IMG/VR virus record: IMGVR_UViG_2695421015_000002 | Direction: 5' to 3' (one strand) | Source: a virus | Lineage: Duplodnaviria; Caudoviricetes | Length of the DNA: 64,000 bases | In this document: positions 1 through 64,000 of the stretch, one piece after another | Layout: every line of letters starts with the position of its first letter | How positions within the stretch are numbered: position 1 is the stretch's first letter | Program-made: the position numbers and the translations under genes | The notes under the pieces: generated by a model | What the model was told of the DNA's origin: nothing | Seen by the model: the letters and a program-made list of their open reading frames with translations, nothing else | The model's database searches: none

Positions 1-1140
1 TTACAGTTTTGATACCTCCAACAGTTCAGTGAACGTCTCTGGAGTCTCGTGCCGGTAGGTCTTGCGGATCGTCTCGACCGAGACACCGCAATAGAGGCTC
101 ACGGTTTCAATGTCGACCTTCTTCCCTGTCCGTCGATCTGGCGTCAGATACCAGGTGATCGCTGTATGCCGCAGCGTGTGACGCAAGACCTTGCGTTCCT
201 TTTCCTCAGTTGCGAGGCCGGCCCGCTCAACGACAGTTTCCCAACCATCGTGGATGCGGCGGACGCGCTTGCCCATGAACTCGATCACCGAGTGGTTCGA
301 AACCCCGACCCGCGCCCATCGCCGCATGTGTGCCAGCAACCGGGGTGGCAGGGGGATGGTAGGCTGCCGCTTGCTAGTAGCCTCCTTGTTGTCAGGCTTC
401 CGCTTGAAGATGCCACGCTCGAGGTCGACGTAACCACGATCGATCGCCGGAACGAGTGACGCGTTGCAGATGTCGCCATTGCGACTGCCGGTGTAGATGC
501 CGATCAGGATATAGCGGGCGATGTGGCGCAACGTGTGTCGACCCTTGCTGGTGGACAGCTTGGTCTTCTTGCGCTCACGCCAGGCGGCCCACAACATTGC
601 CGCCGCCTCATCACGGGTCAGGTATCGAATGCGAGATTTCGGAGCGTCCGGCAATGTCGCGCTGAATTTTGGTTGGATCCCGCCCTTCGTCTTCTTGACG
701 CATCGGTTTATCGCGGCCTGCAACAATTTCAGATCGCGATGTGCCGATGGTTGTAGGACTCGCTCCTCGGCGTAACGTTCCTGCAAGTCGGCGGTGAGGT
801 TGCCGATGGTGTAATCTTTGAACCAGTCCCCGATACGGGCGATCGCCGATAGCAGCTGGTTCTTGTAGGTCTGGTCTATCTTCCTTTTGTTGATGTGCTG
901 CGCCTCCAGCATGATCACATCGACTATGCGGATCGAGTTGACGTCCGAGGTTGTAAGCGCCTTTTTTGGGTCGTGCTTTTTCGCGATGTACCGGGCGAGG
1001 GCTTTTTCAGCTCCGACAGCATCAGCCTCATGGCATCCTGTGCCACGAGTAAGCTGTCCGTCTCGGATGACCCAGGTTGGGGCACGACCGTCTTTGTATT
1101 TTTTAAGGGTGACGTATGGGGCTTTGCGGCGACGCGGCAT
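1..1140 (-). CDS. int: Phage integrase, tyrosine recombinase
   Basis: Catalytic motifs TGSR, HTLRH and C-terminal Tyr (RKTYRH); N-terminal arm-binding-like region. Confidence 0.92.
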   Translation of the reverse strand: MPRRRKAPYVTLKKYKDGRAPTWVIRDGQLTRGTGCHEADAVGAEKALARYIAKKHDPKKALTTSDVNSIRIVDVIMLEAQHINKRKIDQTYKNQLLSAIARIGDWFKDYTIGNLTADLQERYAEERVLQPSAHRDLKLLQAAINRCVKKTKGGIQPKFSATLPDAPKSRIRYLTRDEAAAMLWAAWRERKKTKLSTSKGRHTLRHIARYILIGIYTGSRNGDICNASLVPAIDRGYVDLERGIFKRKPDNKEATSKRQPTIPLPPRLLAHMRRWARVGVSNHSVIEFMGKRVRRIHDGWETVVERAGLATEEKERKVLRHTLRHTAITWYLTPDRRTGKKVDIETVSLYCGVSVETIRKTYRHETPETFTELLEVSKL

Positions 1141-1373
1141 GATGCTCTGTATTCCTCAATTGCGGCAAGTGTCACAAAATACTTTCCGGCGACAAACTCG
1201 TAGGTGATCTTTCCTGCGACCACCAGCCTCCGCAAAGCCGAGACGGACATCGATCCGTCTGGCCATGCGAGGCGGGCGGCAACATCCAGTCTCAGAGGGG
1301 TGGTGGGCGTGACGATGCCATCGGACGTCAGGGCGCTGAGGTCCGTCGTTCTCGCCCTTGCAGCCAAACTCAT
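924..1373 (-). CDS. Excisionase-like HTH protein overlapping the integrase 5' end
   Basis: PLRLDVAARLAWPDGSMSVSALRR...GKYFVTLAAIEE is typical of rhizobial prophage Xis; ATG 1373 chosen as start. Confidence 0.7.
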   Translation of the reverse strand: MSLAARARTTDLSALTSDGIVTPTTPLRLDVAARLAWPDGSMSVSALRRLVVAGKITYEFVAGKYFVTLAAIEEYRASCRVAAKPHTSPLKNTKTVVPQPGSSETDSLLVAQDAMRLMLSELKKPSPGTSRKSTTQKRRLQPRTSTRSA

Positions 1374-1499
1374 TTGCCAGTCTTTCCGAATACGCTGTCG
1401 ATGGTGGGTTCTGCAGTCCGTGGTGTCGCGGACCAACTCTTGATCGGCCAGCGACCATCTCGCCACCGGGTTCGGCAAACCCGTTTCCGGGTTGTATTG

Positions 1500-1877
1500 T
1501 TAGTCAGGACGGCGGGAGAGCCGGGTCAGATCCTCGCCGTTCATCGCCAGCCGCTTCATCTCTTGGATCAGGAAGGTGACCGCGACACCGATGTTCGGGA
1601 AGTCTGCGCCGTAGCTGCGGAAGCCGCTCCAGCCCTCGGGATAGATCATCGGCGATTCCTCGAAAGCGTCCTCCTCGCCATTGCGGCGGTCGAAGACTGC
1701 ATCGAGCTGTCCGACACCAGCCTGGAACAGCTCGCCCTTCGAGGCGTCGACGCGCTCGTTGGCCGGGCCCCACATCTCGTTCTGCCGCTCCAGCTCCTTC
1801 GCGATGAAGTCGAGGGCGGCTCTTTCTGCTTGTTTAGCGTCCAAGTTCAGTTCCTTATTTGCAGCAAAAATTTGCAT
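1500..1877 (-). CDS. Phage hypothetical protein
   Basis: Co-oriented ORF with phage-like codon use; true start may be slightly downstream because the annotated start lies in the 16-bp motif. Confidence 0.65.
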   Translation of the reverse strand: MQIFAANKELNLDAKQAERAALDFIAKELERQNEMWGPANERVDASKGELFQAGVGQLDAVFDRRNGEEDAFEESPMIYPEGWSGFRSYGADFPNIGVAVTFLIQEMKRLAMNGEDLTRLSRRPD

Positions 1878-1904
1878 TCAAGCGCACCAATCGTCAAGCA
1901 AAAT

Positions 1905-2321
1905 CTAGTATTTCTTGCCCCCTTTCTTCACCCGGTTCTCGTGCGTGTGATCCGGTCTCACGAGGTTGAAGGCGGACTTCTCGCGGGCAGCGGCACCGAG
2001 GTTCAGTTTCAGCGCGCCGCCGAGATCTTCGATGCGGATCAGGGCGTCGGCCAACTCAACCTCGAGTCCGAGGCGGTGAGGCAGCTTGTCATCCATCAGG
2101 TCCTTGCGATCGGCCTCCATGGCCTCACAGATCTCGCTGACGGTCAGCAGCAGCTTGGTCGGTACGATCAGCGGCTTCTTCGTCAGGTCTTCTCCGGTGG
2201 CCGGATCGGTCCACCAATGGGCATTCATCTTGTGGCAGATTGCCACGAGAGCGTTCACGGCTCTTTCCAGTTCGAGCAGGTCCGCTTCGGTGAAGTTGTC
2301 GTTTGCGACGATCATTCTCAC
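1905..2321 (-). CDS. MazG-like nucleotide pyrophosphohydrolase
   Basis: SEICEAMEADRK...EVELADALIRIEDL acidic helical motif. Confidence 0.8.
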   Translation of the reverse strand: MRMIVANDNFTEADLLELERAVNALVAICHKMNAHWWTDPATGEDLTKKPLIVPTKLLLTVSEICEAMEADRKDLMDDKLPHRLGLEVELADALIRIEDLGGALKLNLGAAAREKSAFNLVRPDHTHENRVKKGGKKY

Positions 2322-2641
2322 TCCTTAAATCGCAGCTCGTCGGCGAGGTCCTCGAACATCCTGATGACGTCCTTCTGGCAGCGACCCTTCTTGTCGTTCC
2401 AGTCAAACGGATGTTCTGTGACCTGGCCCTTGATCAGGGAAACGAAGCGCGCGTACGCGCCTTGGTCTTCTTTGCCTGCGGCGCGGCGGATGCATCCTTC
2501 GATATCGAAGCATCGTGCCGTGTCACTGAATACCGGGACCGACTTACCATGCCGGTCCCTTGCGAGGGTCTTCTGTGTCCAGCGTCCTGGCTTGGAGAAC
2601 ATCAGAAGACAGCGCTCCACGATCTCCAGCTCGGTTAACAT
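2318..2641 (-). CDS. Phage hypothetical protein
   Basis: Stop/start overlap with next gene; WTQ...CFDIEG...WND pattern seen in phage proteins. Confidence 0.7.
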   Translation of the reverse strand: MLTELEIVERCLLMFSKPGRWTQKTLARDRHGKSVPVFSDTARCFDIEGCIRRAAGKEDQGAYARFVSLIKGQVTEHPFDWNDKKGRCQKDVIRMFEDLADELRFKE

Positions 2642-2729
2642 CAGATCGCAAGGTCCGTCAGCTCATCGAGCCAGCAAAAGCCCCGCAGCCAATTTGCCGG
2701 ATGCTTGGTGATCCTCCCGGTGACCTGCA

Positions 2730-3098
2730 TCAGCCGCCGCGCTTCGTGGAGCGGTAGGGATAGGCCTTGGAGTAATCGATGTGGTGCTCGCGCTTCACCG
2801 GCACGAACTTGATCGGCTTGCCCGCGATCTCCTTCATCAGGGCGTCGACGCTTTCCTTGTGCTTCCGCGGATGGAGAACGGCGAGTGCTTCAACGAGCGT
2901 CGTGACTTCAGCACGTTCCTTGCCGGTCAGGCAGCGAGTGGCTTGCGCCCGGCTTCCGGCCGGCTGGTAGTAGAGCTTCTTCTTGACCTTGCGTCTTTGA
3001 TGCTGAGACGTAAGGAAGTGCATGGCCTTCAGCAGGCCCATCTGCGTGTCGTCGAGTGTTGCAGTCGCGTCCATTTGGTCCTCTCTTTGTGAACTCAT
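2730..3098 (-). CDS. Phage hypothetical protein (basic)
   Basis: ORF in operon, ATGA overlap with upstream gene. Confidence 0.6.
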   Translation of the reverse strand: MSSQREDQMDATATLDDTQMGLLKAMHFLTSQHQRRKVKKKLYYQPAGSRAQATRCLTGKERAEVTTLVEALAVLHPRKHKESVDALMKEIAGKPIKFVPVKREHHIDYSKAYPYRSTKRGG

Positions 3099-3325
3099 GA
3101 GCCATGCAGCGAGCGAATGCGCCGCCTGACCTGCTGCCGGGTAAAATTGTTTGCGTAGGGGGTGCGCGGAGATGAAGCGAAGGGGACCGAATGCCAGGCG
3201 CCTCTGAATTTGAAGCGGACCAGGTGGTGTCTCTTCTTGTCGTGATCGACAATGAAGTCTTCGATCTCTCCGTTATCCTTCAGTGCCTGAATCTCTTTCT
3301 GCACCTCGCGCACGTGACTTTTCAT
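3095..3325 (-). CDS. Small protein, possibly HicA-like fold
   Basis: 76 aa from ATG 3325; KRHHLVRF...ASSP...RRRIR pattern. Confidence 0.5.
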   Translation of the reverse strand: MKSHVREVQKEIQALKDNGEIEDFIVDHDKKRHHLVRFKFRGAWHSVPFASSPRTPYANNFTRQQVRRRIRSLHGS

Positions 3326-3779
3326 CTTTGCCCCTCTTTGAAAACGGCCGGTATGGCCACTTCTTCTTCGGGCGTTTCGGAGTCGCATCGACCTCCGCGT
3401 CGGGGTCGACCTTGGCCAGCATCCGACGCCTGAACTCTTCCGTTTCTCTCGCTATCCGCTTGGTGCGGGCGATCTCGGTGACGTCACCGCGCGTCAGCTC
3501 GTCCTTCGAGCCGAAGGTTTTCTGCGCGTGACAGTCGATGTGTTTTGCGAAGATGAACTCCGGATCGTTGGATCTCGGAGTGGTGTCCTTCGCTTCGGGA
3601 TCCCAGCAGCGCAGCTGCACTGCGGGGAAGTGATCAAATTGCGTGTCGTCCAGCTTCCCAAGACGCTCCCCGCAGGTGGCGCACAGACTGTGCTGCCTGA
3701 TCACGACCTTGAGCTTTACGGTGACCGGAATGGCCTTTCTGAAGCCTGGAGGCGGAGCTGCGGGGAGCGTCGTTTGCAT
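3273..3779 (-). CDS. HNH endonuclease family protein
   Basis: CATC...FDH...HIDCHAQKT; ATG 3779. Confidence 0.7.
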   Translation of the reverse strand: MQTTLPAAPPPGFRKAIPVTVKLKVVIRQHSLCATCGERLGKLDDTQFDHFPAVQLRCWDPEAKDTTPRSNDPEFIFAKHIDCHAQKTFGSKDELTRGDVTEIARTKRIARETEEFRRRMLAKVDPDAEVDATPKRPKKKWPYRPFSKRGKDEKSRARGAERDSGTEG

Positions 3780-3789
3780 TTGCTCTAAT

Positions 3790-4059
3790 CTATTTGCATT
3801 CAAGCAAAAGATCAAGCAAATTTTCGAGCCGATCCCTTCGGGTGATGGCCCTAATCCAGGCCTGCTTTCCTCCTTCGGTGACCTGTCCGTCCTCGGTCAG
3901 AAAGCCGCTACGGATCATCGCCTCGATCGTGCGGCGCTGCCACGGCTGGACCTTGATGCCGACCGCATGGCCGAGCGCTTCCACCCAGGCGAGATATGCC
4001 GGGGCGTGCTCGTCCATGACGCGGACCTGGGCCTTAGACATTCTGGGACGTCTCGGCAT
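3790..4059 (-). CDS. Phage hypothetical protein
   Basis: ORF in tightly packed operon. Confidence 0.55.
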   Translation of the reverse strand: MPRRPRMSKAQVRVMDEHAPAYLAWVEALGHAVGIKVQPWQRRTIEAMIRSGFLTEDGQVTEGGKQAWIRAITRRDRLENLLDLLLECK

Positions 4060-4312
4060 GTTCGTCGCTCTCGAACTTGATATTGACGAGTCCGTTTCCG
4101 CCCAGCCACGCCAGTAGCTTCAGCGATGGAACATAGCGGATGCGTCTTCCGTCCTCCTTGACCTGGACGATGGTGCCTCGCGGCCACCGCGGCGGAGCCT
4201 TCCAACCCTTCGGCGTGGTCACCAGGATCTGGGCTTCCTCAAGCGGCATGCCCAAACTCCTGGCCGACCGCAGCGATGCTACGCAGGATTTCCCGAGGTC
4301 TGATGGCGTCAT
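4034..4312 (-). CDS. Phage hypothetical protein
   Basis: ATGA overlap with upstream gene. Confidence 0.6.
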   Translation of the reverse strand: MTPSDLGKSCVASLRSARSLGMPLEEAQILVTTPKGWKAPPRWPRGTIVQVKEDGRRIRYVPSLKLLAWLGGNGLVNIKFESDEHAETSQNV

Positions 4313-4716
4313 GCCGGCACCAGATCGGCCAGAGTTGACTTCACGCGCTCGATGACGCGAGCCGAGAAGTTGTCCGGGTGACGTGGGTCGGTGATGATGC
4401 CGTCCTCGATGACGAGGTTGTCGCCGTCATCCTTGGCTGTATGCGGGTTGCTCGCATGCCACATGCCGTAGAAGTTCCGGATCGACATGCCTGCGAACAT
4501 CAGGCAGCCAGCGTGGCCCGGAGCGTCCGGATCGATGCGCCCGCCACCCATCTTGAGCAGGGGCAAGTGCCAGCTCACTGGATCGAGCCAGCGCTTCATC
4601 CCCTCGGCATCAGCCTGCACGCGCTTGAGCACGTCGGCGACCACGCCTTCCTCGTCCAGGTACTGGCCAAGCCATTCCTGGCTGTTGCGCGGCTCAGCTT
4701 TAACAACGTCCGACAT
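4309..4716 (-). CDS. Phage hypothetical protein
   Basis: ATG 4716 (MSDVVKAE) overlaps the upstream stop; GMSIRNFYGMW...HPD motif. Confidence 0.7.
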   Translation of the reverse strand: MSDVVKAEPRNSQEWLGQYLDEEGVVADVLKRVQADAEGMKRWLDPVSWHLPLLKMGGGRIDPDAPGHAGCLMFAGMSIRNFYGMWHASNPHTAKDDGDNLVIEDGIITDPRHPDNFSARVIERVKSTLADLVPA

Positions 4717-5192
4717 TATGCGGCTTCCTTCTCTTCCTTGTAGTTGGCCTCGGCCCTGGCTTCCTTGAGCAGGAGCGACAGGTCGACGCCGGGGATGATG
4801 TTGGTCTCGATGATCTCCATGGCCTTGTCGAAGTAGGCCTTGAAGGTTTCCTCGTTCATTGCGTCGAACGCGGTGGAGGAGGGGATCATGATGATCTCGC
4901 CGGCCGTGGTCATGATCGGCTCGACCACGCCGCAGCCGAGCAGCAACGTCTTGTGCAGGCTGTCCTCGGACACGAACAGGTCGGTGTTCTTCACCACCAA
5001 GCGCAGCACGACGCGATACAGCCGGTGCCGCGGCGCGCTCCGCTGCTGGGCGAGGTTGACACGGAGAACCTTGTTGAAGGGCAGCTCCTCGAACATGTCG
5101 CGGTCGTAATTCGCATACGGCACGAGATGTCCATCTTCGTTCTTGATGACGAAGATCCATGGGTTCTTGGACTTGCTGGTCGCTTTGCTCAT
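4716..5192 (-). CDS. DUF1367/NinB-like recombination-associated protein
   Basis: RSAPRHRLY...PSSTAFDAMNEETFKAYF; located next to the annealase. Confidence 0.7.
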   Translation of the reverse strand: MSKATSKSKNPWIFVIKNEDGHLVPYANYDRDMFEELPFNKVLRVNLAQQRSAPRHRLYRVVLRLVVKNTDLFVSEDSLHKTLLLGCGVVEPIMTTAGEIIMIPSSTAFDAMNEETFKAYFDKAMEIIETNIIPGVDLSLLLKEARAEANYKEEKEAA

Positions 5193-5213
5193 CGGTGCAG
5201 TCTCAGGCTCATG

Positions 5214-5414
5214 TCATTCCCGTATCTGTTCGCCGAGACTCCGAAGGTGCTCCTTGCAGGCCTCGATCAGTTGCTGGATCTGGGACTCGGAGAGACCGTA
5301 TTCATCTCTCCTCTTGCGCTCACCGTCCCACCAGGCCCGGAGGTCCTCCGCACTCTTGGCGAGTGGGATGACCTCCAGTGCGAGGTTGACGTAGACGCGG
5401 GCCTTAAGCCGCAT
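5214..5414 (-). CDS. Phage hypothetical protein
   Basis: Short ORF overlapping the annealase end. Confidence 0.55.
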   Translation of the reverse strand: MRLKARVYVNLALEVIPLAKSAEDLRAWWDGERKRRDEYGLSESQIQQLIEACKEHLRSLGEQIRE

Positions 5415-6186
5415 CGTCCTGGGTCTTCGCCTGCTTCAGCTCCTGCGACTTTTTGCTGGCGAGGTCGCGGATGAACTTCTCGTCAGCCTCGTGGAGCTTC
5501 TCCATATCCGGCGCGAACTCCGGATCGGCGATCGCCTCCATGACCGCTTTCACGGTCTTGGCGGACTTGATGGTCGCCTCCCACTTGTCGAGGATGGCGT
5601 CCTGCTCCTTCTCGTCGATGGAGGACTTGCGCACGGCCTTGTCGTCCTTCTTCGACGATCCGCCCTTGTCGGACGACTTGCCGCTGTCGCGGTTGTTGTC
5701 GTTGTCGAACTCGTCGGCGTTCCGGAAGTCCTGCTTCAGGTCGCTGACATAGCGGTTGTCGTCGTACATGCCGAGGTGGATGTCAGCCGCGAAGCCGAGC
5801 GTGCTGAGGCACTTGCTCAGTGCGTCGGTCAGCGACTTCTTCGGCGCCTCTTCATCGGTGAACCAGCCGTTCTTGTTCTTGCCGACGAAGGTGGTCTGAC
5901 CGAAATGCTCGATCTCACCACGCTCGCTGTTCCACTTGTACCAGAGCCTGAGCCGCAGGACGTGTACGACATCCTTGTCCTGGCCGGGTTGATATTTCTC
6001 CTCGACGATGTTCCAGCCCCAACCGATACCGATCGGGCCGAACATCTTGGTCGCCTTCTTGATGAGATATGTGGCGTTGGTGGCGGTACCCTTGAAACCG
6101 CCACCACGGTTGAACTGCTTTGTGTAGTTCGGATCAGTCTGCTCGACCTCATTCCAGATCGCGAGATTGTCTTGCTGATTGCTCAT
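5404..6186 (-). CDS. Single-strand annealing protein, Rad52/Sak-like
   Basis: MFGPIGIGWG and DEEAPKKSLTDALSKCLSTLGFAADI; adjacent to YqaJ exonuclease. Confidence 0.75.
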   Translation of the reverse strand: MSNQQDNLAIWNEVEQTDPNYTKQFNRGGGFKGTATNATYLIKKATKMFGPIGIGWGWNIVEEKYQPGQDKDVVHVLRLRLWYKWNSERGEIEHFGQTTFVGKNKNGWFTDEEAPKKSLTDALSKCLSTLGFAADIHLGMYDDNRYVSDLKQDFRNADEFDNDNNRDSGKSSDKGGSSKKDDKAVRKSSIDEKEQDAILDKWEATIKSAKTVKAVMEAIADPEFAPDMEKLHEADEKFIRDLASKKSQELKQAKTQDDAA

Positions 6187-6223
6187 CTTCTTCCTCGTTG
6201 GTGAATGGTGAAGGGCAGGGGCA

Positions 6224-7180
6224 TCACGCCGCCTCTGCCGCCTCGGTGTTGTCGTTGTCGGCCGCCTTCTTCTTGGTGGCGCGCTTCTTCTTCGGAGCTG
6301 GGGGGAACCAGGCCTGCTGCTCGTCGATCTTCGCGACCTCGTCCTTGTCGCAATCGATCAGCAGCTTGCCGTCCTTGGACAGCTTGATGGTCACGCCCTT
6401 GCCGGCCGCCTGCATCGCGTCTTCCGGCATCAGTTTCTTGATGGCCTTCTTCGCGGCATCGTGCTTCTTGGAGGCAGTCAGCGTCTGGAGCAGGACGGCG
6501 GCTTGCTCGCCCCACTCGTTGCTCTCGTTCATGTCGATGACCTTGACGCGCTCGATGAGCGGGACCTCGATCGTCGGGTTGCCCGGAGTCTTGCCGGTCT
6601 CGACGCAGTCCCAGAACGCCTTCTCGGCCTTGAGCAGCTCGACCTGGTAGAAGATGTCGGCCTCGATCTCGACGCGGTACCACTGCGCGGCGCCGGTCAG
6701 GATCGACAGGTACGATGACGGAAGACCGGTCACCATCATGTTGTGCTGACACTGCGGGAAGTATTTCGTAACCGCGTTGTCGATCGAGAACCCGAACGGG
6801 AACATGAACTTGAACTCGACCATGGCGAACGGCTTGCCGGACTCAGTCGTCCGAACCAACCCGTCCAGCGTGGCGTGAGCCTTGTCCCAGTCCTCGTAGA
6901 AGACCTTGTCCTGCTCGTTGGTGACCCACCAGCCGGTGTCCTTTTCGAACAGGTCGGCGTTCAGCGGCTCGGTCAGGTTGCCGAGGTTGATCAGGATCAC
7001 CTCGCTAAGATCCTCCGGCGCAATCTCGCCACGCTTCTCGGCCCACAAGCGCTCGATTGCGTCCTGGTCGCCGGACATGATGATCTTGGCATCGGATCCG
7101 CCAATGGATGCGCGGCGGGCGTTGCGGGCCTCTGCGGACATTCCGATGTGCCCGGTGCGGCGGTAGAGAGACGGTTGCAT
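6224..7180 (-). CDS. YqaJ-like viral recombinase exonuclease
   Basis: IGGSDA, ATLDG, EFK and QCQHNM motifs; GGAG RBS before ATG 7180. Confidence 0.9.
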   Translation of the reverse strand: MQPSLYRRTGHIGMSAEARNARRASIGGSDAKIIMSGDQDAIERLWAEKRGEIAPEDLSEVILINLGNLTEPLNADLFEKDTGWWVTNEQDKVFYEDWDKAHATLDGLVRTTESGKPFAMVEFKFMFPFGFSIDNAVTKYFPQCQHNMMVTGLPSSYLSILTGAAQWYRVEIEADIFYQVELLKAEKAFWDCVETGKTPGNPTIEVPLIERVKVIDMNESNEWGEQAAVLLQTLTASKKHDAAKKAIKKLMPEDAMQAAGKGVTIKLSKDGKLLIDCDKDEVAKIDEQQAWFPPAPKKKRATKKKAADNDNTEAAEAA

Positions 7181-7208
7181 TTCAGTACTCCTTTTGCATT
7201 CAAGCAAA

Positions 7209-7892
7209 TCAATTGGCGCAGTAATCCAGCCAGATGGACTTATCACCCATGGTTTCGACGAAGGCCTTGTGCGCAGCCCGGTCTTCGTCGGTTACTCTCG
7301 ACGGCAGCGGGACAGGTCTCTGTCTCGCCGGAACTAATGTTTCATCCTTCTGCTCGGCAAAGAGATCGAGGGTCATGCCGAACTGGCGACCGCCTCGAAG
7401 CTCGATGTACACTTCCGTCAGCAGCTCGGCGTCGAGCAGAGCGCCGTGCTTGGTGCGTTTGCTGATGTCGATCTTGAACGCCCGGCACAGCGAATCCAGC
7501 GTGTGCCGAGAGCCAGGTCTCTGTTCCCTCGCGAGCGCCAGGCTGTCGACCACCTCGTTCTCAAGAGGCGGAAGGTTGAGCCTGTCCAGCTCGGCGTTCA
7601 GCATCCCGATGTCGAAGGACGCATTGTGGGCGACCAGCGTGGCACCTTCGATGAAGGTCAGGAACGAGTTGACCGTTCGTCTGAACGTTGGCTTCGTCTT
7701 CAGGAACTCGTTGCTGAGTCCATGGACCTTGAAGGCTTCCCGGTGAACCGGGTGCGTTGGGTTGATGTATTTGTGGTAGGTTGTCCCGGTCACCTTGAGA
7801 TCAATGATCTCGACACAGCCGATTTCGACGAAGCGATCTACCTTCCGATCGAGCCCCGTCGTCTCCGTGTCGATGATGATCTCTCGTTTCAA
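7209..7892 (-). CDS. dnaQ: DNA polymerase III epsilon subunit (DEDDh 3'-5' exonuclease)
   Basis: DTETTG, AHNASFD, HGALLDAELL, GGRQ clamp-binding-like motif and DnaQ-type C-terminus. Confidence 0.92.
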   Translation of the reverse strand: MKREIIIDTETTGLDRKVDRFVEIGCVEIIDLKVTGTTYHKYINPTHPVHREAFKVHGLSNEFLKTKPTFRRTVNSFLTFIEGATLVAHNASFDIGMLNAELDRLNLPPLENEVVDSLALAREQRPGSRHTLDSLCRAFKIDISKRTKHGALLDAELLTEVYIELRGGRQFGMTLDLFAEQKDETLVPARQRPVPLPSRVTDEDRAAHKAFVETMGDKSIWLDYCAN

Positions 7893-8137
7893 CGCAGCTT
7901 CCGTGATATGGGGTCAATTCCGTCCAGCTCCATCTGCGTCCAGATCAGCTGGTCTATTCGGTCGATGTAGGCCTCACAGGCAGACATGACGGCTGCCCGG
8001 TATCTGATGATGTCGTCTGCTGAGCCGTGGAGGAGCATCGCCTCGTAAGCCTTCACGCAGGAGTCCATGATCTTCTTGGAGGACTCCAGCGCGAGGTACG
8101 CATCGGTGACCGCCTGGCGTCTTTGCTCAAGAGCCAT
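7889..8137 (-). CDS. Phage hypothetical protein
   Basis: Overlaps both neighbours; helical. Confidence 0.65.
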   Translation of the reverse strand: MALEQRRQAVTDAYLALESSKKIMDSCVKAYEAMLLHGSADDIIRYRAAVMSACEAYIDRIDQLIWTQMELDGIDPISRKLR

Positions 8138-8717
8138 AGGTTTCCTCGAACTTGAGGCCGGCGGCCGGCACGATGTGAAGGTCCGTCTTCAACCCGACCA
8201 GGATGAAGCCGATCGCGCGGGTACGGATCTCGAGAGCGATCTGCCGGTGGGTCGGCTTGCGCGTCGGGCAATAGAGCCGATGCACAATCTCCTGATCTCC
8301 GCCACGGGCGAGCGCGATTGCTGCCTTGGTGAGGCGATCAGGCAGGCGGGCGACGTTGCACCAACGCATCCAGGATAGGACGCCAAGCGCCCTGTCGAGG
8401 TCGTCACGTTGGGGAGCAGTCTTGGTCTGGCCGTCATAGGGCTTCATCGCACTGAGGATGCGGTTCAGCTCGATTTCGGTCAGCTCGGCACGCGACATGC
8501 CGATCATGTTCCAGCCACCAGAACGGTTGCCGGAGGTCAGCCACCTGCGCTCCTGATCTGGGATCTTGTCGACAACTTCGACAGCTTCCGTCAGCAGCGA
8601 CCAGATGACATCGCTATGCCTTGCACGATCGCCCTTTAAGGCAACGGCCAGCTCACCACCATGGGAGAGCCAGCCGATTGCTTTCGTGCGATCCTCAAGC
8701 GAGGATGAGATCGTCAT
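8127..8717 (-). CDS. Phage hypothetical protein
   Basis: ORF in operon. Confidence 0.65.
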   Translation of the reverse strand: MTISSSLEDRTKAIGWLSHGGELAVALKGDRARHSDVIWSLLTEAVEVVDKIPDQERRWLTSGNRSGGWNMIGMSRAELTEIELNRILSAMKPYDGQTKTAPQRDDLDRALGVLSWMRWCNVARLPDRLTKAAIALARGGDQEIVHRLYCPTRKPTHRQIALEIRTRAIGFILVGLKTDLHIVPAAGLKFEETYGS

Positions 8718-9042
8718 TCGAGATCTTTGGTTTGGCGCTGCCGTAATCGATCCGGCGGCGGGTTGCGCGGTACTCGAAGACGTTCGTGGCGATACGCTTC
8801 TGCGTCAGGTGAAGATTACCTTCAGCAGCATCCTCACGGATGCGGTCGGCCAGAACGTTTAGGGTTGCGATACGCAGGCGATCATTCCCGCGCAGCACAT
8901 CGTTGTCCGGGATCACGACCTGCCGGTCGAACTGGAGGTCGCCCTGCCAGTAGACCAGGAGGTCGCCTTCCGACGACGCCTTGAGCCAATCGTAATAGTC
9001 GGAGAGGGCGCCTGGAGCGACCTCAAGGACTGTGCGCTCCAT
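8695..9042 (-). CDS. Phage hypothetical protein
   Basis: GDLLVYWQG...LHLTQKR...FEYRA pattern typical of alphaproteobacterial phage proteins. Confidence 0.7.
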   Translation of the reverse strand: MERTVLEVAPGALSDYYDWLKASSEGDLLVYWQGDLQFDRQVVIPDNDVLRGNDRLRIATLNVLADRIREDAAEGNLHLTQKRIATNVFEYRATRRRIDYGSAKPKISNDDLILA

Positions 9043-9044
9043 GG

Positions 9045-9440
9045 TCAGATCTCGCTGCGTTCCTGGTCGACCAGGCTGGCGTACAGGCCGGCGAGGGCCG
9101 TCACACCTTCCACGATCGCGCCGAGCTGATCGAGCTGCTCAGCGGGGTTGAGGACGTCCGGAACTTCGGACAGCTCGAAGTCCGGCTCGAAGTCGATGTC
9201 GAACTCGAAGTCGTCATCGTCAGCGAACTCGTCGTCTTCGCTCTCGACGCAGTTGAACAGGTCGTTGACCATTACCATGGCGACGTGATCGAGCAGCTCG
9301 TCGAGCGAGCCAACAGGGGTTGCCTCATCCATGCAGATGCCTGGCGGACAGGAGCACACACCGTGCTCTGCGGCTTCCTGAGCATGGTGGGCTTCGAACA
9401 TCGAAGCCAGACCGCCCTGGTCAACTTGGAAAACTCTCAT
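9045..9440 (-). CDS. Acidic phage hypothetical protein
   Basis: GGAG RBS; CSCPPGIC and an Asp/Glu-rich tract. Confidence 0.65.
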   Translation of the reverse strand: MRVFQVDQGGLASMFEAHHAQEAAEHGVCSCPPGICMDEATPVGSLDELLDHVAMVMVNDLFNCVESEDDEFADDDDFEFDIDFEPDFELSEVPDVLNPAEQLDQLGAIVEGVTALAGLYASLVDQERSEI

Positions 9441-9540
9441 TTGATCTCCGTGTGAAAAAACAATAGGGGCGCCTCCTGCACGCCAACCAAGAAAGGAGGC
9501 GCCCCCGATATTCCCCGCTCAACGGGGAAGCTCTGATGGA

Positions 9541-9948
9541 TTAGGCCGCTCGACGCTCCTCCCACATCTTCAAGCTCAGCTCCGAACGGAGACGCTTGAA
9601 GCCTGGGAAGTTGAGGTTCTGCTTCTGTGTGCCCCATTCGAGGTTGCTCGGTTTGTTGTTCGAGCTATCCTCGTCCAGGTGCATCACCACAGCCTCTTCG
9701 AACGGCTTTGCCCCGTGGAAGGCCTCGCACACCAGGACATGAACCTTGTGGGTCTTGCCCTTGTAGACGAGGACGAAGCGCAGCTCTTCCGGATCCCAAG
9801 TGCCGGTGGTCGGCACTCCGCCGTAGACCCTGAACCCGCCCTTAGGGAGCGGAGCCAGGTGGGGCAACCTCATCACTCTTCCGAGTGCAGAGGCGAGGTA
9901 CTCTGGAAGCCGGGGGATCGGCCTCCAGATCTCGTTGTTGTCGTTCAT
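9541..9948 (-). CDS. NUMOD4 + HNH homing-type endonuclease
   Basis: EIWRPIP..Y.AS..GRV (NUMOD4); VHVLVCEAFHG...HLD...NN..NLEW (HNH). Confidence 0.85.
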   Translation of the reverse strand: MNDNNEIWRPIPRLPEYLASALGRVMRLPHLAPLPKGGFRVYGGVPTTGTWDPEELRFVLVYKGKTHKVHVLVCEAFHGAKPFEEAVVMHLDEDSSNNKPSNLEWGTQKQNLNFPGFKRLRSELSLKMWEERRAA

Positions 9949-9969
9949 TACGCGGCTCGGCGACGTCGA

Positions 9970-10581
9970 CTAGAATGGAATTTCGTCGTCGAGGTCCGCG
10001 TTGCTGCGCGACGGGGCGCTGCGGCGTCCGCCACCTCTGTCATCGCTCCGGTCATCGTCACGGCGCGAGCTGCGCCCTTCCGAACGACCACCGCGGTCGC
10101 CACCACGATCATCACCGTCGTCGCGGGAACGGCGGCTGCTGCCGCGGCTGCCACGATCGTCAGCACCGCGATTATCGTCACGGCTGCTGCGCGAACCACG
10201 GTCATCGCCACCACGATCATCGTCGCGGTCACGGCTGCCGCCGCTATCGCCCTTCGTGGAGATCAGGTCGATCGACTGAACGACGATCTCGGTCTTGTAC
10301 CGATCCTTGCCGTCCTGATCTTCCCACTTCGTGGTCTGCAGCTTGCCCTCGACATATACCTTGTCGCCCTTGCTGAGGTACTGGTCGACGACCTTGATGA
10401 GTCCTTCGAGCCAGACGACGCAGTTGTGCCACTCCGTCTTCTCTTTGCGTTCGCCGTCACGGTCACGCCACTTCTCGGTGGTGGCGATGCTGAAGTTCGC
10501 CACCTTGGTTCCGTTCTGCGTTGAACGGATCTCCGGATCCTTGCCGAGGTTGCCGACCAGGATCACCTTGTTAACTGCCAT
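9970..10581 (-). CDS. ssb: Single-stranded DNA-binding protein
   Basis: [17 protein letters not shown]-fold motifs and C-terminal DDEIPF. Confidence 0.95.
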
Positions 10582-10642
10582 GTGCTCTCTCTCCTTCTCC
10601 GATTTGCATTAGCACAGCATTTGCATTCAAGCAAATACTTTC

Positions 10643-12217
10643 TCAAAAATCTGGCTTACGAAATAGCGACGCCTTGTCGTCGAAGCTCAGATCCACGATC
10701 CCGGTGAGGCCGGCGATCCGCTTGAGGCGGACCTTGGCGATGATCACCTGTCGTTCGTTCGGCGCCTCCGCGATCCGCTCCTGGTCCGCATGGACCACGA
10801 TGCCGAGGTCGGCCTTGTTGTACCAGTGCGCCGAGTCCGAGATGTTGTAGAGGGTCGGAACCGACTTCAGGTCCAACTTGGTCGGATGGGCCACGACGAT
10901 GACACAGACACCAAACTGCTTGGCGAACCGCTTCATCTTCTTGATCGCCTTTCCGACGTACTCGGTCAGCGAGATGTTCATCGGCCGGTTGTGCTCCAAC
11001 TCGTTCCACGGGTCGATGAGTAATACCTTGACGCCGTCCCGGAAGACGGCGGCTGCCGCTCTGTCCAGGATGAAGTCCAGGTCGATGTCCTGGTCGAGGG
11101 ACTCATCGTAGTCGATGAACTGGAAGTAGCGCTGTACGAAAGCCTCGGCGCGCTTCTTCTCTTCGAGAGACCATTCATCCTTCGCCTTGTCCAGGAAGGC
11201 CGTCATCAGCTCGTTCGCCAGGAACGGCTTGACGTCCTTCTCGCCCGAGAAGACAGCGACCGGCCACTTATGGCGCTTCGCCGCCAGCGTGACGATTTGG
11301 TTGATGAGGGTCGACTTACCGACGTTCGGGATACCAGTCGCGACCACGAACTGCCCCTGGTAGAGCTTCATGTGGTCGTCGAGCTTCTTCGAGATCCCAA
11401 GCTCGATCATCATCGGGATATCGAGATCTGGATAATCCGATAGGCGGAACAGTCCCTTTACCGGCCATGGCTTGGCATTCTCGATGATCTCGCGAACCTT
11501 CTCGGGACCGAAGTACTTCTTGACCTCGTTCATGTCCTTGCAGGGACGGAGCTTGCCTCGCTTCTTCTTGTCGGGCACGACATCGTCCTTCGGATATTCT
11601 ATCCAGAAGCACTTGGCCGCGCCGATGCGTCTGACCAGCTCCTTGGCGAGCCGGCCACCGGGTTCGTCGCCATCGACGGCGATGATGTGATATTTGACCC
11701 GCATGATCTGGTCCATCAGGCGAGCCATGAAGGCGAACTTGTCGTCGTCCTCAGGGTCGATATCCCGATCGTCGTCCGGGACGTGGATCAGCTTGCCGTT
11801 CTTGTCTCGCGCAGGGGGGGCTCCGTCCGGCACGGAGATGCAGGTGTCGTAGCCAGACAGCAGAACCGCGTGGCAGTCGGGCTCGCCCTCCACCCAGATC
11901 AGGGAGTCGGTACCAACCTCAAGCCGCGTCATCGTCTCCTCGTTGAGGAGGACGTTAGCGTTGTAGACCGTCTTGGTCGCACCGCGCTTCTGCATGAAGC
12001 GGCGCTCGCCGTCCTGAACCCAGCGGTACTTGCAGTTGACCTCGATATCGCCTTCCCAGTAGGGCCAGCACAGGACGTTCCCATTGGGATCGCGTTCAAC
12101 TATGACGTTGTCCTGCGAACCTCGCGAGAGACGCCCGCTGTAGAGCCCCATATCCGCCGCCAGCTCGACGCTCAGCTCGCGGTCCTCCAGTCCTCTCGCG
12201 TGTCTCTCGTTTAGCAT
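10643..12217 (-). CDS. TOPRIM primase / SF4 helicase (T7 gp4/Twinkle-like), lacking the N-terminal zinc-binding domain
   Basis: VEGEPD and DGDEPG (TOPRIM); GIPNVGKST Walker A, IDPWN, VAHP; ATG 12217. Confidence 0.88.
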   Translation of the reverse strand: MLNERHARGLEDRELSVELAADMGLYSGRLSRGSQDNVIVERDPNGNVLCWPYWEGDIEVNCKYRWVQDGERRFMQKRGATKTVYNANVLLNEETMTRLEVGTDSLIWVEGEPDCHAVLLSGYDTCISVPDGAPPARDKNGKLIHVPDDDRDIDPEDDDKFAFMARLMDQIMRVKYHIIAVDGDEPGGRLAKELVRRIGAAKCFWIEYPKDDVVPDKKKRGKLRPCKDMNEVKKYFGPEKVREIIENAKPWPVKGLFRLSDYPDLDIPMMIELGISKKLDDHMKLYQGQFVVATGIPNVGKSTLINQIVTLAAKRHKWPVAVFSGEKDVKPFLANELMTAFLDKAKDEWSLEEKKRAEAFVQRYFQFIDYDESLDQDIDLDFILDRAAAAVFRDGVKVLLIDPWNELEHNRPMNISLTEYVGKAIKKMKRFAKQFGVCVIVVAHPTKLDLKSVPTLYNISDSAHWYNKADLGIVVHADQERIAEAPNERQVIIAKVRLKRIAGLTGIVDLSFDDKASLFRKPDF

Positions 12218-12419
12218 TCTCTGAACCACTCCATGTGCAATGGTGGCAATTCCAAACCACCCCTTTGTCATCGATCTTCACGCTGAGGCACCGGATCTTC
12301 TTGTGCGACCCCTTGCGGGTGTGCGAGCAGTGCGGGCACAGCGTGTACTGGTTTCCGAACTTGAGGGACTTAACCTTGATGCCCTCTTCACCCAGGACCT
12401 TCCCGACGTCGATCGCCAT
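12096..12419 (-). CDS. Primase zinc-binding domain as a separate ORF
   Basis: CPHC...CLSV...WNCHHC. Confidence 0.8.
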   Translation of the reverse strand: MAIDVGKVLGEEGIKVKSLKFGNQYTLCPHCSHTRKGSHKKIRCLSVKIDDKGVVWNCHHCTWSGSENAKRETRERTGGPRAERRAGGGYGALQRASLARFAGQRHS

Positions 12420-13258
12420 CAGACGAACACGCCGGCATTGCGGATGCGGGACCGTGCAGCGTCCGAGCTTCCGCCCTTCTCACCCGGTTCCTCTGTCTCC
12501 CACCGTTCCTGGTTGAGCCAGGTGGTGGCGTGAGCGATGAACTGTTCGTTCTTCCGGTCCTTCTTGACCGCATCGCCCATCCGTTCCGCATAGATGCGGA
12601 GGCCGGCCATGATCGCTTCGAAGGTGACCCGATCCTCGCGCTCAAGCTTTTCGAGCTTGTCCAGCGCTGCCTTCTTGCTGGTGTTCTTCCGGCGCGGATA
12701 CAGATTCCAGAACTGCTCCCGATAATCCTCAGGCCACGGCGCAGTCTTGCGCCGCTTCTTCGGTTTGGGTTTGGGTTCAGAGTCTGGTTCTTGAGATGGT
12801 TCTAGTATACGGCTCTTCATGTCGGGCTCGCCGACATCGGTTGTCGCCGTGTTTGACATCCCTCGTCGCGGACGCTGACAACCCTCGTTGTTGTCGTTGT
12901 CGTAGGATGTCGCCGCTTTTGACATCCCCCCTGTCGGCTTATTTGACATGGGTCCGTCGTCGTTGATGCTCGGCTCTTGGGGCAGGTTCACCATCAGCCG
13001 GTACACCGACGATCGCTTGCCGCCGTTCTCGTGGAAGCGACGGGTCACCTCGATCAGGCCGATGGACTCCAGTGTCATCAGGCTGGTGTTCACCGTCTGC
13101 CGGGAGAGCATGGTCTTCGCGGCGATCGTGTTCTGCTTGGGATAGGTCTCGTTCTGCTCGTTGGCGTAGTTGGCCAGCGTGATCAGGACCAGCTTCAGGG
13201 TAGGCGTGATTTTTTCGTGATCCAGGTCGAACGCCCAGGTCAGTGCTCTCAGGCTCAT
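12419..13258 (-). CDS. Phage replication initiator (lambda O-like, N-terminal winged HTH)
   Basis: KLVLITLANYAN..TYP HTH; FWNLYPRR...TTWLNQERW C-terminal domain; internal iterons. Confidence 0.85.
   Translation of the reverse strand: MSLRALTWAFDLDHEKITPTLKLVLITLANYANEQNETYPKQNTIAAKTMLSRQTVNTSLMTLESIGLIEVTRRFHENGGKRSSVYRLMVNLPQEPSINDDGPMSNKPTGGMSKAATSYDNDNNEGCQRPRRGMSNTATTDVGEPDMKSRILEPSQEPDSEPKPKPKKRRKTAPWPEDYREQFWNLYPRRKNTSKKAALDKLEKLEREDRVTFEAIMAGLRIYAERMGDAVKKDRKNEQFIAHATTWLNQERWETEEPGEKGGSSDAARSRIRNAGVFV
12770..12949 (-). repeat. Iteron array and adjacent AT-richer tract, probable ori inside the initiator gene
   Basis: 19-bp units like ATGTC-N9-GACAT at 12819, 12841, 12863, 12907 and 12931 (22-bp phasing), next to GTATACTAGAACC and GAACC repeats. 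Confidence 0.75.
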
Positions 13259-13288
13259 TTTTTGTTCTCAGGGTTGGCGCCGGTCGGT

Positions 13289-13329
13289 TTGACAACCTTC
13301 CGGGGGTGGTGTATTTGCACGAATGCAAA
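13289..13329 (+). promoter_or_regulatory. Sigma70-like promoter overlapped by the 16-bp operator motif
   Basis: TTGACA (13289)-N17-TATTTG with TTTGCACGAATGCAAA at 13314-13329, in the divergent rep/ruvC gap. Confidence 0.55.
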
Positions 13330-13386
13330 AGCAAATGCAAGCCACGAGATGTGGTGATGCAAATTTGTCACGGACACTAGGGAACG

Positions 13387-13992
13387 ATGGGCTCCATCCT
13401 CGTAGCCGGACTTGACCCGGCACTGGCGAACTTCGGCATCGCTCGGATGTGGCTCGACCTGGAGACGCTCAACCTGCGCCTCGACCGGTTCCGCACTATC
13501 GTGACCGAGAAGCTGGCCGGCAAGAAGAAGGTCATCCGTCAGAACTCCGACGACCTGCGCCGTAGCCGAGAGCTGCACGAGGGAATGCACCAGGAGCTAC
13601 ACGGCTGCACCGCGGTGTTCGCCGAGATCCCGTCAGGCGCTCAGCATGCCCGTGCGGCGCTGGGCTTCGGCATCGCGATCGGCGTGCTTGCATCGTGCAA
13701 GATCCCGATGTTCGAAGTAATGCCCCTGGAAACGAAACTGGGCTCCGTGGGGAGCAAGACAGCCGGCAAGCCGGAAGTAATAGCCTGGGCTGCAAACCGA
13801 TATCCTGAGGCTTCCTGGCAGCGCTACGAGGCCGACACGCGAGGCAAATCGCCCCACAAAAAAGGCGACCTTCACGATGACAACGAGCACGTCGCTGACG
13901 CCATCGCGATCGTCCACGCAGGGATTTGTTTGCCTGACTTCAAAAATTTGCTGACCTTTCTGAAGGCAACTGCAACTGCAAATACACAGTAA
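13387..13992 (+). CDS. RuvC-like Holliday junction resolvase
   Basis: GLDPALANFG, AEIP and HVADAIAI acidic catalytic motifs. Confidence 0.85.
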   Translation: MGSILVAGLDPALANFGIARMWLDLETLNLRLDRFRTIVTEKLAGKKKVIRQNSDDLRRSRELHEGMHQELHGCTAVFAEIPSGAQHARAALGFGIAIGVLASCKIPMFEVMPLETKLGSVGSKTAGKPEVIAWAANRYPEASWQRYEADTRGKSPHKKGDLHDDNEHVADAIAIVHAGICLPDFKNLLTFLKATATANTQ

Positions 13993-14238
13993 AATCAAGC
14001 GTTTTCAGTGTTTTCACCCCGCTTTTGCGAACGAAGCGGGAACTATTTTTTTCTTGATACTGCTACGAACCTGGGGTAGTAGCCGTCGTTAGCATTGACG
14101 CAAATGGGTTGGAGAAGCATATGCAAACGCGGATTCAGAACGTTGAAAGATCGTATTAATTGTTATTCGAACCCGGGTTCCCGGGCACCAACTGTGGTTT
14201 TGTATTAAGCAAATCGTGCTAAAGGAAGGGCGCATCAC

Positions 14239-14958
14239 ATGGAACTGGCGCTACAAATGAAATCCCCAAAGGCTCAGACGCCCAAGCAGGTCGTCATTGA
14301 GTGGATCGATCACATCCTCGACCGCAAGCGGTGGAACGGTACCGAGCTTGCCAGGAAGTCGGGATTGGCTCCATCAACGCTTCTTCGGTTACTCAATGAT
14401 CCTGATCACCCGTTCGTTCCTTCGATGAAGACGCTTCAGAAGGTCGCTGACGGGTCGGGCATCCCGATTACCAAGAAGGTTCTGGAAGCAATTGGAGCCG
14501 ACGCTGAGGAGGCCGCAGACCTTACTACCGAAGGTGCGGCCCGCCGCAGCTCAGCACGACCCGCTGCTCGAACCGCAACCGTCGAGTTAAAGCATGTGTC
14601 GGCTTTGCCTGCATCTCTTCAGGCGGCTGCCGGATCGAGGCGAGACGGATATGTCCCGGCTCCTCCGCAGCTCGATGGAGACGAGACGGCATTCGCGTTC
14701 CATATGCCTGACGACTCTCTTTCCGACTGGTTCAAGGCCGGATCGCTGATGTTTGCCACTAAGCGCCGCGATCCGATCGCGGGCGACATGGTCCTCATTA
14801 TCACGAAGGACGGCAAGAGCCGGGTTCGGATTATGACCGGCATCGACGAGAACGGCCTGAGGATATCCAAGGGAATGTCGGCCGGTAATGAGGAGACGAT
14901 CGCGTTCAATGACATCCAGGATATCGCGATCGTCGCCGTCATAGTTCGGAACATTTGA
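14239..14958 (+). CDS. CI-like repressor (XRE HTH + S24-like C-terminal domain)
   Basis: TELARKSGLAPSTLLR HTH; AFAFHMPDDSL...GDMVLI S24 fold. Confidence 0.8.
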   Translation: MELALQMKSPKAQTPKQVVIEWIDHILDRKRWNGTELARKSGLAPSTLLRLLNDPDHPFVPSMKTLQKVADGSGIPITKKVLEAIGADAEEAADLTTEGAARRSSARPAARTATVELKHVSALPASLQAAAGSRRDGYVPAPPQLDGDETAFAFHMPDDSLSDWFKAGSLMFATKRRDPIAGDMVLIITKDGKSRVRIMTGIDENGLRISKGMSAGNEETIAFNDIQDIAIVAVIVRNI

Positions 14959-15336
14959 TCAGTTAAGCGGTCCGAACATCTCCTCGACCCGATCGACCAT
15001 CGATCGGATGATTGTGATCGGAGAGGTCATCACGTCGAGGTCGAAGTCTTTCCGGAGAGCTGAGAGCTTGGCAAGCCACCGCTTGTCAGCCTCCAGCTTC
15101 TTCGGATTGCACTGAGCCTTCCATTCCTCCTGCGAGATATCGAGTTGCGTCTTCGCGATCTCGAAGTCCAGATATTCCCTGAACTCCTTCAGTTGAGTTG
15201 CGACCTCCGTCATCGCCGGCTCGATCACGATTAGCCCGCTGCAAATCTCCTCCAGGATTTTAGGCAAACGGCTCTGGAATTGCGGATTGATGTCGCGTTG
15301 CACCGGTTGCTGCAAATTTTGCTTTGCAACCCTCAT
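14959..15336 (-). CDS. Hypothetical protein
   Basis: Coupled to the upstream XRE gene; convergent with the repressor. Confidence 0.6.
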   Translation of the reverse strand: MRVAKQNLQQPVQRDINPQFQSRLPKILEEICSGLIVIEPAMTEVATQLKEFREYLDFEIAKTQLDISQEEWKAQCNPKKLEADKRWLAKLSALRKDFDLDVMTSPITIIRSMVDRVEEMFGPLN

Positions 15337-15611
15337 TCTAGTTCCTTTCGATTTATGCGCCTTGCACCGTTGTCGATCGCCTTGTAGTCCTCTTCTGTGG
15401 GCTTGAATGGCCTCAGACCACGGTCGATCGCAGACAGCGCAAGAGCTGTTGATTTCGTGACACCTCTGGCCTCGTACTTGCCAACTGCCTGGGCGGTGAG
15501 CCCGAGATATTTGCCAAGTTCGAGCTGGCTGAACCCGCGCGACAACCGCCAGACTCTGACCTCGTGACCGTTAAGATACTTGCCGGAACCATTCCGGCCA
15601 CGCGAAGGCAT
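15333..15611 (-). CDS. XRE-family HTH regulator
   Basis: FSQLELGKYLGLTAQAVGKYE; GAGG RBS. Confidence 0.8.
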   Translation of the reverse strand: MPSRGRNGSGKYLNGHEVRVWRLSRGFSQLELGKYLGLTAQAVGKYEARGVTKSTALALSAIDRGLRPFKPTEEDYKAIDNGARRINRKELE

Positions 15612-15928
15612 ATCCTACCTCATTGGCCAGACTGCATTTGCGCAGCGGAGGTTATCAACGATGGTTGATTGTGATGGTTGCACTGTCATCTCTGCAGCTC
15701 GCTGAGGTCTTCTAGGATGTGCGATTCGGTGAATTGCACTCATGCAATCACCTCAAGCAGCCTTTGCACTTGCGGCAGGACGAAGCCTTGCCATGCAATT
15801 TGATTTCCACGCAGCGGCAATCAATCGAACAGCCTCCGTCCTGAGGACTGGCTGCTCGTTGAGAACCACCCATTTGCCATTTTTCCACGCCACGACGAAG
15901 AATAACGGCAGTTGTCGAGACTTCTTGC

Positions 15929-16210
15929 TCACGCAGATCCTCCCAGCGGTTCGATGAAATTGGAGATCGGACCATCAAGTTCATCAAACTGGTTGATGAT
16001 GCCGCGCCCATCCTTCTCATCGATCGGAATCCAGATCGAGAAGTTGACGCCCTGATCGTTGGTGAAGCGCTCGATGGTATCGATGATGCCGGTGGATCCG
16101 GCGGGGAGGGTATGCTCGATGTCTTCGTGGTCTGCGCCTTTGGTCTCGACCAGCATCTTCACGCGCTGGCCTGGCCTGAAGCCGTTGGCTTCCTTCAGCT
16201 GATCACCCAT
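15929..16210 (-). CDS. Phage hypothetical protein
   Basis: ATG 16210 with GGAG RBS; SH3/KOW-like FRPGQRVKM. Confidence 0.6.
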   Translation of the reverse strand: MGDQLKEANGFRPGQRVKMLVETKGADHEDIEHTLPAGSTGIIDTIERFTNDQGVNFSIWIPIDEKDGRGIINQFDELDGPISNFIEPLGGSA

Positions 16211-16580
16211 AGACGATCTCCCCAAGCAGGCATGCCTGCATGAAGACATCGGCGGTCTCTGCGTCTCCGGTCTCCTCTACTATCTCGACTACACGGGAGA
16301 GATAGTGCGCTGAGAGCCAATTCAGGCCGTTGATCACGGATTCGCGATTGAACGTGTACGTTATTTCATCATCCCAGACTTGCGCTTTGATTTCGAAAAC
16401 TCCCGACCAGAATTTGGTGTCGGAATACCACGGTATCTCGGTGACGTTCTCCCGGCTGGACTGTGGTTCAAAACATTGGAGCCAGTAATTTGAGCCGCCC
16501 TCAAGAGCGGTGCAAATCTGGTCGGTGATCTTGTCCCATGTGATCCCCGGGACCGGGATGTCGATTGTCGTGTCAGTCAT
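16203..16580 (-). CDS. Phage hypothetical protein
   Basis: ALEGGSNYW...DAETADVFMQ...GEIVYG pattern common in phage early proteins. Confidence 0.75.
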   Translation of the reverse strand: MTDTTIDIPVPGITWDKITDQICTALEGGSNYWLQCFEPQSSRENVTEIPWYSDTKFWSGVFEIKAQVWDDEITYTFNRESVINGLNWLSAHYLSRVVEIVEETGDAETADVFMQACLLGEIVYG

Positions 16581-16590
16581 GTCGATGCCC

Positions 16591-16779
16591 CTATGCAAAA
16601 TCCAGCTCGCCGTACCCGTCTTCCGGGAAGTCGTTTGACCGGCGATAGTCGCTGTTGTGTTGTGGATATGATTGGTTCGATCCGCGAGACGTGCGGATCA
16701 GGTTTCCGATGTCTGCTTCCCCGTCGACGTCTTCGTCGAGCAGCACGACGCTGCCTCGCTGGAAGTATTTCTTGGTCAT
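16591..16779 (-). CDS. Phage hypothetical protein
   Basis: ATG 16779, GGAG RBS, ATGA overlap. Confidence 0.55.
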   Translation of the reverse strand: MTKKYFQRGSVVLLDEDVDGEADIGNLIRTSRGSNQSYPQHNSDYRRSNDFPEDGYGELDFA

Positions 16780-16985
16780 TTGGATCTCCGTGCTGCAATC
16801 TCTCGCAGCTCTGTTCGCTCGGCCTGGGCCGTGCATTCGGTGTTGGCAGGCGCCCCGTGTTTCCAGCCGCGGCGCTTGTCGAGGCGCCACGATGTCCGGC
16901 AGCCCACGCACGTCGTCAGAGCGCGCTGGATCAGCAGGATGGCGTCAGGGTTGCTGGTTGAAGGTGCGAAGCGCCTGCTGGTCAT
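16776..16985 (-). CDS. Phage hypothetical protein
   Basis: ATG 16985 overlaps the upstream stop; CxxC. Confidence 0.5.
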   Translation of the reverse strand: MTSRRFAPSTSNPDAILLIQRALTTCVGCRTSWRLDKRRGWKHGAPANTECTAQAERTELREIAARRSK

Positions 16986-17758
16986 GCTGCTTCCTTTTCG
17001 AAGTGCTTGGCGCCAGTGCCGTGCGCCTCGATCGTGATGTCGGCCTTGCCGCCCGATCGATGTCCGCCGCACAGCAGGCAGTAGGCGCACTGGATCGCCT
17101 TGCCCATTTCAGCTCCTGCAGGGCAGTGGCCTTCGCCGTTGGCCTTGGCCTCGCCCTTCGGGCGGACCCGGTAGGTGCGGAAACCCCGCGCCTTCGCCAT
17201 GACGCGCTCGGCCTCGCTGTCACATGAGGCCATGCAGAACTCCGCCAGCTCCGGAACCTCTCGCCACCGATGTGTGTAGCCAGTCAGTTCGTCGACGAGC
17301 TGGAGCGCGACTTGCCAGATCTTGATCGGCACGGCGCCAGGATCGCCATAGGCGCCGATGCGGCATCGCTTGCGGGCCAGGAGCCTGCGGGCCTTGGCCG
17401 GCGTCATGTCGGGATAGATGCCGCGTTGAAGTCCGTCCCAGACCACGCGAGGTCCGTGCATGAGGGTCACGTAGCAGGAGCGCTCGATGTTCTTGAGGCG
17501 GCCTGTCTTGGGATCAGTGATGATGCGGCCCATGTGAATGCAGGTGCCGCAGATCGAAACGTCATCGCCCCTCTGGACCGCCTGCAGCGGGTTCTGATCA
17601 GCCCGCATGATGTAGATCTGGACCATCGGTCCGGTCTTGGAATTGCTGCCGCCGTCCTCCAGTCCGGTGGCAATGACAATAATCGGCTGGCCATCGATCA
17701 TTGATGGACCGCGGTACAGGACAAATCCGTTCAAAGGTCTCTCCTTGTTTGTATTCAT
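16982..17758 (-). CDS. Cys-rich phage protein, possibly Fe-S/radical-SAM-like
   Basis: NSKTG, CGTC, CYV, GDP, GYTH, CAYCLLC; ATG 17758. Confidence 0.7.
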   Translation of the reverse strand: MNTNKERPLNGFVLYRGPSMIDGQPIIVIATGLEDGGSNSKTGPMVQIYIMRADQNPLQAVQRGDDVSICGTCIHMGRIITDPKTGRLKNIERSCYVTLMHGPRVVWDGLQRGIYPDMTPAKARRLLARKRCRIGAYGDPGAVPIKIWQVALQLVDELTGYTHRWREVPELAEFCMASCDSEAERVMAKARGFRTYRVRPKGEAKANGEGHCPAGAEMGKAIQCAYCLLCGGHRSGGKADITIEAHGTGAKHFEKEAA

Positions 17759-18108
17759 GCAAACACCTGGTCGTGCTCGACCAACGCGAGTTCCGCTTCG
17801 GCGCGCTTCAGTTGGGTTGATAGGATGCGGATCTGCTTCCGCTTGCGGGCGACGAAGGAGGCGATGGCCTCCTCCTCGGTGTTGCAGGTTCACTGCTTGA
17901 TGGCTGTCAGCAGGACGAACCTGCCGGCAGCCCAAGCGCCCTTCGGTGTCCGCCGATCGACGCGCCACCAGGTGATCTCAATCCTGGGATCGGTGACGCC
18001 ATATCGGTCTGCATCGGGATCGATGCAGTAGGAGTAGCGCTTGGCCTCGCAGCGCCACAGGACATCCGTGCCGGCCGGAGCCCGCCCGAACGGATAGTGC
18101 TTCTTCAC
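17755..18108 (-). pseudogene. Phage hypothetical gene with an in-frame TGA at 17890-17892
   Basis: GTG 18108 overlaps the helicase stop; the frame continues after TGA (TCNTEEEAIASFVARKRKQIRIL...) to a stop overlapping the next ATG. Confidence 0.7.
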
Positions 18109-19679
18109 GCCGCCTTCTCCGCCGGCTGCTGCTTGTTGTTGTCGTTGACCGGCTGGACCTTCGGCATCGGCGGGAACAGCTCGATCAGCTCGCCCATCGA
18201 TCGGGTCGCTGCGACGTAGCAGAGGTTGGACTCCTGCTCCTTCTCCCAATCGAGGGTGGCGTACTTCGACGGGCAGGTGTTGAACCGGTCGAGCCAGTAC
18301 ACCCGCTTCCATTCACGGCCCTTGGACTTGTGGATGGTTGAGAGCGTCAGGATGCCGGCGACGTTGTCGGCGAAGATGTTGTCGATGTAGGCTACCACCG
18401 CTTGGACTGTGTCCTGCTTGTCCTCACGGCAAGCGTCCATGATGACCTTCAGCGTCTCGAACTTGTCCTCAGCCTCCTGGACCTTGGCCATCTTCTTGCG
18501 CGGCAGCCACTTCTCCTTCTCGCGCTCGACCCACTCTTCGAGCTTCTCTTCGAGATCGGCCGTGGTCTGGCAGGACTTCCAACGGGTCGCCAGCTTCTTC
18601 AGCGCCTCGCCGATATCGCGCCCCTCGATCCGGCAGGGGATCTTCTCCCTGATCAGACGGAAGGCTGCGGTCACCAGCGGCCGGGTGTTGCGGCACAGGA
18701 TTGCCGCATCAGCGTTTAGCTTCTCCCGGTTCTGCATCATCTGCTCGAATGTCTCCAGCGAGATGGTGCCGGCCGGAGCGGACTCGTGCGCCTGGATGTG
18801 GCTGACCCAGTTCTGGGCAAACTTCACCACGTTCTTCGGGCACCGATAGGTCACCGTCAGCGGCATTTCCTTCGCTTTGAAGGTGTCCTTGATGATGTCG
18901 AGGCTGTCGTTGTCGGCGCCAGTGAAGCCGTAGATCGCCTGGTGGGGATCACCGACCGCGAACAGGCGGGCATTGTGCTTCATCAGGCACGCGGCCAGTA
19001 AACGACGGATCGTGTTGGTGTCCTGCGCCTCGTCGATGATGACGTTGTCGTAGGTGAAGAACCTGATCTGGTAGAGCAGGGGAAGGTAGATCATGTCATC
19101 GAAGTCGATGATCACAGACTCCTTGTTGGACTCCTTCAGGACCTCGATCGCCATGTCGACGATGTCGTCGGCCTTCTTCGCGGTCTGCTCGTCATCGAAC
19201 AGGTCGAAGTGCTCGACGATGTCATCCCAGATCGAGGTATCGTCGATATGGCCCTGACCGATGATGCCGACGCCATTCTGCTTGGCGAGCGAGACCAGCT
19301 GGCAGATCACCGCGGTGTGCGGCTGCAGCTCGGGGCCGATGCGACCGGACTCGATCCAGGAGCTGGTGATGTTGGCCACCTTGTCCTGCACGACGCGGAC
19401 GTTCGGAAAGGTCTTGCGGTAGTTCCGCAGGCCGATCGCGTGGACGGTAGAGGCTTCGGCCTTCTTCCAGTCGACGCCGGCCTTCTGCAGCTTGCTCTTG
19501 ATCTCCTCGGCGATCTTCTTGTTGAAGGCCAGGATGATCGAGGAACCGCGCATCTTCTGCACGGCCTGCAGGATCGTGGTGGTCTTGCCGGCGCCGGCCA
19601 CCGCCACCAGGACGATGGAGCTGGTTCCGGACTTTGCTTCTTCGATGAACGCCGCCTGTTGCGGCGATGGGACGAACAT
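18105..19679 (-). CDS. UvrD/Rep-like SF1 DNA helicase
   Basis: AVAGAGKTT, IDEAQD, VGDPHQAIYGF, TYRC, STIHKSKGRE, YVAATR. Confidence 0.93.
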   Translation of the reverse strand: MFVPSPQQAAFIEEAKSGTSSIVLVAVAGAGKTTTILQAVQKMRGSSIILAFNKKIAEEIKSKLQKAGVDWKKAEASTVHAIGLRNYRKTFPNVRVVQDKVANITSSWIESGRIGPELQPHTAVICQLVSLAKQNGVGIIGQGHIDDTSIWDDIVEHFDLFDDEQTAKKADDIVDMAIEVLKESNKESVIIDFDDMIYLPLLYQIRFFTYDNVIIDEAQDTNTIRRLLAACLMKHNARLFAVGDPHQAIYGFTGADNDSLDIIKDTFKAKEMPLTVTYRCPKNVVKFAQNWVSHIQAHESAPAGTISLETFEQMMQNREKLNADAAILCRNTRPLVTAAFRLIREKIPCRIEGRDIGEALKKLATRWKSCQTTADLEEKLEEWVEREKEKWLPRKKMAKVQEAEDKFETLKVIMDACREDKQDTVQAVVAYIDNIFADNVAGILTLSTIHKSKGREWKRVYWLDRFNTCPSKYATLDWEKEQESNLCYVAATRSMGELIELFPPMPKVQPVNDNNKQQPAEKAA

Positions 19680-19812
19680 GGATCACCTTTCGAATTGGGA
19701 TGGATCAGGACTAGCAGTGCGTTTGCATTCAAGCAAACAAAAGGCTGGAAAAATGCAAATACGCCTGTTCCGCGTGCAAGGGCGTGAACTCGTAAATCAA
19801 TGGCGTTGGTGA

Positions 19813-19882
19813 ACTCCGCTTTGGTGCGCATTACGGACTCAAGTCGGACATTGCGCGATGTCCGAAAAGTGCCAGCAGACAT
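19813..19882. repeat. Palindromic border repeat of cargo block 1
   Basis: ACTCCGC...CGGAC, perfect hairpin TCGGACAT-N6-ATGTCCGA, then GTGCCA. Confidence 0.55.
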
Positions 19883-19977
19883 CGCGCCTAATCGCTCAAG
19901 TTTTATGGAAAGCGGACAATCGACCTGACGCGCGGGGGAGTTGCCGCGAGTAGTGGAGGTGAGTAGTAGCATCGACC

Positions 19978-21093
19978 TTAGCGCTGCAACAAAGGATCGG
20001 GAGCCGGCAAGCTTCGAAGCTTCTCTAACTCAACGTTCACAAGTTGCCGATATTCGTCATAGACGCCCGGTTCTAGTTCCCTCCCGGAACTCCTAATTTC
20101 GTTCTCGAACAAGGTCTTGATCCCCGCCGTTGCTGCGAGCCAACTCAGTTTTTCAATGCACACTTCGTTGTAGAAGGCGCGAGGGCATACAGATTGTATC
20201 GCATGAAGGCACTGGACAATCTTGTCCGGCGACTTTGAACCCAAAGACACAACGAAGTTAGTTAATATCTTTCCTCGACTTGGATTGCTTATCGTTCCAG
20301 AAAGGACGACTCTGTCCCTCTGCATTTTGAAAAGGCTATAAACAAAGAGCTCATGATAAACATCTTGTACGTCGTCTTGCTTCAGCATGCTCATCAGCTG
20401 CGGCATAAACATTTTCGATAGGCTATCGATCAGGAGGATCTCATGCGGATCAAGGTTTGTTGAGAGGGCGCAGAACGCAGACTCGAAGAAGAGATCGAAA
20501 TTCCCCCATAACGCGGACTTACCGACAATTATGAGCAATGCCGGGGCAATCCAGCTAGCTGCCGCGGCGTGCTGGCCAAAGTCCGTAGAATAAATGTACC
20601 GGTGAGTGAGCACGTAGCACTGCTCAACGTTAAAATCGTACGCCCTCTTGTAAAAGGAGGGCCAAGAATCACTCGTAAGAGTTGGCAACTTACTGCGGCC
20701 TGCCATGTAAAGAATGAATTTGTCTTCACAGTCGAGAAACTTTGGCCGGTCGGGAATAAGCCGCCTCACTCGCGCGAATTCATCTAGCCATATTTCGTAA
20801 AACTGGATGCGTTCTATGTAGTTGGAAAGAGCTGCATACGGATACAGTAATTCCGCGATCCTTAGCGAGTTGTCAGCCAATGATATTTGATGTGAGCTAT
20901 TCAGCTGTTTTTCGAGGAGGGCGACAACGGCATCAAGCCGACTGTCCTGCCTTGAACCGAGCAGGTGCAGCGCGCGAGCAATAATAGCCGACTCGCAGAG
21001 GAACTTATCTCGCGCGCCAGCACCTGTCACACCGCCGTTCAATCCGTCTCGGACCAACCGGAAGAACGGCAAATCGTCCGATGGATCAGTCAC
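19978..21093 (-). CDS. Lower-GC cargo protein, helical, with a YxLTHxxxYxTDFG motif (DUF6895-like from memory)
   Basis: GTG 21093 starts just after the upstream peptide stop; about 371 aa. Confidence 0.7.
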   Translation of the reverse strand: MTDPSDDLPFFRLVRDGLNGGVTGAGARDKFLCESAIIARALHLLGSRQDSRLDAVVALLEKQLNSSHQISLADNSLRIAELLYPYAALSNYIERIQFYEIWLDEFARVRRLIPDRPKFLDCEDKFILYMAGRSKLPTLTSDSWPSFYKRAYDFNVEQCYVLTHRYIYSTDFGQHAAAASWIAPALLIIVGKSALWGNFDLFFESAFCALSTNLDPHEILLIDSLSKMFMPQLMSMLKQDDVQDVYHELFVYSLFKMQRDRVVLSGTISNPSRGKILTNFVVSLGSKSPDKIVQCLHAIQSVCPRAFYNEVCIEKLSWLAATAGIKTLFENEIRSSGRELEPGVYDEYRQLVNVELEKLRSLPAPDPLLQR

Positions 21094-21097
21094 AGGC

Positions 21098-21283
21098 TCA
21101 GCTGCCGAAAATAGTGTAGGTCCCGCCGTCCTTGTCCTTTTTGCGGAAGACCCACCAAGAGAGGCCTCCCCGGATGTCATTCAGCCGCTCGGAAATGCGC
21201 ATGACGCCATCAAGACTCATAAGCTCTTTCAACACGCCACTGTCACTGAGCATTTTTTGAATTTCGCGGTCCTCTTCGGCCAT
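21098..21283 (-). CDS. 61-aa peptide with a double-glycine-type leader
   Basis: GAGGAGGT RBS; MAEEDRE...ERLNDIRGG/LSWWVFRKKDKDGGTYTIFGS. Confidence 0.7.
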   Translation of the reverse strand: MAEEDREIQKMLSDSGVLKELMSLDGVMRISERLNDIRGGLSWWVFRKKDKDGGTYTIFGS

Positions 21284-22046
21284 TTTTACCTCCTCTCGGA
21301 TGATGGTCTCGGCCGAGGCGGTTGGCGTTCGAAGCAGCGGGAAAAAAAGGCCGTCTGAGCCCTCCGCGACCCAACCGAGCAATATAAATCTTAATCCAAA
21401 TCATACTTTAGAGCAACTGGAGTAGGCTTTCGCTCGAGCCGTTTCTGGTTCGTGCGGCCATTCCTTCGTGACGAAACTCAGGTGCACGATGTCTCCGATG
21501 GGTCGTGAGTGCCCCTGCGGTCCCTTCCAGGAAAGCTGATGTCGCGACTGCGCTTCAGACTGGATGGCGGCTGCAACGGCGCTAGTCTGAAGGTGATTTC
21601 ACTGCCTGCCTGTTATGGGCGCGCAGTGGGCCGAAGAGGCTGAGCGCGGGGCTCTCGTGTGGTGCATCTGGGAGCGTTCTAGTTCACGGCAACACTTTGA
21701 TGAGCTGGAGCGCGACTACTGGTTACCGAGCGATAGTCATCCTGAGACATTTTGCCGCGTAATTCCCAGCAGCCAGCACCGCTCCGGTTGGCGGTCGCGA
21801 AGCGCTCGCCACATAGCTGACAGATGCCGCGCGGATATGACCCATTGTGCCAGGCTTAAAAACTGTTTGTAGTCATCGCCGGTTAGGTTACTTCCGCCGC
21901 CAGCTTCCGGCAGGAGGGCGGCTGAGCGTTGGGACACGTGTCGCCGTTGAGCCGCGTTGGACAGGACATACGGTTGGGCCGAACATGGACGAGCAATGCC
22001 ATCGGTGATGCGCCGTGCGTCAAAAATTTTGAATGAGTACGGTGCG

Positions 22047-22204
22047 ATGCAATCCGAATTGATCGGCAAAGTCGTCGTGCTTACCGACGGAAAGGCAGGC
22101 ACGGTCGAGAACGTTTGGCTCGATGAATTGCACGGACTTCGGATTTCCATCGAGGGCCATGATGGAAGATGGCCGTCTCAACCATCAAGCTCACGGAGAA
22201 CTAG
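22047..22204 (+). pseudogene. Small PRC-barrel-like protein, frameshifted near the 3' end
   Basis: MQSELIGKVVVLTDGKAGTVENVWLDE...GRWP; the continuation VSTIKL lies in a shifted frame. Confidence 0.55.
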
Positions 22205-22508
22205 ACCTTCGCATCGGCTGCGTGTTGCCCACATCGCGCGCGCCTTTCAAAACATTCCAATCAAGATGAAAAGGCCGACCTCGGTCAGGAAAGTGACGCT
22301 CATGATCGCGACCGTAAGGAACACGTCGCTCGGCGAGAGAGGGCTCATGAATGCCTCGCATCTTGCGAAGCCCCGCCAGTAAACCACTCAGGCTGGAAAA
22401 TGTTCCGGTTCCATTTCCATTTGTCCAAGCGTCAGGCCAGACGGCGGCCTTCCCACTACTGTTTCGCCTGCTCGATCAGGACATCGAATTTCGGATCGCG
22501 GGCCATGG

Positions 22509-22973
22509 TCAGTCCCGTAGGATATCTTTGATTGAGGTGTTGGCAACGAAGCCGAAATAGTCCTCGTCGCTCTCGACGTAGACGCGCTTGTCACAGTCGG
22601 CATTGTCGACTTCGCCGACCGTGTAGATGCCGTCCGGCGCGTCTTCGTCGCCCTGGACGCGAACCCGGTCACCTGGGTTCACGAGCAGGACTTTGATGGA
22701 GTCCGGAGCCGCATGAGCCTTGTGCTCCCACGCCTCGGACAGTTTCTCTCCGTTGAGAAACAGGCCTTCCTCGCTGAGGACTGCAGCCCCTTCCGTGGCA
22801 GCTTCGACTGCCACCCGAACGTCAGAGAGCTGAACGAGCTGGTCAGCCTCGGCGCTGCCTGACTGAAGCAGATCCTTCACCTGCGTGAATTTCGGGTGAT
22901 CACCGGCCAGGACCCACGGACGGCCCCTGGCGATGAAGGTGATCGAAGTGTCTGTGATGATGCTCGGGATCAT
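22509..22973 (-). CDS. rIIB-like protein (N-terminal part only)
   Basis: IITDTSITF...DHPKF..V N-terminus; directly downstream of the rIIA-like gene. Confidence 0.55.
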   Translation of the reverse strand: MIPSIITDTSITFIARGRPWVLAGDHPKFTQVKDLLQSGSAEADQLVQLSDVRVAVEAATEGAAVLSEEGLFLNGEKLSEAWEHKAHAAPDSIKVLLVNPGDRVRVQGDEDAPDGIYTVGEVDNADCDKRVYVESDEDYFGFVANTSIKDILRD

Positions 22974-22990
22974 GACGGTCTCCGGTGGTC

Positions 22991-25129
22991 TCAGGCAGCC
23001 TCGTCCAGGTCATCCAGGGCGAGTTCGTCTTCTTCCTCTTCCTCCGCCTCTGCCATGCCGGCGACCTGCGGAGCTTCATCCGAAGCCTCGACGAGCAGTT
23101 CGAAGTAGTGCTTCAGCTGCGCCTTGGACTCGCGATCGAGGCCGTAGTAGCCACCCGTCTTCAGGATCAGACCCAGCAGCGGGTAGGTCATGCAGAGGGC
23201 GTTGTACTTGTTCTGGATCGTGTTGATCGGGCAGGCGATCTGCGGCTTCTCGACGCTGACGCCGAGCTTCTGCAGAACGGCGTAGGCCTTGTCGCTCTCC
23301 GTCGTGTTCTGGACGGTAGAACTCAACTGACCGACAAGCACGTTCAGCTCAGAGCGGAACTGCTTGATGTCCTCCGGAGCCTTCGGATAGTGTGGCGCTT
23401 CGGAGAAGTTCTTCAGGTTGCGATCGAGATGGTTCATGTTCTTCTGGTGCAGACCAGTGAACTGAGTCACATCGACCTTGGCCTTCAGCGCTGCGATCAC
23501 GTCCTCACCGAGGAACGTCCAGTTGTCTCCGAGTTCCTGATCGGCAGCCTTGATCAGGATGACCTGGCCATGCTCGAGGATGCCCATCTCGACGCAGGTC
23601 TCGACCACGCCGTCGAAGTCGTAGCCGGAGATTGCTCCACGGTTCGCTTCGATGCGGACAAAGTCGCTGCCGCGACGACGCCAGCCATCAGACGCTGCAC
23701 TCTCGACGAAGTAGCCGCCGTCAGCCATGTCAACGTCCTGGGTGAGGCGAGTGACGCCACGACGCGACACGACCATGGTCCTGCGCTTGCGGATCGTCTT
23801 GCTAACCCGCTTCTCGACCGGCACCTTGAAGGTATCGAGATCGACGACCTCGGGATTACCGAGGGCAGCAAGGACGGCATCCCTGTTGATGCGCTTGCAG
23901 CGGATCCACAGGACCTTCTTGCCGATCAGGCCGGCCATGTCGAAGCGGCCGAGCGAATAGCTCGGGTTGTGCTCGATGGCGACGGTCGCGTCGACAGCCC
24001 AGCGCTGGCGGACTGACATGTCCTCGAACTTGTCGAAGGTCTTCCAGCCCTCGCCGAGCATGCAGGTCTTGAAATCGACCTTGTTGAAGGTGGCCGTCAG
24101 ACGATGACCATGCCAGGTGATCACGTTGTACAGCGCATGGGCGCGGCTGTGACCGAGTTGCTCCGTCTCGTCCTCGAACACCTGCACCGCCTGGAACAGC
24201 GTCTCGGCAGCATCGACCTTCGCGCGGACCTGAGAGATGAAGCTCTGCTCGTAGGTGGCGACCAGGTTCTTCAGCGTGGTCTTGGTGTTCTCGTCATAGG
24301 CCAGCTCTTCGCGGGACAGTGTGACCTTGAGCGAGCCGATCGGCGCATCGAATAGCACCGTGTCGCTGTCGACCAGGAAGCCAGTTGACTCGATCTGGCG
24401 CAGGTCGAACGGATACATCACGCAGCCCATCCGGACGTGCGGGCCATAGAACGGAACGTCGTTGGACTTGTAGCTGGTCCAGCCTTCGCCGGACGACTTG
24501 ATCGTCGGCACCGTCCATTCCATCTCCGGGGTGATCTTCGGCCGCGGATTGAACGACCACAGGATGCCCGAAGCGCGGGTGTTGAAGGCCCGGATATCCT
24601 CGCGGCGAACCGGGAACGACACGTCGATGCCGGTCGGTTCATCGGAGGGCATCTCGGCGAGCAGCCGCATCATCGGAGCGCCGCCGGCAGACAGCGACAG
24701 CACGTAGGTCCGCATCATGCCGCCGTGATAGGACGTCACGTTGTAAGAACCGGCGCCGTCAGCGCCAATGAGATAGGCGAACGGGCTCTTGGAGCCGAGA
24801 CCCCAGCCACCTACCTGATCGTTGGTCGAACGCTTGGTCGAGGCGTAGAGGCGGGCATAGACGTTTTTCATGTCCTCGCCGGACATGCCCGGACCATAGT
24901 CGCGGACCCGGAACACCGGGTTGAGACCGGTCGGGAGATAGACTTCGAAGTTGCCCTTCGAAGCGTCCCAGGCATTGGTCGACAGCTCGCGGATCGGATA
25001 TCCGATCTTGTCCTTCGCGAGACCCGAAATCTGGGCGTAGAAGGCGACTGCATTCGCCTCGAACGAGATGGCAACTTCGTCCTGCACGCCAGCGGCAACG
25101 TCGACGTGCTCCTGCATTCCAAGCTTCAT
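22991..25129 (-). CDS. rIIA-like protein with N-terminal GHKL ATPase
   Basis: IRELSTNAWDA, VRDYGPGMS, STK...GGWGLGSKSPFAY. Confidence 0.82.
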   Translation of the reverse strand: MKLGMQEHVDVAAGVQDEVAISFEANAVAFYAQISGLAKDKIGYPIRELSTNAWDASKGNFEVYLPTGLNPVFRVRDYGPGMSGEDMKNVYARLYASTKRSTNDQVGGWGLGSKSPFAYLIGADGAGSYNVTSYHGGMMRTYVLSLSAGGAPMMRLLAEMPSDEPTGIDVSFPVRREDIRAFNTRASGILWSFNPRPKITPEMEWTVPTIKSSGEGWTSYKSNDVPFYGPHVRMGCVMYPFDLRQIESTGFLVDSDTVLFDAPIGSLKVTLSREELAYDENTKTTLKNLVATYEQSFISQVRAKVDAAETLFQAVQVFEDETEQLGHSRAHALYNVITWHGHRLTATFNKVDFKTCMLGEGWKTFDKFEDMSVRQRWAVDATVAIEHNPSYSLGRFDMAGLIGKKVLWIRCKRINRDAVLAALGNPEVVDLDTFKVPVEKRVSKTIRKRRTMVVSRRGVTRLTQDVDMADGGYFVESAASDGWRRRGSDFVRIEANRGAISGYDFDGVVETCVEMGILEHGQVILIKAADQELGDNWTFLGEDVIAALKAKVDVTQFTGLHQKNMNHLDRNLKNFSEAPHYPKAPEDIKQFRSELNVLVGQLSSTVQNTTESDKAYAVLQKLGVSVEKPQIACPINTIQNKYNALCMTYPLLGLILKTGGYYGLDRESKAQLKHYFELLVEASDEAPQVAGMAEAEEEEEDELALDDLDEAA

Positions 25130-25167
25130 TGGATGATCTTTCCTTTAGAGATGCTGATGGGGTTGGT

Positions 25168-26127
25168 TCAGGCGACGAGCGGGCTTTGGTCTTCGCCCTC
25201 GAACTCGAAGGAGGAGTCGTCGCTCTGGTCGATGTAGAAGCGCAGCTGTTCGAAGTTGATGCCGCCGGCTTCCAGCAGCTTCACGATCTTCCGGGGATGC
25301 CAGTAGACCAGGTCGTACGTGTCGCGCGGCTCGCGCTTGCTCTGCAGGAAGCTGAGCTGGCCGAGGCCGGTCTTCTTCGGCGCCGGAGGCATCAGCTTCG
25401 GATCGCGCTCGATGACGAACTTCGAGGCATCGATCTTGACCATGTGGTCACGCAGCTCGATCAGATGATCGACGTCGAGCTTCTCTTCCGGCTGGTGCTC
25501 GTGGTAGTAGCCGACCGAGATGTTCGAGCATTCCGGCACGATCTTCATGTATATCTTGGTGTCGGTCAGGACGCCGGTCGGATCAAGCTTGAAGCGCTCC
25601 GGGAGCTGGGCAGCCATGGAATTGCCGAACGCATCCGAGCAGCAGCGCGATCCCTGATGGGTGATGACCGAGCTTGTTCCCCTGCGATCGAAGGCGATGG
25701 CCGCCTTGATGTTGGCGAGGAAGTCCGGCTGCTTGGTTGCGATCCCGCGCGACCCGATGCAGCCGATCTCTTCGGCAGCATGGAACACGTAGAGACCCGG
25801 CACCTTGGCCTGGATCATTTCCATCATGATCCACACGCCGGCAGCGCAGTCAGCGCCAAGGCAGTTGGACCTGGACTTCGCCGGCAGGCGGATGAACTTG
25901 CCGTCGAACTCCACCTTCTGGTGGCCGTGCTTGGTGTGGACACTGTCGGTGTGCGACGACCACAGGATCGACGGGTTCTCGTCTCCGACGACAAGGATGT
26001 GGTTGCCGAACTTGTCCTTCTTGACCCCGAGTGGAGTGAGGAAGCGTTCGATGAACGCAGCCTCCGTCTTCGAGCCAGCCGGCCGCCGGAACGAGAGCAT
26101 TGCAGAGATGGTAGCGATGTCAGACAT
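25168..26127 (-). CDS. M28-family zinc peptidase-like protein
   Basis: SHTDSVH, LGADC, AEEIG, FDRRG, NISVGY..EH. Confidence 0.8.
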   Translation of the reverse strand: MSDIATISAMLSFRRPAGSKTEAAFIERFLTPLGVKKDKFGNHILVVGDENPSILWSSHTDSVHTKHGHQKVEFDGKFIRLPAKSRSNCLGADCAAGVWIMMEMIQAKVPGLYVFHAAEEIGCIGSRGIATKQPDFLANIKAAIAFDRRGTSSVITHQGSRCCSDAFGNSMAAQLPERFKLDPTGVLTDTKIYMKIVPECSNISVGYYHEHQPEEKLDVDHLIELRDHMVKIDASKFVIERDPKLMPPAPKKTGLGQLSFLQSKREPRDTYDLVYWHPRKIVKLLEAGGINFEQLRFYIDQSDDSSFEFEGEDQSPLVA

Positions 26128-26141
26128 TGTTGTGCTTTCTG

Positions 26142-27740
26142 TTAGGCGACACGGAGACGACGCACGGAGCCATCAACGCTCCGGACGTTCTCGTAGTGGG
26201 GCTCAGGGTCGATGGGGTTGAGCAGCATCTCGGGCTGCATCACCACCATGTCCCGTAGCGGGATGTTGTGGTTGTGCGTGGTGACGCTGACGTTGACGTT
26301 GACGGGCTGCTGCACCGGGATGCGTTCGTCGATCCAGGCTTGCTCAAACTCGCGAGCGCGAAGCTCCAAGTCGCGAGGACGGACCTGCATCATCATGCGA
26401 GCGAAGCTGTCGAACTCCTCACGCATGGCACGCTTATCGACCGCGCGTCCGTACCAGTCGTAGTCCTCATTTGCCTTCCGCCGCTCCTGCTGAGCCTTGT
26501 AGCTGCGGCTGACGCGCTTGCCCTCGTACTCGACCAGGTCCTTCTTGCGGACGTTAAGGCCGCTGCCCTCACAGACCGCGCCATTAGCGTCGAACCACTC
26601 CTGGCAAACGGAGTCGCCGTCGTGCAGACGGACGCGATGCTCCATCGTCCAGACTTCGCCAGTCTCTCGACAGTTGAACGCATAGGAGTCGACCGCTCGA
26701 CGGCTCCAGCGTTCATTGGCGCCCTTGACGAACTGGAAGGTGTACTTCTCGTAGTACCCCAGCAACTTCGGACACCAGCTGTTGATGTGGGAATATCCCA
26801 CCGTCGAGCCGCTGTAGGCGAAGTCAGGGTGGGTCTCCGAACTCCCGGCCGGCGTCTCTTCGACGCTGATCCAGACGTCACCGCCATCGACGACGAGACC
26901 GATGTCGTCGAAGTAGGGCAGCACGGTGTACCTGCCGTCGCTGTAGAGCACCTTCATCAGGCGAGCGCCGACCAAGTGTGCTCCGTTGCCGTCAGCGTCG
27001 TGACGTTCGCGCTCGGTGGTGTATCCCTCGTCTTCCAGCTGCTTCTGCATGCGCTGGACGTCGCCGTAGATGCGGCCATAGAGTTTCTTCTCCGGCCAGA
27101 TCAGGCAGCGCGACTGGATGCGGCCCTTGTTGTTGACCGTGTAGGCCAGCACCAGATCTCCAGCGCCATAGACCGCAGTCGGCCAGCAGGGCAGCTTCTC
27201 GAACTCACAGGCGTGCGAGCCGTCCATGCAGGACGACGGTCCTTCCATGTAGACCTTCGTGATTTCCTCTGGCGTCCTGGCGTAGAGCAGCTCGCCGGAC
27301 GGGTCGACCAGGGCGATCAGCTTGCGCCGCCGCGCATCGTCCATCTTCTCTTCGGTCTCATAGAACCGGCCGATGTAGCGGCCGGGCGTGAGAACCGTGA
27401 CACGGTCGATGACGCCCAGCTCATCGTTTTCGGTGAAGCAGATCATGCCGGGACGCTTGACCGGATCGAGGTGAGCGAAGTGATCCTTGATCGGCGGAAG
27501 ATCCCAGGCGGCGGGCAGCTTGATGAGTGTGCCATCGGTCAGTCTCGTGGCCTGACGCTCGCGCCAGTCACCGGCCTGACTCATGCGGCGAGGCTGAACC
27601 TTGTAGCCAAGCTGGTCGCTCAGCGTCTTGGCTACCTTCGCGGCCTCGCTACCCTTGTCGTAGGGGCCGTAATCTGGGATCGGCACGTCGACCATTTGGC
27701 CGGCATCGTCCGGCTGAAGACGCACTAGGAAGAAGGACAT
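26142..27740 (-). CDS. Large phage hypothetical protein
   Basis: GGAG RBS; SSCM, GRIYGD, PYFD motifs and Cys-rich repeats. Confidence 0.75.
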   Translation of the reverse strand: MSFFLVRLQPDDAGQMVDVPIPDYGPYDKGSEAAKVAKTLSDQLGYKVQPRRMSQAGDWRERQATRLTDGTLIKLPAAWDLPPIKDHFAHLDPVKRPGMICFTENDELGVIDRVTVLTPGRYIGRFYETEEKMDDARRRKLIALVDPSGELLYARTPEEITKVYMEGPSSCMDGSHACEFEKLPCWPTAVYGAGDLVLAYTVNNKGRIQSRCLIWPEKKLYGRIYGDVQRMQKQLEDEGYTTERERHDADGNGAHLVGARLMKVLYSDGRYTVLPYFDDIGLVVDGGDVWISVEETPAGSSETHPDFAYSGSTVGYSHINSWCPKLLGYYEKYTFQFVKGANERWSRRAVDSYAFNCRETGEVWTMEHRVRLHDGDSVCQEWFDANGAVCEGSGLNVRKKDLVEYEGKRVSRSYKAQQERRKANEDYDWYGRAVDKRAMREEFDSFARMMMQVRPRDLELRAREFEQAWIDERIPVQQPVNVNVSVTTHNHNIPLRDMVVMQPEMLLNPIDPEPHYENVRSVDGSVRRLRVA

Positions 27741-27867
27741 TCAGTTCTCCAGTTTTGCATCGATTAGCATTCAAGCAAACGCACAGACGCACGTGTGCTA
27801 CGTGGCACATAGAAAGGGCCAGCGCGTGCCGGCCCTTCCTTATGTGTCTCGATTGAGGCATTTGCAT

Positions 27868-27972
27868 TCAAGCAAACGAGCGGGCAAAGGTAAAGCCCGT
27901 TGGGTTAGGTCTATCGCGCGAATTGAAAAGTCGGAACCAGATGACGGTTCCGCAGCAATTGAGAACGATCAT
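27868..27972 (-). CDS. Small Cys-Cys peptide, copy B (34 aa)
   Basis: MIVLNCCGTVIWFRLFNSRDRPNPTGFTFARSFA; paralog of copy A. Confidence 0.6.
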   Translation of the reverse strand: MIVLNCCGTVIWFRLFNSRDRPNPTGFTFARSFA

Positions 27973-28010
27973 ATGTACTCTCTCGTTGAAATGAAATGTC
28001 CCGCGGAGCG

Positions 28011-28094
28011 TTAGCTCACAATTGAGCCAGGTCTGTCGCGAGAGTTGAACATGCGGAGCCAGGTAATGACCCCGCAGCAGTTGAGAACAATCAT
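28011..28094 (-). CDS. Small Cys-Cys peptide, copy A (27 aa)
   Basis: MIVLNCCGVITWLRMFNSRDRPGSIVS, read by hand; below the ORF-track length cutoff. Confidence 0.6.
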   Translation of the reverse strand: MIVLNCCGVITWLRMFNSRDRPGSIVS

Positions 28095-28567
28095 TTCTGA
28101 CGCCTTTATTTTTATTGTTGTTCCCCGCAGATCTGTGGGTGTGATGGTTCAAGGCAGCTCGTTCCTAGAGTTTTTGTAGCTATTGTCAGTCACCGACTGT
28201 GAGCTTCCAGACGGCTTAATTTTTCAGTCCTCCTTATCAACGTAATCGATGATGAACGATGCGAGCCCGTCAGCATGGGCCGCATCGCACACCTCGTAGA
28301 TGTCCTTGTACCGGCCGTGCCAGCGTTTGCCTGGCCATTTGGCGCGGAGCGTATCGTCATTAAGCCTGGCGTAGAGCACAGGCTTCTCGACTTGATCTTC
28401 AGAGTCCTCGGACACGGTCGACCCCAAACATCCTGATCTGCTCGCGGAGCTGAGCCGCGACGATCATTTCTTCCATCGCTGTCGTTTCGTCGATCAGCGG
28501 GACCTCGTCAGTTCGACGGGGAAATTTGCGGGTTCGTGGTTGCCTGGTTAGATCCTTGGTGATGCGA

Positions 28568-28957
28568 TCAGCGCGCCCAGAAGCGATCGCTGACCGGTGG
28601 TTTCGGTTGAATGTGCTTGGTGTACTTGCCCTTCGGAGTTTTCGGCGGACTCTGGTAGGGCCAGCCCAGCTCCTTACGCTTCATGGTGATCACCTTCCGA
28701 GCCCGGCCCGGAAGCAGCGGGACCAGCTCGGCAGATGACTTGTCCGTGTTGGTGCGCAGCACTTCCAGCTCGTTGTAGAGCCAGCACTTGCGCAACTTTG
28801 CCTTCAGCCGCTTGTGGTGGACGGCCTTCTCAGTCCGGCCAGGAAGCAGCGGCAGCAGCTTCTTGACCGATAGCGTCCGGTTGTTGCGCAGGACGTTCAG
28901 CTCGGCCTCGGTCCATCCGGGCCGCCAAGTGCGGTTTGCCGTGCTATCGTATTTCAC
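28568..28957 (-). CDS. Protein with two Myb/SANT-like HTH repeats
   Basis: WTEAELNVLR...LLPGRTEKAV and WLYNELEVLR...LLPGRARKVI. Confidence 0.6.
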   Translation of the reverse strand: MKYDSTANRTWRPGWTEAELNVLRNNRTLSVKKLLPLLPGRTEKAVHHKRLKAKLRKCWLYNELEVLRTNTDKSSAELVPLLPGRARKVITMKRKELGWPYQSPPKTPKGKYTKHIQPKPPVSDRFWAR

Positions 28958-29167
28958 GCGAATGCTCGCTTGCTGGTTACGACGAACAGCCGTTCGCTGC
29001 GCCGCATCCGGCCACGTCGCGACTTGGAGAATGGTTCGGGGTGACGCTTCCAGGTATGGCTCTCCAACAGGAAGCGGAATGCTGCGCCGATGGCGCGCTG
29101 GGCTGGCTTCGTCATGGGTGCCTCGTGAAGGAAAGGCCCGCCCTCCGTAGAGAGCGGGCCGTGGTTG

Positions 29168-29989
29168 TCAGTAGAAGCGGATGTTGCTGTTCAGCGCCCA
29201 ATAGGGAGCGGTACCGTCATCCGCCTGCACGAGCAGGGCCTTCCAGGGCTTGGTCGTGCGGGTCTTCAGCACGTTGACCTGGCGCTCGCCGTAGTTCCGG
29301 CGGTAAGCGCGGACCTTGTCGCCGGGCTTCACGACCCGGCCGTTTACGGTGACCGCACCCTCCGGCAGTGCCTCGGCCACGGTCTCGGTGATCTCGTCTT
29401 CCTCTTCAGACTCGGAGACGTGGTCGATCACTTGCGCCTGAGCAGGGATCGTGATCGGGACGATCGCGTGGAAGTCATTGTCGTCGCCGTGCTGCTCGAT
29501 GGCAGCGTCCTCGCTGGCGAATAGGTCATCGTAGACGCCGAAGTCGCGTCCCGACCTGTAGATCACCAGAAAGCGGGTCAGATCGCCGGTCTGGGCGTTC
29601 GCCACCCGCAGATCGCCGTCGAAGTCGTCGCCGTCCGTGTCGAACTGTGTGACAAGCTCGTCGCCGTCCGTGTTGGTCGAGACGACCACGACCGGATAGG
29701 CGTTCCCATCGAGCACGGCCAGGACGCGAGCGTTCGTGTGAACGACCGAGTCATCGTGCCGATCGAACACCTCGATCGCCTTGTTGAAGTCGACCGCGCC
29801 AACCGGATAGTTGGTCGCGGGAACGGCCGGGGGTTGCTCGATCGACAGCATCGTGTCAGCCGCGGCGACTGCCTCGGCCGAGGTCGCAACCTCGCCCTGA
29901 GTCGCCAGCATCTCAGCGGCACCGCCAAGATACGCGGATGCACCGGCTTCGATTACCACTCCGCCGGTCTGTCCCATCGTCGGATCCAT
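29168..29989 (-). CDS. Phage hypothetical protein (acidic)
   Basis: AGGAG RBS before ATG 29989; hairpin just after the stop. Confidence 0.7.
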   Translation of the reverse strand: MDPTMGQTGGVVIEAGASAYLGGAAEMLATQGEVATSAEAVAAADTMLSIEQPPAVPATNYPVGAVDFNKAIEVFDRHDDSVVHTNARVLAVLDGNAYPVVVVSTNTDGDELVTQFDTDGDDFDGDLRVANAQTGDLTRFLVIYRSGRDFGVYDDLFASEDAAIEQHGDDNDFHAIVPITIPAQAQVIDHVSESEEEDEITETVAEALPEGAVTVNGRVVKPGDKVRAYRRNYGERQVNVLKTRTTKPWKALLVQADDGTAPYWALNSNIRFY

Positions 29990-30092
29990 GTAGTTCTCTC
30001 CTTTTGTGGTTGCGTGCCGAGTTAAATCCCACCCCCGTTGAGGGGCGGCGCGCGGGTTACAACGGGGGTGTTGGTTTGCTGTCCGTTTGCCT

Positions 30093-30506
30093 TCAAGCAA
30101 ACGGCCAGACAGAATAAGGGCCGAAGGTTCCGTGGAAGGACACGTCGCAGAGCTTGCCTTCCTCGTCCTCGATCAGGTTCTCGTCTTCCGGATGGACGTC
30201 ATAGTCCATCAGCTTCACGACCACGCCGCGAGGCACTCGCGAGATGGTCGCCATGCCGCTTCGAAGCAGCACGATCACCATGCTGTCGGGCGTCGGCGAG
30301 TTGATGATGTCCCAGGGCGATTCCTCGTCGTTGCCTCGGAACGACTTGGGATACCGGCCATCTTCCTCGCGATAGCCGAGACGCTCGATGCCATCGAACG
30401 AGACTGCGAAGAGCAGGGGACCGCAGTCCCCATTGTAGAACCCCTTGCCGATCAGGCGGACAGGGCGACCCTCGCGGGTCTGCATCGGCTTGCTGAAATC
30501 AAGCAT
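30093..30506 (-). CDS. Phage hypothetical protein
   Basis: FSKPMQTREGRPVRLI motif common in phage proteins. Confidence 0.7.
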   Translation of the reverse strand: MLDFSKPMQTREGRPVRLIGKGFYNGDCGPLLFAVSFDGIERLGYREEDGRYPKSFRGNDEESPWDIINSPTPDSMVIVLLRSGMATISRVPRGVVVKLMDYDVHPEDENLIEDEEGKLCDVSFHGTFGPYSVWPFA

Positions 30507-30978
30507 CTTCGCGGACCTCAAGGTTGCGCAGACCGCAGACGCTCGGCCAATCGGGATCGCCGGTCTGCAGGAAGTTGTCGATCGCGGCCATCGCATAGGC
30601 CGGCGGGATCAGTTCGTAGGGGAAATCCCAGGCCTGGCCGTTATCGTCGTGAAGGTCGCACCGGTTGACGTCGGTGAAGGGAAAGAACAGCGGGTAGAGC
30701 GGCCGGCTGCGCTCCTGCTGGACGTAATGCGATGCCTTTGTGGAAGTCGTGGTGCGGTCGCGGGTCATGATCAGGAACATCCAGCCGCCGATGCAGCAGG
30801 TGGTGCCGCACTCATCCTGGTCGACGATGACGTTCATGTTGAAGCCGTTCTGCTGCTTCGGACTGTCGCCGTCGTCGAAGGCCAGCTTGTTGTTGGCGAA
30901 CAGTTCTCGGACCTCGATCGCTGCGAGGTACTCACCCTCAGTGATGCCGAGGGCCTTGTGTGAAAGTCTGTCGGGCAT
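30499..30978 (-). CDS. Phage hypothetical protein
   Basis: FNM...CGTTCCIGGW; GGAG RBS. Confidence 0.7.
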   Translation of the reverse strand: MPDRLSHKALGITEGEYLAAIEVRELFANNKLAFDDGDSPKQQNGFNMNVIVDQDECGTTCCIGGWMFLIMTRDRTTTSTKASHYVQQERSRPLYPLFFPFTDVNRCDLHDDNGQAWDFPYELIPPAYAMAAIDNFLQTGDPDWPSVCGLRNLEVREDA

Positions 30979-31062
30979 GTGATGCTCTCCTTGGTCAAGG
31001 GAATAATTTGCATTTGCTCGAACTGCAAGACAAAATTTGCATTCAAGCAAAGATCGTGATAT

Positions 31063-31521
31063 GTGCCTGCCCCCATGGGGAAATCTGAAATGGTGTGCGG
31101 CCTGCCCTGGCTTTCGTCGAAGCCGGAGAAGACCATCTTTGCCGAGCTGCAGTTCGACGCCGTCTATGCGGTCGGGCCGAGCGGCGGTCGCCCGCTGCGC
31201 CTGGCTTGCTCACATGAGCCGTTCAGACGGATCAAGGTGATCCAGCTTGGCTACTGGAACGAGTTGCAGCTCCACCACATCGTATGGACTGCCGGGGAAC
31301 TCTTCGCCAACCGCATCTTCAGTGAGGTGGCTGGCTTCTTCGACAAGGCGAAGCGCAGGCTGACCGGCGACTGGTTCGACGTTACGCCGGATTTCGCGGT
31401 GCAAGCCATACGCCTCGCCTCGGACAAGAGCGGTGTCCCCATCCTCTCGCATGGTGAGATGCTGGAGAAGGTGAGGGCAGTCAGGAAGAAGAAGATCGAG
31501 GACGCGATCCGGGCTTCCTGA
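31063..31521 (+). CDS. GIY-YIG/T5orf172-like protein
   Basis: VYAVG..G.P...RRIKVIQLG...LTGDWF. Confidence 0.6.
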   Translation: MPAPMGKSEMVCGLPWLSSKPEKTIFAELQFDAVYAVGPSGGRPLRLACSHEPFRRIKVIQLGYWNELQLHHIVWTAGELFANRIFSEVAGFFDKAKRRLTGDWFDVTPDFAVQAIRLASDKSGVPILSHGEMLEKVRAVRKKKIEDAIRAS

Positions 31522-31537
31522 TCGGAGCCGATATCTT

Positions 31538-31618
31538 GACCTCCGCTTTCGGCGCATAGGGGACATGGCCGGACTTGCTGCTGGCCCGACCCGGTCGCGA
31601 ATGACCCAACCAGACATT
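31538..31618. repeat. Palindromic border repeat of cargo block 2
   Basis: ACCTCCGCTTTCGGCGCATAGGGGACAT...TGACCC-N4-AGACAT. Confidence 0.55.
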
Positions 31619-31651
31619 CATGTGCTAACCGGCCGTCTAGTGGGCAGATGA

Positions 31652-33361
31652 TCAGGACGATCGAGGTGGAAGTGGCAACAAGTCAGAGGCCGTATCCTGC
31701 CCGGTGCCAACATCGCTGTCTTTCAACCGGTTCGGATGTAGCTCGCCCGCAGCCTCAAGTGCGGGATATGCGACTGAGCAGATGTGCGAGTGGATACGTT
31801 TGAGATCGCGCAAAACATCGAGATGGAGGGAACTCGTCTCTATGCTTTCGGGCCGCGCGTCACGCAGCCGGGCCAAATGGCTTTCCGCGTAGCCGAGTTC
31901 GGCGACACGCAGCTGAGTCTTTTCCGCGATCAGCGAGCGAGCGATACGCACGTCCTCGTTGATGAAAACACTAAAGGCAAGTTTCAGGTTCTCAATAATG
32001 CGCTGGTGAAACATCGCGAGTTCCGTCGCTCCCTCCTTCGAGAACTCGTATTTGTGCTTGATCTTCTTGCTGGCCAACTCCATCAAATTCTTGTCGATGA
32101 TGTCGCCTATATGTTCGAGGTTGATGGCGAAAGCGATTATCTCCATGGCGCGTTGGCCATCCCGATCATCAAGGCTTTCGCGAGTCACTTTGGTGACGTA
32201 GAGTTTTATCGCTTCGTCCAATCTATCGACGATGTTGTCCATGCGCGAGACTTCGGCCACGAGCTTGCGGTCGTTGCTCATCAGTGCCGTCATCGCCTGT
32301 CGCAGCATGCGCTCGACGACATCACCCATGTGCAGTGTCTCGCGGGCGGCGCAGGCTAGCGCCACGGACGGCATGTGGATCGCCGTCTCATCCAGGTAGA
32401 GGGGTGCGGATGGATCGGCCGCCTTTGGCGGGTCGGGCAGCAGCCGCGTCAACAGGGATGCAAGGCCGTCCAACAGGAAGACGAAGGCCAGCGCCAGGAC
32501 CACGTTGAAGGCCATGTGGAAATCGGCGGCCATCCGGGCGCCATTGGGATCAAGTCGCGCAAAGAGGTCTGCGATCGGCTGAATGAAGGGCAAGACAAAC
32601 GCGACGCCGGCAGCGCGATTGATCAGGTTCCCGATCGGCAGGCGACGGCTTGCCGGGTTAGCAGAACTGCCACCTTCCAGCAGTGGATTGATCGCGCTGC
32701 CAAGATTAGCGCCGAGGACGAGCGCGAGGGCCGCGACCGGACTCACGAACTGCGAATAGGCGAGCGACATGACGAGCAACACCACCGCAGCGCTGGAATG
32801 GGCCGCCCAGGTGAGCGCAGCGGCGATCAGGACGCACAAAACGGGCGCGCCTGTGATCGTGGCAAGAAGCGCTCGTACACCTGGAGCATTCTCGGCTGGG
32901 GCGAGCGTATCCAACAGAATATGGAGAGACAGCAGCATAAGGCCAAGGCCGATCGCCACGCGGCCTAGGTCGCGGGCCAGCCTGCGGCCGCCGAAGTTGA
33001 ATGCCAACAGGCCCACCAAAAACAGGACGGGTGCGACCGCCGAGATGTCGAACGAGAGGGCTTGCACGATTAATGTTGTGCCGATGTTGGCGCCGAGCAT
33101 GACGGCCAGAGCCGGGACAAGATCGATGAGGCCACGCGCAGCGAAGGACGTCATCAGCAGGCCGGTCGCCGTGCTGCTCTGTAGGAGCGCAGTAACGCCG
33201 ATCCCGGCCAGCAGCGCCAGAAATCGGTTCCGCAGCGCCCTGCCCAGCACCTGCCGCAATTCGGAGCCGAACGCGCGCATGATCCCGCTACGGACCATGT
33301 GCAGGCCCCACAGGAGCAAGGCAACACCGCCCATCAAGTCAAGAAGAACAATGCTTCCCAT
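31652..33361 (-). CDS. Na/Pi cotransporter family protein with PhoU domains
   Basis: LQSSTAT, GANIGTT, HSS, GANLG repeats; C-terminal LEHIGD and DLKRIHSH. Confidence 0.92.
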   Translation of the reverse strand: MGSIVLLDLMGGVALLLWGLHMVRSGIMRAFGSELRQVLGRALRNRFLALLAGIGVTALLQSSTATGLLMTSFAARGLIDLVPALAVMLGANIGTTLIVQALSFDISAVAPVLFLVGLLAFNFGGRRLARDLGRVAIGLGLMLLSLHILLDTLAPAENAPGVRALLATITGAPVLCVLIAAALTWAAHSSAAVVLLVMSLAYSQFVSPVAALALVLGANLGSAINPLLEGGSSANPASRRLPIGNLINRAAGVAFVLPFIQPIADLFARLDPNGARMAADFHMAFNVVLALAFVFLLDGLASLLTRLLPDPPKAADPSAPLYLDETAIHMPSVALACAARETLHMGDVVERMLRQAMTALMSNDRKLVAEVSRMDNIVDRLDEAIKLYVTKVTRESLDDRDGQRAMEIIAFAINLEHIGDIIDKNLMELASKKIKHKYEFSKEGATELAMFHQRIIENLKLAFSVFINEDVRIARSLIAEKTQLRVAELGYAESHLARLRDARPESIETSSLHLDVLRDLKRIHSHICSVAYPALEAAGELHPNRLKDSDVGTGQDTASDLLPLPPRSS

Positions 33362-33759
33362 TGAGCTGCACGCCTCGTGTCGATGCAGGTGCCGGCCCTT
33401 TGGTAAATAGCGCCGTTAGATGGTCAGTTCCAGTGCTGAATTTCGCGGTGGCCTGTTTTGAACTTGGGTTCGGAACCGTGCCGCTCTCGCTATTCGGCCA
33501 AGAGAATTTGTGCTAGATTTCCGATTGTGCGGCCCCTGGTCGCGCGTCCTACTATGACAAATGACTTAGCCCTGCCCGGCGCGATTATCCCCCGACACCG
33601 AGCGGGGCTTTTTATTGGCCGCCTCACTTGGCGGCCTCTTTCATTCGGTCTTCAGAAACGCCTTCATAGCGGTAATCCGCTTGATCTGTCCGCTTCCTCT
33701 TGGCGCGTCAGAATAAACGTTCCCCAAATGCGTTCCGGCTAGTATCAGACGAGCCGGAT

Positions 33760-34050
33760 CAATACGTTTCGACCAGCTACGTTGAGCGGGGCGCCGGTTC
33801 ACTCGCCTGACGAACGGCATTCTCAAAGAAGCTAGACAACCACGTCTCGGCGGTCCCGCTATACGTTGCCCACTACAACTTCTGCAGCGTTCATGAGGCC
33901 CAGTGGACGACGCCTGAGAGGGCGCTCAGTGTTGCCGCCCGCGCCTGGACAGTTGCGCAGCTTGTGGACGCGGCGCTTGCCGATGCGCCAGCGCTGCCAA
34001 CTGAAACGCCGCCTGATCGCCGCCGCAAGTTCACGGTAATTCATGGAGGA
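33760..34050 (+). pseudogene. IS1-family transposase C-terminal remnant
   Basis: Fragments translate as STSYVER, RRFTRLTNG, KKLDNH and YVAHYNFC..HEA across frameshifts. Confidence 0.6.
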
Positions 34051-34230
34051 AAGCTCTAAAAAACACAACCGCAGAGAAAGTGCCGGAGAGGCCCTATTGT
34101 GGTGTGGGTTCGCAATCCGCCGACGTCATTAAATTCCGTTTTAGAAGCACTTCGGTTGTGATGCTCGTTTCGGACTTGGCGTTTGGGTCGCCCTTTAATA
34201 TATCCCGGATGCACATGCATTAGGTGACCA

Positions 34231-34878
34231 ATGGTGAAAGAATCCAAATTCTTCCGGAAGCAGGCCGACAAGGCCGAGCGCATGGCGCGGGCTGTCTCAG
34301 ACGCCGAAATTGCCGAACGCTTCCTAAACATGGCGAGGGCTTATCGCGGTCAGGCGGATGTGCTGAAGGCTAAGAAAAAAGTCCGGCAAAAAGCTATGAT
34401 GCTGACAGCAAGCGTCCGCCAGTCAGATAAGGCCCATTTATGGCCTCAAGGAGAAAGTACAAATGACCCTGTCTTGGGGCGGGGCGTTACAGCAATGGCA
34501 AAGTCATCAAAGCTTGTTGCGACAAAGCGCGGGCGGGTCTTGTTGGTGAGAAGAAGGCGGGACCGGTTATGGATGTTCCCGGGCGGGCGCAGGCGCGGGC
34601 GAGAAACGGAAAAAGATTGCCTGCGCAGGGAAATCCGGGAGGAGCTTCCAAAGCTCAAACTGGGGCGGTTGAAGCTCTGGAAAGAGGTCAAGTCCAAGAA
34701 CCCCAGATCAGGACGGAAGATGAACGATGCTATATTCATCGCTAATAAAGCCTCCGGTCATCTCGCGATCGGTGACAAGAAGGAAATAGACAAGGCGACG
34801 TGGCGCAAACCGCGGGGCATCCGGTTAACACCGACCTCTCGTTACATCCGCGACAAGCTGTTCCCCAAGCGAGGCTAA
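34231..34878 (+). CDS. Small conserved protein read in frame into a NUDIX hydrolase (NUDIX starts at ATG 34495)
   Basis: Nudix box WMFPGG...ET...LRREIREE; N-terminal KQADKAERMA...AYR module. Confidence 0.75.
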   Translation: MVKESKFFRKQADKAERMARAVSDAEIAERFLNMARAYRGQADVLKAKKKVRQKAMMLTASVRQSDKAHLWPQGESTNDPVLGRGVTAMAKSSKLVATKRGRVLLVRRRRDRLWMFPGGRRRGRETEKDCLRREIREELPKLKLGRLKLWKEVKSKNPRSGRKMNDAIFIANKASGHLAIGDKKEIDKATWRKPRGIRLTPTSRYIRDKLFPKRG

Positions 34879-35255
34879 CTATTTTCGGGTTTGGCCCATC
34901 ACGTCATTTCGCTGCGCTGCGGAATTGATCGCTATCGGGGCATAGCGGATGATCAGTGTCCATGTCAGGCGGCCTTATCGTTGTCGTTGTTGGGCTTGCG
35001 GAGCCCATCGAGGCGGACCGCGAGAACGTGGATGTTGAGCGTCACCTGCTCCTTGCAGGTGAAGCCGGCCCGGTCCCGGTGGGTGTGCTTAAAGCTGATC
35101 TGATCGACCACCACCGTCGTGAACGGCAGGCGGTGGCGAGGCGGAACGCCAATGGCGAACATGTTCTTCTCCAGGTTATCTGCCCAGCATGTGCAGCAGG
35201 GTCAGGGCAAATGGGATGGTTGCGAGCAAGAGGACGCCGCATGCCCTCTGGCTGA

Positions 35256-35528
35256 TCATGCGAACCCGACCGTCTGACCACCGCGGATTAGGACGGCGAC
35301 GAAGCCGAAGTCCCAGGAGCGATCATCATTGCGCTTGCGGCTTGGCTTCACGCGGAAGCCATCAGCTCGCTTCTCGATGATGGCTTTGTTTCCGGCCTTC
35401 TCGGCCGCACTCGGAGACACGTAGAGGCGATCGGCATCCATGGCCGTTCTCCAGATCAGGAATGTTTGAGGGGGTGGTTCAGTTTGGGCGGGCGATCCCT
35501 TGAGCCCTTTTGCGAGCCCGTCGTTCAC
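35256..35528 (-). CDS. Phage hypothetical protein
   Basis: Last gene of a leftward early cluster. Confidence 0.5.
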   Translation of the reverse strand: MNDGLAKGLKGSPAQTEPPPQTFLIWRTAMDADRLYVSPSAAEKAGNKAIIEKRADGFRVKPSRKRNDDRSWDFGFVAVLIRGGQTVGFA

Positions 35529-35773
35529 GCCTGCTCTTGTTCAGCTTTTCGCCGTACAGCTCGCGCTTCCGTTACGCATTGTACGTCTTCAGGTCGGTGG
35601 TGTAGACGATCACCGAAGGGTGCGGCATCACACCGGCTCTTCGTCTTTGGTGTCCACCATGATCGTGAAGCGCTGCGAGACGATCCCGGACTTCTGGACT
35701 GCCTCAAAGCTGTTGGTCTTCGCGTTATCGATGGTGAAGGCCTTCTCCGTGAGGGCTTGCGCCAGCAGCTGGG

Positions 35774-36007
35774 CTAGGTCGCGGGTGGAGTAGAGTCGCA
35801 TTGAGCCTCCTCAAGACGGGCGTGGTGATCGTTGATGCGGGTCAGCGCCAGGTCGAGCTGGTTCATTAGCTTCCTGGCCTGGATAGGATACATGATCCCG
35901 CTGAAGCGGGTGCCACCGCCTGGACCGTAGATCGTGACGGACACGCAATCGTTCTCGCCATCATCCACGCTCCAGGGCGAGCAGAAGCCGGTCACTACTT
36001 CACGCAT
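35774..36007 (-). CDS. Phage hypothetical protein
   Basis: Overlapping operon arrangement. Confidence 0.55.
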   Translation of the reverse strand: MREVVTGFCSPWSVDDGENDCVSVTIYGPGGGTRFSGIMYPIQARKLMNQLDLALTRINDHHARLEEAQCDSTPPAT

Positions 36008-36221
36008 TGGTCGTCCCCAGATTGAATTTCGCCAGCCAGCGGGGGCCTAGATCATTGCGGAGCCGATGCAGCTCCGGGTGCTCTCGGCCTTGCTGATCGA
36101 CCCAAATCCTTGCGTTCATCCAATAGTCCAACGCCAGCTTGTCCTTCCACGTTCGGCCGAAGTGCTGAGCGAAGGCCTTCAGTCCTTCGATCTCCTCGTT
36201 GGTAAGGTCACGCTGCTTCAT
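36000..36221 (-). CDS. Phage hypothetical protein
   Basis: GRTWK..L...W...LHRLRNDLGPRWL pattern known from mobile-element proteins. Confidence 0.7.
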   Translation of the reverse strand: MKQRDLTNEEIEGLKAFAQHFGRTWKDKLALDYWMNARIWVDQQGREHPELHRLRNDLGPRWLAKFNLGTTNA

Positions 36222-36250
36222 TTGACTTGCTCACTTTCATGCGTTCCATG

Positions 36251-36895
36251 TCAGCCTTCCTGTTCGATCAGGGTGGTATTGAACTCGGCATCGTGGCTGC
36301 CTTCGACCTCGGACCAGTCGTCGATCAGCATCTCAAGTAGCCGGGCGAGAGCAGGGGGTACCGCTGCAAAGCAGGGGTAGGAGTTCTCGGATTGAGCGCC
36401 TGCCAGCCGCAATAGCCAGGCATTGAGCCGGACCCGGGCTGCGGTGACGATGCCTTCCTCGCTCATTTCCTCGTCAGACGGATGCTCGTCGATCCATTCG
36501 ATCAGGTCCGACAGCTCTTCATCGCTGTGGACTACAAGCAACCACGCCTTGTTCTCTAAGCCTTTCAGGCGTTCGATTTCGGCGAGCGCGGCGGCTTCCG
36601 ACTTGGACGGATCGTCGTCAGGCGTGTATTCTCCCCTGGCTTCTGCGATCAGGCAGCCGATCTCATCGAAATGGGGAATGAGGTAGCGGGCTTCCTTCTC
36701 GGAATCCATGATCGTGTGGATGCTATCCAGCATCGACACCAGCTTGTCGCAGACGGCGTCGCGCTTCTGCAGGCGCCATATCTCGCTGCACGCCAGATCT
36801 GCCTGATGTTCCGTATTATCCCGGTGTTCTTCCGGAACGGTGATGCCGAGCGCATTGAGAATGTTGTCGGTGAAGTCGACACAGGAATAGGTCAT
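36251..36895 (-). CDS. Phage hypothetical protein
   Basis: GGAGG RBS; ATG overlaps the upstream stop. Confidence 0.65.
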   Translation of the reverse strand: MTYSCVDFTDNILNALGITVPEEHRDNTEHQADLACSEIWRLQKRDAVCDKLVSMLDSIHTIMDSEKEARYLIPHFDEIGCLIAEARGEYTPDDDPSKSEAAALAEIERLKGLENKAWLLVVHSDEELSDLIEWIDEHPSDEEMSEEGIVTAARVRLNAWLLRLAGAQSENSYPCFAAVPPALARLLEMLIDDWSEVEGSHDAEFNTTLIEQEG

Positions 36896-37167
36896 CACGT
36901 CCTCCGGTAGGGTTGATCCAGCCATAACCCGAGCGGGAAAAAATGCCGGACGACAAAGCAATGCTTCTCCCGCTTCCCGACGAAGCCTTCGCCAGGAAAC
37001 AGCGTGTTGTCGTACCACTCGCGATCAGTGCGATGGGTGGGAGCGTAGTGGCGCGTCCCCGTGCCGCCCTGGTCACAAGGACGAAGCCTTGCCCAGGACG
37101 GCACATGTTCCATGGTGAAGCGGTGCGGGTACTGCGCCTTCGCTTGCTCGAAGGAGATGATGCGCAT
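36895..37167 (-). CDS. Phage hypothetical protein
   Basis: YPHRFTMEHVPSWA...YAP...DREWY. Confidence 0.7.
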   Translation of the reverse strand: MRIISFEQAKAQYPHRFTMEHVPSWARLRPCDQGGTGTRHYAPTHRTDREWYDNTLFPGEGFVGKREKHCFVVRHFFPLGLWLDQPYRRT

Positions 37168-37796
37168 CAGTAGCCTCGATTCCACACATCGACGGGGGTC
37201 AGGTCGTACTTCTCGCCGAGCCACTTCACGAAATCGGCCGGCGTTTCACCCAGCTCGAAGGACTGACGCATCCGCTCACCGCCATCGTCGGTGACCAGAC
37301 CCTCATAGGCCCACTGCTTTCGGGCCTCGCCCTTGCAATCGTCCTCGAAGCGCATCCAGGCGAACTGCTGCGCTACCAGCTGGGCGGCGCTGTGCGCGTC
37401 AATCAGCCCACCGCCGGTGTAGATGTAATCGCAGCGATACATCGATGCCTTGCCCTCTTTGCACACTGCATGCTTGAGCATGGCCGGGATCACTTCCCAG
37501 TCGTATGACCAGTAACTGAAGAAGTCTTCGTCACGCTTCGTCAGGATGTCGTAGATCTCCAGGCACCATCGGCCGAGGACGATCGATTGCGACCGCATCT
37601 CGCCGGAACCGCAGGTCTCGCGCATGTCGATCCATTCGAGCCGGATCGCCGCATGGGAGTGCGGGACAGCGTTCTTCCGCATCTTCTTGACGTCCTTCTC
37701 GGTGCCGAGTGTCCACTCATTGAGACATTCCCAGACGCAGAGCGCCGCCTCGACTTCGAGCGCGGTGTATTCCTTCTTAGCCGTGGTCTTGGCCAT
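37167..37796 (-). CDS. Phage hypothetical protein
   Basis: AGGA RBS; phage-like codon use. Confidence 0.7.
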   Translation of the reverse strand: MAKTTAKKEYTALEVEAALCVWECLNEWTLGTEKDVKKMRKNAVPHSHAAIRLEWIDMRETCGSGEMRSQSIVLGRWCLEIYDILTKRDEDFFSYWSYDWEVIPAMLKHAVCKEGKASMYRCDYIYTGGGLIDAHSAAQLVAQQFAWMRFEDDCKGEARKQWAYEGLVTDDGGERMRQSFELGETPADFVKWLGEKYDLTPVDVWNRGY

Positions 37797-38638
37797 TGTT
37801 GTCTTCCTGCTTGGTGTTGCGACGAAACCGGCGGCGCATCATCGCGCTGACGCGGCTTTTGGCGCGCTTCGAGCGGTTGTTGCTGTAGGTTTCGGAGGGA
37901 TATTCATCGTGGCCGGGACAGCAGCCATATTGCTTGCGGTCTCGACCGTAACCCTCTCAGTGTCCGCATGTGCGGCGTCCCGAATGACGCAAGGCAGGCG
38001 CTACACTGAGAGGGGTGATTTGTTGGTGGGCGAGGCGTGCTTCACCGGCTTTCGCCTCCACCGTGTCTCGCTGTCGCTACCACCATCGCGACCTCATCCG
38101 AGGTCCGGGCCTGTTTTCACCGGGAGCGCCCGGCTTCACTTCATAGGGGCGGCACCCCTACTAGCCCGGCGCGACCCGGGCTCGTCTCGCAAATGGCCCT
38201 AGCAGATTGTTCGTGCGCTGCTGGCCGCACTCTGCGTCCGGTCGCTCGCGGTTTCACCGGTCAGTCGAATTGGATGGCCGGATAGCGCCGGCCTCGCCAC
38301 CGCGTTTGTGTCGCGGCAACTATGAGCTTCCGGATTTCTCCCCGGTCGCAAACTTCCCTACGTCATGTCATGGTGGCCATCATCGCCAGGCGTGGACCAA
38401 CACCTATGTGGCTAGGCCGGTTTGAGGTGCAGAGCAGGTAACACTGCTCGCGTGGTCCTGCGGGTTTCCCCAGCCTTTGAGTGCAGACCGCTTCTACTGC
38501 ACTCCGGGGCCTCGTTACGCCGCCTCCTTGTTCTTGGAGGCGAGCGCGGCACGGCGTCGCAGCATTCGCACCTGAGTGCGACTGCCGTCGAGACGTGTTA
38601 CTCTTTGCCAGTCGTCCTCAAGCCTTGATGAGGATCGA

Positions 38639-39613
38639 ATGGACCGGCGGGATTTGATAGCGGGTACTGCGGCACTGCTTGTTTCGCCACGGCGTTCGTG
38701 GGCACAGGGGCCGCCTCGCCGGGTTGGCTATCTTGATACCGCGCCCCTGTACTTGCCAAACTACAAGGTGTGGCAGGACAGTATGCGCAATCATGGCTGG
38801 ATCGAAGGGAAGAACCTGATCGTTGATTACCGGTCAGCCGAGGGGCACGCCGAGCGCGTAGTGCCTTTAGCGAACGAGCTTGTCGCGCTCAAGCCCGACG
38901 TGCTCGTTGGCCCGAGCTCGCAGGAAGCCCTAGCCCTGAAATCGGCAACTGCCAGCATTCCGATTGTTTTCTTTGCTGTGGGCCACCCCGTGCGGCATGG
39001 CCTCGTCCAAAGCCTGCCGCGTCCCGGCGGCAACGTAACGGGTCTGTCAACCATCGTACCGGGAAATTTCGTCAGCAAATGGATACAAATCCTGCGGGAG
39101 ACGGTTCCTGCCGCCTCAAAAATTGCGGTCGTGGTCAACCCGCACAATGCAGATCACAGGTTGGACGTAACCGAGGAGTTGCCCGAAATTGCCCGGAAGC
39201 TGGGCGTGACTTTCCAAGTACTGGAGGCGACCACGGTGGAGGAACTCGACATTGCCTTTGCCTCGGCCGCAGCCCAGCACGCCGATGCAATTCTTCCTAT
39301 TGGCGATGCATTGACCGTTAATCACGTCACACGAGTTACCGCGCTGGCGGCGGAGCATCGTCTGCCCGCGGTCTACGGCTTCCGACTGTTCACCACCAAT
39401 GGCGGTTTGGTTTCATACGGTGCCGATATAACCGATCTGCTCCGCCGTGCAGGCGACTACGTCGATAAAATTCTCAAAGGCACCAAGCCTGCCGATCTGC
39501 CAGTCGAGCAGCCGACCAAGTTCGATCTGGTGATCAACCTCAAGGCCGCAAAGGCGCTTGGCCTCGAAATACCTGCCTCATTGCTCGCCCGCGCCGACGA
39601 GGTGATCGAATAA
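38639..39613 (+). CDS. ABC transporter substrate-binding protein (ABC_sub_bind family)
   Basis: Tat-like MDRRDL; SLPRPGGNVTG; GGLVSYG; KILKGTKPADLPVEQPTKF...ADEVIE. Confidence 0.9.
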   Translation: MDRRDLIAGTAALLVSPRRSWAQGPPRRVGYLDTAPLYLPNYKVWQDSMRNHGWIEGKNLIVDYRSAEGHAERVVPLANELVALKPDVLVGPSSQEALALKSATASIPIVFFAVGHPVRHGLVQSLPRPGGNVTGLSTIVPGNFVSKWIQILRETVPAASKIAVVVNPHNADHRLDVTEELPEIARKLGVTFQVLEATTVEELDIAFASAAAQHADAILPIGDALTVNHVTRVTALAAEHRLPAVYGFRLFTTNGGLVSYGADITDLLRRAGDYVDKILKGTKPADLPVEQPTKFDLVINLKAAKALGLEIPASLLARADEVIE

Positions 39614-39620
39614 GGTGGCC

Positions 39621-39740
39621 TACTTCCGCTGTTGGCACTTTTCCGACATGCCGGAGCGGTCTGACTATGTCCGTTCCTCGGGGCAGACCGGAAGTGGCCG
39701 AACCACGGTCGAAAACGACGCGATTGACCCCAAAGCGGGG
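39621..39740. repeat. Palindromic repeat cluster after the ABC-SBP gene
   Basis: ACTTCCGC..TGGCAC; ATGTCCG...CCGGAAGT; TGACCC-N4-GCGG. Confidence 0.55.
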
Positions 39741-39759
39741 CTTCGCCATTCGCGTTAAT

Positions 39760-39981
39760 TTACGCGGCGCGTTCCTTGTCTGACTGTTCCTCGACGGTGG
39801 TCGCGGTTTCTTCCAACCCCTTTTCGTAATTGCCCGCGAACCTCTCGATACTGTCGGCCCACATCCTCAGCATTGAGACTTGAAAGTGCATAATTGGCTT
39901 CAAGGCATTCATGCCGATTGCTGTCGCTGCGGTGATGCGCTCTTGGGGGTCGCGCGCGAAACGGTTTGCGTTGTCTGCCAT
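39760..39981 (-). CDS. Small phasin-like hypothetical protein
   Basis: GGGAG RBS; amphipathic helix. Confidence 0.55.
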   Translation of the reverse strand: MADNANRFARDPQERITAATAIGMNALKPIMHFQVSMLRMWADSIERFAGNYEKGLEETATTVEEQSDKERAA

Positions 39982-40372
39982 GCTGTTTGCTCCCTCGCTC
40001 TGGTGTTACGGCCTAAAGCTAAGTGCCGGGTTGTACACTGCGTGAATCTAGACACCGGGCCAAAGCTTGATCTGCCGCGAGTCTCGCACCTCGGTCGTCA
40101 TGCAATTCGTCCAGTTTTTTCAAATAATGGAGCACCAGCGGGTCAGGTGCAGCGTTTATGAAGCACGAGTGGCTTCGCTCGCCGCAGCCTGATGGGTCCC
40201 AAAACAGGGTGGGGTCTTTTGGAAGGCCAGGGGTCATTTCTTTCGCCGCGTCCGGAATTGGTGTCCTGATCATCACGAACGTTTCAAGTCGCGTGATGAC
40301 AATCGTCAGAGTCACGTCACATTCATGTGGTGGTCATAAGAGGTTCGGCTGGGCAGACGTTGGTGAAAATCA

Positions 40373-40543
40373 ATGTATTCGGACAGTCAATTTGTAGCAT
40401 TGGAAATAATGTGCCGTGAGCGGGCTACGCTCACCAAAAAGGAAATGGAACACTGGCAGGCAGAAACGGAATACTGGCTGGCGGAAGCAGAGGAATGGAG
40501 GCGATTCCGGGAATCAAAAGAAGTTCAGTGTCTAGAGGCGTAG
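40373..40543 (+). CDS. Small hypothetical protein (56 aa)
   Basis: MYSDSQFVALEIMCRERA...YWLAEAEEWRR, read by hand. Confidence 0.5.
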   Translation: MYSDSQFVALEIMCRERATLTKKEMEHWQAETEYWLAEAEEWRRFRESKEVQCLEA

Positions 40544-41687
40544 GCTGCGGCCAGTCACGCGGCCCGGCAAGATGGTAATTTGTCGGCGCGAAGCGCTCGC
40601 TACTCACGGCCGGCGCCGCGCTCCCCAATTGGTCGTAACCAGGAGCGCGCGGTACGCCGGGTCTGTGGCGTACTGGATAGCAAGATGCTTCCCGTGAAAT
40701 CACTTTCCGTTCCCGGAACGTCCTTTGGCCTCCGCCGACGGTCAGTTTTGGTTCGCTACGGAAAGAAATGATCCAGACGATGCCCGCGGCGCTCATGGCG
40801 AGGACAATGTAACCCCGCTGCCTGCACAAACCAAAATTGCCGGTCTCTCGTCATCCCGTAAAGGCCGGCACATTCAGTTTGGCGTGCCGCTCGGCGAGGT
40901 CGATGTCGTTGAACTGGTTAACACCGGAGCGGGACTGGATGACGATATTCTTCATGGGACACTCGTTTGCAGGCTGTTTGCACGAAGGCGAAAGATAATG
41001 CAAGAGCAAACTTTCGCCGCAAATCTGTGAGAGAAAAGGGGCTTCCGGAAATTCCGGGGAAAATCCCAAATAAATCCGTTTGGGCCCCGAATTTCTCCCG
41101 CTCAGGCCTATTTTCCGAAGGCCGTCCGCAGGACCTCGAAGGCCTCCCGAACGAGGGCCGAGGGGATACCACAGGACCCCAAGATCATAGCCGCGCCGGC
41201 AAGGGCGTGAGACTGATCAGGGGTAGGGGACGGGATCATTGAGCACTCGCGATAGAGTGCGTTGAGCAGTTCGAGCATCCGTTCCTCCGTTGCGTTGATT
41301 GCGAAGAAACCTCTTGAAAATCAGCACAAGTGAACGGGCCGCGGAATCGCGGGCCGCCGGACAAGCACACTCTCAAGAGGGAGAAGACAGGTAAGGCTAA
41401 GGAAGAGCTGAACTGGCCGGTGAACTGGTCACAGGGGTCAGCTACGCTTGCCTTGAGCTGGTAGTTTTCACGCAGACACAGCTGGAATTGCCTCGAAAAC
41501 GCAGGCAACACCGGATATGTCGTCGTTCGCTTCTTTCGTCTCCCTTAAAAGACAAATTGCGATTTTCACTCGCCAGAGCACGAATTTGCACCCCAAAACC
41601 ACTAAATCTAGTGCAAATCAGGTGCAAATCGGTACTCAGGTATGCAAATCGACGGGTTTGTATCGCCCGTCGATCTACATTTTGTGT

Positions 41688-41894
41688 TCAGTATTTCAGC
41701 GGCGTGTTCTGCTCGATCAGATCGTTGACCAGGAGCACGCAGTTGAAGCCGGTGGCATCCTTCTCAAGGGCTTCGGCCCACATCGATTTGAACAGAGCGA
41801 TGTCGTGGGCATCGAGAGGCTTGCGAATGAGCCGGCGAATGTCCCGGAGCTTGCGCCGGGCGGTGTTGAAGCTGGGATGCATCACCAGATCCAT
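41688..41894 (-). CDS. Phage hypothetical protein
   Basis: GGAGG RBS. Confidence 0.6.
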   Translation of the reverse strand: MDLVMHPSFNTARRKLRDIRRLIRKPLDAHDIALFKSMWAEALEKDATGFNCVLLVNDLIEQNTPLKY

Positions 41895-41961
41895 GGGTGA
41901 CCTCCACAGACATAGCCGGCGATGGCGCAGGCCAGCACGAAGCAGGCCTCGATTGACAGTC

Positions 41962-42381
41962 TCATGGCTTCCTCGTGGTCAGTCCGAAGCCACCGATGGC
42001 GATGCGCTTGGAGTAGGAGTTGATCTGGATGGCGCCGCGGGCACGACCGGAGGAGTCCTCGATCGTGAAGGTCTGGCGCCTGCGGTAGTCGGGGATCTCG
42101 CAGTCCCGATCGGTGCGTTCGGGAGCCTTGCGCTTGGCCGGACGTTCGAACCTGACCCGCGATTGAGGGGCAGGGGAGTAGATCGACTTGGGCTCGCGAT
42201 GACGCCCGATCGGATCCGGGTGGAAGTTGAGACTGTCCAGCTCCAGGTCACGCTTGAACGCCGCGTAATCGTCGGATGACTGCTGATCCGGCGTAATGGT
42301 CTCGACGTGGGTATGCGCCCTGCGGACTTTCTGCTGACGTGCCAGCTCATGGGCACGCAGAATGGCTGCGACCTTGCTCAT
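41962..42381 (-). CDS. Phage hypothetical protein
   Basis: GGAG RBS. Confidence 0.6.
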   Translation of the reverse strand: MSKVAAILRAHELARQQKVRRAHTHVETITPDQQSSDDYAAFKRDLELDSLNFHPDPIGRHREPKSIYSPAPQSRVRFERPAKRKAPERTDRDCEIPDYRRRQTFTIEDSSGRARGAIQINSYSKRIAIGGFGLTTRKP

Positions 42382-42408
42382 CGCGATATCTCCAATGGTG
42401 GGTTGGTT

Positions 42409-42768
42409 TCAGGCCGCGTTGCGGACAGGGACGAGCATGGAATCGAGGACGTCTTCCCAATCCCAGCCATCGTCGAGCAGCTGATCCACGAAGGCGCACA
42501 CTTCGATGTCGGTCATGCCGCCGGCATTGCCGTGGATGGCCAAGAGATCGTCGTTGGTGGCCTCGTCCGGCAGGTGTTCGATCATGTCCCGCAGGTTGTC
42601 GCAGATGTTGCGTTCCACGGGGGACAGGCGCAGGCCTGCGTCTTCCTCGATCCATCCGGTGTCCCAGAAGGGGCGCATGGCCGGCATGGTGATCGGGTTC
42701 ATGTTGATGGGCACGCCAGCACGACGGGCACGCGCGCCCATCTCCTCGACTTCGAGGTGGGTAAGCAT
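42409..42768 (-). CDS. Phage hypothetical protein
   Basis: GGAG RBS; acidic C-terminus. Confidence 0.6.
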   Translation of the reverse strand: MLTHLEVEEMGARARRAGVPINMNPITMPAMRPFWDTGWIEEDAGLRLSPVERNICDNLRDMIEHLPDEATNDDLLAIHGNAGGMTDIEVCAFVDQLLDDGWDWEDVLDSMLVPVRNAA

Positions 42769-42950
42769 CGATCGCTCCAGAAATAGGGGGTGGGGGTGGC
42801 TGGCCAGAGGCCGAAAATTGCCAAAATGAAAGAGGCAGGCGTGTTCTGAAATCGGCGCAAAATATCCCCCGCCCAGTGAAGGGCGAGGGTCGAGCGTGGG
42901 TGAGGATCGCCAGCGGTAGAGCCGCCGCTACCGCGCGGGGTAGGAGGGGC

Positions 42951-43694
42951 TTACGCCGCCTCCGCCATTTCCTCCGCCGGAGCAGACTCCGCCCCTAGCA
43001 TGTCATCGACTTGCGCCGCCGTGCTGGCCTTCTCATGCATCAAGCCTTGCAGCCGGGCGATTAGCTTAATCAAATCGGTATCGGCGAGCTTTTCAGCGCG
43101 GGCAAAAATCGCCTCGATTTCGTCTTTCTGCTTTGGCGCTTTGGCCGGTTCCGATAGGGCGCTGCAAAGCTTCGCAAAGCTTGCGCCGTATGTTTCCCGG
43201 ATAAAGGCCTTGAACGCCTCCGCCAAAGCGTCACCGCCCGCACCGGCCGTTTTCTTGGCCAACAAATCGCGGATGATATCGGCATGATTGACGCACACGT
43301 CTTTCATGAGGCGGAATGACCACGTTTTGAGCTTTGCCAGCCCTTCCACGAGTCGCGCGCCCTTTTCCTTTTTGTCGATGTAGTCAGAAACGGCCGACTC
43401 GCGTTCCTTGCCACGCTTGGCAAGCGCTTGGTTCAAGATATCGTCCGAGTCGCGCCACACGACTCCGCCCCGGTTAGCGTATCGTTTGAGGAAGGCGCGG
43501 AATGTGGCCTTGTTGGCCTTGTCCGTAATATCTTCCGAGCCTTCCGCACGTTCCACTTGACGGGCTGCCATCACAAGGCCAAGCGCTACCGTTGCGGTAA
43601 ACGCGGCCGAGTCATCGTCCTTGACCGCCTTGATTGCTTCCGCAATGGCGATTTCGCCAAGCGTCTTATTGGGAACCGTATTCGACATTTGCAT
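42951..43694 (-). CDS. Phage hypothetical protein (Ala-rich, helical), first gene of the leftward arm
   Basis: AAGG RBS; 247-aa open frame. Confidence 0.7.
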   Translation of the reverse strand: MQMSNTVPNKTLGEIAIAEAIKAVKDDDSAAFTATVALGLVMAARQVERAEGSEDITDKANKATFRAFLKRYANRGGVVWRDSDDILNQALAKRGKERESAVSDYIDKKEKGARLVEGLAKLKTWSFRLMKDVCVNHADIIRDLLAKKTAGAGGDALAEAFKAFIRETYGASFAKLCSALSEPAKAPKQKDEIEAIFARAEKLADTDLIKLIARLQGLMHEKASTAAQVDDMLGAESAPAEEMAEAA

Positions 43695-44199
43695 TTTACC
43701 TTTCGTCGTTTTTCCGTAGGGGCGGAGAAAATTCCGGTTTTAGACATGGCTCTCCCGTTCTCTGAAACCGCTTGGTTTCTGAGTTCCACGCGACAAGAGT
43801 CGCCTCATGAGAGTCCGGGAAATGTCTAGTCCGAAAACGCTCCGTTTGCTTTCACACAAATCACCCTAAAGGACCGCGAACCGGAATGCAAACGGAAAAA
43901 TGCAAATCGGTATTAGACTTTGGTCTAACGGAAAATCCGAAAAGGGTTTCCCGTGGTCCTTTTCGGAATACCAGAATTTTTTATGGGAACAGGGGGTATG
44001 GGTGGGGCGTCCCCCTCATACTTCGAATCACCAAAAGGCCATTTACCACCCGCCTCAAGCAACCCAGCCAAATGCCTGATCTGGCTGGCAGAAACGGGGC
44101 TGGCGTAGCCCGGCGGCCCGCGCCTGGACCAAACCTGCCTGGCCGCATGACGGCCCTCTTGGGCTTCCCTGGCCGTCCGTGAACACGCCACCCCAGATA

Positions 44200-44330
44200 A
44201 AAAAGAACCCCCTTTTCGGGGGGCCAAGTCGACGAAAGTTGCCTGTGAAAGCGGAGCCCAATTAGCACAGTCCGCCCGAAAATGCAAATAGTTGGGCAAA
44301 AAAGAACCCCCCTGATTGGGGGTCCAAGTC
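44200..44330. repeat. Two imperfect direct repeats, each containing a hairpin
   Basis: AAAAAAGAACCCCCTTTTCGGGGGGCCAAGTC and AAAAAAGAACCCCCCTGATTGGGGGTCCAAGTC. Confidence 0.65.
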
Positions 44331-44445
44331 TAAGCAAGGTTCAGTCGGTTGACCAACGGATGCGCCTGGAATGCGGTGTCTGCTTTCGCCAACTGCGGAC
44401 GTGCCGTCGCACACGTCCGGGGGAGCTATGTGCCAGAAGCTGACA

Positions 44446-44556
44446 TCACTTGATCAGCTCGTCGGGGCGAATGAGCAACGACGGCGGCATGGCGAGACCG
44501 AGCGCCTTGGCCGTCCTCATGTTGATGATAAGTACGAACTTGATTGGCCTCTGTGA
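44446..44556 (-). pseudogene. 3' fragment of an ABC_sub_bind-family gene
   Basis: Translates QRPIKFVLIINMRTAKALGLAMPPSLLIRPDELIK, similar to the end of 38639-39613. Confidence 0.6.
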
Positions 44557-44673
44557 CGGACTCTCTACCCATTCTTGGAGGAATTTGCGGGGCTCAACCA
44601 TTAGCGCCAACCCGTTGTTGCTCACCGCATTGTTCGTCTTCAGTTGAAAGAACCCAAAGCGTTCGGATAGGGC

Positions 44674-46298
44674 TTAAAATATTGTGAGTGCCAAGACTGG
44701 ATTACTCCCATCATAGCGAAGTTCTCCGCCACCAAGATTTCTTCCGTCTCGACTGAACCAGACTCGCTGTCCAAAACCGCCAGCTTGCGAAAACGCTGTC
44801 AGTATTCCGCCACCAAAAGTGCACATTGCAAGAACTGGTGATGTACCATCATAGGCCAGTTCCCCACCACCAAGATTTCTTCCGTCTCGACTGAACCAGA
44901 CTCGCTGTCCAAAACCGCCAGCTTGCGAAAACGCTGTCAGTATTCCGCCGCCATAACCGCACATCACATGAACCGGAGATGTTCCTTCGTAGCGAAGTTC
45001 CCCGCCACCAAGATTTCTTCCGTCTCGACTGAACCAGACCCGGTGCCCAGCACCACCAGCTTGCGAAAACGCCGTTAGCATTCCGCCATCATAAGCGCAC
45101 ATGGCTTGAACCGGAGATGTTCCTTCGTAGCGAAGTTCCCCGCCACCAAGATTTCTTCCGTCTCGACTAAACCAGACCCGGTGTCCAGCACCGCCAGCTT
45201 GCGAAAACGCCGTTAGCACTCCGCCATCGTAAGCAACCATTGCTCGCACAGGAGAGGTGCCATTGTAGCGCATCTCTCCAATTCCGAGACCTTCTCCATC
45301 TGGGCTGAAGTGAATGGCGTGACCATAACCACCGGTATTCGAAAACGCTGTCAAAACTCCGTTGGCGTATGGTAGCATTGCTGCTACGGGAGAACTACCC
45401 TTGTACAGAGGCCGACCGGACCCGAGCATCAATCCATCTTGACTCCAGTGCACTACATTGGAGAATCCTGTAAGTACGCTACCTCGCGTTACTGGTGAAT
45501 AAAGCCGGCTAATCGCTGTAATGTCATCGGTAGTCAACGCACGCGAACCCACGTCCTCGTCGTATGTTGCAAACATTACTGAACCCTGGACCGCGGAATG
45601 AGCCAAGCCTAAGGCGTGCCCGATTTCGTGCGTTGCGATGCTCTGAATATCAATCTGGTTAACTGCGATATTCAGCGCCCAAGGTTCTTCATTATCGAAA
45701 TGTACATCACCCGCAAATGCTCCAGGTGGCGGGTAAAACGCATGAGCGAGCACAGGGCCCTGTGGTCCATCAAATGGTGATCCATCACCGTGGTCGCGAA
45801 CTACAAACCTAACATTTATGTCGTGAGGTTGGGTATCAGCAACTTCGCGGAAAGTAAGGGGGGCACCACGGCGGCGGCCCAAGCCCCGAACGCTGCCACA
45901 AGCGCAGCTCGCGCTTGCGCGTCGGTGATCGCTCCACCAGGGAACTGGCTAATAGCGAATGTTAGGTTGGTTCTTTCCCATCTAGGCCCGGCCAGTACGT
46001 ACCTAGAATGGAAGTCGGGATCGGGCACTCCACATCGCGGCATATTTAAGAGCGCGGCGGTCCCAGCATCGGTTTCGCCTGTTTCCGCGAGACGGTGGCG
46101 CTTCTGAAATTTGCGGAGAGCGCGCTCCGTCTCGTCAGAGAAGTCGTTAGTTACCACTGCAGTGCTTGAATGCAGATCGACTCCGTCAGGACTTGTCGGT
46201 GAAGCGTATCCAAACCTGGAGAGGTATCGGTTCAATAGCTCAACGTCTGCGCTTTTATCGCCCTTGCGTAAACCTACCGGGATTAGCTCTCGTGCCAT
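44674..46298 (-). pseudogene. Matrixin (M10) metalloprotease with PG-binding domain and C-terminal repeats, frameshifted at a G6 run (45858-45863)
   Basis: PG-binding domain and cysteine switch PRCGVPD in one frame; LAHA, HFD, HEIGHALGLAHS and Met-turn in the other. Confidence 0.85.
44700..45260 (-). repeat. 138-bp (46-aa) tandem repeats in the protease C-terminus
   Basis: ACCAAGATTTCTTCCGTCTCGACT recurs at 44731, 44869, 45007 and 45145. Confidence 0.9.
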
Positions 46299-47233
46299 GG
46301 TACTGCTCCGCTACTCATGATGCGAGACGGACGTAAGGGTATTGCGGCGGGTGCCAGCTAAGCGCTCTCGACGGACGGTCGTTAATTGTTTTTCTGGAGA
46401 GAAGGTGCCTGATCTGCAAAACGTTGGGAGCGCTCTTTGGCGGAACAATGCGTGGCGCCCACCGGGGTTTGGATTGCAACGCATCATTGTTGATGACGCA
46501 GCCAAACTTCGGATCGGGAGCTGGAAGCTGCCGCCTATTGTCGCGGTGGCGCTGGGTAATCCCAAAACGCCTGTGACCTGATGAGCTGAGGCCGAGAGAC
46601 AACCTAGTGTGAAGAAAAGCTGCTGTGGCCGCAAGTACGTTCGGTTTCACTCGACCCTCCGCTTGCCATAGCGATGGGTATCGGCCGTGAGTAGAACTTT
46701 CCTTTGACCTAGATCAAGGGTGATAGCAAATGCATCGTCTCCGGGATGCCCGCTAATGGGTCAAACCCGGACTTCCGCCTTTGGGGGCCGCACGTCCGCT
46801 TCCGCCGAGTGCAGACATTGGTCCGCGAGGGCAGTCCGTTGGTCAAGCTGCGCAATTCTGCTTAGGGAGGAAAAGGTGACGGCCCGGCCATGGCCTGGGG
46901 GCTGGTCGGCTTCACCAAGCCGTCCCTTGTCGAGCGGCGCCACATGGCCACCGCCCTGTCGACACCCGCCATTCGCTTTTGTTTCCGTGTAATCCAGGAC
47001 AAATTTGCCGCAAAAGAGGTGCAAAGCGTATGCCAATGGGCCCCTGCGAATTGCGTATGGCCGGCGAGCGCTTCGCGCTTATCTAATCAAGGGGCGGCGG
47101 CGTTGACCCGGCATCACGATGAGGGCGTCAATGACCTGTCCCCGCTGCGAGGTAGAGACGAAACCTGTCGAGCGACTGAGCGACGGCAGGCTGGTCTACC
47201 GCTGCCGACTCTGCCGCCACCTGGTCTGGAAGA

Positions 47234-47830
47234 TCAGAACTGATCCAGGACGCGACTATAGGCAGGGTGCGAGCGGTTCTTGACCTTCACCCAGTCGCAT
47301 GTGCGGGGCCGGTATAGCCGCTCGCGGCGCTTGGAGACCAAACCCTCGAGACCCATACGGCAGGCCGCCTCGAACAGCTCAGGCCCGATCTCGCCCTGCT
47401 CGAAGGGTGCAACGAAGATGCCATCAGGCCGGCCGCGCAGGAGCTGCTCCAGGTTCGTCTTGCGCAGGTGCAGCGGCAGACCCCGCAGGTCGTCGCCGTT
47501 ATACGCCAGCAGGTCGAATGAGTATAACTGGACCTCGTGGTCGTGCTTGCGGCTGTGGAGTGCGTTGAAGTCCGAGATCCCGTCGACGCCGAGCACGACG
47601 GCTTCGCCGTCGATGATGAACTGGCTCTTGCGGATCTTCAGCGCCGTCTCGACGATCCAGGGATAGCGCTTGGTGAGATCGTTACCGCCCTTCGAGAGCA
47701 GCCGGACCTTGCTGCCGTCGCGCTCCAGGCGCAACCGGTAGCCGTCGTATTTCACCTCGTGGATCCAGTCTGGGCCGGCCGGAACAGCCTTCTTGACCGT
47801 GGGGATGCAAAACTCAATGTGCTTGGTCAT
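47234..47830 (-). CDS. ATP-dependent DNA ligase, LigD-type adenylation domain only
   Basis: EVKYDGYR, IDGE, FDLL, EGLVSK, WVKVKN. Confidence 0.88.
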   Translation of the reverse strand: MTKHIEFCIPTVKKAVPAGPDWIHEVKYDGYRLRLERDGSKVRLLSKGGNDLTKRYPWIVETALKIRKSQFIIDGEAVVLGVDGISDFNALHSRKHDHEVQLYSFDLLAYNGDDLRGLPLHLRKTNLEQLLRGRPDGIFVAPFEQGEIGPELFEAACRMGLEGLVSKRRERLYRPRTCDWVKVKNRSHPAYSRVLDQF

Positions 47831-47860
47831 GTCCGGTATTTATGCAGAGTCCGGCAGCGA

Positions 47861-48133
47861 TCAATGCCGCTTCTTGGCGTCCGTCATGCGCGCCAACTCT
47901 TTCTCGACTTCCTCGATGTCATGCTCCACATCGATGACCGGATCGAAGTCTCGTACCTCCTCAACCTTAAAATCCGGAGGCATGTCCGGTACCTTCTCCG
48001 CATCGTTATTGCATGCCGGGCAGGGCTCGCCCGGTGCTCCACAGGTGCAGGCGCGGTCGCCAAATTCCCAGGGAAGATCGGGATGGGCCTCACAGACCCA
48101 GCGAGCGCCGTCGCACCGCAGGCAGAACTTCAT
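47861..48133 (-). CDS. Small Cys-rich hypothetical protein
   Basis: CLRC..WVCEAHP...CTCGAPGEPCPAC. Confidence 0.65.
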   Translation of the reverse strand: MKFCLRCDGARWVCEAHPDLPWEFGDRACTCGAPGEPCPACNNDAEKVPDMPPDFKVEEVRDFDPVIDVEHDIEEVEKELARMTDAKKRH

Positions 48134-48483
48134 CGTTCCAGGCCGAGGAGCGGCAGCGGGAGTTGCACGCCGATCTTGCGCCCGAGATGGCTCTCGATGA
48201 AGTCCTGGATCGTCTCGGAAATCTCCAGACCCTCGCCGCCGACCCGTCGCTCCAGCTCGCGGGCGACATCCTCTGAGGCGTCCCGCGACCATCCTTCAGC
48301 CGCATTGAATGCAACCACCCGCAGCGGCTGCTCATACTGGCCCGTGAGCAGGTCGGTGATCAGCGTCGAATAGTCGATGCCCTCGTCGGTCTCGCGAAAG
48401 GCCGCGCCGCTCCTGAAGTCCTCAAGGACCAGGTAGAAGTCCTTGTCGAGCCGGTCGTTCGGGATGATTGAGGGGTACGCCAT
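48130..48483 (-). CDS. Hypothetical protein
   Basis: YLVLEDF...RVVAFNAAEGWSRDASED pattern typical of Bradyrhizobium-type mobile regions. Confidence 0.7.
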   Translation of the reverse strand: MAYPSIIPNDRLDKDFYLVLEDFRSGAAFRETDEGIDYSTLITDLLTGQYEQPLRVVAFNAAEGWSRDASEDVARELERRVGGEGLEISETIQDFIESHLGRKIGVQLPLPLLGLER

Positions 48484-48538
48484 ACGCGGAACTCCACTGC
48501 CCGAGTCCAAGATAGGCAAGCGTCGGCTTAAATGCGAA

Positions 48539-48718
48539 TCAGTCGCTGTGCTTAATGTCCGTGATTTTTCGATCGATGCACCAGACCTCGATGTCCTGCC
48601 CGTCTTTCAGTCGGAGCCGTGCCTTCTCGACCGCCTGATCGTCATCATCGGCCGCAATGTTAAAGCAACTGGTGGCATGGCCATCCTTGTCGACGTGGTA
48701 GGCGTAGTAGAATGGCAT
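48539..48718 (-). CDS. Small hypothetical protein
   Basis: YAY..DKDGH...DDDQAVEKA...DIEVW. Confidence 0.6.
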   Translation of the reverse strand: MPFYYAYHVDKDGHATSCFNIAADDDDQAVEKARLRLKDGQDIEVWCIDRKITDIKHSD

Positions 48719-48765
48719 GCTCGTGTTCCCCTGATGGGAACCAATAACAAAAATCGTCTTGGGTG

Positions 48766-49206
48766 TTAAGCGCCGATGCCGCGGTGCGCCGCCTGGATGT
48801 GCTTCGAGATCGAGGCGTTGGTGATCTCCGCACCGCAAAAACACCGCGACCGGCCATCGGTGCGCTGGGTCGGCATCTGCATCTTCTCGTCCCACATTCG
48901 GTACTTCCAGGCCGTCCAGTCGCGCTGGTAGCGCCACAGCTCGAAATGCGCCTCGGTCTTGGCCCGCTCGATCTTCTTCCAGGCCTCCTCGAACTCAGCT
49001 CGCGCCTGCTCGAAGGTTGCTGCGGTTCCATGCGTCTGTTCGCTGATATCGCAGCCAGGGGTGAAGCCGCAGGACCAGCCCCACTGGTCCTCGTCGACCG
49101 GAACACCGGCTCGCATACCGATGTGTCCAACCCGGACATCGCCGTAATAGACGTTCCAGCCCTTACGATTCCGGTCGTTGTCAGGTCTGCGGGTGAGGGC
49201 GGTCAC
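48766..49206 (-). CDS. Hypothetical protein
   Basis: GTG start; WGWSCGF...GTAATFEQARAEFE. Confidence 0.65.
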   Translation of the reverse strand: MTALTRRPDNDRNRKGWNVYYGDVRVGHIGMRAGVPVDEDQWGWSCGFTPGCDISEQTHGTAATFEQARAEFEEAWKKIERAKTEAHFELWRYQRDWTAWKYRMWDEKMQMPTQRTDGRSRCFCGAEITNASISKHIQAAHRGIGA

Positions 49207-49294
49207 GTCAGAAAAAGTACCACAAATTTCTGACAGACGGGAGGGCGCTTCGCGCCCAGAATCCCCACGTAACGGGGCGGGCCGGCGAGGGGGT

Positions 49295-49461
49295 ATGTCA
49301 GCGTGGACGACATGGGGGGTATGTCAAGCTGGACGACATAGGATGTCAAAGAGGCCGACATACGTATGTCAAGCTGGCCGACATACCTATGTCAAACAGG
49401 CCGACATGAAGAACCGTATATATCTAGAACCCAAACTATAACCCATACCCAGAACCCAAGA
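49295..49461 (+). repeat. Second iteron array plus AT-rich tract homologous to the initiator-internal origin
   Basis: ATGTC-N9-GACAT at 49295, 49321, 49343, 49366 and 49389, followed by GAAGAACCGTATATATCTAGAACC. Confidence 0.8.
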
Positions 49462-49679
49462 GTCTACCCCTCGCTGCCGCGGCGGGTGTCCGGCCGTCTC
49501 GGTTCCCGAATTTTGCATTCCATTTGCCTGGGCTTGACGAAATGCCGGGGTCAGTGTACAGGATGGGTAGATTAGCATTCGTGCAAATGCAAAGATCATC
49601 CGTTCGCCCCAACCCTGGAACAGCCGGGTCCAACCCAGCTGAGCCAGGGGAGGCGGCCTACCCACCCGGAGCAAACCCC

Positions 49680-50054
49680 ATGATGGACGACCTGATGTTC
49701 GCTGTGGTGCTCGCGGGCAGAACCTTGAAGGTTCTCACGATGATCTTCGGCGGCATGGGCGTCATGGTCGGCTTCCTCTTGCTCTGGCGAGCGGGTGCCA
49801 TCGTGGCAGAAAAATGTCTCGGGCGCTTCGCGCCAGAAGAGAACACTTCCGAGCCGGCGGCGCCGCAGACCTTCATGGGCTCCACCTCTCAGGTGACAGT
49901 TCACGATTGGCAGCGCTGGTTCGCTTTGATCCCAGTCAAGATCGACGGCCGGCGCAAATGGCTGCGCTTCGTTGAGCGGAGGCTGTTCCACACCTACGAC
50001 TACCTTTGGCGCTGCGACGATCACTTCTGGCAGTACCGCGCCATCGTGAAATGA
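49680..50054 (+). CDS. Phage membrane protein
   Basis: N-terminal TM segment; WFALIPVKIDG..WL..VERR. Confidence 0.65.
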   Translation: MMDDLMFAVVLAGRTLKVLTMIFGGMGVMVGFLLLWRAGAIVAEKCLGRFAPEENTSEPAAPQTFMGSTSQVTVHDWQRWFALIPVKIDGRRKWLRFVERRLFHTYDYLWRCDDHFWQYRAIVK

Positions 50055-50126
50055 GATCGATTTACCCAGAGCCCGGCCTCACTCTTGAACGGGGGAGCCG
50101 GGTCACCCTTTCAAGCAATCGGAGTC

Positions 50127-50396
50127 ATGGGCGTGGCAGACGAGAAGCTTGTTGACCTCGCCGTCGAGGTCTTCAACGACGAACTGGATCACTGGCAAAG
50201 GATCGGGGCCCCTTATCCAGGCCAGATGTATCTGCGCCGGATGCCGCTGCTCCACGAGATCGGTCCGGCCGATTACATCCCGGCGGAAGACACTGGCGAG
50301 ATGCACTTGGTGCCGGACGTTTTCGTCCTCGACTTCCTCAAGTCGAAGGCTATGGCGCGCGTGATCGACGAGATCCAGAAGGCGATAGCGGCATGA
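50127..50396 (+). CDS. Phage hypothetical protein
   Basis: ORF in rightward operon; start uncertain. Confidence 0.5.
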   Translation: MGVADEKLVDLAVEVFNDELDHWQRIGAPYPGQMYLRRMPLLHEIGPADYIPAEDTGEMHLVPDVFVLDFLKSKAMARVIDEIQKAIAA

Positions 50397-50405
50397 TCGG
50401 GATGC

Positions 50406-50663
50406 ATGACCAGGCCTGACCCGATCTCGACATCGCCGCTCGCCAAGCAAGCCTTCGACATCATCCAGCATCTCGACAAGCTCGTCGGGCCCGCCGAGGC
50501 CCAGATGTGGATGCTGCGCGGCAACGAGCTGCTCGGCGGCGACAACCCTGTCGCTGCCATCAAGGATCGCCGGCTGCCTGACGTGCGCAAGGCCGTTCGC
50601 GCAGTCGCCATGGAAAAGGGGCTCTTCGCAGAGCCGTTCCTTCCGCCAAGCCAAAGGAAATAG
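50406..50663 (+). CDS. Xre/MbcA/ParS antitoxin C-terminal domain-like protein (DUF2384-like)
   Basis: G..EAQMWM...NELLGGDNP pattern. Confidence 0.6.
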   Translation: MTRPDPISTSPLAKQAFDIIQHLDKLVGPAEAQMWMLRGNELLGGDNPVAAIKDRRLPDVRKAVRAVAMEKGLFAEPFLPPSQRK

Positions 50664-50666
50664 CTC

Positions 50667-50849
50667 ATGCGAGCCTACCCGTTTTTTGCGGTGCTGTACT
50701 TCGGCGCCGTGCTCACCGCGCTTGCCGCGTGGGTCACCCACGTCGTCGTCTGCATCAAGTCGGCCTCCTACCTGTTCCTGATCGCCGGAGCGATCCTGCC
50801 GCCGGTCGGCGTGATCCACGGATGGGGCGTGTGGCTGGGGGGCTGGTGA
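50667..50849 (+). CDS. Small membrane protein
   Basis: AWVTHVVVC...GAILPPVGVIHG. Confidence 0.65.
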   Translation: MRAYPFFAVLYFGAVLTALAAWVTHVVVCIKSASYLFLIAGAILPPVGVIHGWGVWLGGW

Positions 50850-50998
50850 TGAGCATCGTCTCTGCAATCATCATCGCCGCGGCGCTCTATTTCGGCCTGT
50901 CTGCGATCGGAGAGGCTATCGACAACGTGGCGGTCGGCATCGAGCAGTTCGGCATCTATCTCGCCTCCATCCTCTCAGAGGAAGAGGAGGTGGAGTGA
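50849..50998 (+). CDS. Small membrane protein
   Basis: TGATG overlap; hydrophobic N-terminus. Confidence 0.5.
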   Translation: MSIVSAIIIAAALYFGLSAIGEAIDNVAVGIEQFGIYLASILSEEEEVE

Positions 50999-51134
50999 TG
51001 CCGTTCCCGTTCTCAATCTTCCTGTTCAGCTACGTGATCTGGCAGGCGTCGATCGAGCAGGCCTTCGCTCTCACCCCAACCTCCATCTCTGCGCCCTGAC
51101 ATCTGTCGTCGGCCGGCGCTGACCAGAGTCAGTC

Positions 51135-51494
51135 ATGAATAAAAGCCGCAGGAAGTTGCCTGATCGCACCCTGCTGCCAAGCACCATCAAGATCGGCGTC
51201 TTCGAATACCAACTCCAACACTGGGATCCCGAAGAGGCCGACGAGAAGGAATGTCTCGGCCTGTGCGACCGCTTCAACTTCATCATCTACGTCCGCACCG
51301 ATCTTCCGGACTCGGCATTCGCTGAAACGCTTGAGCACGAGATCAACCATGCCTGCTGGCATGCCGCAGCGCTGAAGAGCAGGGCGGCTGAAGAGACGGT
51401 CGTGAACCGGTTGACGCCGGTCCTGATCATGGCTCGCCGCGACAATCGGGAAATCTATTCCTGGATCGACCGGGCCATCGCACAAAAGGAATGA
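51135..51494 (+). CDS. Small HExxH zincin-like protein
   Basis: ETLEHEINHA followed by EE. Confidence 0.7.
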   Translation: MNKSRRKLPDRTLLPSTIKIGVFEYQLQHWDPEEADEKECLGLCDRFNFIIYVRTDLPDSAFAETLEHEINHACWHAAALKSRAAEETVVNRLTPVLIMARRDNREIYSWIDRAIAQKE

Positions 51495-51760
51495 CCATGC
51501 TCAACGCGATGGTCGCTTCCACCAGGAAGCACGCCGAGGTGATGATCGCCTGGCTGAAACTAAACCCCAAAGAGTGGGAGCCGATCGCCTACGGGGATCC
51601 CGTAGCCAAGCTCTACTCCAACGCAAAACTGATCCGCCCGTGTATCGGTGTCGAACAGGAGCATGTCGACTGGGTGCTTGAAAAGCTCGTTCCCAATCTC
51701 TGCCTTGCTGTGTCGACGGTGCCGGCGCACTGGATGATCCCACAGAGAATGGTTTCCTGA
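51491..51760 (+). CDS. Phage hypothetical protein
   Basis: ATGA overlap; AAGGA RBS. Confidence 0.6.
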   Translation: MTMLNAMVASTRKHAEVMIAWLKLNPKEWEPIAYGDPVAKLYSNAKLIRPCIGVEQEHVDWVLEKLVPNLCLAVSTVPAHWMIPQRMVS

Positions 51761-51963
51761 TGAAGAATGTCCAGCCGACCAACAAGACGGTCAACAAGTC
51801 CTACAACCGGCCCTCCATGCGCCCGGCGCCATCCGTGACGCCCAAGCAGCACCAGCGCGACTGGAGCGATGGCGGGCACGTATCCTACGTCACCCGGGTC
51901 GACGAAGTCCTCCTGGAAGACAAGCACAGGAATCAGCGCCGGGCGAAAGCGGCCGGCCAATAA
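51760..51963 (+). CDS. Phage hypothetical protein
   Basis: TGATG overlap. Confidence 0.55.
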   Translation: MKNVQPTNKTVNKSYNRPSMRPAPSVTPKQHQRDWSDGGHVSYVTRVDEVLLEDKHRNQRRAKAAGQ

Positions 51964-52149
51964 CACTCATCCCCGGAGCTGAGTAACAGGGAGCGGCGGC
52001 GCAGTGATGCGATTTTCGCCGACCGACTGACGAGCCCGGCATGTGCGGGGGTTTCCCCTCCTTTACCCCGCACGCCCGAGAACAAATCAGATGGCGCCCA
52101 CCTTCTGCAAAACCTCGGGCTTTCAACACGCCAACCAGAGAAGAACCAA

Positions 52150-52413
52150 ATGAAACGTCTCGCTGAACTCCGTCAGCGGGCGCGATTTCGGTGGCATGCG
52201 TTCATCGCCGCTCTCTCCATCTCGATGCCGGTGCTGCTCACCCAGCTCCAGGTCGTCGACCTGAAGCCGATCATCCAGCGATTCGGCATCAGCCAGGAGG
52301 TCGCAGCGATCATCGTCGCGCTGATCCCGTTCTACATCGCGCTGCTGAAGCCCATGGTCCACTTCGAGGACCAAAACGACTGTAAGGAACAGACCTCTAG
52401 TGGACAGCCTTAA
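52150..52413 (+). CDS. Holin-like 2-TM membrane protein
   Basis: Two hydrophobic segments; 87 aa; late region. Confidence 0.5.
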   Translation: MKRLAELRQRARFRWHAFIAALSISMPVLLTQLQVVDLKPIIQRFGISQEVAAIIVALIPFYIALLKPMVHFEDQNDCKEQTSSGQP

Positions 52414-53440
52414 TGCTACCGCGCTGGCCAACGGAATGATGTTTGGCGCTGCGGCGGCAACGCAGGTCCTCACCGACCCTCAATACGCAGCTCTCTATCA
52501 GCAACACTGCGGCATCATTACCACCGACATCGCGCTCAAGTGGAGCACGGTGCGTCCGACCGCCGACTTCGTCCCGAACTGGGGGCCGGCTGATCAGCTG
52601 ATCGCGTGGGCTGAGACCAACGGCATCATGGTCAAGGGCCATAACCTGGCCTGGAACGAGTACAATCCGGCCTGGCTATGGTCGTCGAACAGCACAGGCC
52701 CCGATTACGGCGTCTTGAATGTCGCAGTCCAGGACGCTCAGCGCTACTTCGATCAGCACGTCACCGAAACGGTCGGTCGATATGCCGGACGAATCCCCGT
52801 TTGGGACGTCGTCAATGAACCGATTGAGCCGGCTCACGGACGCGCCGACCTTATGCGTTCCAAGACGTGGATGAAGGTCTTTGGACCCGACTACGTCGAA
52901 CGTGCATTCCGTCGAGCGCACGCTGCTGACAGCGATGCCAAGCTGTTCATGAATGAACAGGTACTTGATCGTATGGGTTGCGAGAAGAACCGGATCGCGT
53001 TCCTCGCCCTGGTCGATCGTCTGCTCGGTCGAGGCGTCCCCATCCACGGTATTGGCTTCGAAAGCCACCTCACGCTCTGGGCCGGTGTCACCCACGAAGG
53101 TGTCATGTGGCTCCTCGAAGAGTTGCGGAAGCGTGGCCTCGAAGTCCATATCTCCGAACTCGATATCGCCCCGCTTGGGGGCAGCAACACGGCATTACCA
53201 GTCGCCACGACAGACACTACGCTGATCGATACTCGTGTCGCCGAAACAACCCGCTCCTACCTCAAAGACGTTCTGTCGTTCCCTAACGTCAAAGCCGTCA
53301 TTACCTGGGAACTCGCGGACAAATACTCCTGGCTCATCGCACAAGGTCAGAAGCGGCCCTTGCCCTTCGACGACAACTACCAGCCGAAGTCGATGGCCGC
53401 TGAGATCGAGCGGGCTTTCCAGAACCGGAGAGCCGGTTAA
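52400..53440 (+). CDS. Glycoside hydrolase family 10 (endo-xylanase-like)
   Basis: LKW, KGHNLAW, WDVVNEP (acid/base), GIGFESH, HISELD (nucleophile). Confidence 0.88.
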   Translation: MDSLNATALANGMMFGAAAATQVLTDPQYAALYQQHCGIITTDIALKWSTVRPTADFVPNWGPADQLIAWAETNGIMVKGHNLAWNEYNPAWLWSSNSTGPDYGVLNVAVQDAQRYFDQHVTETVGRYAGRIPVWDVVNEPIEPAHGRADLMRSKTWMKVFGPDYVERAFRRAHAADSDAKLFMNEQVLDRMGCEKNRIAFLALVDRLLGRGVPIHGIGFESHLTLWAGVTHEGVMWLLEELRKRGLEVHISELDIAPLGGSNTALPVATTDTTLIDTRVAETTRSYLKDVLSFPNVKAVITWELADKYSWLIAQGQKRPLPFDDNYQPKSMAAEIERAFQNRRAG

Positions 53441-53594
53441 TTCGTCGGTGCCAGCCGATCGTCACCTGAAGACATAGGGGTGGCTGGTTAAATGGGGCCA
53501 TGCGCCAAGCCGAGCGCTCACGGACTGTGAGCACAGCCCGTCACCGATCTGCGTGACGGGCACCAATTCAACAAACAACAACAGGAAAAACCCA

Positions 53595-53885
53595 ATGGCT
53601 CTCGCCACTCCCGCCGGAACCCCGATCCCTCTCGCCGCGATGGACACCGATCGTCCAGGCTCGCCGGCTGCTATCGAGGATCTCGCCATGGGCGGAAATC
53701 AGAACCCCGCAGCGTCTACGAACGGTGTTCCTCTCCCGATCTCCGATCGCGGAACGGCTGACAGCGTGAACCCCGGTGCTTATGCAGCGGCCCGCGCTCG
53801 CCGTGGAATGCATTCGGTCGGTGCGCCGGCTGCTGGCCCTCGCGGCGGCAAGCTGGACACGGTCGGTCCGATCTCATCCAAGTAA
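53595..53885 (+). CDS. Low-complexity phage protein
   Basis: AGGA RBS before ATG 53595. Confidence 0.55.
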   Translation: MALATPAGTPIPLAAMDTDRPGSPAAIEDLAMGGNQNPAASTNGVPLPISDRGTADSVNPGAYAAARARRGMHSVGAPAAGPRGGKLDTVGPISSK

Positions 53886-53901
53886 CCCGAGGCCCCAAAT
53901 C

Positions 53902-53976
53902 GCCAGGGTAGCTCAATGGTAGAGCAGCGGAATCATAAATCGCAGGTCGTTGGTTCAACTCCTCCCCCTGGCACCA
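53902..53976 (+). tRNA. tRNA with CAT anticodon (Met/Ile2), T-stem degenerate
   Basis: GCCAGGG/CCCTGGC acceptor, TAGCTCAATGGTAGAGC D-arm, GGTTCAA, encoded CCA. Confidence 0.75.
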
Positions 53977-54069
53977 CCAAAGCCGAAAGGCGCACGCAAA
54001 CCCCCACAAGGCGTCCCGACGACTGGTCACTCCGTCGCGTGAAGAAATCGGGCTGGGGAACAAATTCAT

Positions 54070-54145
54070 GCATCGGAGTCCTCCGGCGTAGGCGCCCGGT
54101 CTCCAAAACTGTGGTGCGAGGTTTCGAGTACCTCCTCCGGTGCCA
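54070..54145 (+). tRNA. tRNA-Trp(CCA)-like, atypical or degenerate
   Basis: GCATCGG/CCGGTGC acceptor, CTCCAAA anticodon loop, GAGGT-TTCGAGT-ACCTC T-arm; weak D-arm. Confidence 0.55.
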
Positions 54146-54160
54146 ACAGAAAGTCCCGTC

Positions 54161-54574
54161 ATGCTCTTCAGTCTACTTTCGCTCATCCCGGGCCTGGCAT
54201 CGGGATTTCTGAGCTGGCTCAACACCAAGACCAACGCCGACCTTGAGAAGTTCAAGGCGCAGGTCGGTGCCGACACCTCGATCAACCTGGCCGACCTTCA
54301 GGCCAAGGTCGAGGTCGCCAAGCTCGTCGCCGCCAACCGCAACGCTGACCGCGACCACTGGTTCACTGCCTGGATGGTGCCCGTAGCCTTCGCCGTCTTC
54401 CTGTCCCACGCAGCCGCTGTCGTCTTCGACTCGATGCCGCTGTTCGGACACGCGATCGGCAGCTGGGGCGTTGCTGCGCTGCCGGGCATGTACGCCAACA
54501 TGCAGAACAACATCATCCTGACCGTCTGCGGCGTCTGCGGCGTGTCGGTAATCGGGAAAATCTTCTCGAAATGA
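54161..54574 (+). CDS. Holin-like membrane protein (3 TM)
   Basis: Hydrophobic N-terminus, coiled linker and two C-terminal TM segments. Confidence 0.55.
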   Translation: MLFSLLSLIPGLASGFLSWLNTKTNADLEKFKAQVGADTSINLADLQAKVEVAKLVAANRNADRDHWFTAWMVPVAFAVFLSHAAAVVFDSMPLFGHAIGSWGVAALPGMYANMQNNIILTVCGVCGVSVIGKIFSK

Positions 54575-54906
54575 AAACCATCACCGACAGCACACCTGTC
54601 TCTGAGATCATGCAGGCATCACGTCCAATCGTGGTGAAGTTCGAGGCCAAGTGGTGCGCGCCATGCAAGGCGATGACGCCGCTGCTCCTCGACATCGAGC
54701 AGCAGCTCGGCGACAAGGTCGGATTCTATTCGGCCAACGTCGACCACTGCATGCTGATCGCCCAGCGCTACAAGGTTAATCAGATCCCGGCCCTGTTGGT
54801 GATCGACAAAGGCGCTGTGACCGCGATGCGGACCGGCGCCGCGTCCAAGGCCGAGTTACTGCAATGGATCAAACAGGCGATCCCCGAGTTTGGGGATCAG
54901 GCGTAA
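54571..54906 (+). CDS. Thioredoxin
   Basis: WCAPCK active site and IP motif. Confidence 0.9.
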   Translation: MKTITDSTPVSEIMQASRPIVVKFEAKWCAPCKAMTPLLLDIEQQLGDKVGFYSANVDHCMLIAQRYKVNQIPALLVIDKGAVTAMRTGAASKAELLQWIKQAIPEFGDQA

Positions 54907-55124
54907 TCGGGTTCACGGTCGACTTCGACACGATGAACATCATCTACGAGGGCGGTTTCCACGCACCGATCGTCGAAATGTACGATCGCTTCGAAATGGA
55001 AACCGACGACCCGAATGAAGCCGAGATGCTGCTCGTCGCTTTCCCGCCGGACGGATTGATAGCGTGCATCCTGGTCGAGAATCTCTACGACCGGGCAGTC
55101 TCAATCCCCGAACACCCACATTAG
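54864..55124 (+). CDS. Acidic hypothetical protein
   Basis: Fills the gap between thioredoxin and TerS; start uncertain. Confidence 0.45.
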   Translation: MDQTGDPRVWGSGVIGFTVDFDTMNIIYEGGFHAPIVEMYDRFEMETDDPNEAEMLLVAFPPDGLIACILVENLYDRAVSIPEHPH

Positions 55125-55158
55125 CCCTCAAGGGCTCAGTCCCAAAAAGAAGAAGAAC

Positions 55159-55704
55159 ATGACTGATCTCCCGAAACGTCGCCGCGGGCGGCCGACGAAG
55201 GAGGAGGCTGCCGCACGCGAGGCCGCAGCCAAAGCCGTCGCCGAGAAGGAAGCAGAGGAGGGGGCGTTCCTCGACGAACTTCTTTCCCGCCCCATTGGGC
55301 TTCGCAGGACGAAACTCCAACCTGATGAGGATACGCTTCGTGCTCTGGCTGAAATCGCACGTCTTTTCGGCACACAAGAAGAGGCAGCCGCAATCCTCGG
55401 CGTAAGCCCTCGAACCATCTCCAACTTCTTCAACGACTATCCCGAGACCCGAGAGGTCTGGGAAGACGGTTTGATGCACGCGAAGGTCTCCCTTCGCCGC
55501 AAGCAGTTGGCGCTGGCCGACAAGAACGCGCCCGCCGCGATCTTCCTCGGAAAGAACTACCTCGCCCAGAAGGACGAGAACCACACCAACCTCAATGTCC
55601 GCAAGGAAGCGACGGAGATGTCCGAAGCCGAGCTGCTTGAACTCGCCAGCCGAGCCAAGAAGCCAGCCAAGCAGGACGATGAGAAGAAACAAAGCGTCCA
55701 CTGA
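55159..55704 (+). CDS. Terminase small subunit-like protein
   Basis: AT-hook KRRRGRP, HTH TQEEAAAILGVS, AIFLGKNYLAQKD. Confidence 0.7.
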   Translation: MTDLPKRRRGRPTKEEAAAREAAAKAVAEKEAEEGAFLDELLSRPIGLRRTKLQPDEDTLRALAEIARLFGTQEEAAAILGVSPRTISNFFNDYPETREVWEDGLMHAKVSLRRKQLALADKNAPAAIFLGKNYLAQKDENHTNLNVRKEATEMSEAELLELASRAKKPAKQDDEKKQSVH

Positions 55705-55706
55705 CC

Positions 55707-56696
55707 ATGTACCACCGACGTCCATCACACGTGTCGGCGGATGGACGTCGACAACGCCGCGAACTCCTGGAGCGACGTCAGAGACCGGCTGACGACAGTT
55801 TCTCCCCGAGCATCGCGACGCCACCGGAAGAAGAGCCGGCTGATTTTCCCGAGCGGGAAGATCTGGCCGAAAAGGTCGAGCCATCGGTACCCGATTTACC
55901 GATCGGAAAACCTGTGCCCGCCGAGCCGGCGCTTCCTCCACCAAAGCCCACGAAAGACGACCCGCGACCACCGAGTCTGGTCGCACCAAAGGAGATGACT
56001 ATGCCATTTGTTCCCAATCAACCGACCGTCGTGATCGTCGGTGCCGACAAGGGCGGCGTCGGCAAGACCACGCTGTCTCGAGTTATCCTCGACTACTTCG
56101 CCGCGCAGGGCATGACCACCCGCGCGTTCGACACCGAAAGCCCGAAGGGCGACCTGATCCGCTTCTTCCCATCGATCACCGAGGTCGTGAACCTTCGTGA
56201 CTCGGACGACCAGGTGAAGGTGTTCGACTCCATCAGCAACGCCTCGATCACCCTGATCGACATCCGCGCCGGTCTTCTGACCGAGACGCTGAACCTGCTG
56301 AGCGAGATCGGCTTCCTCGACATGGTCAAGGAAGGCAAGGTCAACACCGCGGTCATGCACGTGATCGGCTCGACGCTGGCCTCGTTCGGCGAGATCGAGC
56401 AGACCTCGCAGATCCTGACCGGCGCGAAGCACTGCATCGTGCTCAACCGCAACAACTCGGCCGAGTTCTTCAAGGGCATCGACGATGTTGCCCGCCAGGC
56501 GCTCAGCCTCGGCACCTCTGTGATCGATGTTCCGATGCTCGATCCGCGTGCCATGGAGCACGTCGATTCGGCTTCCGTGCCGTTCGGCGATTTCGAGAAG
56601 GATCCCAAGTACTCCTTCGTGATGCGCGGCAAGGTCCGGCACTGGGAGAAGCAGGTCTTCACCCAGCTCGACGCGGCCCAGTTCAACATCCACTAA
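55707..56696 (+). CDS. ParA/MinD-like P-loop ATPase (start may be near 56001)
   Basis: Deviant Walker A KGGVGKTT, FDTE, LIDIRAG. Confidence 0.75.
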   Translation: MYHRRPSHVSADGRRQRRELLERRQRPADDSFSPSIATPPEEEPADFPEREDLAEKVEPSVPDLPIGKPVPAEPALPPPKPTKDDPRPPSLVAPKEMTMPFVPNQPTVVIVGADKGGVGKTTLSRVILDYFAAQGMTTRAFDTESPKGDLIRFFPSITEVVNLRDSDDQVKVFDSISNASITLIDIRAGLLTETLNLLSEIGFLDMVKEGKVNTAVMHVIGSTLASFGEIEQTSQILTGAKHCIVLNRNNSAEFFKGIDDVARQALSLGTSVIDVPMLDPRAMEHVDSASVPFGDFEKDPKYSFVMRGKVRHWEKQVFTQLDAAQFNIH

Positions 56697-56717
56697 CCAA
56701 ACAACCGAGGTGCTGCA

Positions 56718-57311
56718 GTGTCTTTTGCAGATGAGTTCAACGTTCGGCAGATGCTGCAGCAGCTCTTCGAATCCCACCAGCGTCACAGCCTGATGGGACA
56801 TGATCGCCTGACGGCGATCGAAAACCACCTCAACCAACTGAAGGAACTATTCATGGCTCTCACCCCCGAAGTCCAGGCTCTTGTCGACCAGGACGCACTG
56901 CTCAAGTCGTCCGTGGATTCGATGAAGGCGAAGCTGGACCAGGTGTCGGCCCAGGTCTCCGATCTGCAGGCGAAGCTGGACGCTGCTCCGGCCGCCGGTA
57001 TCTCGGCTGAAGACCTGGCCGCCATCAAGTCGGTTACCTCCGACATCTCCGCGACTGTCGCGGAAGCACAGGCTGCGGTTGCCCCGCCCGCCGCGCCGGC
57101 TCCTGCTGCCCCGGTTGCCGATGCTCCGGCTCCGGCTGCCGATGCTCCGGTTGCTGACGCCCCGGCGCCCGCCGCCGATGCGCCTGCTGCCGACGCGCCT
57201 GCTGCCGACGCTCCGGCTCCGGCCGCGGATGCTCCCGCTGCCCCGGCTGCGGATGCGCCCGCTGCTGACGCTCCGGCTGCTCCGGCCGCCGACGCGCCCG
57301 CCGCGCAGTAA
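56718..57311 (+). CDS. Coiled-coil protein with an Ala-Asp-Ala-Pro repeat tail
   Basis: GAGG RBS, heptad region, (A/P)ADAP repeats. Confidence 0.7.
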   Translation: MSFADEFNVRQMLQQLFESHQRHSLMGHDRLTAIENHLNQLKELFMALTPEVQALVDQDALLKSSVDSMKAKLDQVSAQVSDLQAKLDAAPAAGISAEDLAAIKSVTSDISATVAEAQAAVAPPAAPAPAAPVADAPAPAADAPVADAPAPAADAPAADAPAADAPAPAADAPAAPAADAPAADAPAAPAADAPAAQ

Positions 57312-57322
57312 GCGATGCTTAC

Positions 57323-57354
57323 GGACCCCCATCAAAAGGTGGGGGTCTTTTTCT
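57323..57354 (+). terminator. Rho-independent terminator
   Basis: GACCCCC-loop-GGGGGTC followed by a T tract. Confidence 0.7.
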
Positions 57355-57407
57355 TCGTTTGAGGCCCATCCCTCCCAACAAAAACAAAGAACAGGAACAA
57401 GGCCAAA

Positions 57408-59156
57408 ATGGCTGTCATCAAATACCGGAAGGGTCAGTGGTCGATCATTGGCAAGTCCAAGTATATCCCGCTCGGCCCCGGCGGCCCTGGTCTCTCGGCT
57501 GCCACCGCATCCGTTGACGGCAAGACCTATACCGGCGCAGGCGTGAAGCCTCTGTCGACCGTCACCGTCTACGTTGGTGGCGTGCAGGCCGGCACCGCGG
57601 TCGCCGACGCCAATGGCGACTGGAGCTACACCTTCGCCAACGCACCTGCTAAGAACAGCGTGATCGGATGGGATGGCATCATCTCGGCGCCGACCACCAT
57701 CGCGCCGACTCCGCATCCGACGCTGGGCGGCCTTAACCTTTCCGGTGCGACCTTCACGCAAGGCGCAGCCGCCGGCACCGTGATCGGCACTTTCGCTGGC
57801 AAGACCGCAGGATCCACGCTTTCAATCTCTCCGAACGATGGCACGGTTGCCATCAGCGGTGACCAGACCAAGCTCGTCGTCGGCGCCACCGCCTCGACGC
57901 CCGGCACGCGCTCCTACACCGTCACCGAGACGGACGCCGATGCCACCAATGGTCCTAAGACCACCACGTTTGCGATCACCTGCAACATCGCTCTGCTCAA
58001 CCTGAATACCCGCTTCGTCGCGGAAGGCGACAGCATCACCGCTGGCTCGAACGGTCCGAGCTGGCTCTGGGCCTTCGACGCTGCATCCGCCGGCCGGTTC
58101 TTCATGCCGCAGGGCTACAACCAGGCGACTGGCGGCCAGACGGCTGCCCAGATGGCCACCCAGGTGGCGCAGATCACCGCGCTCAGCCCGAAAGTGGTCT
58201 CGCTGCTCGCCGGCACCAACGACCTCGGCGGAACGAGCGACACGCCTGCCACGATCTACGGCAATCTGAAGACCTGCTGGAAGGCCTACATCGACGGCGG
58301 CGCGCAGCACGTCATCATCGCGACGGTTATGCCGCGCAACGATAGCGTCTGGACGGCGCTGACTGCCGCCCGTCAGACTGATCGCGTCACATTGAACAAC
58401 CTGATCAGCGGATATGCCACCGATCCGGATCTTGCCAACTACAAGGACAAGCTCCACCTCGTGAACCTTGAGAGCTACAACCCGGCGACGGACTCGATCG
58501 AAGGTCTGCATCCTCAGTGGCTCGGCGCTATCAAGGTCGGCAAGCTCTTCGCGGCGGTCGCCAACTCGCTGATCGACCAGACGCACACGCTGAACGGCGA
58601 TCTTTATCTCGATGCAACGAATGTTCTGTCGTCGAAGAACCCGGCTCTGACCGGCACCACGGGGACCATGAGCGGCACGGCGCAACCGACAGGCGCAGTC
58701 GCTACCGGCTGGAGCGTATCGGAAAACGGCGGCATGACCGTCGTCTGTTCGAAGTCGACACTCAACGGCGCAGAAGCTCAGCGTATCGTGGTTTCCGGCA
58801 CCAACTCGACGGTCCAGCGGCTGGTAAACTTCAGCGCTGCGGTCAACGTCACCGGCAACATCGGAGACAGCTTCGAGGCCTGCATCGACTTCAGCCTGGC
58901 TGCTGGACACCAGAAGATCAGGGATATCGTCATCAACCACGCAACTGCTTCCACGCCGAACAGCGGAAACCAGTCGTTCAACTTCGACGGAGCGGGTGCG
59001 ATATCTGGCACGCTGCGATCCGCCGTGACGGCTCCGCTCTCCGCGGCCATCACCACCATCACCCTGCAGGCGCTACTGAACTTCGATGTCGGGACAGTCG
59101 GTGCAGACATCACCTGGGGCAAGCCGTACCTGCGGAAAGTGCCGGCCACCATCTAA
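57408..59156 (+). CDS. Ig/cadherin-like domains + SGNH/GDSL esterase, probable virion-associated protein
   Basis: VADANGDWSYT; GDSIT, GTND, GLHP blocks; beta-rich C-terminus. Confidence 0.8.
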   Translation: MAVIKYRKGQWSIIGKSKYIPLGPGGPGLSAATASVDGKTYTGAGVKPLSTVTVYVGGVQAGTAVADANGDWSYTFANAPAKNSVIGWDGIISAPTTIAPTPHPTLGGLNLSGATFTQGAAAGTVIGTFAGKTAGSTLSISPNDGTVAISGDQTKLVVGATASTPGTRSYTVTETDADATNGPKTTTFAITCNIALLNLNTRFVAEGDSITAGSNGPSWLWAFDAASAGRFFMPQGYNQATGGQTAAQMATQVAQITALSPKVVSLLAGTNDLGGTSDTPATIYGNLKTCWKAYIDGGAQHVIIATVMPRNDSVWTALTAARQTDRVTLNNLISGYATDPDLANYKDKLHLVNLESYNPATDSIEGLHPQWLGAIKVGKLFAAVANSLIDQTHTLNGDLYLDATNVLSSKNPALTGTTGTMSGTAQPTGAVATGWSVSENGGMTVVCSKSTLNGAEAQRIVVSGTNSTVQRLVNFSAAVNVTGNIGDSFEACIDFSLAAGHQKIRDIVINHATASTPNSGNQSFNFDGAGAISGTLRSAVTAPLSAAITTITLQALLNFDVGTVGADITWGKPYLRKVPATI

Positions 59157-59396
59157 GGGCTGTTCGCAGTCCGTTCGATTTCGGAAAGAAGTTGCCCGTT
59201 TTTGGAAAGTTCTTTCCGGACACGGGACGTTCCGAGAACCAAACAAGTCTCCCATCGGGATCGCGAAAGCGACCGCAATATAGAGCCCTGAGCACAGGGC
59301 GATCCGCTTGGCCAGCGGGCGTGGAGACTTCCTTTTTTTTCACTCTGACCGAGTTGCCGCTTCGGGGGCATTAGCCGCGAGGCCTCGGTCGGAGTC
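59157..59396 (+). ncRNA. Candidate structured non-coding RNA
   Basis: Multi-branch stems with GNRA and UUCG tetraloops in an intergenic gap. Confidence 0.45.
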
Positions 59397-59420
59397 TAAA
59401 CCCTGTGAAGAAAGCAAGAA

Positions 59421-59642
59421 ATGTCGAGCATCAGCATTGTCCACCAAAAGCTGGACATTGAAGACGTGCGCCTCATCAACGTGTCGGACATCGTCCAGGA
59501 CACGGACGGCGAATGGATCCGCATCGTCAAGTTCTATGGCGATCCCGTCGTTAACGGCGCTCCAACCGCCTTCGCCGAGATCGCCTGTCGATCGGCGAAC
59601 AAGGACGACCTGACCATCCAGGCTCCTGGCTTCAAGTACTAA
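59421..59642 (+). CDS. Phage hypothetical protein
   Basis: ORF directly upstream of TerL. Confidence 0.65.
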   Translation: MSSISIVHQKLDIEDVRLINVSDIVQDTDGEWIRIVKFYGDPVVNGAPTAFAEIACRSANKDDLTIQAPGFKY

Positions 59643-59657
59643 TCACAAGGATCAGCT

Positions 59658-61121
59658 GTGTCGTTGATCACCGATGTCTCCCCCGAGGAGGCAGCGGCCG
59701 AGATCCTGCGTCGTAGGAGAGGCCGCGAGCGCCTCATCGACTTCACCACTTACACTCTGCCGAAATACTACGCTGACCCGTTTCACTATCAGGTCGCGGG
59801 CGCCCTGGAGCGCGTTGAGCAAGGCCTTTGCAAGCGCCTGATGATCTTCGCGCCTCCGCGGCACGGCAAGTCTGAGCTGTCGACCCGACGCTTCCCGGCC
59901 TACTTCATGGCCAGGAACCCCGAGAAGAACGTCATCTCGGCTTCCTACAACGCTGACTTCGCCACCGGCTTCGGCCGGAACGTCCGCGACATCATCAAGG
60001 GCAGGCAATTCAATACGCTGTTTCCAGAAATCGCCATCCGCAGCGACCAGCGCGCTGCCGACGACTGGCAGCTCGAAGCGGGCGGTCAGTATTACGCGGT
60101 CGGTGTCGGCTCAGGCACCACCGGTAAGGGCGCCCACCTCTTTCTGATCGACGATCCGATCAAGGACCGCAAGGAAGTCAAGTCGCAAGGTTTCCGCGAC
60201 GACCAGTGGGACTGGTACCGCGACGTCGTTTACACCCGTCTCGAAGAGGACGCCGCAATCGTCCTCACGCTGACGCGGTGGCATTACGACGACATCGCCG
60301 GCCGGCTCATCGAGCTGATGAACGACGGCAAGGGCTTGCCCTGGGAGATCCTGTATCTGCCGGCGCTGCCTTACGTGAAGAAGTTCAAGAACGCTGAAGG
60401 CCTCGAAGAACTGATCCTCAACGAGGATGGTACGGTGCCCGGCGATCCGCTGGGCCGCACTCCGAAGGAGCCACTGGCTCCGAACCGCTTCTCCTACGAC
60501 GCTCTGATGGATCGTCTCGACGTTCTCGGCGAGCGATCGTTCTCCGCGCTCTATCAGCAGCAGCCGATGTCGGACGACGGCGGCATGTTCCGCGTCGACT
60601 GGTTTCAACCGCCGACCGAGATATCGCCGAGGCGTGTGCGTGTCCGCGCATGGGATTTGGCGGCGTCTGCTGACGGCGACTACACCGTTGGCGTCCTGAT
60701 GTCGAAGGATGCGAACGGCATCTTCTACATCGAGAACATCATCCGATTCCGCGGCACCCCGCTGCAGGTCGAGAAGAAGATCTTCGAGACAGCAAAGAAC
60801 GATGGCCGCTCGGTCACGATCGTTCTCCCGCAAGACCCCGGCCAGGCTGGCAAGAGCCAGGTCGACAGCTATATCCGCCGGCTCGCCGGCTACATCGTCA
60901 AGGCAAAACGCCCGACAGGATCAAAAGAGGTCCGCGCTGCCGCATTCGCTGCGCAGTGCGAGGCCGGCAACGTGAAGATGGTGCATGGCAGTTGGAATAA
61001 CTGCTTCACCGACGAATTGGAAACCTTCCCCCTTGGCACCTACGACGACCAGGTGGACGCGGCATCCGATGCGTTCAATGAGCTTCTCGGTCCGAAGAAG
61101 GCGCGAGTCCTTGACTGGTAA
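59658..61121 (+). CDS. terL: Terminase large subunit
   Basis: PPRHGKSE Walker A, LIDDP, TRWH, YQQQP, AWDLA, DDQVDA. Confidence 0.95.
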   Translation: MSLITDVSPEEAAAEILRRRRGRERLIDFTTYTLPKYYADPFHYQVAGALERVEQGLCKRLMIFAPPRHGKSELSTRRFPAYFMARNPEKNVISASYNADFATGFGRNVRDIIKGRQFNTLFPEIAIRSDQRAADDWQLEAGGQYYAVGVGSGTTGKGAHLFLIDDPIKDRKEVKSQGFRDDQWDWYRDVVYTRLEEDAAIVLTLTRWHYDDIAGRLIELMNDGKGLPWEILYLPALPYVKKFKNAEGLEELILNEDGTVPGDPLGRTPKEPLAPNRFSYDALMDRLDVLGERSFSALYQQQPMSDDGGMFRVDWFQPPTEISPRRVRVRAWDLAASADGDYTVGVLMSKDANGIFYIENIIRFRGTPLQVEKKIFETAKNDGRSVTIVLPQDPGQAGKSQVDSYIRRLAGYIVKAKRPTGSKEVRAAAFAAQCEAGNVKMVHGSWNNCFTDELETFPLGTYDDQVDAASDAFNELLGPKKARVLDW

Positions 61122-61141
61122 CGTCAGGACATCCATCCAAC

Positions 61142-62800
61142 ATGCCTTATACCGCACAGAATAACGAGGCGGGCTTTCCGGTATTCTCGTCGCAAGCTCC
61201 GCAAAGCGGCAACCCGGGCTTCCTGTCCTCGGCCGCGACGACGATGCAGAGCCGCGTCACGCTCATGCGGGACTGCTATGGCGGCACCGAAACGATGCGG
61301 GCGGCCGGCGCCACCTATCTTCCACAGTACGAGAAGGAGTCGACGACCCGCTACAACGCTCGTCTGGCATCCACCTTCGCGCTGAACAAGCTGCGTGAGG
61401 CGGTGGACGCGGCATCGGCCAAGCCGTTCCGCACGCTGCTCAAGATCCAGAACGGCGACCCCGATCTCGATCAGTGGGTGCAGGACGTCGATCTGCAGGG
61501 AAACCACCTGCACGTTTTCGCCCACCAGCTGTTCAACAACGCCATGCTCGACGGCATGTGCCACATCCTGGTCGACCACCCGGACACCTTCAACTTCAAG
61601 AGCTACGCGGTCCAGAAGGCTGCGAACGTTCGCCCGTTCATGAAGCTGTTCCGCACGGACAGCGTGATCGCTGCCTATGACGAGTATGTCGGCGGCGATA
61701 TCAAGACGCTGCACGTCCGCATCCAGACCCAGCGCTCCAACCGCGATAACTTTCGCGAGTTCCTCTACGACCAGCTCCGCATCATCGAAGTTGAGCCGGG
61801 CTCGGATCAGGGCATCGTTCAGCTCTGGGAGCGCCGCGGCTCGGCAGCGTCGACCGAAGGTGGCGGCGGCTGGATCTTCGTTGGTGAGACCCCGCTGCAG
61901 ATGGACGAGGTTCCGTTCAAAACGCTCTATGCCGGCGACAAGGAAGGCGACTACCTGGTCAAGCCGATCTTCCAGGACCTGGCTTACAAGCAGATCGAGC
62001 ACTGGATCTCCTCATCCGATCAGCGTTCGATCCTGTCGGCGGCGCGCTTTCCGATGCTGGCCTGCTCCGGCGTCCAGATCGACCCGGACGACGAGGCCCA
62101 GTTCGCCATCGGCCCGTACAAGGTGCTCTACGCTCCCGAGGCCAACGGTCGCTGGTATTACGTCGAGCCCAAGGGCACGGCGATCGACTCCGGCCAGAAG
62201 GACCTGGACAAGCTCGAAATGCAGATGGACATGCTGGCGCTGAACCCGGTCACGGGTACGCACCGTCAGTACGTTCCACAGAACGAGCGCGACATCCAGG
62301 AGACCCGAGTCCACTCGGTCGTCCATGACATGTCGATCCGCGCCCAGGATACGATCGAAGCCGCGATCAACCTGATGGGCAAGTGGATCAACCGCGACTA
62401 CAGCCAGGTGCAGTGCATACTCAACACCGAGTTTGCCAACACCTCGGACCGGATCGCCGAGGTCGGCCAGCTCGTCACGATGTACGAGAAGCGCGGCATC
62501 TCGCGTGAGACCCTGTTGCGCGAAGTCTACAAGCGGAACCTGCTTGGCGACGACTTCAACATGCAGAACGAACTGGCAGCTCTGGCCGCGATCGACGCGG
62601 CACTGGGCGGCTCCACGCCGACGACCGGCCAGCCCACCGACCCGCAGGATCCGTCCGCAGTTGCCGGCGGTGGTGGCAACAACGGCAGCGGCGCTGCGCA
62701 GCCGACTGGCGGGAAACCTCCGACTGGCATGAAGGCGGGTGGTGCAAAGCCCGATCCGTCGTGGCCGGCCGGGCAAAATCGCCCCAAGCCTCAGTTCTAG
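61142..62800 (+). CDS. Portal protein (DUF4055-like)
   Basis: GGTETMRAAG.TYLP...YNARL; follows TerL. Confidence 0.85.
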   Translation: MPYTAQNNEAGFPVFSSQAPQSGNPGFLSSAATTMQSRVTLMRDCYGGTETMRAAGATYLPQYEKESTTRYNARLASTFALNKLREAVDAASAKPFRTLLKIQNGDPDLDQWVQDVDLQGNHLHVFAHQLFNNAMLDGMCHILVDHPDTFNFKSYAVQKAANVRPFMKLFRTDSVIAAYDEYVGGDIKTLHVRIQTQRSNRDNFREFLYDQLRIIEVEPGSDQGIVQLWERRGSAASTEGGGGWIFVGETPLQMDEVPFKTLYAGDKEGDYLVKPIFQDLAYKQIEHWISSSDQRSILSAARFPMLACSGVQIDPDDEAQFAIGPYKVLYAPEANGRWYYVEPKGTAIDSGQKDLDKLEMQMDMLALNPVTGTHRQYVPQNERDIQETRVHSVVHDMSIRAQDTIEAAINLMGKWINRDYSQVQCILNTEFANTSDRIAEVGQLVTMYEKRGISRETLLREVYKRNLLGDDFNMQNELAALAAIDAALGGSTPTTGQPTDPQDPSAVAGGGGNNGSGAAQPTGGKPPTGMKAGGAKPDPSWPAGQNRPKPQF

Positions 62801-62839
62801 CTTGCCTTGCATTCGTGCAATCTGGTAGCCGACAGGCAA

Positions 62840-63103
62840 ATGACCGAGACTCTGACATTTCGGGCCGAGCAATACGCATGCGAACCCTGCTCACTGCGGC
62901 AGGGGACGCCCGTGCGCGAGCTTGTCCGCATGATCCCGGTGTCGGTCGTTGCTTTCGGCAAACTGGTGGGCACGGAATATTACTGCTGCCCGATCTGCTT
63001 CGAGCCGAAGTTCGATGTGAAGACCAAGAAGCCGGTCAAGGACCGGGCAGGGGCTGAAAAACATGGGGATTCCAAACAAGGACCAAGGCTCGTCAAAGAC
63101 TGA
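62840..63103 (+). CDS. Small Zn-finger-like protein
   Basis: CEPC...CPIC. Confidence 0.55.
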   Translation: MTETLTFRAEQYACEPCSLRQGTPVRELVRMIPVSVVAFGKLVGTEYYCCPICFEPKFDVKTKKPVKDRAGAEKHGDSKQGPRLVKD

Positions 63104-63272
63104 GTCGACTCAGGGCGAGCTGATTGCCGCCCAGCTTTTGGAGCAAGAGCGGAAGGCTAACGCTTTCCGGGCTGCCGGCCTCCTGTTGATGTTGGGGATT
63201 AGCGCCCCAATGTGGGTTCCAGGGGTGTTCATCCTCTGGCTGATCCTCAAGATATTCGTCTTCTCGCCGTGA
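63063..63272 (+). CDS. Small membrane protein
   Basis: C-terminal hydrophobic helix. Confidence 0.45.
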   Translation: MGIPNKDQGSSKTESTQGELIAAQLLEQERKANAFRAAGLLLMLGISAPMWVPGVFILWLILKIFVFSP

Positions 63273-63306
63273 TTTGCATTTCATTTGCAGGAGCCGGAAG
63301 CCCCTC

Positions 63307-63351
63307 TTGACAAAAACCCGGGTTTGTGGTTGAAGTTTGCTTGAATGCAAA
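63307..63351 (+). promoter_or_regulatory. Promoter with downstream 16-bp operator
   Basis: TTGACA at 63307; TTTGCTTGAATGCAAA at 63336-63351, just before a GGAG RBS. Confidence 0.6.
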
Positions 63352-63361
63352 TGGAGTATCC

Positions 63362-63649
63362 GTGAAGCTCTTCCAGCGCAAGATCTTGGTGCAGGCCTTC
63401 CAGCTCCCCCTTTGGGGCCAATCCGCTGACGAGATCCCGCCTCAATGGCTCGTCCGTCGCCTCCAGTCAGGCGACCTGGAGGTCAACAGGCTTGGCGGCC
63501 TGACAATGGCCACGCCCTTTGGCGTTCAGTCATGTGCCGCTGGCGACATCGTGCTTCTGACCGATGATGACACGATCCAATTTGCCAAGCCCGAGGACCT
63601 CGCCAAGTTCGAGGTCGTGACGGGCGACCAGCTGCTCAAGGCAGCTTAA
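63362..63649 (+). CDS. Phage protein, PGDYG-like
   Basis: VQAFQ...TPFG...AGDIV...KPE pattern; GTG 63362 with GGAG RBS. Confidence 0.65.
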   Translation: MKLFQRKILVQAFQLPLWGQSADEIPPQWLVRRLQSGDLEVNRLGGLTMATPFGVQSCAAGDIVLLTDDDTIQFAKPEDLAKFEVVTGDQLLKAA

Positions 63650-64000
63650 GCACTCCTCTCATCAGAGAGCCTCTCCAAGCCGCTCAGGACCGTCCTGGGC
63701 GGCTTTTCCTTTTCGTTCACTCGACACTGCCCGCTCAGTCCCGATGGCTGGGCGGGCTCTTTTTCGGCCTGCGCCGGCCGGCAAATCGAGTTTCAACAGC
63801 TGCGCCTGAAAAACGGTCGAACTGTTGAAACCTTGGCGACAGCTTTCGGACTCGCGCTCCCTTGAATGGTCGAGCGCGATGTCAGCGGTCTCAGCTCGCA
63901 TCCCGCACAAGACGAGCAGAGATACCCAAGAGCGTGTCGCACGCCCGCGCCGCCGCTGACCACTGATTCGCCAGCACTGATCCATCGAGCGCCGGGACGG

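What the first reader, a model, noticed from the sequence alone, without database searches (positions are those of the whole stretch)
19978..21283. Candidate minimal RiPP or peptide-signal operon: double-Gly peptide plus unknown enzyme
Seen: a strong RBS and a 61-aa ORF with an acidic leader ending LNDIRGG (L-7, I-4, GG as in double-glycine leaders) and core LSWWVFRKKDKDGGTYTIFGS. A lower-GC 371-aa helical protein with YVLTHRYIYSTDFG and a later YHE motif starts 4 nt after its stop. Inference: precursor plus maturase (possibly an alpha/alpha-barrel acting on Trp or Ser/Thr) carried as a phage moron. No PCAT exporter is nearby, so processing would need host functions.
Basis: partly seen in the sequence, partly recalled or inferred. 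Interest (0 to 1): 0.7.

Follow-up and report, generated by a model that had tools for sequence, protein, structure and literature searches.

The report
Prophage-borne peptide plus DUF6895 enzyme cassette
A small mobile two-gene unit inside a rhizobial prophage encodes a conserved 61-residue tryptophan-containing peptide and a barrel-shaped enzyme that probably modifies it, which may mark an undescribed family of ribosomal peptide natural products.

Summary
A conserved AGGAGG site precedes a 61-aa ORF (21283..21098). A 371-aa GTG-started ORF (21093..19978) follows 4 nt after its stop. GC3 is 0.58 and 0.68, against 0.82-0.89 in the flanking phage genes.

The large protein passes Pfam DUF6895. 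It models confidently as an (alpha/alpha)6 toroid plus a helical cap.

The peptide gene sits upstream in 7 of 7 related loci, down to 54% enzyme identity, and is under purifying selection. More distant DUF6895 and DUF6902 genes also follow peptide genes, many with tandem repeated short cores.

The pair is a ~1.5 kb mobile unit. Here it fills a variable slot of an integrase-bearing prophage, and it is absent from all phage collections searched.

Best reading: a minimal RiPP-like precursor plus tailoring enzyme. The chemistry may be a mass-neutral epimerisation, since the only characterised DUF6895 protein is (from its title) a lasso-peptide epimerase.

The double-glycine/PCAT reading fails. GG is not conserved, and the genome has no C39 peptidase. 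No modification or binding was shown.

The parts
21289..21294 (-). Shine-Dalgarno AGGAGG, 5 nt upstream of the peptide ATG
   Evidence: Read from the sequence. Invariant in 5 of 5 aligned upstream regions: window, L001, L002, L003, L005.
21098..21283 (-). 61-aa precursor-like peptide gene. Residues 1-36 are helical and leader-like, with conserved SG..L....DG. A linker carries L34 and G39-G40. The C-terminal 21 residues begin LSWW and include the invariant Trp44.
   Evidence: family of 44 peptides; W44 invariant. (dN/dS below 1). (AF2 alone: pLDDT 65.5; helices 2-36; hairpin 44-49/55-60).
19978..21093 (-). 371-aa DUF6895 enzyme gene with a GTG start 4 nt after the peptide stop, so probably translationally coupled. 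Residues 9-261 form 12 helices, an (alpha/alpha)6 toroid. Residues 268-371 form a 5-helix cap.
   Evidence: (PF21836, 28.9 bits against cut-off 23.8). (pLDDT 89.4, pTM 0.89). (Z 10-13.4 to (alpha/alpha)6 enzymes over residues 1-267).
20575..20616 (-). Motif YVLTHRYIYSTDFG, holding Y160, T163 and H164
   Evidence: H164 is invariant and Y160/T163 are nearly invariant across DUF6895 and DUF6902 proteins.
20482..20496 (-). Motif DLFFE (D200, L201, E204)
   Evidence: D200 and E204 are invariant in A1 and A5.
20350..20358 (-). Motif YHE (Y246, H247)
   Evidence: Y246 and H247 are invariant in A1 and A5.
19906..21493 (.). Extent of the mobile cassette: DNA homology of 87-90% to loci in other rhizobial genomes and metagenomes
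   Evidence: blastn: L001 covers 19906-21493, L003 covers 19952-21432, L002 covers 20006-21310, L004-L006 cover 19906-21309. The flanks are unrelated.
19815..19874 (.). A roughly 60-nt dispersed host repeat abutting the cassette. It is not part of the operon.
   Evidence: 23 matches in the host genome. Many unrelated RNA-library contigs match only this piece.

Best explanation
This is a minimal, horizontally mobile RiPP-like cassette captured by a temperate rhizobial phage.

The 61-aa product is a precursor. Its helical N-terminal part (about residues 1-36, conserved SG..L....DG....L) would act as the recognition leader. The segment around the invariant Trp44 (LSWWVF...) would be the site of modification.

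The downstream gene is translationally coupled. It encodes a cytoplasmic DUF6895 (alpha/alpha)6 toroid enzyme whose invariant residues would form an acid/base site (Y160-x-x-T163-H164, D200-L-x-x-E204, Y246-H247).

The most likely chemistry is cofactor-free C-alpha epimerisation (L to D) of a core residue at or next to Trp44. That reaction changes no mass.

Neither a leader protease nor an exporter is encoded in the cassette or found in the genome. The product would therefore stay full-length, be trimmed by host proteases, or be released at phage-induced lysis.

Shown: gene pair, conservation, fold, invariant residues, mobility, prophage location. Inferred: substrate relationship, the leader/core split, epimerase chemistry, biological role.

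Confidence is about 0.6 that the peptide is the enzyme's substrate, and about 0.3-0.35 that the reaction is epimerisation.
For: 1. Adjacency is conserved. The peptide ORF lies directly upstream in 7 of 7 related loci, which are 5 distinct sequences because L004-L006 are identical. This includes L007, at 54% enzyme and 46% peptide identity.

2. Both genes are under purifying selection.

3. Distant family members repeat the arrangement.
- L020 has two paralogous 65-66-aa peptides before a DUF6895 gene.
- L021 has a 143-aa ORF with two ...GPW[YF][IV]... units.
- L041 has a 66-aa peptide.
- A peptide profile searched against 2,536 small ORFs from 22 loci picks the L021 ORF (E 3.6e-9) and the L041 peptide (E 0.016) as the top ORFs unrelated to the sequences the profile was built from.

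4. DUF6902 relatives have upstream ORFs made of 3 to about 12 tandem short units in 6 of 6 f16 loci, and also in L028. Such repeat ORFs cannot be folded partner proteins.

5. The enzyme looks catalytic. H164, D200, E204, Y246 and H247 are invariant across 13 DUF6895/DUF6902 proteins. The model is confident. The fold matches (alpha/alpha)6 enzymes, including AGE-type epimerases at Z 11-11.8 and LanC-type cyclases at Z 9.8-11.

6. [quoted passage not shown] I saw only the title, in two reference lists.

7. Translational coupling and a conserved strong ribosome-binding site.

8. Weak hint of expression. Four contigs from four soil RNA libraries match 20972-21364 with 0-1 differences. DNA carry-over is not excluded.
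Against: - No modification, binding or co-fold was obtained.
- The whole peptide is conserved, not only the leader, which would also suit a small folded partner protein. AF2 gives a helix-plus-hairpin shape, though at low confidence.
- The Pfam score is only just above the cut-off (28.9 against 23.8).
- The epimerase assignment rests on a paper title. That paper was not readable, and its enzyme works in a lasso pathway, which this genome lacks.
- Nine weaker DUF6895-like hits in another class (L029-L037) showed no obvious upstream peptide, and several carry signal peptides.
- No protease, exporter or immunity gene is present.
- No convincing promoter or terminator was found.
Confidence: 0.6

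Rival explanations
1. The pair is a RiPP-like pair, but the chemistry is not epimerisation. The toroid enzyme would instead cyclise, cross-link or alkylate the Trp-rich core as LanC or prenyltransferase/terpene-cyclase folds do, or it would cleave the peptide.
For: The fold search ranks terpene cyclases (Z 12-13), GH105 (Z 13.4), LanC domains (Z 9.8-11) and protein prenyltransferase beta (Z 10) alongside the epimerases. The invariant aromatic residue in the cores (W44; F, W or Y in the repeats) is a typical target for cross-linking or prenylation.
Against: There is no Pfam match to LANC_like, prenyltransferase or squalene-cyclase families at E up to 1. No Cys/His zinc-ligand set is conserved: only C208 is conserved, and only within the DUF6895 clade. 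There is no conserved DxDD. The invariant His/Asp/Glu/Tyr set suits acid/base chemistry. The only family member with a reported function is called an epimerase.
Confidence: 0.2
2. The small protein is not a substrate but a folded partner of the enzyme. It could be an antitoxin, an immunity or regulatory subunit, or one half of a two-gene phage defence or exclusion module.
For: The cassette sits in a variable slot of a prophage beside rIIA-like genes. The operon is tightly coupled, two genes long and sporadically distributed by horizontal transfer. The whole 61 aa is conserved. No exporter or protease is present.
Against: There was no PADLOC match for either protein. Relatives carry 2-12 tandem short repeats in place of a single small protein. 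Peptide paralogues occur in pairs before one enzyme. The peptide-alone model is of low confidence (pLDDT 65.5, pTM 0.38).
Confidence: 0.13
3. This is a canonical double-glycine bacteriocin or signal peptide. It would be cleaved after GG and exported by a host PCAT, with the enzyme as an accessory.
For: In this copy the peptide shows L at -7, I at -4 and GG at -2/-1. L34 and G40 are nearly invariant in the family. One distant locus (L020) has a Peptidase_C70/C39_2-like papain-fold gene nearby.
Against: GG is lost in P0062, P0067 and P0068. Position -4 is N or Q in the L007 clade. Peptidase_C39 was not found in the complete host genome, while the control matched 7 of 14 genomes. No homologue of the L020 protease was found there either.
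Confidence: 0.04

Closest known systems
DUF6895-family epimerase of a lasso-peptide pathway (Shi et al., ACS Catal. 2026, 16:1757; title seen only in the reference lists of PMC13352647 and PMC13453073; the paper itself was not held)
   Same: Same Pfam family (PF21836). An enzyme acting on a ribosomal peptide.
   Different: There is no lasso machinery here. Transglut_core3 is absent from the genome, and no cyclase lies next to any locus examined. The enzyme has its own dedicated precursor family. The window protein is a divergent member, only 16% identical to the two strongest-scoring DUF6895 proteins aligned with it, L020 and L021. Sequence and mechanism of the published enzyme could not be compared.
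MslH, the epimerase making the C-terminal D-Trp of the lasso peptide MS-271 (PMC10406935; only the search listing and the start of the abstract were seen)
   Same: Epimerisation of a Trp in a ribosomal peptide, without a radical SAM enzyme.
   Different: MslH is described there as metal-dependent and, as I recall, has an unrelated fold. It gave no similarity in any search here.
(alpha/alpha)6 AGE-superfamily sugar epimerases/isomerases (e.g. 4z4j, 8h1k, 2gz6, 1fp3)
   Same: Toroid fold (Z 11-11.8, 252-258 residues aligned). Conserved histidines on inner helices, which would allow a two-base mechanism. The AGE mechanism is recalled, not tested here.
   Different: Only 4-8% identity and no Pfam match. 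The substrate would be a peptide rather than a sugar. There is an extra 100-residue helical cap.
LanC-type lanthipeptide cyclases (8car, 8byk)
   Same: An (alpha/alpha) toroid acting on a leader-bearing ribosomal peptide encoded next door (Z 9.8-11).
   Different: No LANC_like Pfam match, no conserved zinc ligands, and no Cys in this core peptide.
Double-glycine leader peptides with PCAT exporters
   Same: L at -7 and G at -2 are conserved, and the leader is helical and acidic.
   Different: GG and the -4 hydrophobic residue are not conserved. There is no C39 peptidase in the genome.
Prophage-borne biosynthetic gene clusters (bioRxiv 10.1101/2020.10.01.322628, listing and start of abstract seen; the sublancin/SP-beta example is recalled)
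   Same: A peptide-product gene set carried by a temperate phage.
   Different: Only two genes, with no immunity or export gene. The enzyme family was not found in any of 50,697 phage records, nor in the viral contig scan.

Membership tests
Pfam DUF6895 (PF21836) | Whole-protein score over the curated gathering cut-off | tested here: met
   28.9 bits against a cut-off of 23.8, covering residues 10-217. 24 of 25 proteins in alignment A1 also match. A whole-genome scan gives 29.3 bits.
DUF6895/DUF6902 superfamily | Conserved Y-x-x-T-H, D-L-x-x-E and Y-H residues | tested here: met
   H164, D200, E204, Y246 and H247 are invariant, and Y160, T163 and L201 are at least 90% conserved, in 13 proteins spanning both families.
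DUF6895 peptide epimerase (lasso tailoring) | Lasso biosynthetic context (B2 peptidase / cyclase) | tested here: not met
   PF13471 is not found in the 100%-complete genome. None of the 66 ORFs scanned next to eight DUF6895/DUF6902 genes, the DUF6895 loci L020 and L021 among them, matched a lasso family at E up to 1e-5. For L041 only three ORFs, the enzyme, the peptide and the downstream gene, were scanned, at E up to 0.01.
DUF6895 peptide epimerase (lasso tailoring) | L-to-D epimerisation of a peptide residue | not testable with these tools
   Needs chiral analysis or D2O exchange. The paper describing the enzyme was not held.
RiPP (precursor plus tailoring enzyme) | Short precursor gene adjacent to, and co-conserved with, the modifying enzyme | tested here: met
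   Present in 7 of 7 close loci, and in L020, L021 and L041.
RiPP (precursor plus tailoring enzyme) | Leader/core organisation with the leader bound by the enzyme | tested here: inconclusive
   A leader-like helical segment is conserved across peptide types A and B, and multi-core relatives exist. No binding test was possible.
RiPP (precursor plus tailoring enzyme) | Post-translational modification demonstrated | not testable with these tools
   Requires expression and analytical chemistry.
Double-glycine leader / PCAT system | GG (or GA/GS) cleavage motif conserved, with a hydrophobic residue at -4 | tested here: not met
   P0062 has REG, P0067 has QRGNTA and P0068 has AAAANK. The L007 clade has N or Q at -4.
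Double-glycine leader / PCAT system | C39 peptidase-containing exporter available | tested here: not met
   PF03412 gave no match in the own genome, while the control matched 7 of 14 genomes.
LanC-like cyclases | LANC_like profile match and zinc-ligand residues | tested here: not met
   No Pfam match at E up to 1. No conserved Cys-Cys-His set. The fold resemblance alone is Z 9.8-11.
Class II terpene cyclase / prenyltransferase | Profile match; DxDD or zinc site | tested here: not met
   No Pfam match at E up to 1. No conserved DxDD in A1. The fold resemblance alone is Z 10-13.
Phage moron | Lies inside a prophage, is absent from the same slot of a related phage, and has foreign composition | tested here: met
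   Integrase, repressor, replication genes, terminase and portal are all in the window. rIIA, the 154-aa gene and the helicase are syntenic with phage BDU-MI-1, which has other small genes in the slot. GC3 is 0.58/0.68 against 0.82-0.89.
Phage moron | Own promoter/terminator and expression from the lysogen | tested here: inconclusive
   The consensus scan found nothing above the shuffled expectation. RNA-library contigs cover the peptide gene at depth 2-4, but DNA carry-over is not excluded.
Known anti-phage defence systems (PADLOC) | Match to a defence-system protein model | tested here: not met
   No family at E up to 0.1 for either protein.

The most novel reading that the evidence does not exclude
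DUF6895 and DUF6902 toroid enzymes may be the class-defining maturases of an undescribed RiPP superfamily. Its precursors range from single peptides to ORFs with a dozen tandem cores, built on a hydrophobic-then-aromatic motif (EMFSSGS, ELxGPW[YF], LSWW). A temperate rhizobial phage has captured the smallest version. It would make a mass-silent, D-residue-bearing Trp peptide that needs no exporter because lysis releases it, and that could act as a phage-host or cell-cell signal or weapon.
Probability: 0.3. Interest if true: 0.8.

Novelty: new variant of a known kind. Interest (0 to 1): 0.64.

Why it matters
If the pair works as proposed, it is one of the smallest RiPP-type systems known: one peptide and one cofactor-free enzyme in about 1.5 kb. 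It would also give a dedicated substrate to an enzyme family whose only reported function dates from 2026.

The same logic seems to extend to DUF6902 genes with highly repeated upstream ORFs. That points to a sizeable unexplored peptide family in Proteobacteria. One automatic cluster of DUF6895 proteins alone has 2,877 members.

A mass-neutral modification would explain why such systems escape mass-spectrometry-guided discovery.

Carriage by a prophage of a nitrogen-fixing symbiont raises the question of whether the peptide affects lysogen fitness, competition or phage exclusion.

Tried and rejected
**Searches that found nothing**
- PHROGs, PADLOC and NCBIfam gave no family for either protein.
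- tblastn of the enzyme found nothing in 50,697 phage records or 72,556 plasmids. The viral contig scan found none.
- Foldseek against the PDB and against BFVD gave nothing at E up to 0.001.
- A profile search of PDB sequences gave only a spurious Pds5 hit at E 0.0017, so no family structure is on record in that copy.
- The protein Atlas gave no usable hit for the peptide.
- Rfam on 19000-23000 gave only a sub-threshold SECIS_3 hit.
- The repeat search across the cassette found no terminal inverted or direct repeats that bound it.
- The promoter/terminator scan found nothing above the shuffled expectation.

**Steps not available**
- The key ACS Catalysis paper is not held.
- The first metagenome scan, with the wide alignment, failed for lack of a conserved stretch. 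It was repeated with a narrower alignment.

**Ideas tested and dropped**
- The cap domain (residues 268-371) is not a fused version of the extra gene downstream in L020 and L041: BLASTP gave E 0.58.
- The enzyme does not serve a host lasso pathway.
- There is no host PCAT and no homologue of the L020 papain-like protease.

**RNA-library contigs**
Most of the enzyme gene and the flanks had no cover in the four runs laid. This says nothing about expression.

**Literature**
- 'DUF6895' returned 2 papers, both only citing the title.
- 'PF21836', 'DUF6902' and 'PF21843' returned 0.
- 'peptide epimerase' + lasso + 'domain of unknown function' from 2025 returned 0.
- Supplements were not consulted.
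Full report
**What is in the sequence**

The finding lies on the minus strand.
- An AGGAGG site (21294..21289) sits 5 nt before an ATG at 21283.
- That ATG opens a 61-aa ORF ending at 21098.
- A GTG at 21093, 4 nt after the stop, opens a 371-aa ORF ending at 19978.
- A longer 400-aa reading from ATG 21180 would overlap the peptide gene. Homologues start at the short position, so 371 aa is the right form.

The two genes are compositionally foreign. GC is 0.50 and 0.53 against 0.593 for the window. GC3 is 0.58 and 0.68 against 0.89 for the helicase and 0.82 for rIIA.

**Surroundings**

The window is a stretch of a single-contig 9.09 Mb genome and is a prophage.
- An integrase lies at 1-1140.
- A repressor-like gene lies at 14239-14958.
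- RecE-like exonuclease, primase/helicase and replication initiator genes are present.
- A UvrD-type helicase lies at 18105-19679, and an rIIA-like gene at 22991-25129.
- Terminase and portal genes lie at 59.6-62.8 kb.

The helicase is 75% identical in DNA to that of Bradyrhizobium phage BDU-MI-1. The 154-aa gene next to rIIA is 66% identical to that phage's gene in the same position. In that phage, the slot between the two holds eight other small genes. The cassette therefore occupies a variable slot.

**The cassette is a mobile unit**

Enzymes of 83-96% identity over at least 98% of the query occur in records named Bradyrhizobium, Sinorhizobium and Ensifer and in metagenomes. A partial Mesorhizobium protein is 88% identical over 66% of it.

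DNA homology to those loci runs only from about 19906 to 21493, at 87-90%, and the flanks differ. In L003 a fragment of the enzyme gene is duplicated upstream of the peptide gene.

The family is sporadic.
- PF21836 passed its cut-off in 3 of 401 genomes sampled from the order, counting the window's own genome.
- It passed in 0 of 7 other genomes of the genus.
- tblastn found it in none of 50,697 phage records or 72,556 plasmids.
- The viral contig scan found none.

A roughly 60-nt repeat with 23 matches in the host genome abuts the cassette at 19815-19874.

**The enzyme**

- It passes the Pfam DUF6895 cut-off, at 28.9 against 23.8 bits.
- A phmmer search of 1.84 billion representatives found only 20 proteins at E up to 0.001.
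- 24 of the 25 proteins aligned in A1 match DUF6895.
- AlphaFold2 on that alignment gives pLDDT 89.4 and pTM 0.89: twelve helices in residues 9-261, then a five-helix cap.
- Foldseek found nothing in the PDB.
- The exhaustive aligner matched residues 1-267 to (alpha/alpha)6 enzymes at Z 10-13.4. These include GH105, class II terpene cyclases, AGE-type epimerases, LanC domains and prenyltransferase beta.

For helical proteins such Z values show a common architecture, not a function.

Across 13 DUF6895 and DUF6902 proteins, H164, D200, E204, Y246 and H247 are invariant. No conserved zinc-ligand set or DxDD is present.

**The peptide**

Close relatives (80-97% identity) always accompany the enzyme.

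In L007 the enzyme is 54% identical, and an upstream 67-aa peptide keeps the DREIQ..SG..KE...DG....ERL leader, LSWW and a terminal FGG.

Pairwise dN/dS is 0.05-0.77 for the peptide and 0.15-0.34 for the enzyme.

A profile search found 44 peptides of two types.
- Type A is the window's type.
- Type B reads MTDAEKKTAVLVALVKAGIVDL..DG.....LP.DF......LG.S.G.LVG[PR]W[FY]V..., and often occurs as two peptides per contig.
- Trp44 is invariant. G16, L34 and G40 are nearly so.

AF2 of the peptide alone is of low confidence (pLDDT 65.5). It shows helices 2-36 and a hairpin at 44-49/55-60.

**Wider family context**

This is the strongest new evidence. DUF6895 genes in three other lineages follow peptide genes.
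- L020 has two type-B peptides.
- L021 has a 143-aa ORF with two ...GPW[YF][IV]... units.
- L041 has a 66-aa peptide.

A profile of the peptides was searched against 2,536 small ORFs from 22 loci. The best-scoring ORFs unrelated to the sequences the profile was built from were the L021 ORF (E 3.6e-9) and the L041 peptide (E 0.016).

Six hits in one family of the same class turned out to be DUF6902 proteins. All six have, directly upstream on the same strand, ORFs built from 3 to about 12 tandem units such as G[DE]xxx[ML]FSSGSAP or GQG[VT]EMFTSASAPTSAE. L028, also DUF6902, has three GTEL[FLY]GCYT units. Repeat ORFs of this kind are what multi-core precursors look like, and they cannot be folded partner proteins.

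Against generality, nine weaker DUF6895-like hits (L029-L037) showed no comparable upstream ORF on inspection, and several carry signal peptides.

**How it most likely works**

The peptide is the substrate of the enzyme. The conserved helical N-terminal part would serve as the handle, and the segment at Trp44 as the site of modification.

The chemistry is inferred. The invariant His/Asp/Glu/Tyr set on a toroid suits acid/base catalysis. Such catalysis is, as I recall, how AGE-family epimerases work.

The only functional report on DUF6895 is titled as an epimerase that modifies a lasso peptide. I saw that title only in two reference lists; the paper is not held. This genome has no lasso B2 peptidase, so here the enzyme would serve its own peptide.

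Epimerisation changes no mass, so a plain mass-shift test could miss it.

Neither a protease nor an exporter is present in the cassette. Peptidase_C39 is not found in the genome. Some relatives have candidate proteases nearby: a C70/C39_2-like gene in L020 and a convergent S8 subtilase in L007. Release at lysis, trimming by host proteases, or action as a full-length peptide all remain open.

**The double-glycine reading**

L34 (position -7) and G40 are well conserved. However, GG is replaced in P0062, P0067 and P0068, position -4 is polar in the L007 clade, and no C39 peptidase is available. The canonical consensus I compare against is recalled. I reject membership.

**Expression**

Four contigs from four soil RNA libraries match 20972-21364 with 0-1 differences at depth 2-4. 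This region covers the peptide gene and the 5' end of the enzyme gene. The tool warns that DNA can be present in such libraries, so this is only a hint.

**Novelty**

RiPPs, toroid tailoring enzymes and prophage-borne peptide clusters are all known kinds. A preprint on phage-borne clusters was seen as a listing and the start of its abstract.

Searches found nothing in print on several points:
- a dedicated precursor family for DUF6895;
- the repeat ORFs before DUF6902 genes;
- a two-gene version carried by a phage.

The library lacks most subscription papers, including the key one. I rate this a new variant of a known kind.

Noticed in passing
L022-L027 (upstream 700 nt of each DUF6902 gene) and L028:898-1128 on the strand of the enzyme gene (reverse strand of the stored locus; coordinates as printed): Every DUF6902 gene examined (6 of 6 in one family of the same class, plus one in another class) is preceded by an ORF of 3 to about 12 tandem short units (e.g. 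...[ML]FSSGSAP......EMFTSASAPTSAE..., GTEL[FLY]GCYT). They look like multi-core precursors. In the six, the neighbourhood is otherwise housekeeping-like (Exo_endo_phos, HD dGTPase-like and, in three of them, ArgRS; the other three were scanned over fewer flanking ORFs).
   Followed up: partly
window 19815-19874: A roughly 60-nt dispersed repeat with hairpin potential, with 23 matches in the host genome. Many unrelated contigs of soil RNA libraries match only this piece. It abuts the cassette inside the prophage.
   Followed up: partly
L003:3035-3355: A duplicated fragment of the enzyme gene (matching window 20793-20928) lies just upstream of the peptide gene. This suggests recombination at the cassette.
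   Followed up: no
L020:4637-9723: A fuller cluster around a DUF6895 gene: an O-methyltransferase, a Peptidase_C70/C39_2-like papain-fold protein, a 223-aa unknown, two paralogous 65-66-aa peptides, the enzyme, and a further unknown ORF. That ORF is weakly similar (E 0.002) to the gene after the enzyme in L041.
   Followed up: partly
L007:2768-3928 (minus): A Peptidase_S8 subtilase without an obvious signal peptide lies convergent to the enzyme gene, 216 nt downstream. It could be a leader protease or a chance neighbour.
   Followed up: no
window 22991-25129 and 22509-22973: An rIIA-like gene (phrog_612, E 1.6e-85) and its 154-aa neighbour sit in an integrase-bearing prophage, syntenic with the 121-kb Bradyrhizobium phage BDU-MI-1.
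   Followed up: partly
window 57408-59156: A 582-aa ORF matching a PHROG annotated as a lipase (moron/auxiliary category, E 2.3e-67), just before the terminase.
   Followed up: no
window 21284-22508: About 1.2 kb between the cassette and the rIIA neighbour has no convincing gene. A 141-aa plus-strand ORF (21957-22382) has only a sub-threshold PRC-barrel hit and no phage match.
   Followed up: partly

Follow-up and report, generated by a model that had tools for sequence, protein, structure and literature searches.

The window, a 64,000-nucleotide stretch of DNA (IMG/VR record IMGVR_UViG_2695421015_000002), is a prophage related to Bradyrhizobium phage BDU-MI-1, and it carries two tandem mini-ORFs that, judged by comparison with their relatives, belong to a conserved and so far unnamed family of phage mini-genes ending in Arg-Asp-Arg-Pro (RDRP). 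The mini-ORFs would most likely control the genes behind them by stalling the ribosome, rather than encode toxins or free-standing proteins. The reading that they are cis-acting regulatory leader ORFs of a temperate Bradyrhizobium phage of the BDU-MI-1 group, acting through ribosome stalling, is given about even odds (roughly 0.5). Both the stalling and the regulated step are what we infer from the comparative pattern laid out below.

Two tandem mini-ORFs in the window

Mini-ORF 1 (28011..28094, minus strand) encodes 27 aa, MIVLNCCGVITWLRMFNSRDRP followed by the tail GSIVS and a stop codon, and its conserved 22-codon core occupies 28094-28029. Mini-ORF 2 (27868..27972, minus strand) encodes 34 aa, MIVLNCCGTVIWFRLFNSRDRP followed by the tail NPTGFTFARSFA and a stop codon, with the conserved core at 27972-27907; its tail extends into a copy of a phage-wide motif at 27877-27861. 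The proposed stall sites are the R-D-R-P codons on the minus strand, CGC GAC AGA CCT in mini-ORF 1 (28029..28040) and CGC GAT AGA CCT in mini-ORF 2 (27907..27918). A weak Shine-Dalgarno-like AAGG (28103..28106, minus strand) lies 8 nt 5' of the mini-ORF 1 ATG and GAGAG precedes mini-ORF 2, while the mini-ORFs of relatives have a purine-rich element ahead of the start.

A sequence-only reading of this DNA had proposed two tiny Cys-Cys peptides at 28094-28011 and 27972-27868, and both ORFs are indeed present there on the minus strand. Its comparison of the two copies also holds: over the first 22 codons, 17/22 residues and 51/66 bases are identical, seven codons differ synonymously and five non-synonymously, and both copies have been retained at a pS of ~0.59. 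The surrounding insert was rightly described as AT-richer, with 49.0% G+C at 27868-28220 versus 62.0% and 59.4% in the flanking genes. The statement that neither peptide was listed as an ORF of its own is true of the second, which is concealed within a 94-aa TTG-started ORF (27868..28152), but not of the first, since 28011..28094 is listed.

Members and distribution of the family

A hunt for further copies, as the earlier reading had suggested, yielded 28 mini-ORFs in 18 loci, occurring singly or in arrays of two or three. These loci are the window, phage BDU-MI-1, 13 IMG/VR contigs and three metagenome contigs; L029, a near-duplicate of L027, was left out of the count, and the pattern-scan matches L018, L020, L022, L023, L025, L026, L030 and L031 were dropped as chance. 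Genome-wide, the R-D-R(AGA)-P codon string gave 80 matches against ~52 expected, with no further similar ORF among them. Where the locus extends far enough, each mini-ORF is found just upstream of a 532-aa gene homologue; L034 breaks off within the first motif copy, and L040, from the same contig, shows the homologue.

The 50 more distant viral loci with relatives of the 532-aa gene (24-44% identity) contain no such mini-ORF, and neither do two paralogues in bacterial genomes, one in G182 (L012) and the other a second copy carried by the window's own genome (L013); the 532-aa gene can thus do without the leader. Among 401 genomes of the taxonomic family, the 532-aa protein was matched in these two genomes. 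A viral scan with the 532-aa protein alone returned no relatives, and a genome scan with it found only a truncated remnant in B. hipponense (L010).

Gene callers miss these mini-ORFs. Only two family entries occur among 1.84 billion protein representatives, neither of them functionally named, and P0002, seen on four contigs, is a database variant of a first-in-array ORF lacking 'RP'. The peptides matched nothing in PHROGs, NCBIfam, Pfam or the PDB sequence profile search, and at E values up to 10 none of 13 members matched any Pfam family. An Rfam search of 26500-29500 gave three weak matches (E 0.1 to 9.6), none of them on the peptides.

Codon-level constraint and its extent

Protein-level conservation, as claimed from the window alone, is borne out by codon-level constraint on both copies. 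For the 22-codon type (13 ORFs), pN/pS amounts to 0.48 in the mini-ORF frame versus 1.06 and 1.29 in the other two, in-frame stops number 0 versus 6 and 13, and a value of 0.48 or lower did not arise in any of 300 column shuffles. Within the last six codons, five of the seven variable columns are third positions, the other two being a synonymous Arg change from CGN to AGG and a non-synonymous change from Ser to Pro. A correctly placed start codon and an open frame are found in all 28 members, and the L/M-F-N-S residues are retained despite base changes (CTTTTCAATTC versus CTGTTCAACTC).

The conserved part of the family is only the C-terminal core R-x-[FYTM]-[NYTS]-[SPA]-R-D-R-P, in which R19, D20, R21 and P22 are invariant and R14 is nearly so. 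Conservation ends exactly at the Pro; the tails beyond it cannot be aligned and have anywhere from 1 to 117 codons. The frame of L021 is open for 140 codons, across both motif copies and the start of the downstream gene. From start codon to Pro the mini-ORFs measure 11 (the L035 form), 13-15, 14, 18-23 or 22 codons. The functional part, as predicted from this pattern, fits inside the ribosomal exit tunnel.

Purifying selection on the amino-acid sequence would also be seen in a trans-acting microprotein with a conserved 22-residue head, be it an exclusion factor, a small inhibitor or a signalling pro-peptide. Every ORF having its own start codon with a purine-rich element ahead of it, the retention of both diverged tandem copies, and the variable C-termini behind a conserved head, which recall pro-peptides, all agree with such a product. 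We nevertheless consider it unlikely: some relatives conserve just 9-11 residues, and N-termini differ in length, which makes a folded microprotein improbable. The tails of 1-117 codons (overlapping the next gene in L021), the lack of a signal-peptide-like or transmembrane segment in subfamily 2 and the short forms, the near-absence from protein databases and the lack of profile matches weigh against it as well, and the strict link to the upstream region of one gene suits a role in cis better.

The sequence-only reading had listed several functions for the pair, and of these only an arrest leader for the downstream operon, ending in RDRP, fits the comparative data. Sensing of Cys finds no support, the Cys-Cys pair being unconserved, with F/T/G/S in its place in relatives. 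Nor is there support for a type I toxin or membrane peptide, given that subfamily 2 (MHIATFTGYTMWIRTTNPRDRP) and the 11-14-residue forms lack a hydrophobic helix; type I toxin-antitoxin systems combine a hydrophobic transmembrane peptide with an overlapping antisense RNA, and that combination was not found here. A signalling peptide or an exclusion factor could still be encoded, though nothing speaks for either. Most members lack the signal-like N-terminus of an arbitrium-type pro-peptide, their tails differ in length as described, and none of the neighbouring genes was recognised as a receptor.

An invariant rare Arg codon before the Pro

The Arg preceding the Pro is encoded by AGA in 28/28 mini-ORFs (26 tabulated, two read by eye). 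In 12 long ORFs of the window, AGA accounts for 8 of 307 Arg codons (2.6%) and is the rarest of them. The other Arg of the motif is encoded in five ways, most often by the rare CGA and AGG, and the Pro codon is CCA or CCT in 16/26.

A fixed AGA at the penultimate conserved codon, next to other Arg codons that drift freely, could mean that the mini-ORFs are tRNA-directed devices, that is, sensors or 'sponges' of the rare tRNA-Arg(UCU). The tRNA would be sequestered as peptidyl-tRNA, either on stalled ribosomes or following drop-off, in the way of lambda bar minigenes and early AGA/AGG codons in E. coli, with the consequence that host translation is reshaped or phage gene expression timed. The rarity of AGA and the arrays of one to three ORFs, each with its own Shine-Dalgarno-like element, are consistent with this, and neither BDU-MI-1 nor the scanned prophage stretches yielded a tRNA-Arg gene. 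There is also precedent, as the available text of PMC2490762 describes inhibition of synthesis by early AGA/AGG codons through tRNA sequestration, like that by toxic minigenes. On the other hand, a pure codon effect would need neither the conserved residues -8 to -2 nor the Pro, known minigenes have 2-8 codons versus 11-23 here, and with one AGA per ORF the sink is a small one. Elsewhere in the phage, the 8-mer GAYAGACC shows no enrichment, its other occurrences not being RDRP mini-ORFs, and overall we find such a device improbable.

Two further ideas about the AGA codon were rejected. BDU-MI-1 encodes tRNA-Asn, tRNA-Trp, tRNA-Met and one odd tRNA, and the latter, considered as an AGA reader, aligned as a relative of tRNA-Glu(CUC). 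A +1 frameshift or hopping at a hungry AGA was dismissed, GAY-A giving no scope for slippery re-pairing and the search showing no conserved frame in which translation would continue.

RNA structure of the leader

The leader ORF overlaps a conserved RNA structure. Hairpin H1 spans ORF nt 19-43 (codons 7-15), at 28052..28076 in mini-ORF 1 and at 27930..27954 in mini-ORF 2 (both minus strand), where it is followed by ACTTTTCAAT and was scored as terminator-like by a scan. Across the alignment, 85.7% of H1 cells are paired versus 67.8% in shuffles, and 16 cells are changed on both sides versus 7.1 in shuffles (0/500 shuffles). RNAalifold recovers H1 independently in both subfamilies, and a fold of the leader region supports it too. 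H1 was rejected as a conserved terminator, as a T-run follows it in only 6/17 ORFs of the 22-codon type. Taken as a whole, the leader region has a better fold than its shuffled versions (z = -2.63; 1/200).

This structure raises the question whether the region is a structured non-coding RNA or DNA element (an sRNA, a terminator or a protein-binding site) with an incidental reading frame. Along with the covariation of H1 and the folding of the region, some amino-acid changes at codons 7-9 and 13 follow base-pairing, W12 (TGG), which lies in the H1 stem of subfamily 1, becomes AGG and still pairs in the L036 type, and AGA is fixed at the nucleotide level. Such an element would leave unexplained the frame-specific pN/pS and stop-codon pattern, the third-position variation through the N-x-R-D-R-P codons with synonymous CGN/AGG exchange at Arg, the start codon and open frame in 28/28, and the L/M-F-N-S residues that outlast base changes; together with the lack of an Rfam match, this makes an incidental frame very improbable.

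A second hairpin, H2, is a weakly supported candidate. In mini-ORF 1 it is formed by TGGCTCA-ATTG-TGAGCTA right after the Pro codon (28012..28029, minus strand), the stop codon sitting in its 3' arm, and in mini-ORF 2 by CGGGC-N9-GCCCG after RDRP (27881..27899, minus strand), followed by CTCGTTTGC. H2 is present in 13/13 cases and starts close to where the Pro codon ends, from 5 nt ahead of that point to 10 nt past it, so that its start falls inside the footprint of a ribosome placed at that codon. Folding energy gave it no support as a significant structure, since it is no stabler than shuffles (mean z = -0.58; 1/13 at or below 0.05), and its T-runs are short. Classical attenuators have mutually exclusive antiterminator and terminator hairpins with a U-tract ahead of the regulated gene; no clear pair of this kind emerged, and candidate three-segment alternatives were picked out by eye in L016, L024, L027 and L028 only. 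The idea of a Rho-dependent rut site was dropped, there being no general excess of C over G after RDRP (mean C 16.1 versus G 14.3 of 60); an excess occurs only within L036-type arrays.

Genomic setting

The 532-aa gene (26142..27740, minus strand), the constant downstream partner of the mini-ORFs, encodes a protein that matched no Pfam family and is followed on the same strand by an M28-like peptidase gene (26127-25168) and rIIA (25129-22991). Upstream of the mini-ORFs lies a 67-aa gene (28224..28427, minus strand) homologous to a BDU-MI-1 hypothetical protein, a homologue of which is found at the same place in most relatives, though not in all.

Two copies of a phage-wide motif separate the mini-ORFs from the 532-aa gene, GTTTGCTTGAATGCAAA at 27861..27877 and GTTTGCTTGAATGCTAA at 27764..27780, the latter 23 nt ahead of the ATG (both minus strand). 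Between them is a G+C-rich hairpin, GGGCCGG-CACGCG-CTGGCCC followed by TTTCTATGTG (27816..27835, minus strand), which looks terminator-like by eye and was not listed by the terminator scan; relatives have a hairpin of another sequence in its place. A sigma-70 reading of the TTGCTTGAATGCAAA motif was rejected, as no fixed -10 element follows it across 44 aligned sites. The motif is promoter- or operator-like, and with two copies of it and a hairpin intervening, the 532-aa gene may have a promoter of its own; the link in cis is a presumed one. No promoter-like site was detected on either strand of 27400-28700, a result that, together with the lack of an Rfam match, also gives no support to the antisense RNA for which the sequence-only reading had advised a search.

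Comparison with known leader peptides

The leader peptide TnaC has ~24 residues, Trp at position 12 and an essential C-terminal Pro, and the ribosome stalled on it controls transcription termination downstream. The mini-ORFs resemble it in length, in the C-terminal Pro of the core and in Trp12, which is present in 13/28 and not conserved across the wider family. No match to Pfam Tna_leader was obtained among 13 members, nor any in NCBIfam. In TnaC the Pro is followed by the stop codon and a Rho-loading site, whereas 1 to 117 sense codons follow it in the mini-ORFs, and unlike TnaC, the family shows no family-wide Trp, no general rut-like C-rich tract and unrelated downstream genes.

A hairpin within the leader ORF is typical of attenuators, where it serves as a pause hairpin, and H1 recalls this arrangement. 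The Salmonella mgtCBR leader, as described in the available text of PMC3641672, likewise contains two short ORFs, mgtM and mgtP, whose translation is thought to choose between alternative stem-loops and thereby to control transcription. Unlike in mgtCBR and classical attenuators, the two ORFs studied here are paralogues of each other and contain no run of regulatory codons, only three scattered Arg codons.

The bar minigenes of lambda, very short ORFs carried by a phage, exert their effect via the translation machinery. Early 'hungry' AGA/AGG codons also act in this way according to the available text of PMC2490762, and as in both of these cases, very short phage ORFs or rare Arg codons might be effective with no protein product needed. 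In contrast to bar minigenes, the mini-ORFs are much longer, their peptide core is conserved, and so is the Pro that follows the rare codon.

The closest parallel to the proposed arrest leader may be found among the RAPP-like arrest peptides, which include SecM (RAGP), ApdA/ApdP (RAPP), ApcA (RAPG) and the RQH family (PMC10987492; PMC10951233, in the text available). As portrayed there, they share with the mini-ORFs a short ORF upstream of a gene that is regulated (in our case, presumably), a conserved C-terminal motif with Arg first and Pro last, the Pro being the residue that would occupy the A site, an N-terminal part free to vary, and a sequence past the motif that is irrelevant; conservation in the mini-ORFs likewise ends at the Pro of the putative arrest site. 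The motif itself is different. The motifs listed in the available text of PMC10987492 include RAPP, RAGP, RAPG, RGPP, HAPP, QAPP, RDGP and RADP, the last two being nearest to RDRP, and RDRP does not occur in the text available of that paper or of PMC12992588; in the mini-ORFs it is found in 28/28, with only Arg at -3 and Pro at 0 in agreement. RAPP-like peptides also carry an N-terminal signal or transmembrane segment plus a spacer of more than 30 residues and precede secA, secDF or yidC, whereas the mini-ORFs are far shorter, with 11-23 codons up to the Pro, no secretion signal and a downstream phage gene with no Pfam family. Tandem arrays and an invariant AGA at the putative arrest site further set the mini-ORFs apart.

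A model of the leader and its implications

The combined results suggest a model in which a ribosome translating the short ORF would melt the internal hairpin H1 on its way and then stall, or pause strongly, at the invariant ...[FY][NY][SPA]-R-D-R(AGA)-P, with AGA at the putative P site. The parked ribosome would cover the RNA just 3' of it, including the 5' arm of H2 and the T-rich stretch, and this would alter how far the transcript reads through into the 532-aa / peptidase / rIIA operon, or else what becomes of the mRNA there. The tandem units would form two successive checkpoints, where relatives have one to three. From the same comparisons we infer the site occupied by the ribosome, any signal sensed and the read-through output to the downstream operon. 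A more tentative extension holds that R-D-R(AGA)-P is a new phage-borne arrest motif which, in arrays of one to three copies, gauges the translation state of the host and times transcription into the rIIA operon; the input could be the availability of the rare tRNA-Arg(UCU) or of a factor for rescue or elongation.

Most regulatory arrest peptides known so far come from bacterial operons for secretion, tryptophanase, polyamines and antibiotic resistance. In the present case, a whole clade of Bradyrhizobium phages and prophages of ~120 kb has a family that is conserved, unannotated and unusual in its traits, namely the RDRP motif, an invariant rare codon at the putative P site and a natural series of one to three copies. 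With N-termini of 11 to 23 codons, this series amounts to a natural dissection of the residues that matter. If the stalling model is true, the RAPP-type mechanism would gain a new motif and a role in the timing of phage genes, and if the mini-ORFs do gauge host translation, they would be the first family of nascent-peptide sensors described in a temperate phage of rhizobia.

The two mini-ORFs and their genomic setting

The window corresponds to positions 3463112-3527111 of a 9.09-Mb single-contig genome (G000:C1), and its closest public record is Bradyrhizobium phage BDU-MI-1 (KY940711, 121 kb). The local gene order on the minus strand is a 67-aa gene (28427-28224), a 483-nt gap holding both mini-ORFs, a 532-aa gene without a Pfam family (27740-26142), an M28-type peptidase gene (phrog_4191, E 9.7e-85) and rIIA (phrog_612, E 1.6e-85). 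Mini-ORF 1 (28094-28011, product MIVLNCCGVITWLRMFNSRDRPGSIVS) and mini-ORF 2 (27972-27868, product MIVLNCCGTVIWFRLFNSRDRPNPTGFTFARSFA) are likewise on the minus strand. The AT-richer insert of about 350 nt described in the sequence-only reading was recovered as a 353-nt stretch of 49% G+C, the genes on either side having 62 and 59%. The 17 identities among the first 22 residues and the seven synonymous codon differences were also confirmed, next to five non-synonymous differences and 51 of 66 identical bases (pairwise pS 0.59, pN 0.13). The remark that neither peptide is an ORF of its own in the ORF track holds for the second, masked by a longer TTG-started frame, but not for the first, which a mechanical ORF finder reports as a separate entry.

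The language-model clusters nearest to the 532-aa protein are viral proteins without names. The genome carrying the window also has a second copy of the 532-aa gene, a 33% identical paralogue ~0.4 Mb from the first (L013, G000:C1:3064123-3068277), and a further paralogue (L012) lies in a genome of another genus of the same family (G182). The RDRP mini-ORF is absent at both loci, where a different small ORF immediately precedes each paralogue.

Relatives and arrays

The search for further copies proposed in the sequence-only reading yielded a family of 28 mini-ORFs in 18 loci. BDU-MI-1 has one ORF in the same gap, MRIATFTGYIRWIRTTNPRDRP..., likewise with 22 codons to the Pro. Sequence collections were scanned with DNA patterns back-translated from W-x-R-x-x-N-x-R-D-R-P. 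The first pattern gave seven IMG/VR loci, comprising four true homologues (L016, L017, L019, L021) and three chance matches, and a relaxed pattern gave the four known loci plus three new ones (L032, L033, L034) and no chance matches. Nine metagenome loci included four true homologues (L024, L027, L028 and L029, a near-copy of L027) and five chance matches, and the scan of the host genome returned no copies besides the window's two mini-ORFs. When the aligned downstream protein served as query against IMG/VR, 64 loci were retrieved, 13 of which (44-52% identity) carry RDRP mini-ORFs upstream. No RDRP mini-ORF was detected by regular expression in 50 others (24-44% identity), nor seen by eye in L048, L053, L060, L078, L095 and L096; in L042 the upstream sequence is missing.

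Three mini-ORFs each are found in L036, L039 and L044, with 22, 13 (15 from an upstream GTG) and 22-23 codons to the Pro; the 22-23-codon unit of L036 and L044 has 18 codons if counted from an internal ATG. Two are present in L037, and two each, of 14 and 11 codons, in L035 and L045 (for example MTRMYNARDRP). A purine-rich element precedes the start of every mini-ORF in the arrays. The window's tandem pair is one case of this general array habit, peculiar in that both units are of the same 22-codon type. The junctions in L036, L039, L044 and L037 have the form TGA-GAYGGAG-N4-8-start (stop, Shine-Dalgarno-like element, next start), suggesting termination-reinitiation coupling along the array, and the tails of the inner ORFs in these four arrays are C-rich and G-poor. 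A first-in-array variant from the protein collection (P0002; 30 aa, four contigs) misses the two 'RP' codons (…NSRD-TLHLLIPPTP), an indication that individual array units can decay.

Conservation of the peptide

Common to all mini-ORF types is the C-terminal core only, R(-8)-x-[FYTM]-[NYTS]-[SPA]-R-D-R-P. The 13 first-found ORFs of the 22-codon type share W12, R14, N17, R19, D20, R21 and P22 invariantly, W12 being replaced by R in the L036 type. The Cys-Cys pair noted in the sequence-only reading is not conserved; these residues vary across relatives. Beyond the Pro the sequence is unalignable and the stop follows 1 to 117 codons on; the L021 frame runs for 140 codons without a stop, across two copies of a phage-wide motif and the next gene's start.

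Protein-level conservation, for which a dN/dS check had been proposed, was upheld. In the 13-sequence alignment pN/pS was 0.48 in the ORF frame versus 1.06 and 1.29 in the other frames, with 0 in-frame stops versus 6 and 13, and none of 300 column shuffles reached a pN/pS as low. Seven columns vary within the final six codons. Five are third positions and two are first positions, one of these changing the residue (codon 18, Ser to Pro) and the other synonymous (codon 19, Arg CGN to AGG). Subfamily 1 retains the residues L/M-F-N-S of its T-rich stretch despite base changes (CTTTTCAATTC versus CTGTTCAACTC or ATGTTCAACTC). Judged from the alignments, these features together are the mark of a translated sequence whose peptide is under selection. 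An element acting as RNA only is contradicted by this frame-specific signature. A microprotein acting in trans would account for the purifying selection, but leaves the variable ends without explanation.

Codon choice at RDRP

The Arg before the Pro is encoded by AGA in all 26 tabulated ORFs and in two more read by eye (L034; L037 ORF 1). The first Arg of the motif is CGA (10), AGG (8), CGG (5), CGC (2) or CGT (1), Asp is GAC (15) or GAT (11), and Pro is CCA (11), CCG (10) or CCT (5). Across 12 long window ORFs, 8 of the 307 Arg codons are AGA (2.6%) and 5% each are CGA and AGG, while CCA and CCT account for 7 and 9% of Pro codons. Compared with this usage, RDRP is a site of slow codons, in which the AGA is constrained in a way the other synonymous sites are not. 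GAYAGACC was rejected as a phage-wide motif, its other occurrences not being RDRP mini-ORFs.

Sensing or sequestration of tRNA-Arg(UCU) by the mini-ORFs, comparable to the action of minigenes and early AGA/AGG codons (PMC2490762), would account for the AGA and the arrays but leave the conserved peptide unexplained. Scans of BDU-MI-1 and of prophage stretches gave no tRNA-Arg gene. The odd tRNA of BDU-MI-1 is a relative of tRNA-Glu(CUC) (14085-14161 of the extracted stretch L104, ~114085-114161 of the record), not nameable by ARAGORN and scoring 45 bits as an Rfam tRNA. Its anticodon arm can be drawn with a 5-bp stem and 8-nt loop or a 6-bp stem and 6-nt loop, and its homologue on contig G401 is a normal tRNA-Glu(CUC).

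RNA structure

A covariation-supported hairpin, H1, lies within the ORF of the 22-codon type (nt 19-43, codons 7-15). Its cells are paired in 85.7% of cases versus 67.8% in shuffles, sixteen are changed on both sides versus 7.1, and its covariation score of 0.463 (0.187 in shuffles) was reached by none of 500 shuffles. Six slid registers all score below it, and RNAalifold recovered it in both subfamilies independently. Some residue changes track the pairing, an example being G8 to E/D, accompanied at codon 13 by synonymous CTC to CTT. A T-run follows H1 in 6 of 17 ORFs of this type and is not conserved; H1 and the T-run of mini-ORF 2 were flagged as terminator-like by a scan. All 13 ORFs have a putative second hairpin, H2, whose start falls between 5 nt upstream and 10 nt downstream of the Pro codon's end. 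Its stability does not exceed that of shuffled sequence (mean z = -0.58, 13 ORFs), and it is therefore treated as unproven. The window's leader as a whole folds better than shuffles (z = -2.63, 1/200), and the L036 array less clearly so (z = -1.73, 5/100). There is in general no rut-like bias after RDRP.

A phage-wide motif between leader and gene

The 15-17-nt motif (GT)TTGCTTGAATGCAAA occurs 11 times in the window versus 0.42 expected, with ten copies on the gene (minus) strand (1874-1887, 3796-3809, 7196-7209, 10623-10636, 17751-17764, 19725-19738, 27767-27780, 27864-27877, 30089-30102 and 31039-31052) and one on the plus strand (63335-63348). BDU-MI-1 has 27 copies and none of the reversed control, and all 12 copies in the host genome (≤1 mismatch) fall within 3.4669-3.5540 Mb. 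The motif, an imperfect palindrome (TTTGC-N6-GCAAA), is oriented with the genes and lies 15-60 nt ahead of start codons, with no fixed -10 element downstream. Candidate roles are a phage promoter, a repressor site like the 'stoperators' of mycobacteriophage L5, or a 5'-UTR hairpin. Some other copies sit just after a TTGACA-N16/17 -10-like pair, at about +1 of that promoter, so the motif may mark transcript starts or repressor sites; in that case the 532-aa gene would be transcribed from a promoter of its own, and only read-through from upstream would be subject to the leader.

Two copies separated by a G+C-rich hairpin lie between mini-ORF 2 and the 532-aa gene. In L016, L019, L021, L024, L027, L028, L032, L033 and L035-L045 a long hairpin, different in sequence in each phage, stands between the copies, followed by a conserved ACCAAGGGA and a small palindrome, GCCATGCC-N4-GGCATGC, which passes into the second copy; in the window this place is taken by a shorter, G+C-rich hairpin and its T-run (27835-27816). 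Elsewhere in the window (29950-29990, minus), behind a motif copy and a hairpin, a stretch overlapping the start of a 310-aa ORF (ATG at 29988) reads ...TTWIRRWDRP in another frame. It has TGGATCCG... and GACAGACCG as in subfamily-2 leaders, and no ATG, GTG or TTG start; it could be the remnant of a leader unit, or a chance resemblance.

Proposed role of the RDRP mini-ORFs

Conservation that ends at the Pro, an indifferent tail, a dispensable N-terminus and a fixed place before one gene are shared with regulatory arrest peptides. [quoted passage not shown] The SecM arrest sequence is F...WI....GIRAGP, and the RAPP-like motifs listed in the available text of PMC10987492 contain RDGP and RADP, whereas RDRP is not among published arrest motifs, with no occurrence in the available text of PMC10987492 or PMC12992588. 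[quoted passage not shown] The opening of H1 is likened to that of the pause hairpin, a feature of attenuators. The parked ribosome would cover the 5' arm of the next-folding structure.

Points that weigh against the proposed role include the absence of RDRP from the published motifs, the two motif copies and hairpin that separate the mini-ORFs from the 532-aa gene, the distant relatives of this gene without a leader, the first-in-array variant lacking 'RP' on four contigs, and the general lack of a rut-like bias after RDRP. The mini-ORFs have no match in Pfam, NCBIfam, PHROGs, Rfam or PDB chains, and among 1.84 billion protein representatives a profile search found two proteins, one a 'hypothetical protein' and the other without a name. 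No description of such a phage leader was found in the open-access literature searched (including PMC11890864). We rate the RDRP mini-ORFs as a new variant among leader or arrest peptides, an already known kind, and their most likely role, as far as the comparative analysis indicates, would be to control read-through into the 532-aa, peptidase and rIIA genes.

Follow-up and report, generated by a model that had tools for sequence, protein, structure and literature searches.

For tailed phages other than a few models, the replication origin has mostly been placed by guesswork, on the basis of a single iteron cluster in or close to the initiator gene. Phage lambda has a single origin inside the O gene, in which dyad iterons of ~19 bp lie in the linker-coding part of the gene and are followed by an AT-rich segment and then a palindrome, and transcription helps this origin to melt. 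In the satellite phage P4, two iteron clusters (ori and crr) are located ~4.5 kb apart with the second inverted; crr consists of iterons only, and the initiator is the alpha primase-helicase. In R6K, the gamma iterons enable the alpha and beta origins, and in P1, incA restrains replication through handcuffing or titration. Iteron origins and second iteron sets are known already, and the module described here is not a new category. To our knowledge, a fixed two-origin architecture has not been described for any tailed phage.

The window analyzed here, a stretch of 64,000 nucleotides, belongs to one integrated prophage of ~103 kb, of which it makes up the left two-thirds; in window coordinates, the prophage extends from an integrase gene at 1-1140 to about 102.7 kb. 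This assignment is based on family scans and on protein comparison with Bradyrhizobium phage BDU-MI-1 (KY940711, 121,342 bp), with which the prophage is collinear throughout. No account of BDU-MI-1 replication or of paired origins in such phages was found in the literature, for which the coverage of older phage papers was thin. The leftward arm of the prophage begins at ~49.2 kb, lies mostly on the minus strand, and carries ligase, rIIA-like genes, helicases, a CI-like repressor region, rep, recombination genes, and the integrase. The rightward arm begins at 49.5 kb on the plus strand and carries tRNA-Met, thioredoxin, the terminase at 59658, and the portal protein, with the head and tail genes located beyond the window. 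As the arms run leftward from ~49.2 kb and rightward from 49.5 kb, the stand-alone module that is the subject of this analysis occupies exactly the divergent intergenic region.

Several other genes were noted along the two arms. The tRNA-Met (CAT) gene at 53902-53976 has a counterpart at the syntenic place in BDU-MI-1 (record 88589-88660). Host-like cargo includes a Na/Pi cotransporter with PhoU domains (31652-33361), an ABC substrate-binding protein (38576-39613), a family-10 glycoside hydrolase (52400-53440), and a GDSL lipase (57408-59156). A matrixin-like peptidase gene (44674-45882, minus strand) contains a 138-bp unit repeated in tandem about four times (87% matches; 44708-45405), and the encoded peptidase therefore carries a repeated domain.

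The replication functions are found near the left end of the prophage, where the initiator gene contains an origin of its own:

1-1140, minus strand: integrase, left prophage end
10643-12271, minus strand: DnaB-like helicase gene directly downstream of rep, 74% identity to a BDU-MI-1 protein (annotated primase/helicase)
12419-13258, minus strand: replication initiator gene (Rep, 279 aa), lambda-O-like, with an N-terminal HTH_36 domain
12755-12818, minus strand: RAACC repeats adjoining the genic iterons, GAAGAGCCGTATACTAGAACC...GAACC...GAACCC
12819-12949, minus strand: origin iterons inside rep, five recognizable units and one degenerate register
13314-13328, minus strand: motif TTGCATTCGTGCAAA upstream of rep, with a one-mismatch match beside the stand-alone module

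Rep matches HTH_36 in Pfam (PF13730, E 7.8e-11) and, among the PHROG families, phrog_270 (E 9.8e-43) and phrog_391, 'replication initiation O-like' (E 4.4e-18). Within the gene, the iteron pattern is matched at 12819, 12841, 12907, and 12931, by two perfect units and two with one mismatch, and a degenerate unit occurs besides. On the minus strand of rep, the iterons are followed by GAAGAGCCGTATACTAGAACC and then by GAACC repeats, in agreement with the earlier note on this DNA, which had reported the same iterons and GAACC repeats in the initiator gene. The iterons encode the linker between the Rep domains, and the RAACC segment of the genic copies also codes for the Glu/Pro-rich Rep linker. 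The gene is followed by the DnaB-like helicase gene, the product of which is the likely partner to be loaded at the origins, and by an SSB gene. A possible homing-type insertion in this region is an HNH endonuclease gene (9541-9948, minus strand), which has the SSB gene on one side and small ORFs on the other, with replication and recombination genes around it.

The second copy of this module lies 36.6 kb from the first, on the opposite strand and outside any gene, and is composed of the following parts:

49207-49495: whole stand-alone element, a copy of the origin module outside any gene
49207-49234: inverted repeat left of the array, GTCAGAAA-N12-TTTCTGAC
49243-49257: small hairpin GGGCGC-TTC-GCGCCC, right of the inverted repeat and left of the array
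49289-49407, plus strand: iteron array of five units, each a G-run and a perfect 19-bp palindrome ATGTC-N9-GACAT
49408-49461, plus strand: AT-rich segment adjoining the iterons, a putative DNA-unwinding element that contains RAACC repeats at 12-16 bp spacing
49466-49487, plus strand: GC-rich dyad closing the module (ACCCC...GGGT), read from the sequence

The five palindromes that had been noted, with a spacing of 26, 22, 23, and 23 and with AACCC repeats behind them, were recovered at 49295-49407. Perfect units start at 49295, 49321, 49343, 49366, and 49389, a G-run precedes each of them, and Tandem Repeats Finder returned a period of 23 with 3.9 copies (49319-49407). Right of the iterons follow GAAGAACCGTATATATCTAGAACC and then AACCC/GAACC repeats to ~49461, and the last unit is connected through GAAGAACCGTATATATCTAGAACCCAAACTATAACCCATACCCAGAACCC to the GC-rich dyad. 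The pattern ATGTC-N9-GACAT with at most one mismatch has 12 matches in the window compared to 1.65 expected, and a count of 12 was reached in 0 of 100 shuffles. When the stand-alone region was used as a BLAST query, the stand-alone and genic copies were the only copies of the module in the 9.09 Mb genome. The inverted repeat GTCAGAAA-N12-TTTCTGAC likewise occurs left of the BDU-MI-1 stand-alone array. The small hairpin, as GGGCGC-TTC-GCGCC(C), has a second copy in the window (49821-49834) and is also seen upstream of the stand-alone array in one viral relative (G403, about 57175-57190).

Searches around the module were otherwise negative within their scope. A tblastn search of Rep against the window revealed nothing Rep-like around 49.3 kb, as had been noted, and its sole match there was of 9 residues inside the array (E 9.1). 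No array was found beside other sites of the left-flank motif ACAAATTTCTGACAG, either in 400 genomes of the genus (at most one mismatch) or at 76 exact IMG/VR loci, and the matches of this motif outside the window were set aside as chance. A search of Rfam with 48900-49900 produced only a sub-threshold miRNA model (E 0.15), considered a chance match. Assembled contigs from four sequencing runs, which cover the region in fragments and of which one breaks off at the array edge, at position 49303, contained no close variant of the array.

The combination resembles the lambda system in its initiator with an N-terminal DNA-binding domain, its iterons in the linker-coding part of the gene, and its AT-rich segment and palindrome. 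Unlike lambda, there is a second complete copy outside genes, inverted and ~35 kb away, and a DnaB-like helicase of the phage's own in place of a P-type loader. The kinship is distant, as Rep is only remotely O-like by its phrog_391 match. The stand-alone copy possesses the lambda-O-like origin features of phased dyad repeats, an AT-rich neighbor, and a cognate initiator on the same element, whereas the placement inside the initiator gene applies to the genic copy only, the stand-alone copy being intergenic.

The check proposed in the earlier note, a search of related prophages for iteron pairs that co-vary in both places, was performed on independent phages or prophages that carry this Rep and in which both regions are readable (n = 7); these seven are kin and not statistically independent. 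Rep homologues at E 1e-20 or better were present in two of 400 other genomes of the genus (G366 with 52% and G138 with 47% identity). A scan of IMG/VR with the Rep alignment returned 69 loci, from which five large records were compared whole; two of these are the G366 and G138 prophages (as G401 and G404, respectively), and the remaining G402, G403, and G405 are new. For each phage, the distance between the two modules and the class of the iteron half-site are:

Window prophage: 36.6 kb; half-site class CGACA(T)
BDU-MI-1: 38.4 kb; half-site class TGACA
G366 (= G401): 33.5 kb; half-site class TGACA
G138 (= G404): 34.6 kb; half-site class TCACA
G402 (108 kb record with terminal repeats, a complete-looking viral record): 36.0 kb; half-site class GAACA/AGACA
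G403 (114.5 kb provirus): 38.3 kb; half-site class CGACA(T)
G405 (119 kb record): 37.1 kb; half-site class TGACA

A genic array and a gene-free module on opposite strands are present in all seven phages, 33.5-38.4 kb apart, and the Reps of the relatives are 40-52% identical to that of the window. Integrases occur in the window prophage and in BDU-MI-1, which is also a free phage, and G401, G403, and G404 are proviruses according to IMG/VR. Additional records were left uncounted or unscored: four fragments (G406-G409, 31-54% complete) have rep, with contigs that end before the expected stand-alone site, and the 72 kb fragment G411 has the stand-alone module and no rep within the fragment. A profile search of genome contigs with the Rep alignment identified three loci, G138 and two distant actinobacterial matches, and thus no new example, and an IMG/VR scan with TGACACCTTDAACCA in which adjacent iterons were required identified at least seven places, all of them known records or short fragments. 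Two smaller phages with a related Rep, one represented by a partial genome of 37.6 kb and the other by a record with a completeness rating of 69%, show the genic origin only, from which it follows that one origin suffices for this initiator type, with the proviso that both records are incomplete. The module pair appears to be characteristic of the large BDU-MI-1-like phages.

The arrays in both places change together. All 14 modules are built of 17-19-bp units in a common 22-24 bp register, with three to five phased iterons per stand-alone copy, and the half-site class is identical between the stand-alone and the genic array in each of the seven phages. The four half-site classes imply at least three specificity changes common to both sites, if the classes are read as binding specificities. 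Similarity between modules was scored over 120 nt (three units and 50 nt beyond), and the best genic match of the stand-alone module was that of its own phage in six of seven cases; in the exception, G366, the own genic copy (0.69) ranked third behind values of 0.71 and 0.70. Within the TGACA class, the stand-alone copies are closer to each other (0.76-0.78) than to their own genic copies (0.69-0.74), which indicates an orthologous lineage derived from an old duplication and not fresh copying. By these comparisons, the stand-alone copies have tracked changes in initiator specificity since the duplication. That the element is a cis site under selection and tied to the initiator, as had been argued, is strongly supported by the co-varying pairs. 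The argument had also been made from palindrome quality, and this holds for the window, where all five stand-alone units are perfect compared to two perfect genic units, but not as a rule of the family: when 7-bp arms were counted in the three anchor-proximal units, the stand-alone copies were better in four phages, equal in one, and worse in two.

The same observations bear on whether the module is a neutral relic of a partial rep duplication or a chance repeat. The stand-alone module clearly has the same sequence origin as the genic one, as would be expected of a relic. The array, however, is far beyond chance and has no Rep-like coding sequence around it, neither a decayed rep flank nor the absence of the copy from relatives was found, and seven of seven phages, with Reps of only 40-52% identity, retain the module at one and the same place in the backbone, their half-sites co-varying and the 22-24 bp register conserved. 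A relic is scarcely credible under these circumstances, and as far as sequence comparison reaches, it is ruled out together with a chance repeat. It is instead strongly supported by the comparison that the stand-alone element represents a gene-free second copy of a lambda-O-type origin that has been retained by selection.

In the segment beside the last unit, the best 50-nt window has 52-66% AT in all 14 modules, compared to genome means of 38-41%, and this ranks in the top 0.2-4% of 50-nt windows in every case; for the window segment (49408-49461), the value is 62%, matched by only 0.63% of prophage windows. Five of the seven phages have the higher AT content in their stand-alone copy; in one the two copies are equal, and in one the genic copy is the richer. 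Of the 14 modules, 13 contain RAACC repeats at 12-16 bp spacing, among them six of the seven stand-alone copies, where the repeats persist although nothing is encoded there; the G403 stand-alone copy has a longer AT-rich run instead. Closing dyads are also retained: CCCC-loop-GGGG, read from the sequences, follows the stand-alone modules of BDU-MI-1, G366, G138, and G402, and the corresponding structures are a CCC-TTTT-CGGG stem in G405 and GCGCGC-T-GCGCGC in G403. In a distant relative, Pseudomonas phage vB_Pae_CF183a (L258), the Rep of which is only 29% identical, palindromic iterons GGGGTGCAAC...GTTGCACC inside rep (30480-30630) are likewise followed by RAACC repeats TTAACCACCAAAGAACCACCAAAGAACC. 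The occurrence of TTAACCACCAAAGAACCACCAAAGAACC-type repeats at this distance suggests a DNA-level role of the RAACC repeats that is common across the Rep family, and it marks the repeat as a deep-rooted trait of this kind of origin. The arrangement is reminiscent of RK2 oriV and the 13-mers of E. coli oriC, in which phased sites stand beside three or four repeats with ~13-bp spacing in AT-richer DNA, unlike which the repeat here is RAACC-based and, in the genic copy, protein-coding.

Among the four functions that had been offered for the second copy, a dual-origin design is favored, for which the retained AT-rich RAACC segment is the argument, and a handcuffing or enhancer role is still compatible with the data. 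The chance that the stand-alone module is a second Rep-dependent replication origin is judged to be about even. It is favored because the putative unwinding segment has been retained without coding constraint and because forks starting from this site would travel in the direction of transcription along both arms.

The stand-alone copy could alternatively be a cis partner site with no origin activity, at which Rep-Rep looping over ~35 kb enables or restrains the genic origin in the manner of crr, R6K, or P1 incA. The inverted orientation and the 33.5-38.4 kb distance conserved in seven of seven phages would suit such a pairing geometry, and co-variation shows only that one protein reads both arrays. 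As in P4 ori-crr, there are two separate clusters of one initiator's iterons per genome with the second inverted, here in all seven phages; unlike P4, the clusters are separated by 33-38 kb, a 279-aa HTH_36 Rep with a separate helicase gene serves as initiator, and the second site copies the AT-rich repeats too. As in R6K alpha/beta/gamma and P1 incC/incA, distant iteron sets are served by one initiator, and in those replicons looping or handcuffing controls firing. Those are cases of plasmid copy control within a few kb, whereas here the element belongs to an integrating tailed phage of ~100-120 kb, and in contrast to P1 incA, the stand-alone set has a putative unwinding element of its own. 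Copy-number control of the P1 kind is a property of plasmid prophages, while these phages have an integrase and are found integrated. For a partner site, iterons alone would do, yet the stand-alone copies retain the RAACC/AT-rich segment and the closing hairpin in the absence of coding constraint. According to one report on lambda, extra origin iterons carried on a plasmid shut down theta replication when combined with oop, an effect for which the AT-rich part is unneeded (PMC3349717); this speaks for a partner site. Taken together, a partner site is a possible explanation with clearly less than an even chance. It should also be kept in mind that concerted evolution of the whole module could be explained by gene conversion or by a non-initiating protein that binds both parts.

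The position of the module is conserved along with its sequence. In seven of seven records it coincides with the point where gene orientation changes from minus to plus, or is no more than a few kb away from that point, and by synteny the backbone order is constant (late arm, module, early-left arm). Two features flank it in the window:

48766-49206, minus strand: conserved 146-aa ORF, the start of which abuts the module; part of a variable ORF-ligase cassette
49511-49587, plus strand: rightward promoter-like block, TTTGCATTCCATTTGCC, with a TTGACG -35-like hexamer at 49534-49539 and TAGCATTCGTGCAAA at 49573-49587

The ORF-ligase cassette flanks the module on one side in three phages (the window prophage, G138, and G403) and on the opposite side in two (BDU-MI-1 and G366); G402 and G405 lack it. 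Using a general detector, an array was identified near homologues of the 146-aa ORF at only one of 29 loci in other genomes of the genus, namely in G138, which has this Rep, and hence the array goes with Rep and not with the ORF. A second homologue of the ORF in the same genome (G000:C1, about 3133540-3133885, 66% DNA identity) probably belongs to another prophage. In three phages (the window prophage, G138, and G403), no more than tens of bases separate the array from the start codon of a leftward ORF, and leftward transcripts would therefore begin in or beyond the module and cross it. On the other side, five of seven phages have the promoter-like block (ATTTGCAT..., TTGACA/G, TAGCATTCGTGCAAA) 95-340 bp past the AT-rich side, directed away from the module. 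A consensus scan of 48900-49900 for sigma-70 promoters and terminators found neither. A link between replication and the nearby rightward promoter, which had been suggested, is thus compatible by position in five of seven phages, but the suggested link to packaging is not supported, with the terminase gene 10 kb away.

At the stand-alone module, the sign of the GC skew turns from plus to minus in seven of seven records, coinciding with the switch in gene orientation. No GC-skew signature of an origin was seen at the stand-alone copy in the seven records, and the polarity would be that of a terminus if the skew were driven by replication. Regression of skew and gene orientation over these records gave R2 values of 0.06 to 0.12, the models being confounded with gene orientation; placing the origin at rep and the terminus at the stand-alone copy (R2 0.12) fitted about as well as any alternative. 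This skew, together with the proximity of the promoter-like block, would fit a module that blocks or terminates forks when bound by Rep, or one that serves as a Rep-dependent switch linking replication to the rightward promoter. As the skew change coincides with the gene-orientation change, a replication cause is unneeded; further, in BDU-MI-1 and G366 a gene cassette of 1.3-4 kb parts the module from the divergent promoter region, and the AT-rich repeat segment is needed by neither role. A barrier or switch is therefore considered unlikely.

The earlier note had also raised the idea of a decoy against related phages, which would sequester their initiator on superinfection; no support for this was found. 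Because the iterons belong to the phage's own Rep class, a decoy would act on the phage itself and its own kind, which are already covered by immunity, and the module is retained both in the free phage BDU-MI-1 and in the complete-looking viral record G402. The AT-rich segment would, moreover, be superfluous. Iterons of this kind would titrate an initiator of the same specificity, and the lambda plasmid exclusion phenotype is a partial precedent (PMC3349717); a decoy nevertheless remains very improbable.

If the stand-alone module is a second origin, replication may proceed as follows. Rep dimers would bind each palindromic unit in both arrays via the N-terminal winged helix, by analogy with lambda O and iteron plasmids, after which the AT-rich RAACC repeats would melt and the DnaB-like helicase of the phage would be loaded there. 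Theta replication of the ~103-121 kb genome would thus begin at two places. Forks leaving the stand-alone copy would move with transcription along both arms, and firing of the rightward promoter-like block that faces the AT-rich side in five of seven phages could aid melting. The herpesvirus oriS/oriLyt pairs and the multiple origins of phage T4 likewise provide more than one lytic origin copy, inverted in the herpesviruses; the initiators are unrelated, and the likeness is one of analogy only. A more ambitious and, as a whole, doubtful proposal is that these temperate Bradyrhizobium phages of ~100-120 kb possess an obligatory inverted pair of complete Rep-dependent origins ~35 kb apart that works as a coupled unit, in which Rep-mediated pairing would set the timing or the direction, transcription from the neighboring promoter would license the stand-alone copy, and replication would follow transcription over most of the genome.

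The retention of a full second copy through deep divergence (40-52% Rep identity), with sites that changed in step with the genic ones, bears on how a temperate phage of ~100 kb arranges its replication relative to transcription. The seven phages also provide a natural set of matched initiator-site specificities in four classes. For annotation, the pairs serve as a warning that the iterons inside rep are perhaps not the sole, or even the main, origin in large prophages. Should the module be a pairing or enhancer element, the principle of P4 ori-crr would be stretched to a ten-fold distance and to a different initiator class.

A minor observation concerns a short motif dispersed through the prophage. 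The 15-bp motif TTGCATTCAAGCAAA and its near variants occur 17 times in the window at three or fewer mismatches, compared to 1.5 expected, with sites that include 3794, 7194, 10621, 19723, 27765, 27862, 30087, and 31037 on the plus strand and 63336 on the minus strand. Most copies lie just upstream of leftward gene starts, and the variant TTGCATTCGTGCAAA is found at the rep promoter (13314) and at 49573. The motif is probably a phage-specific promoter or regulator site.
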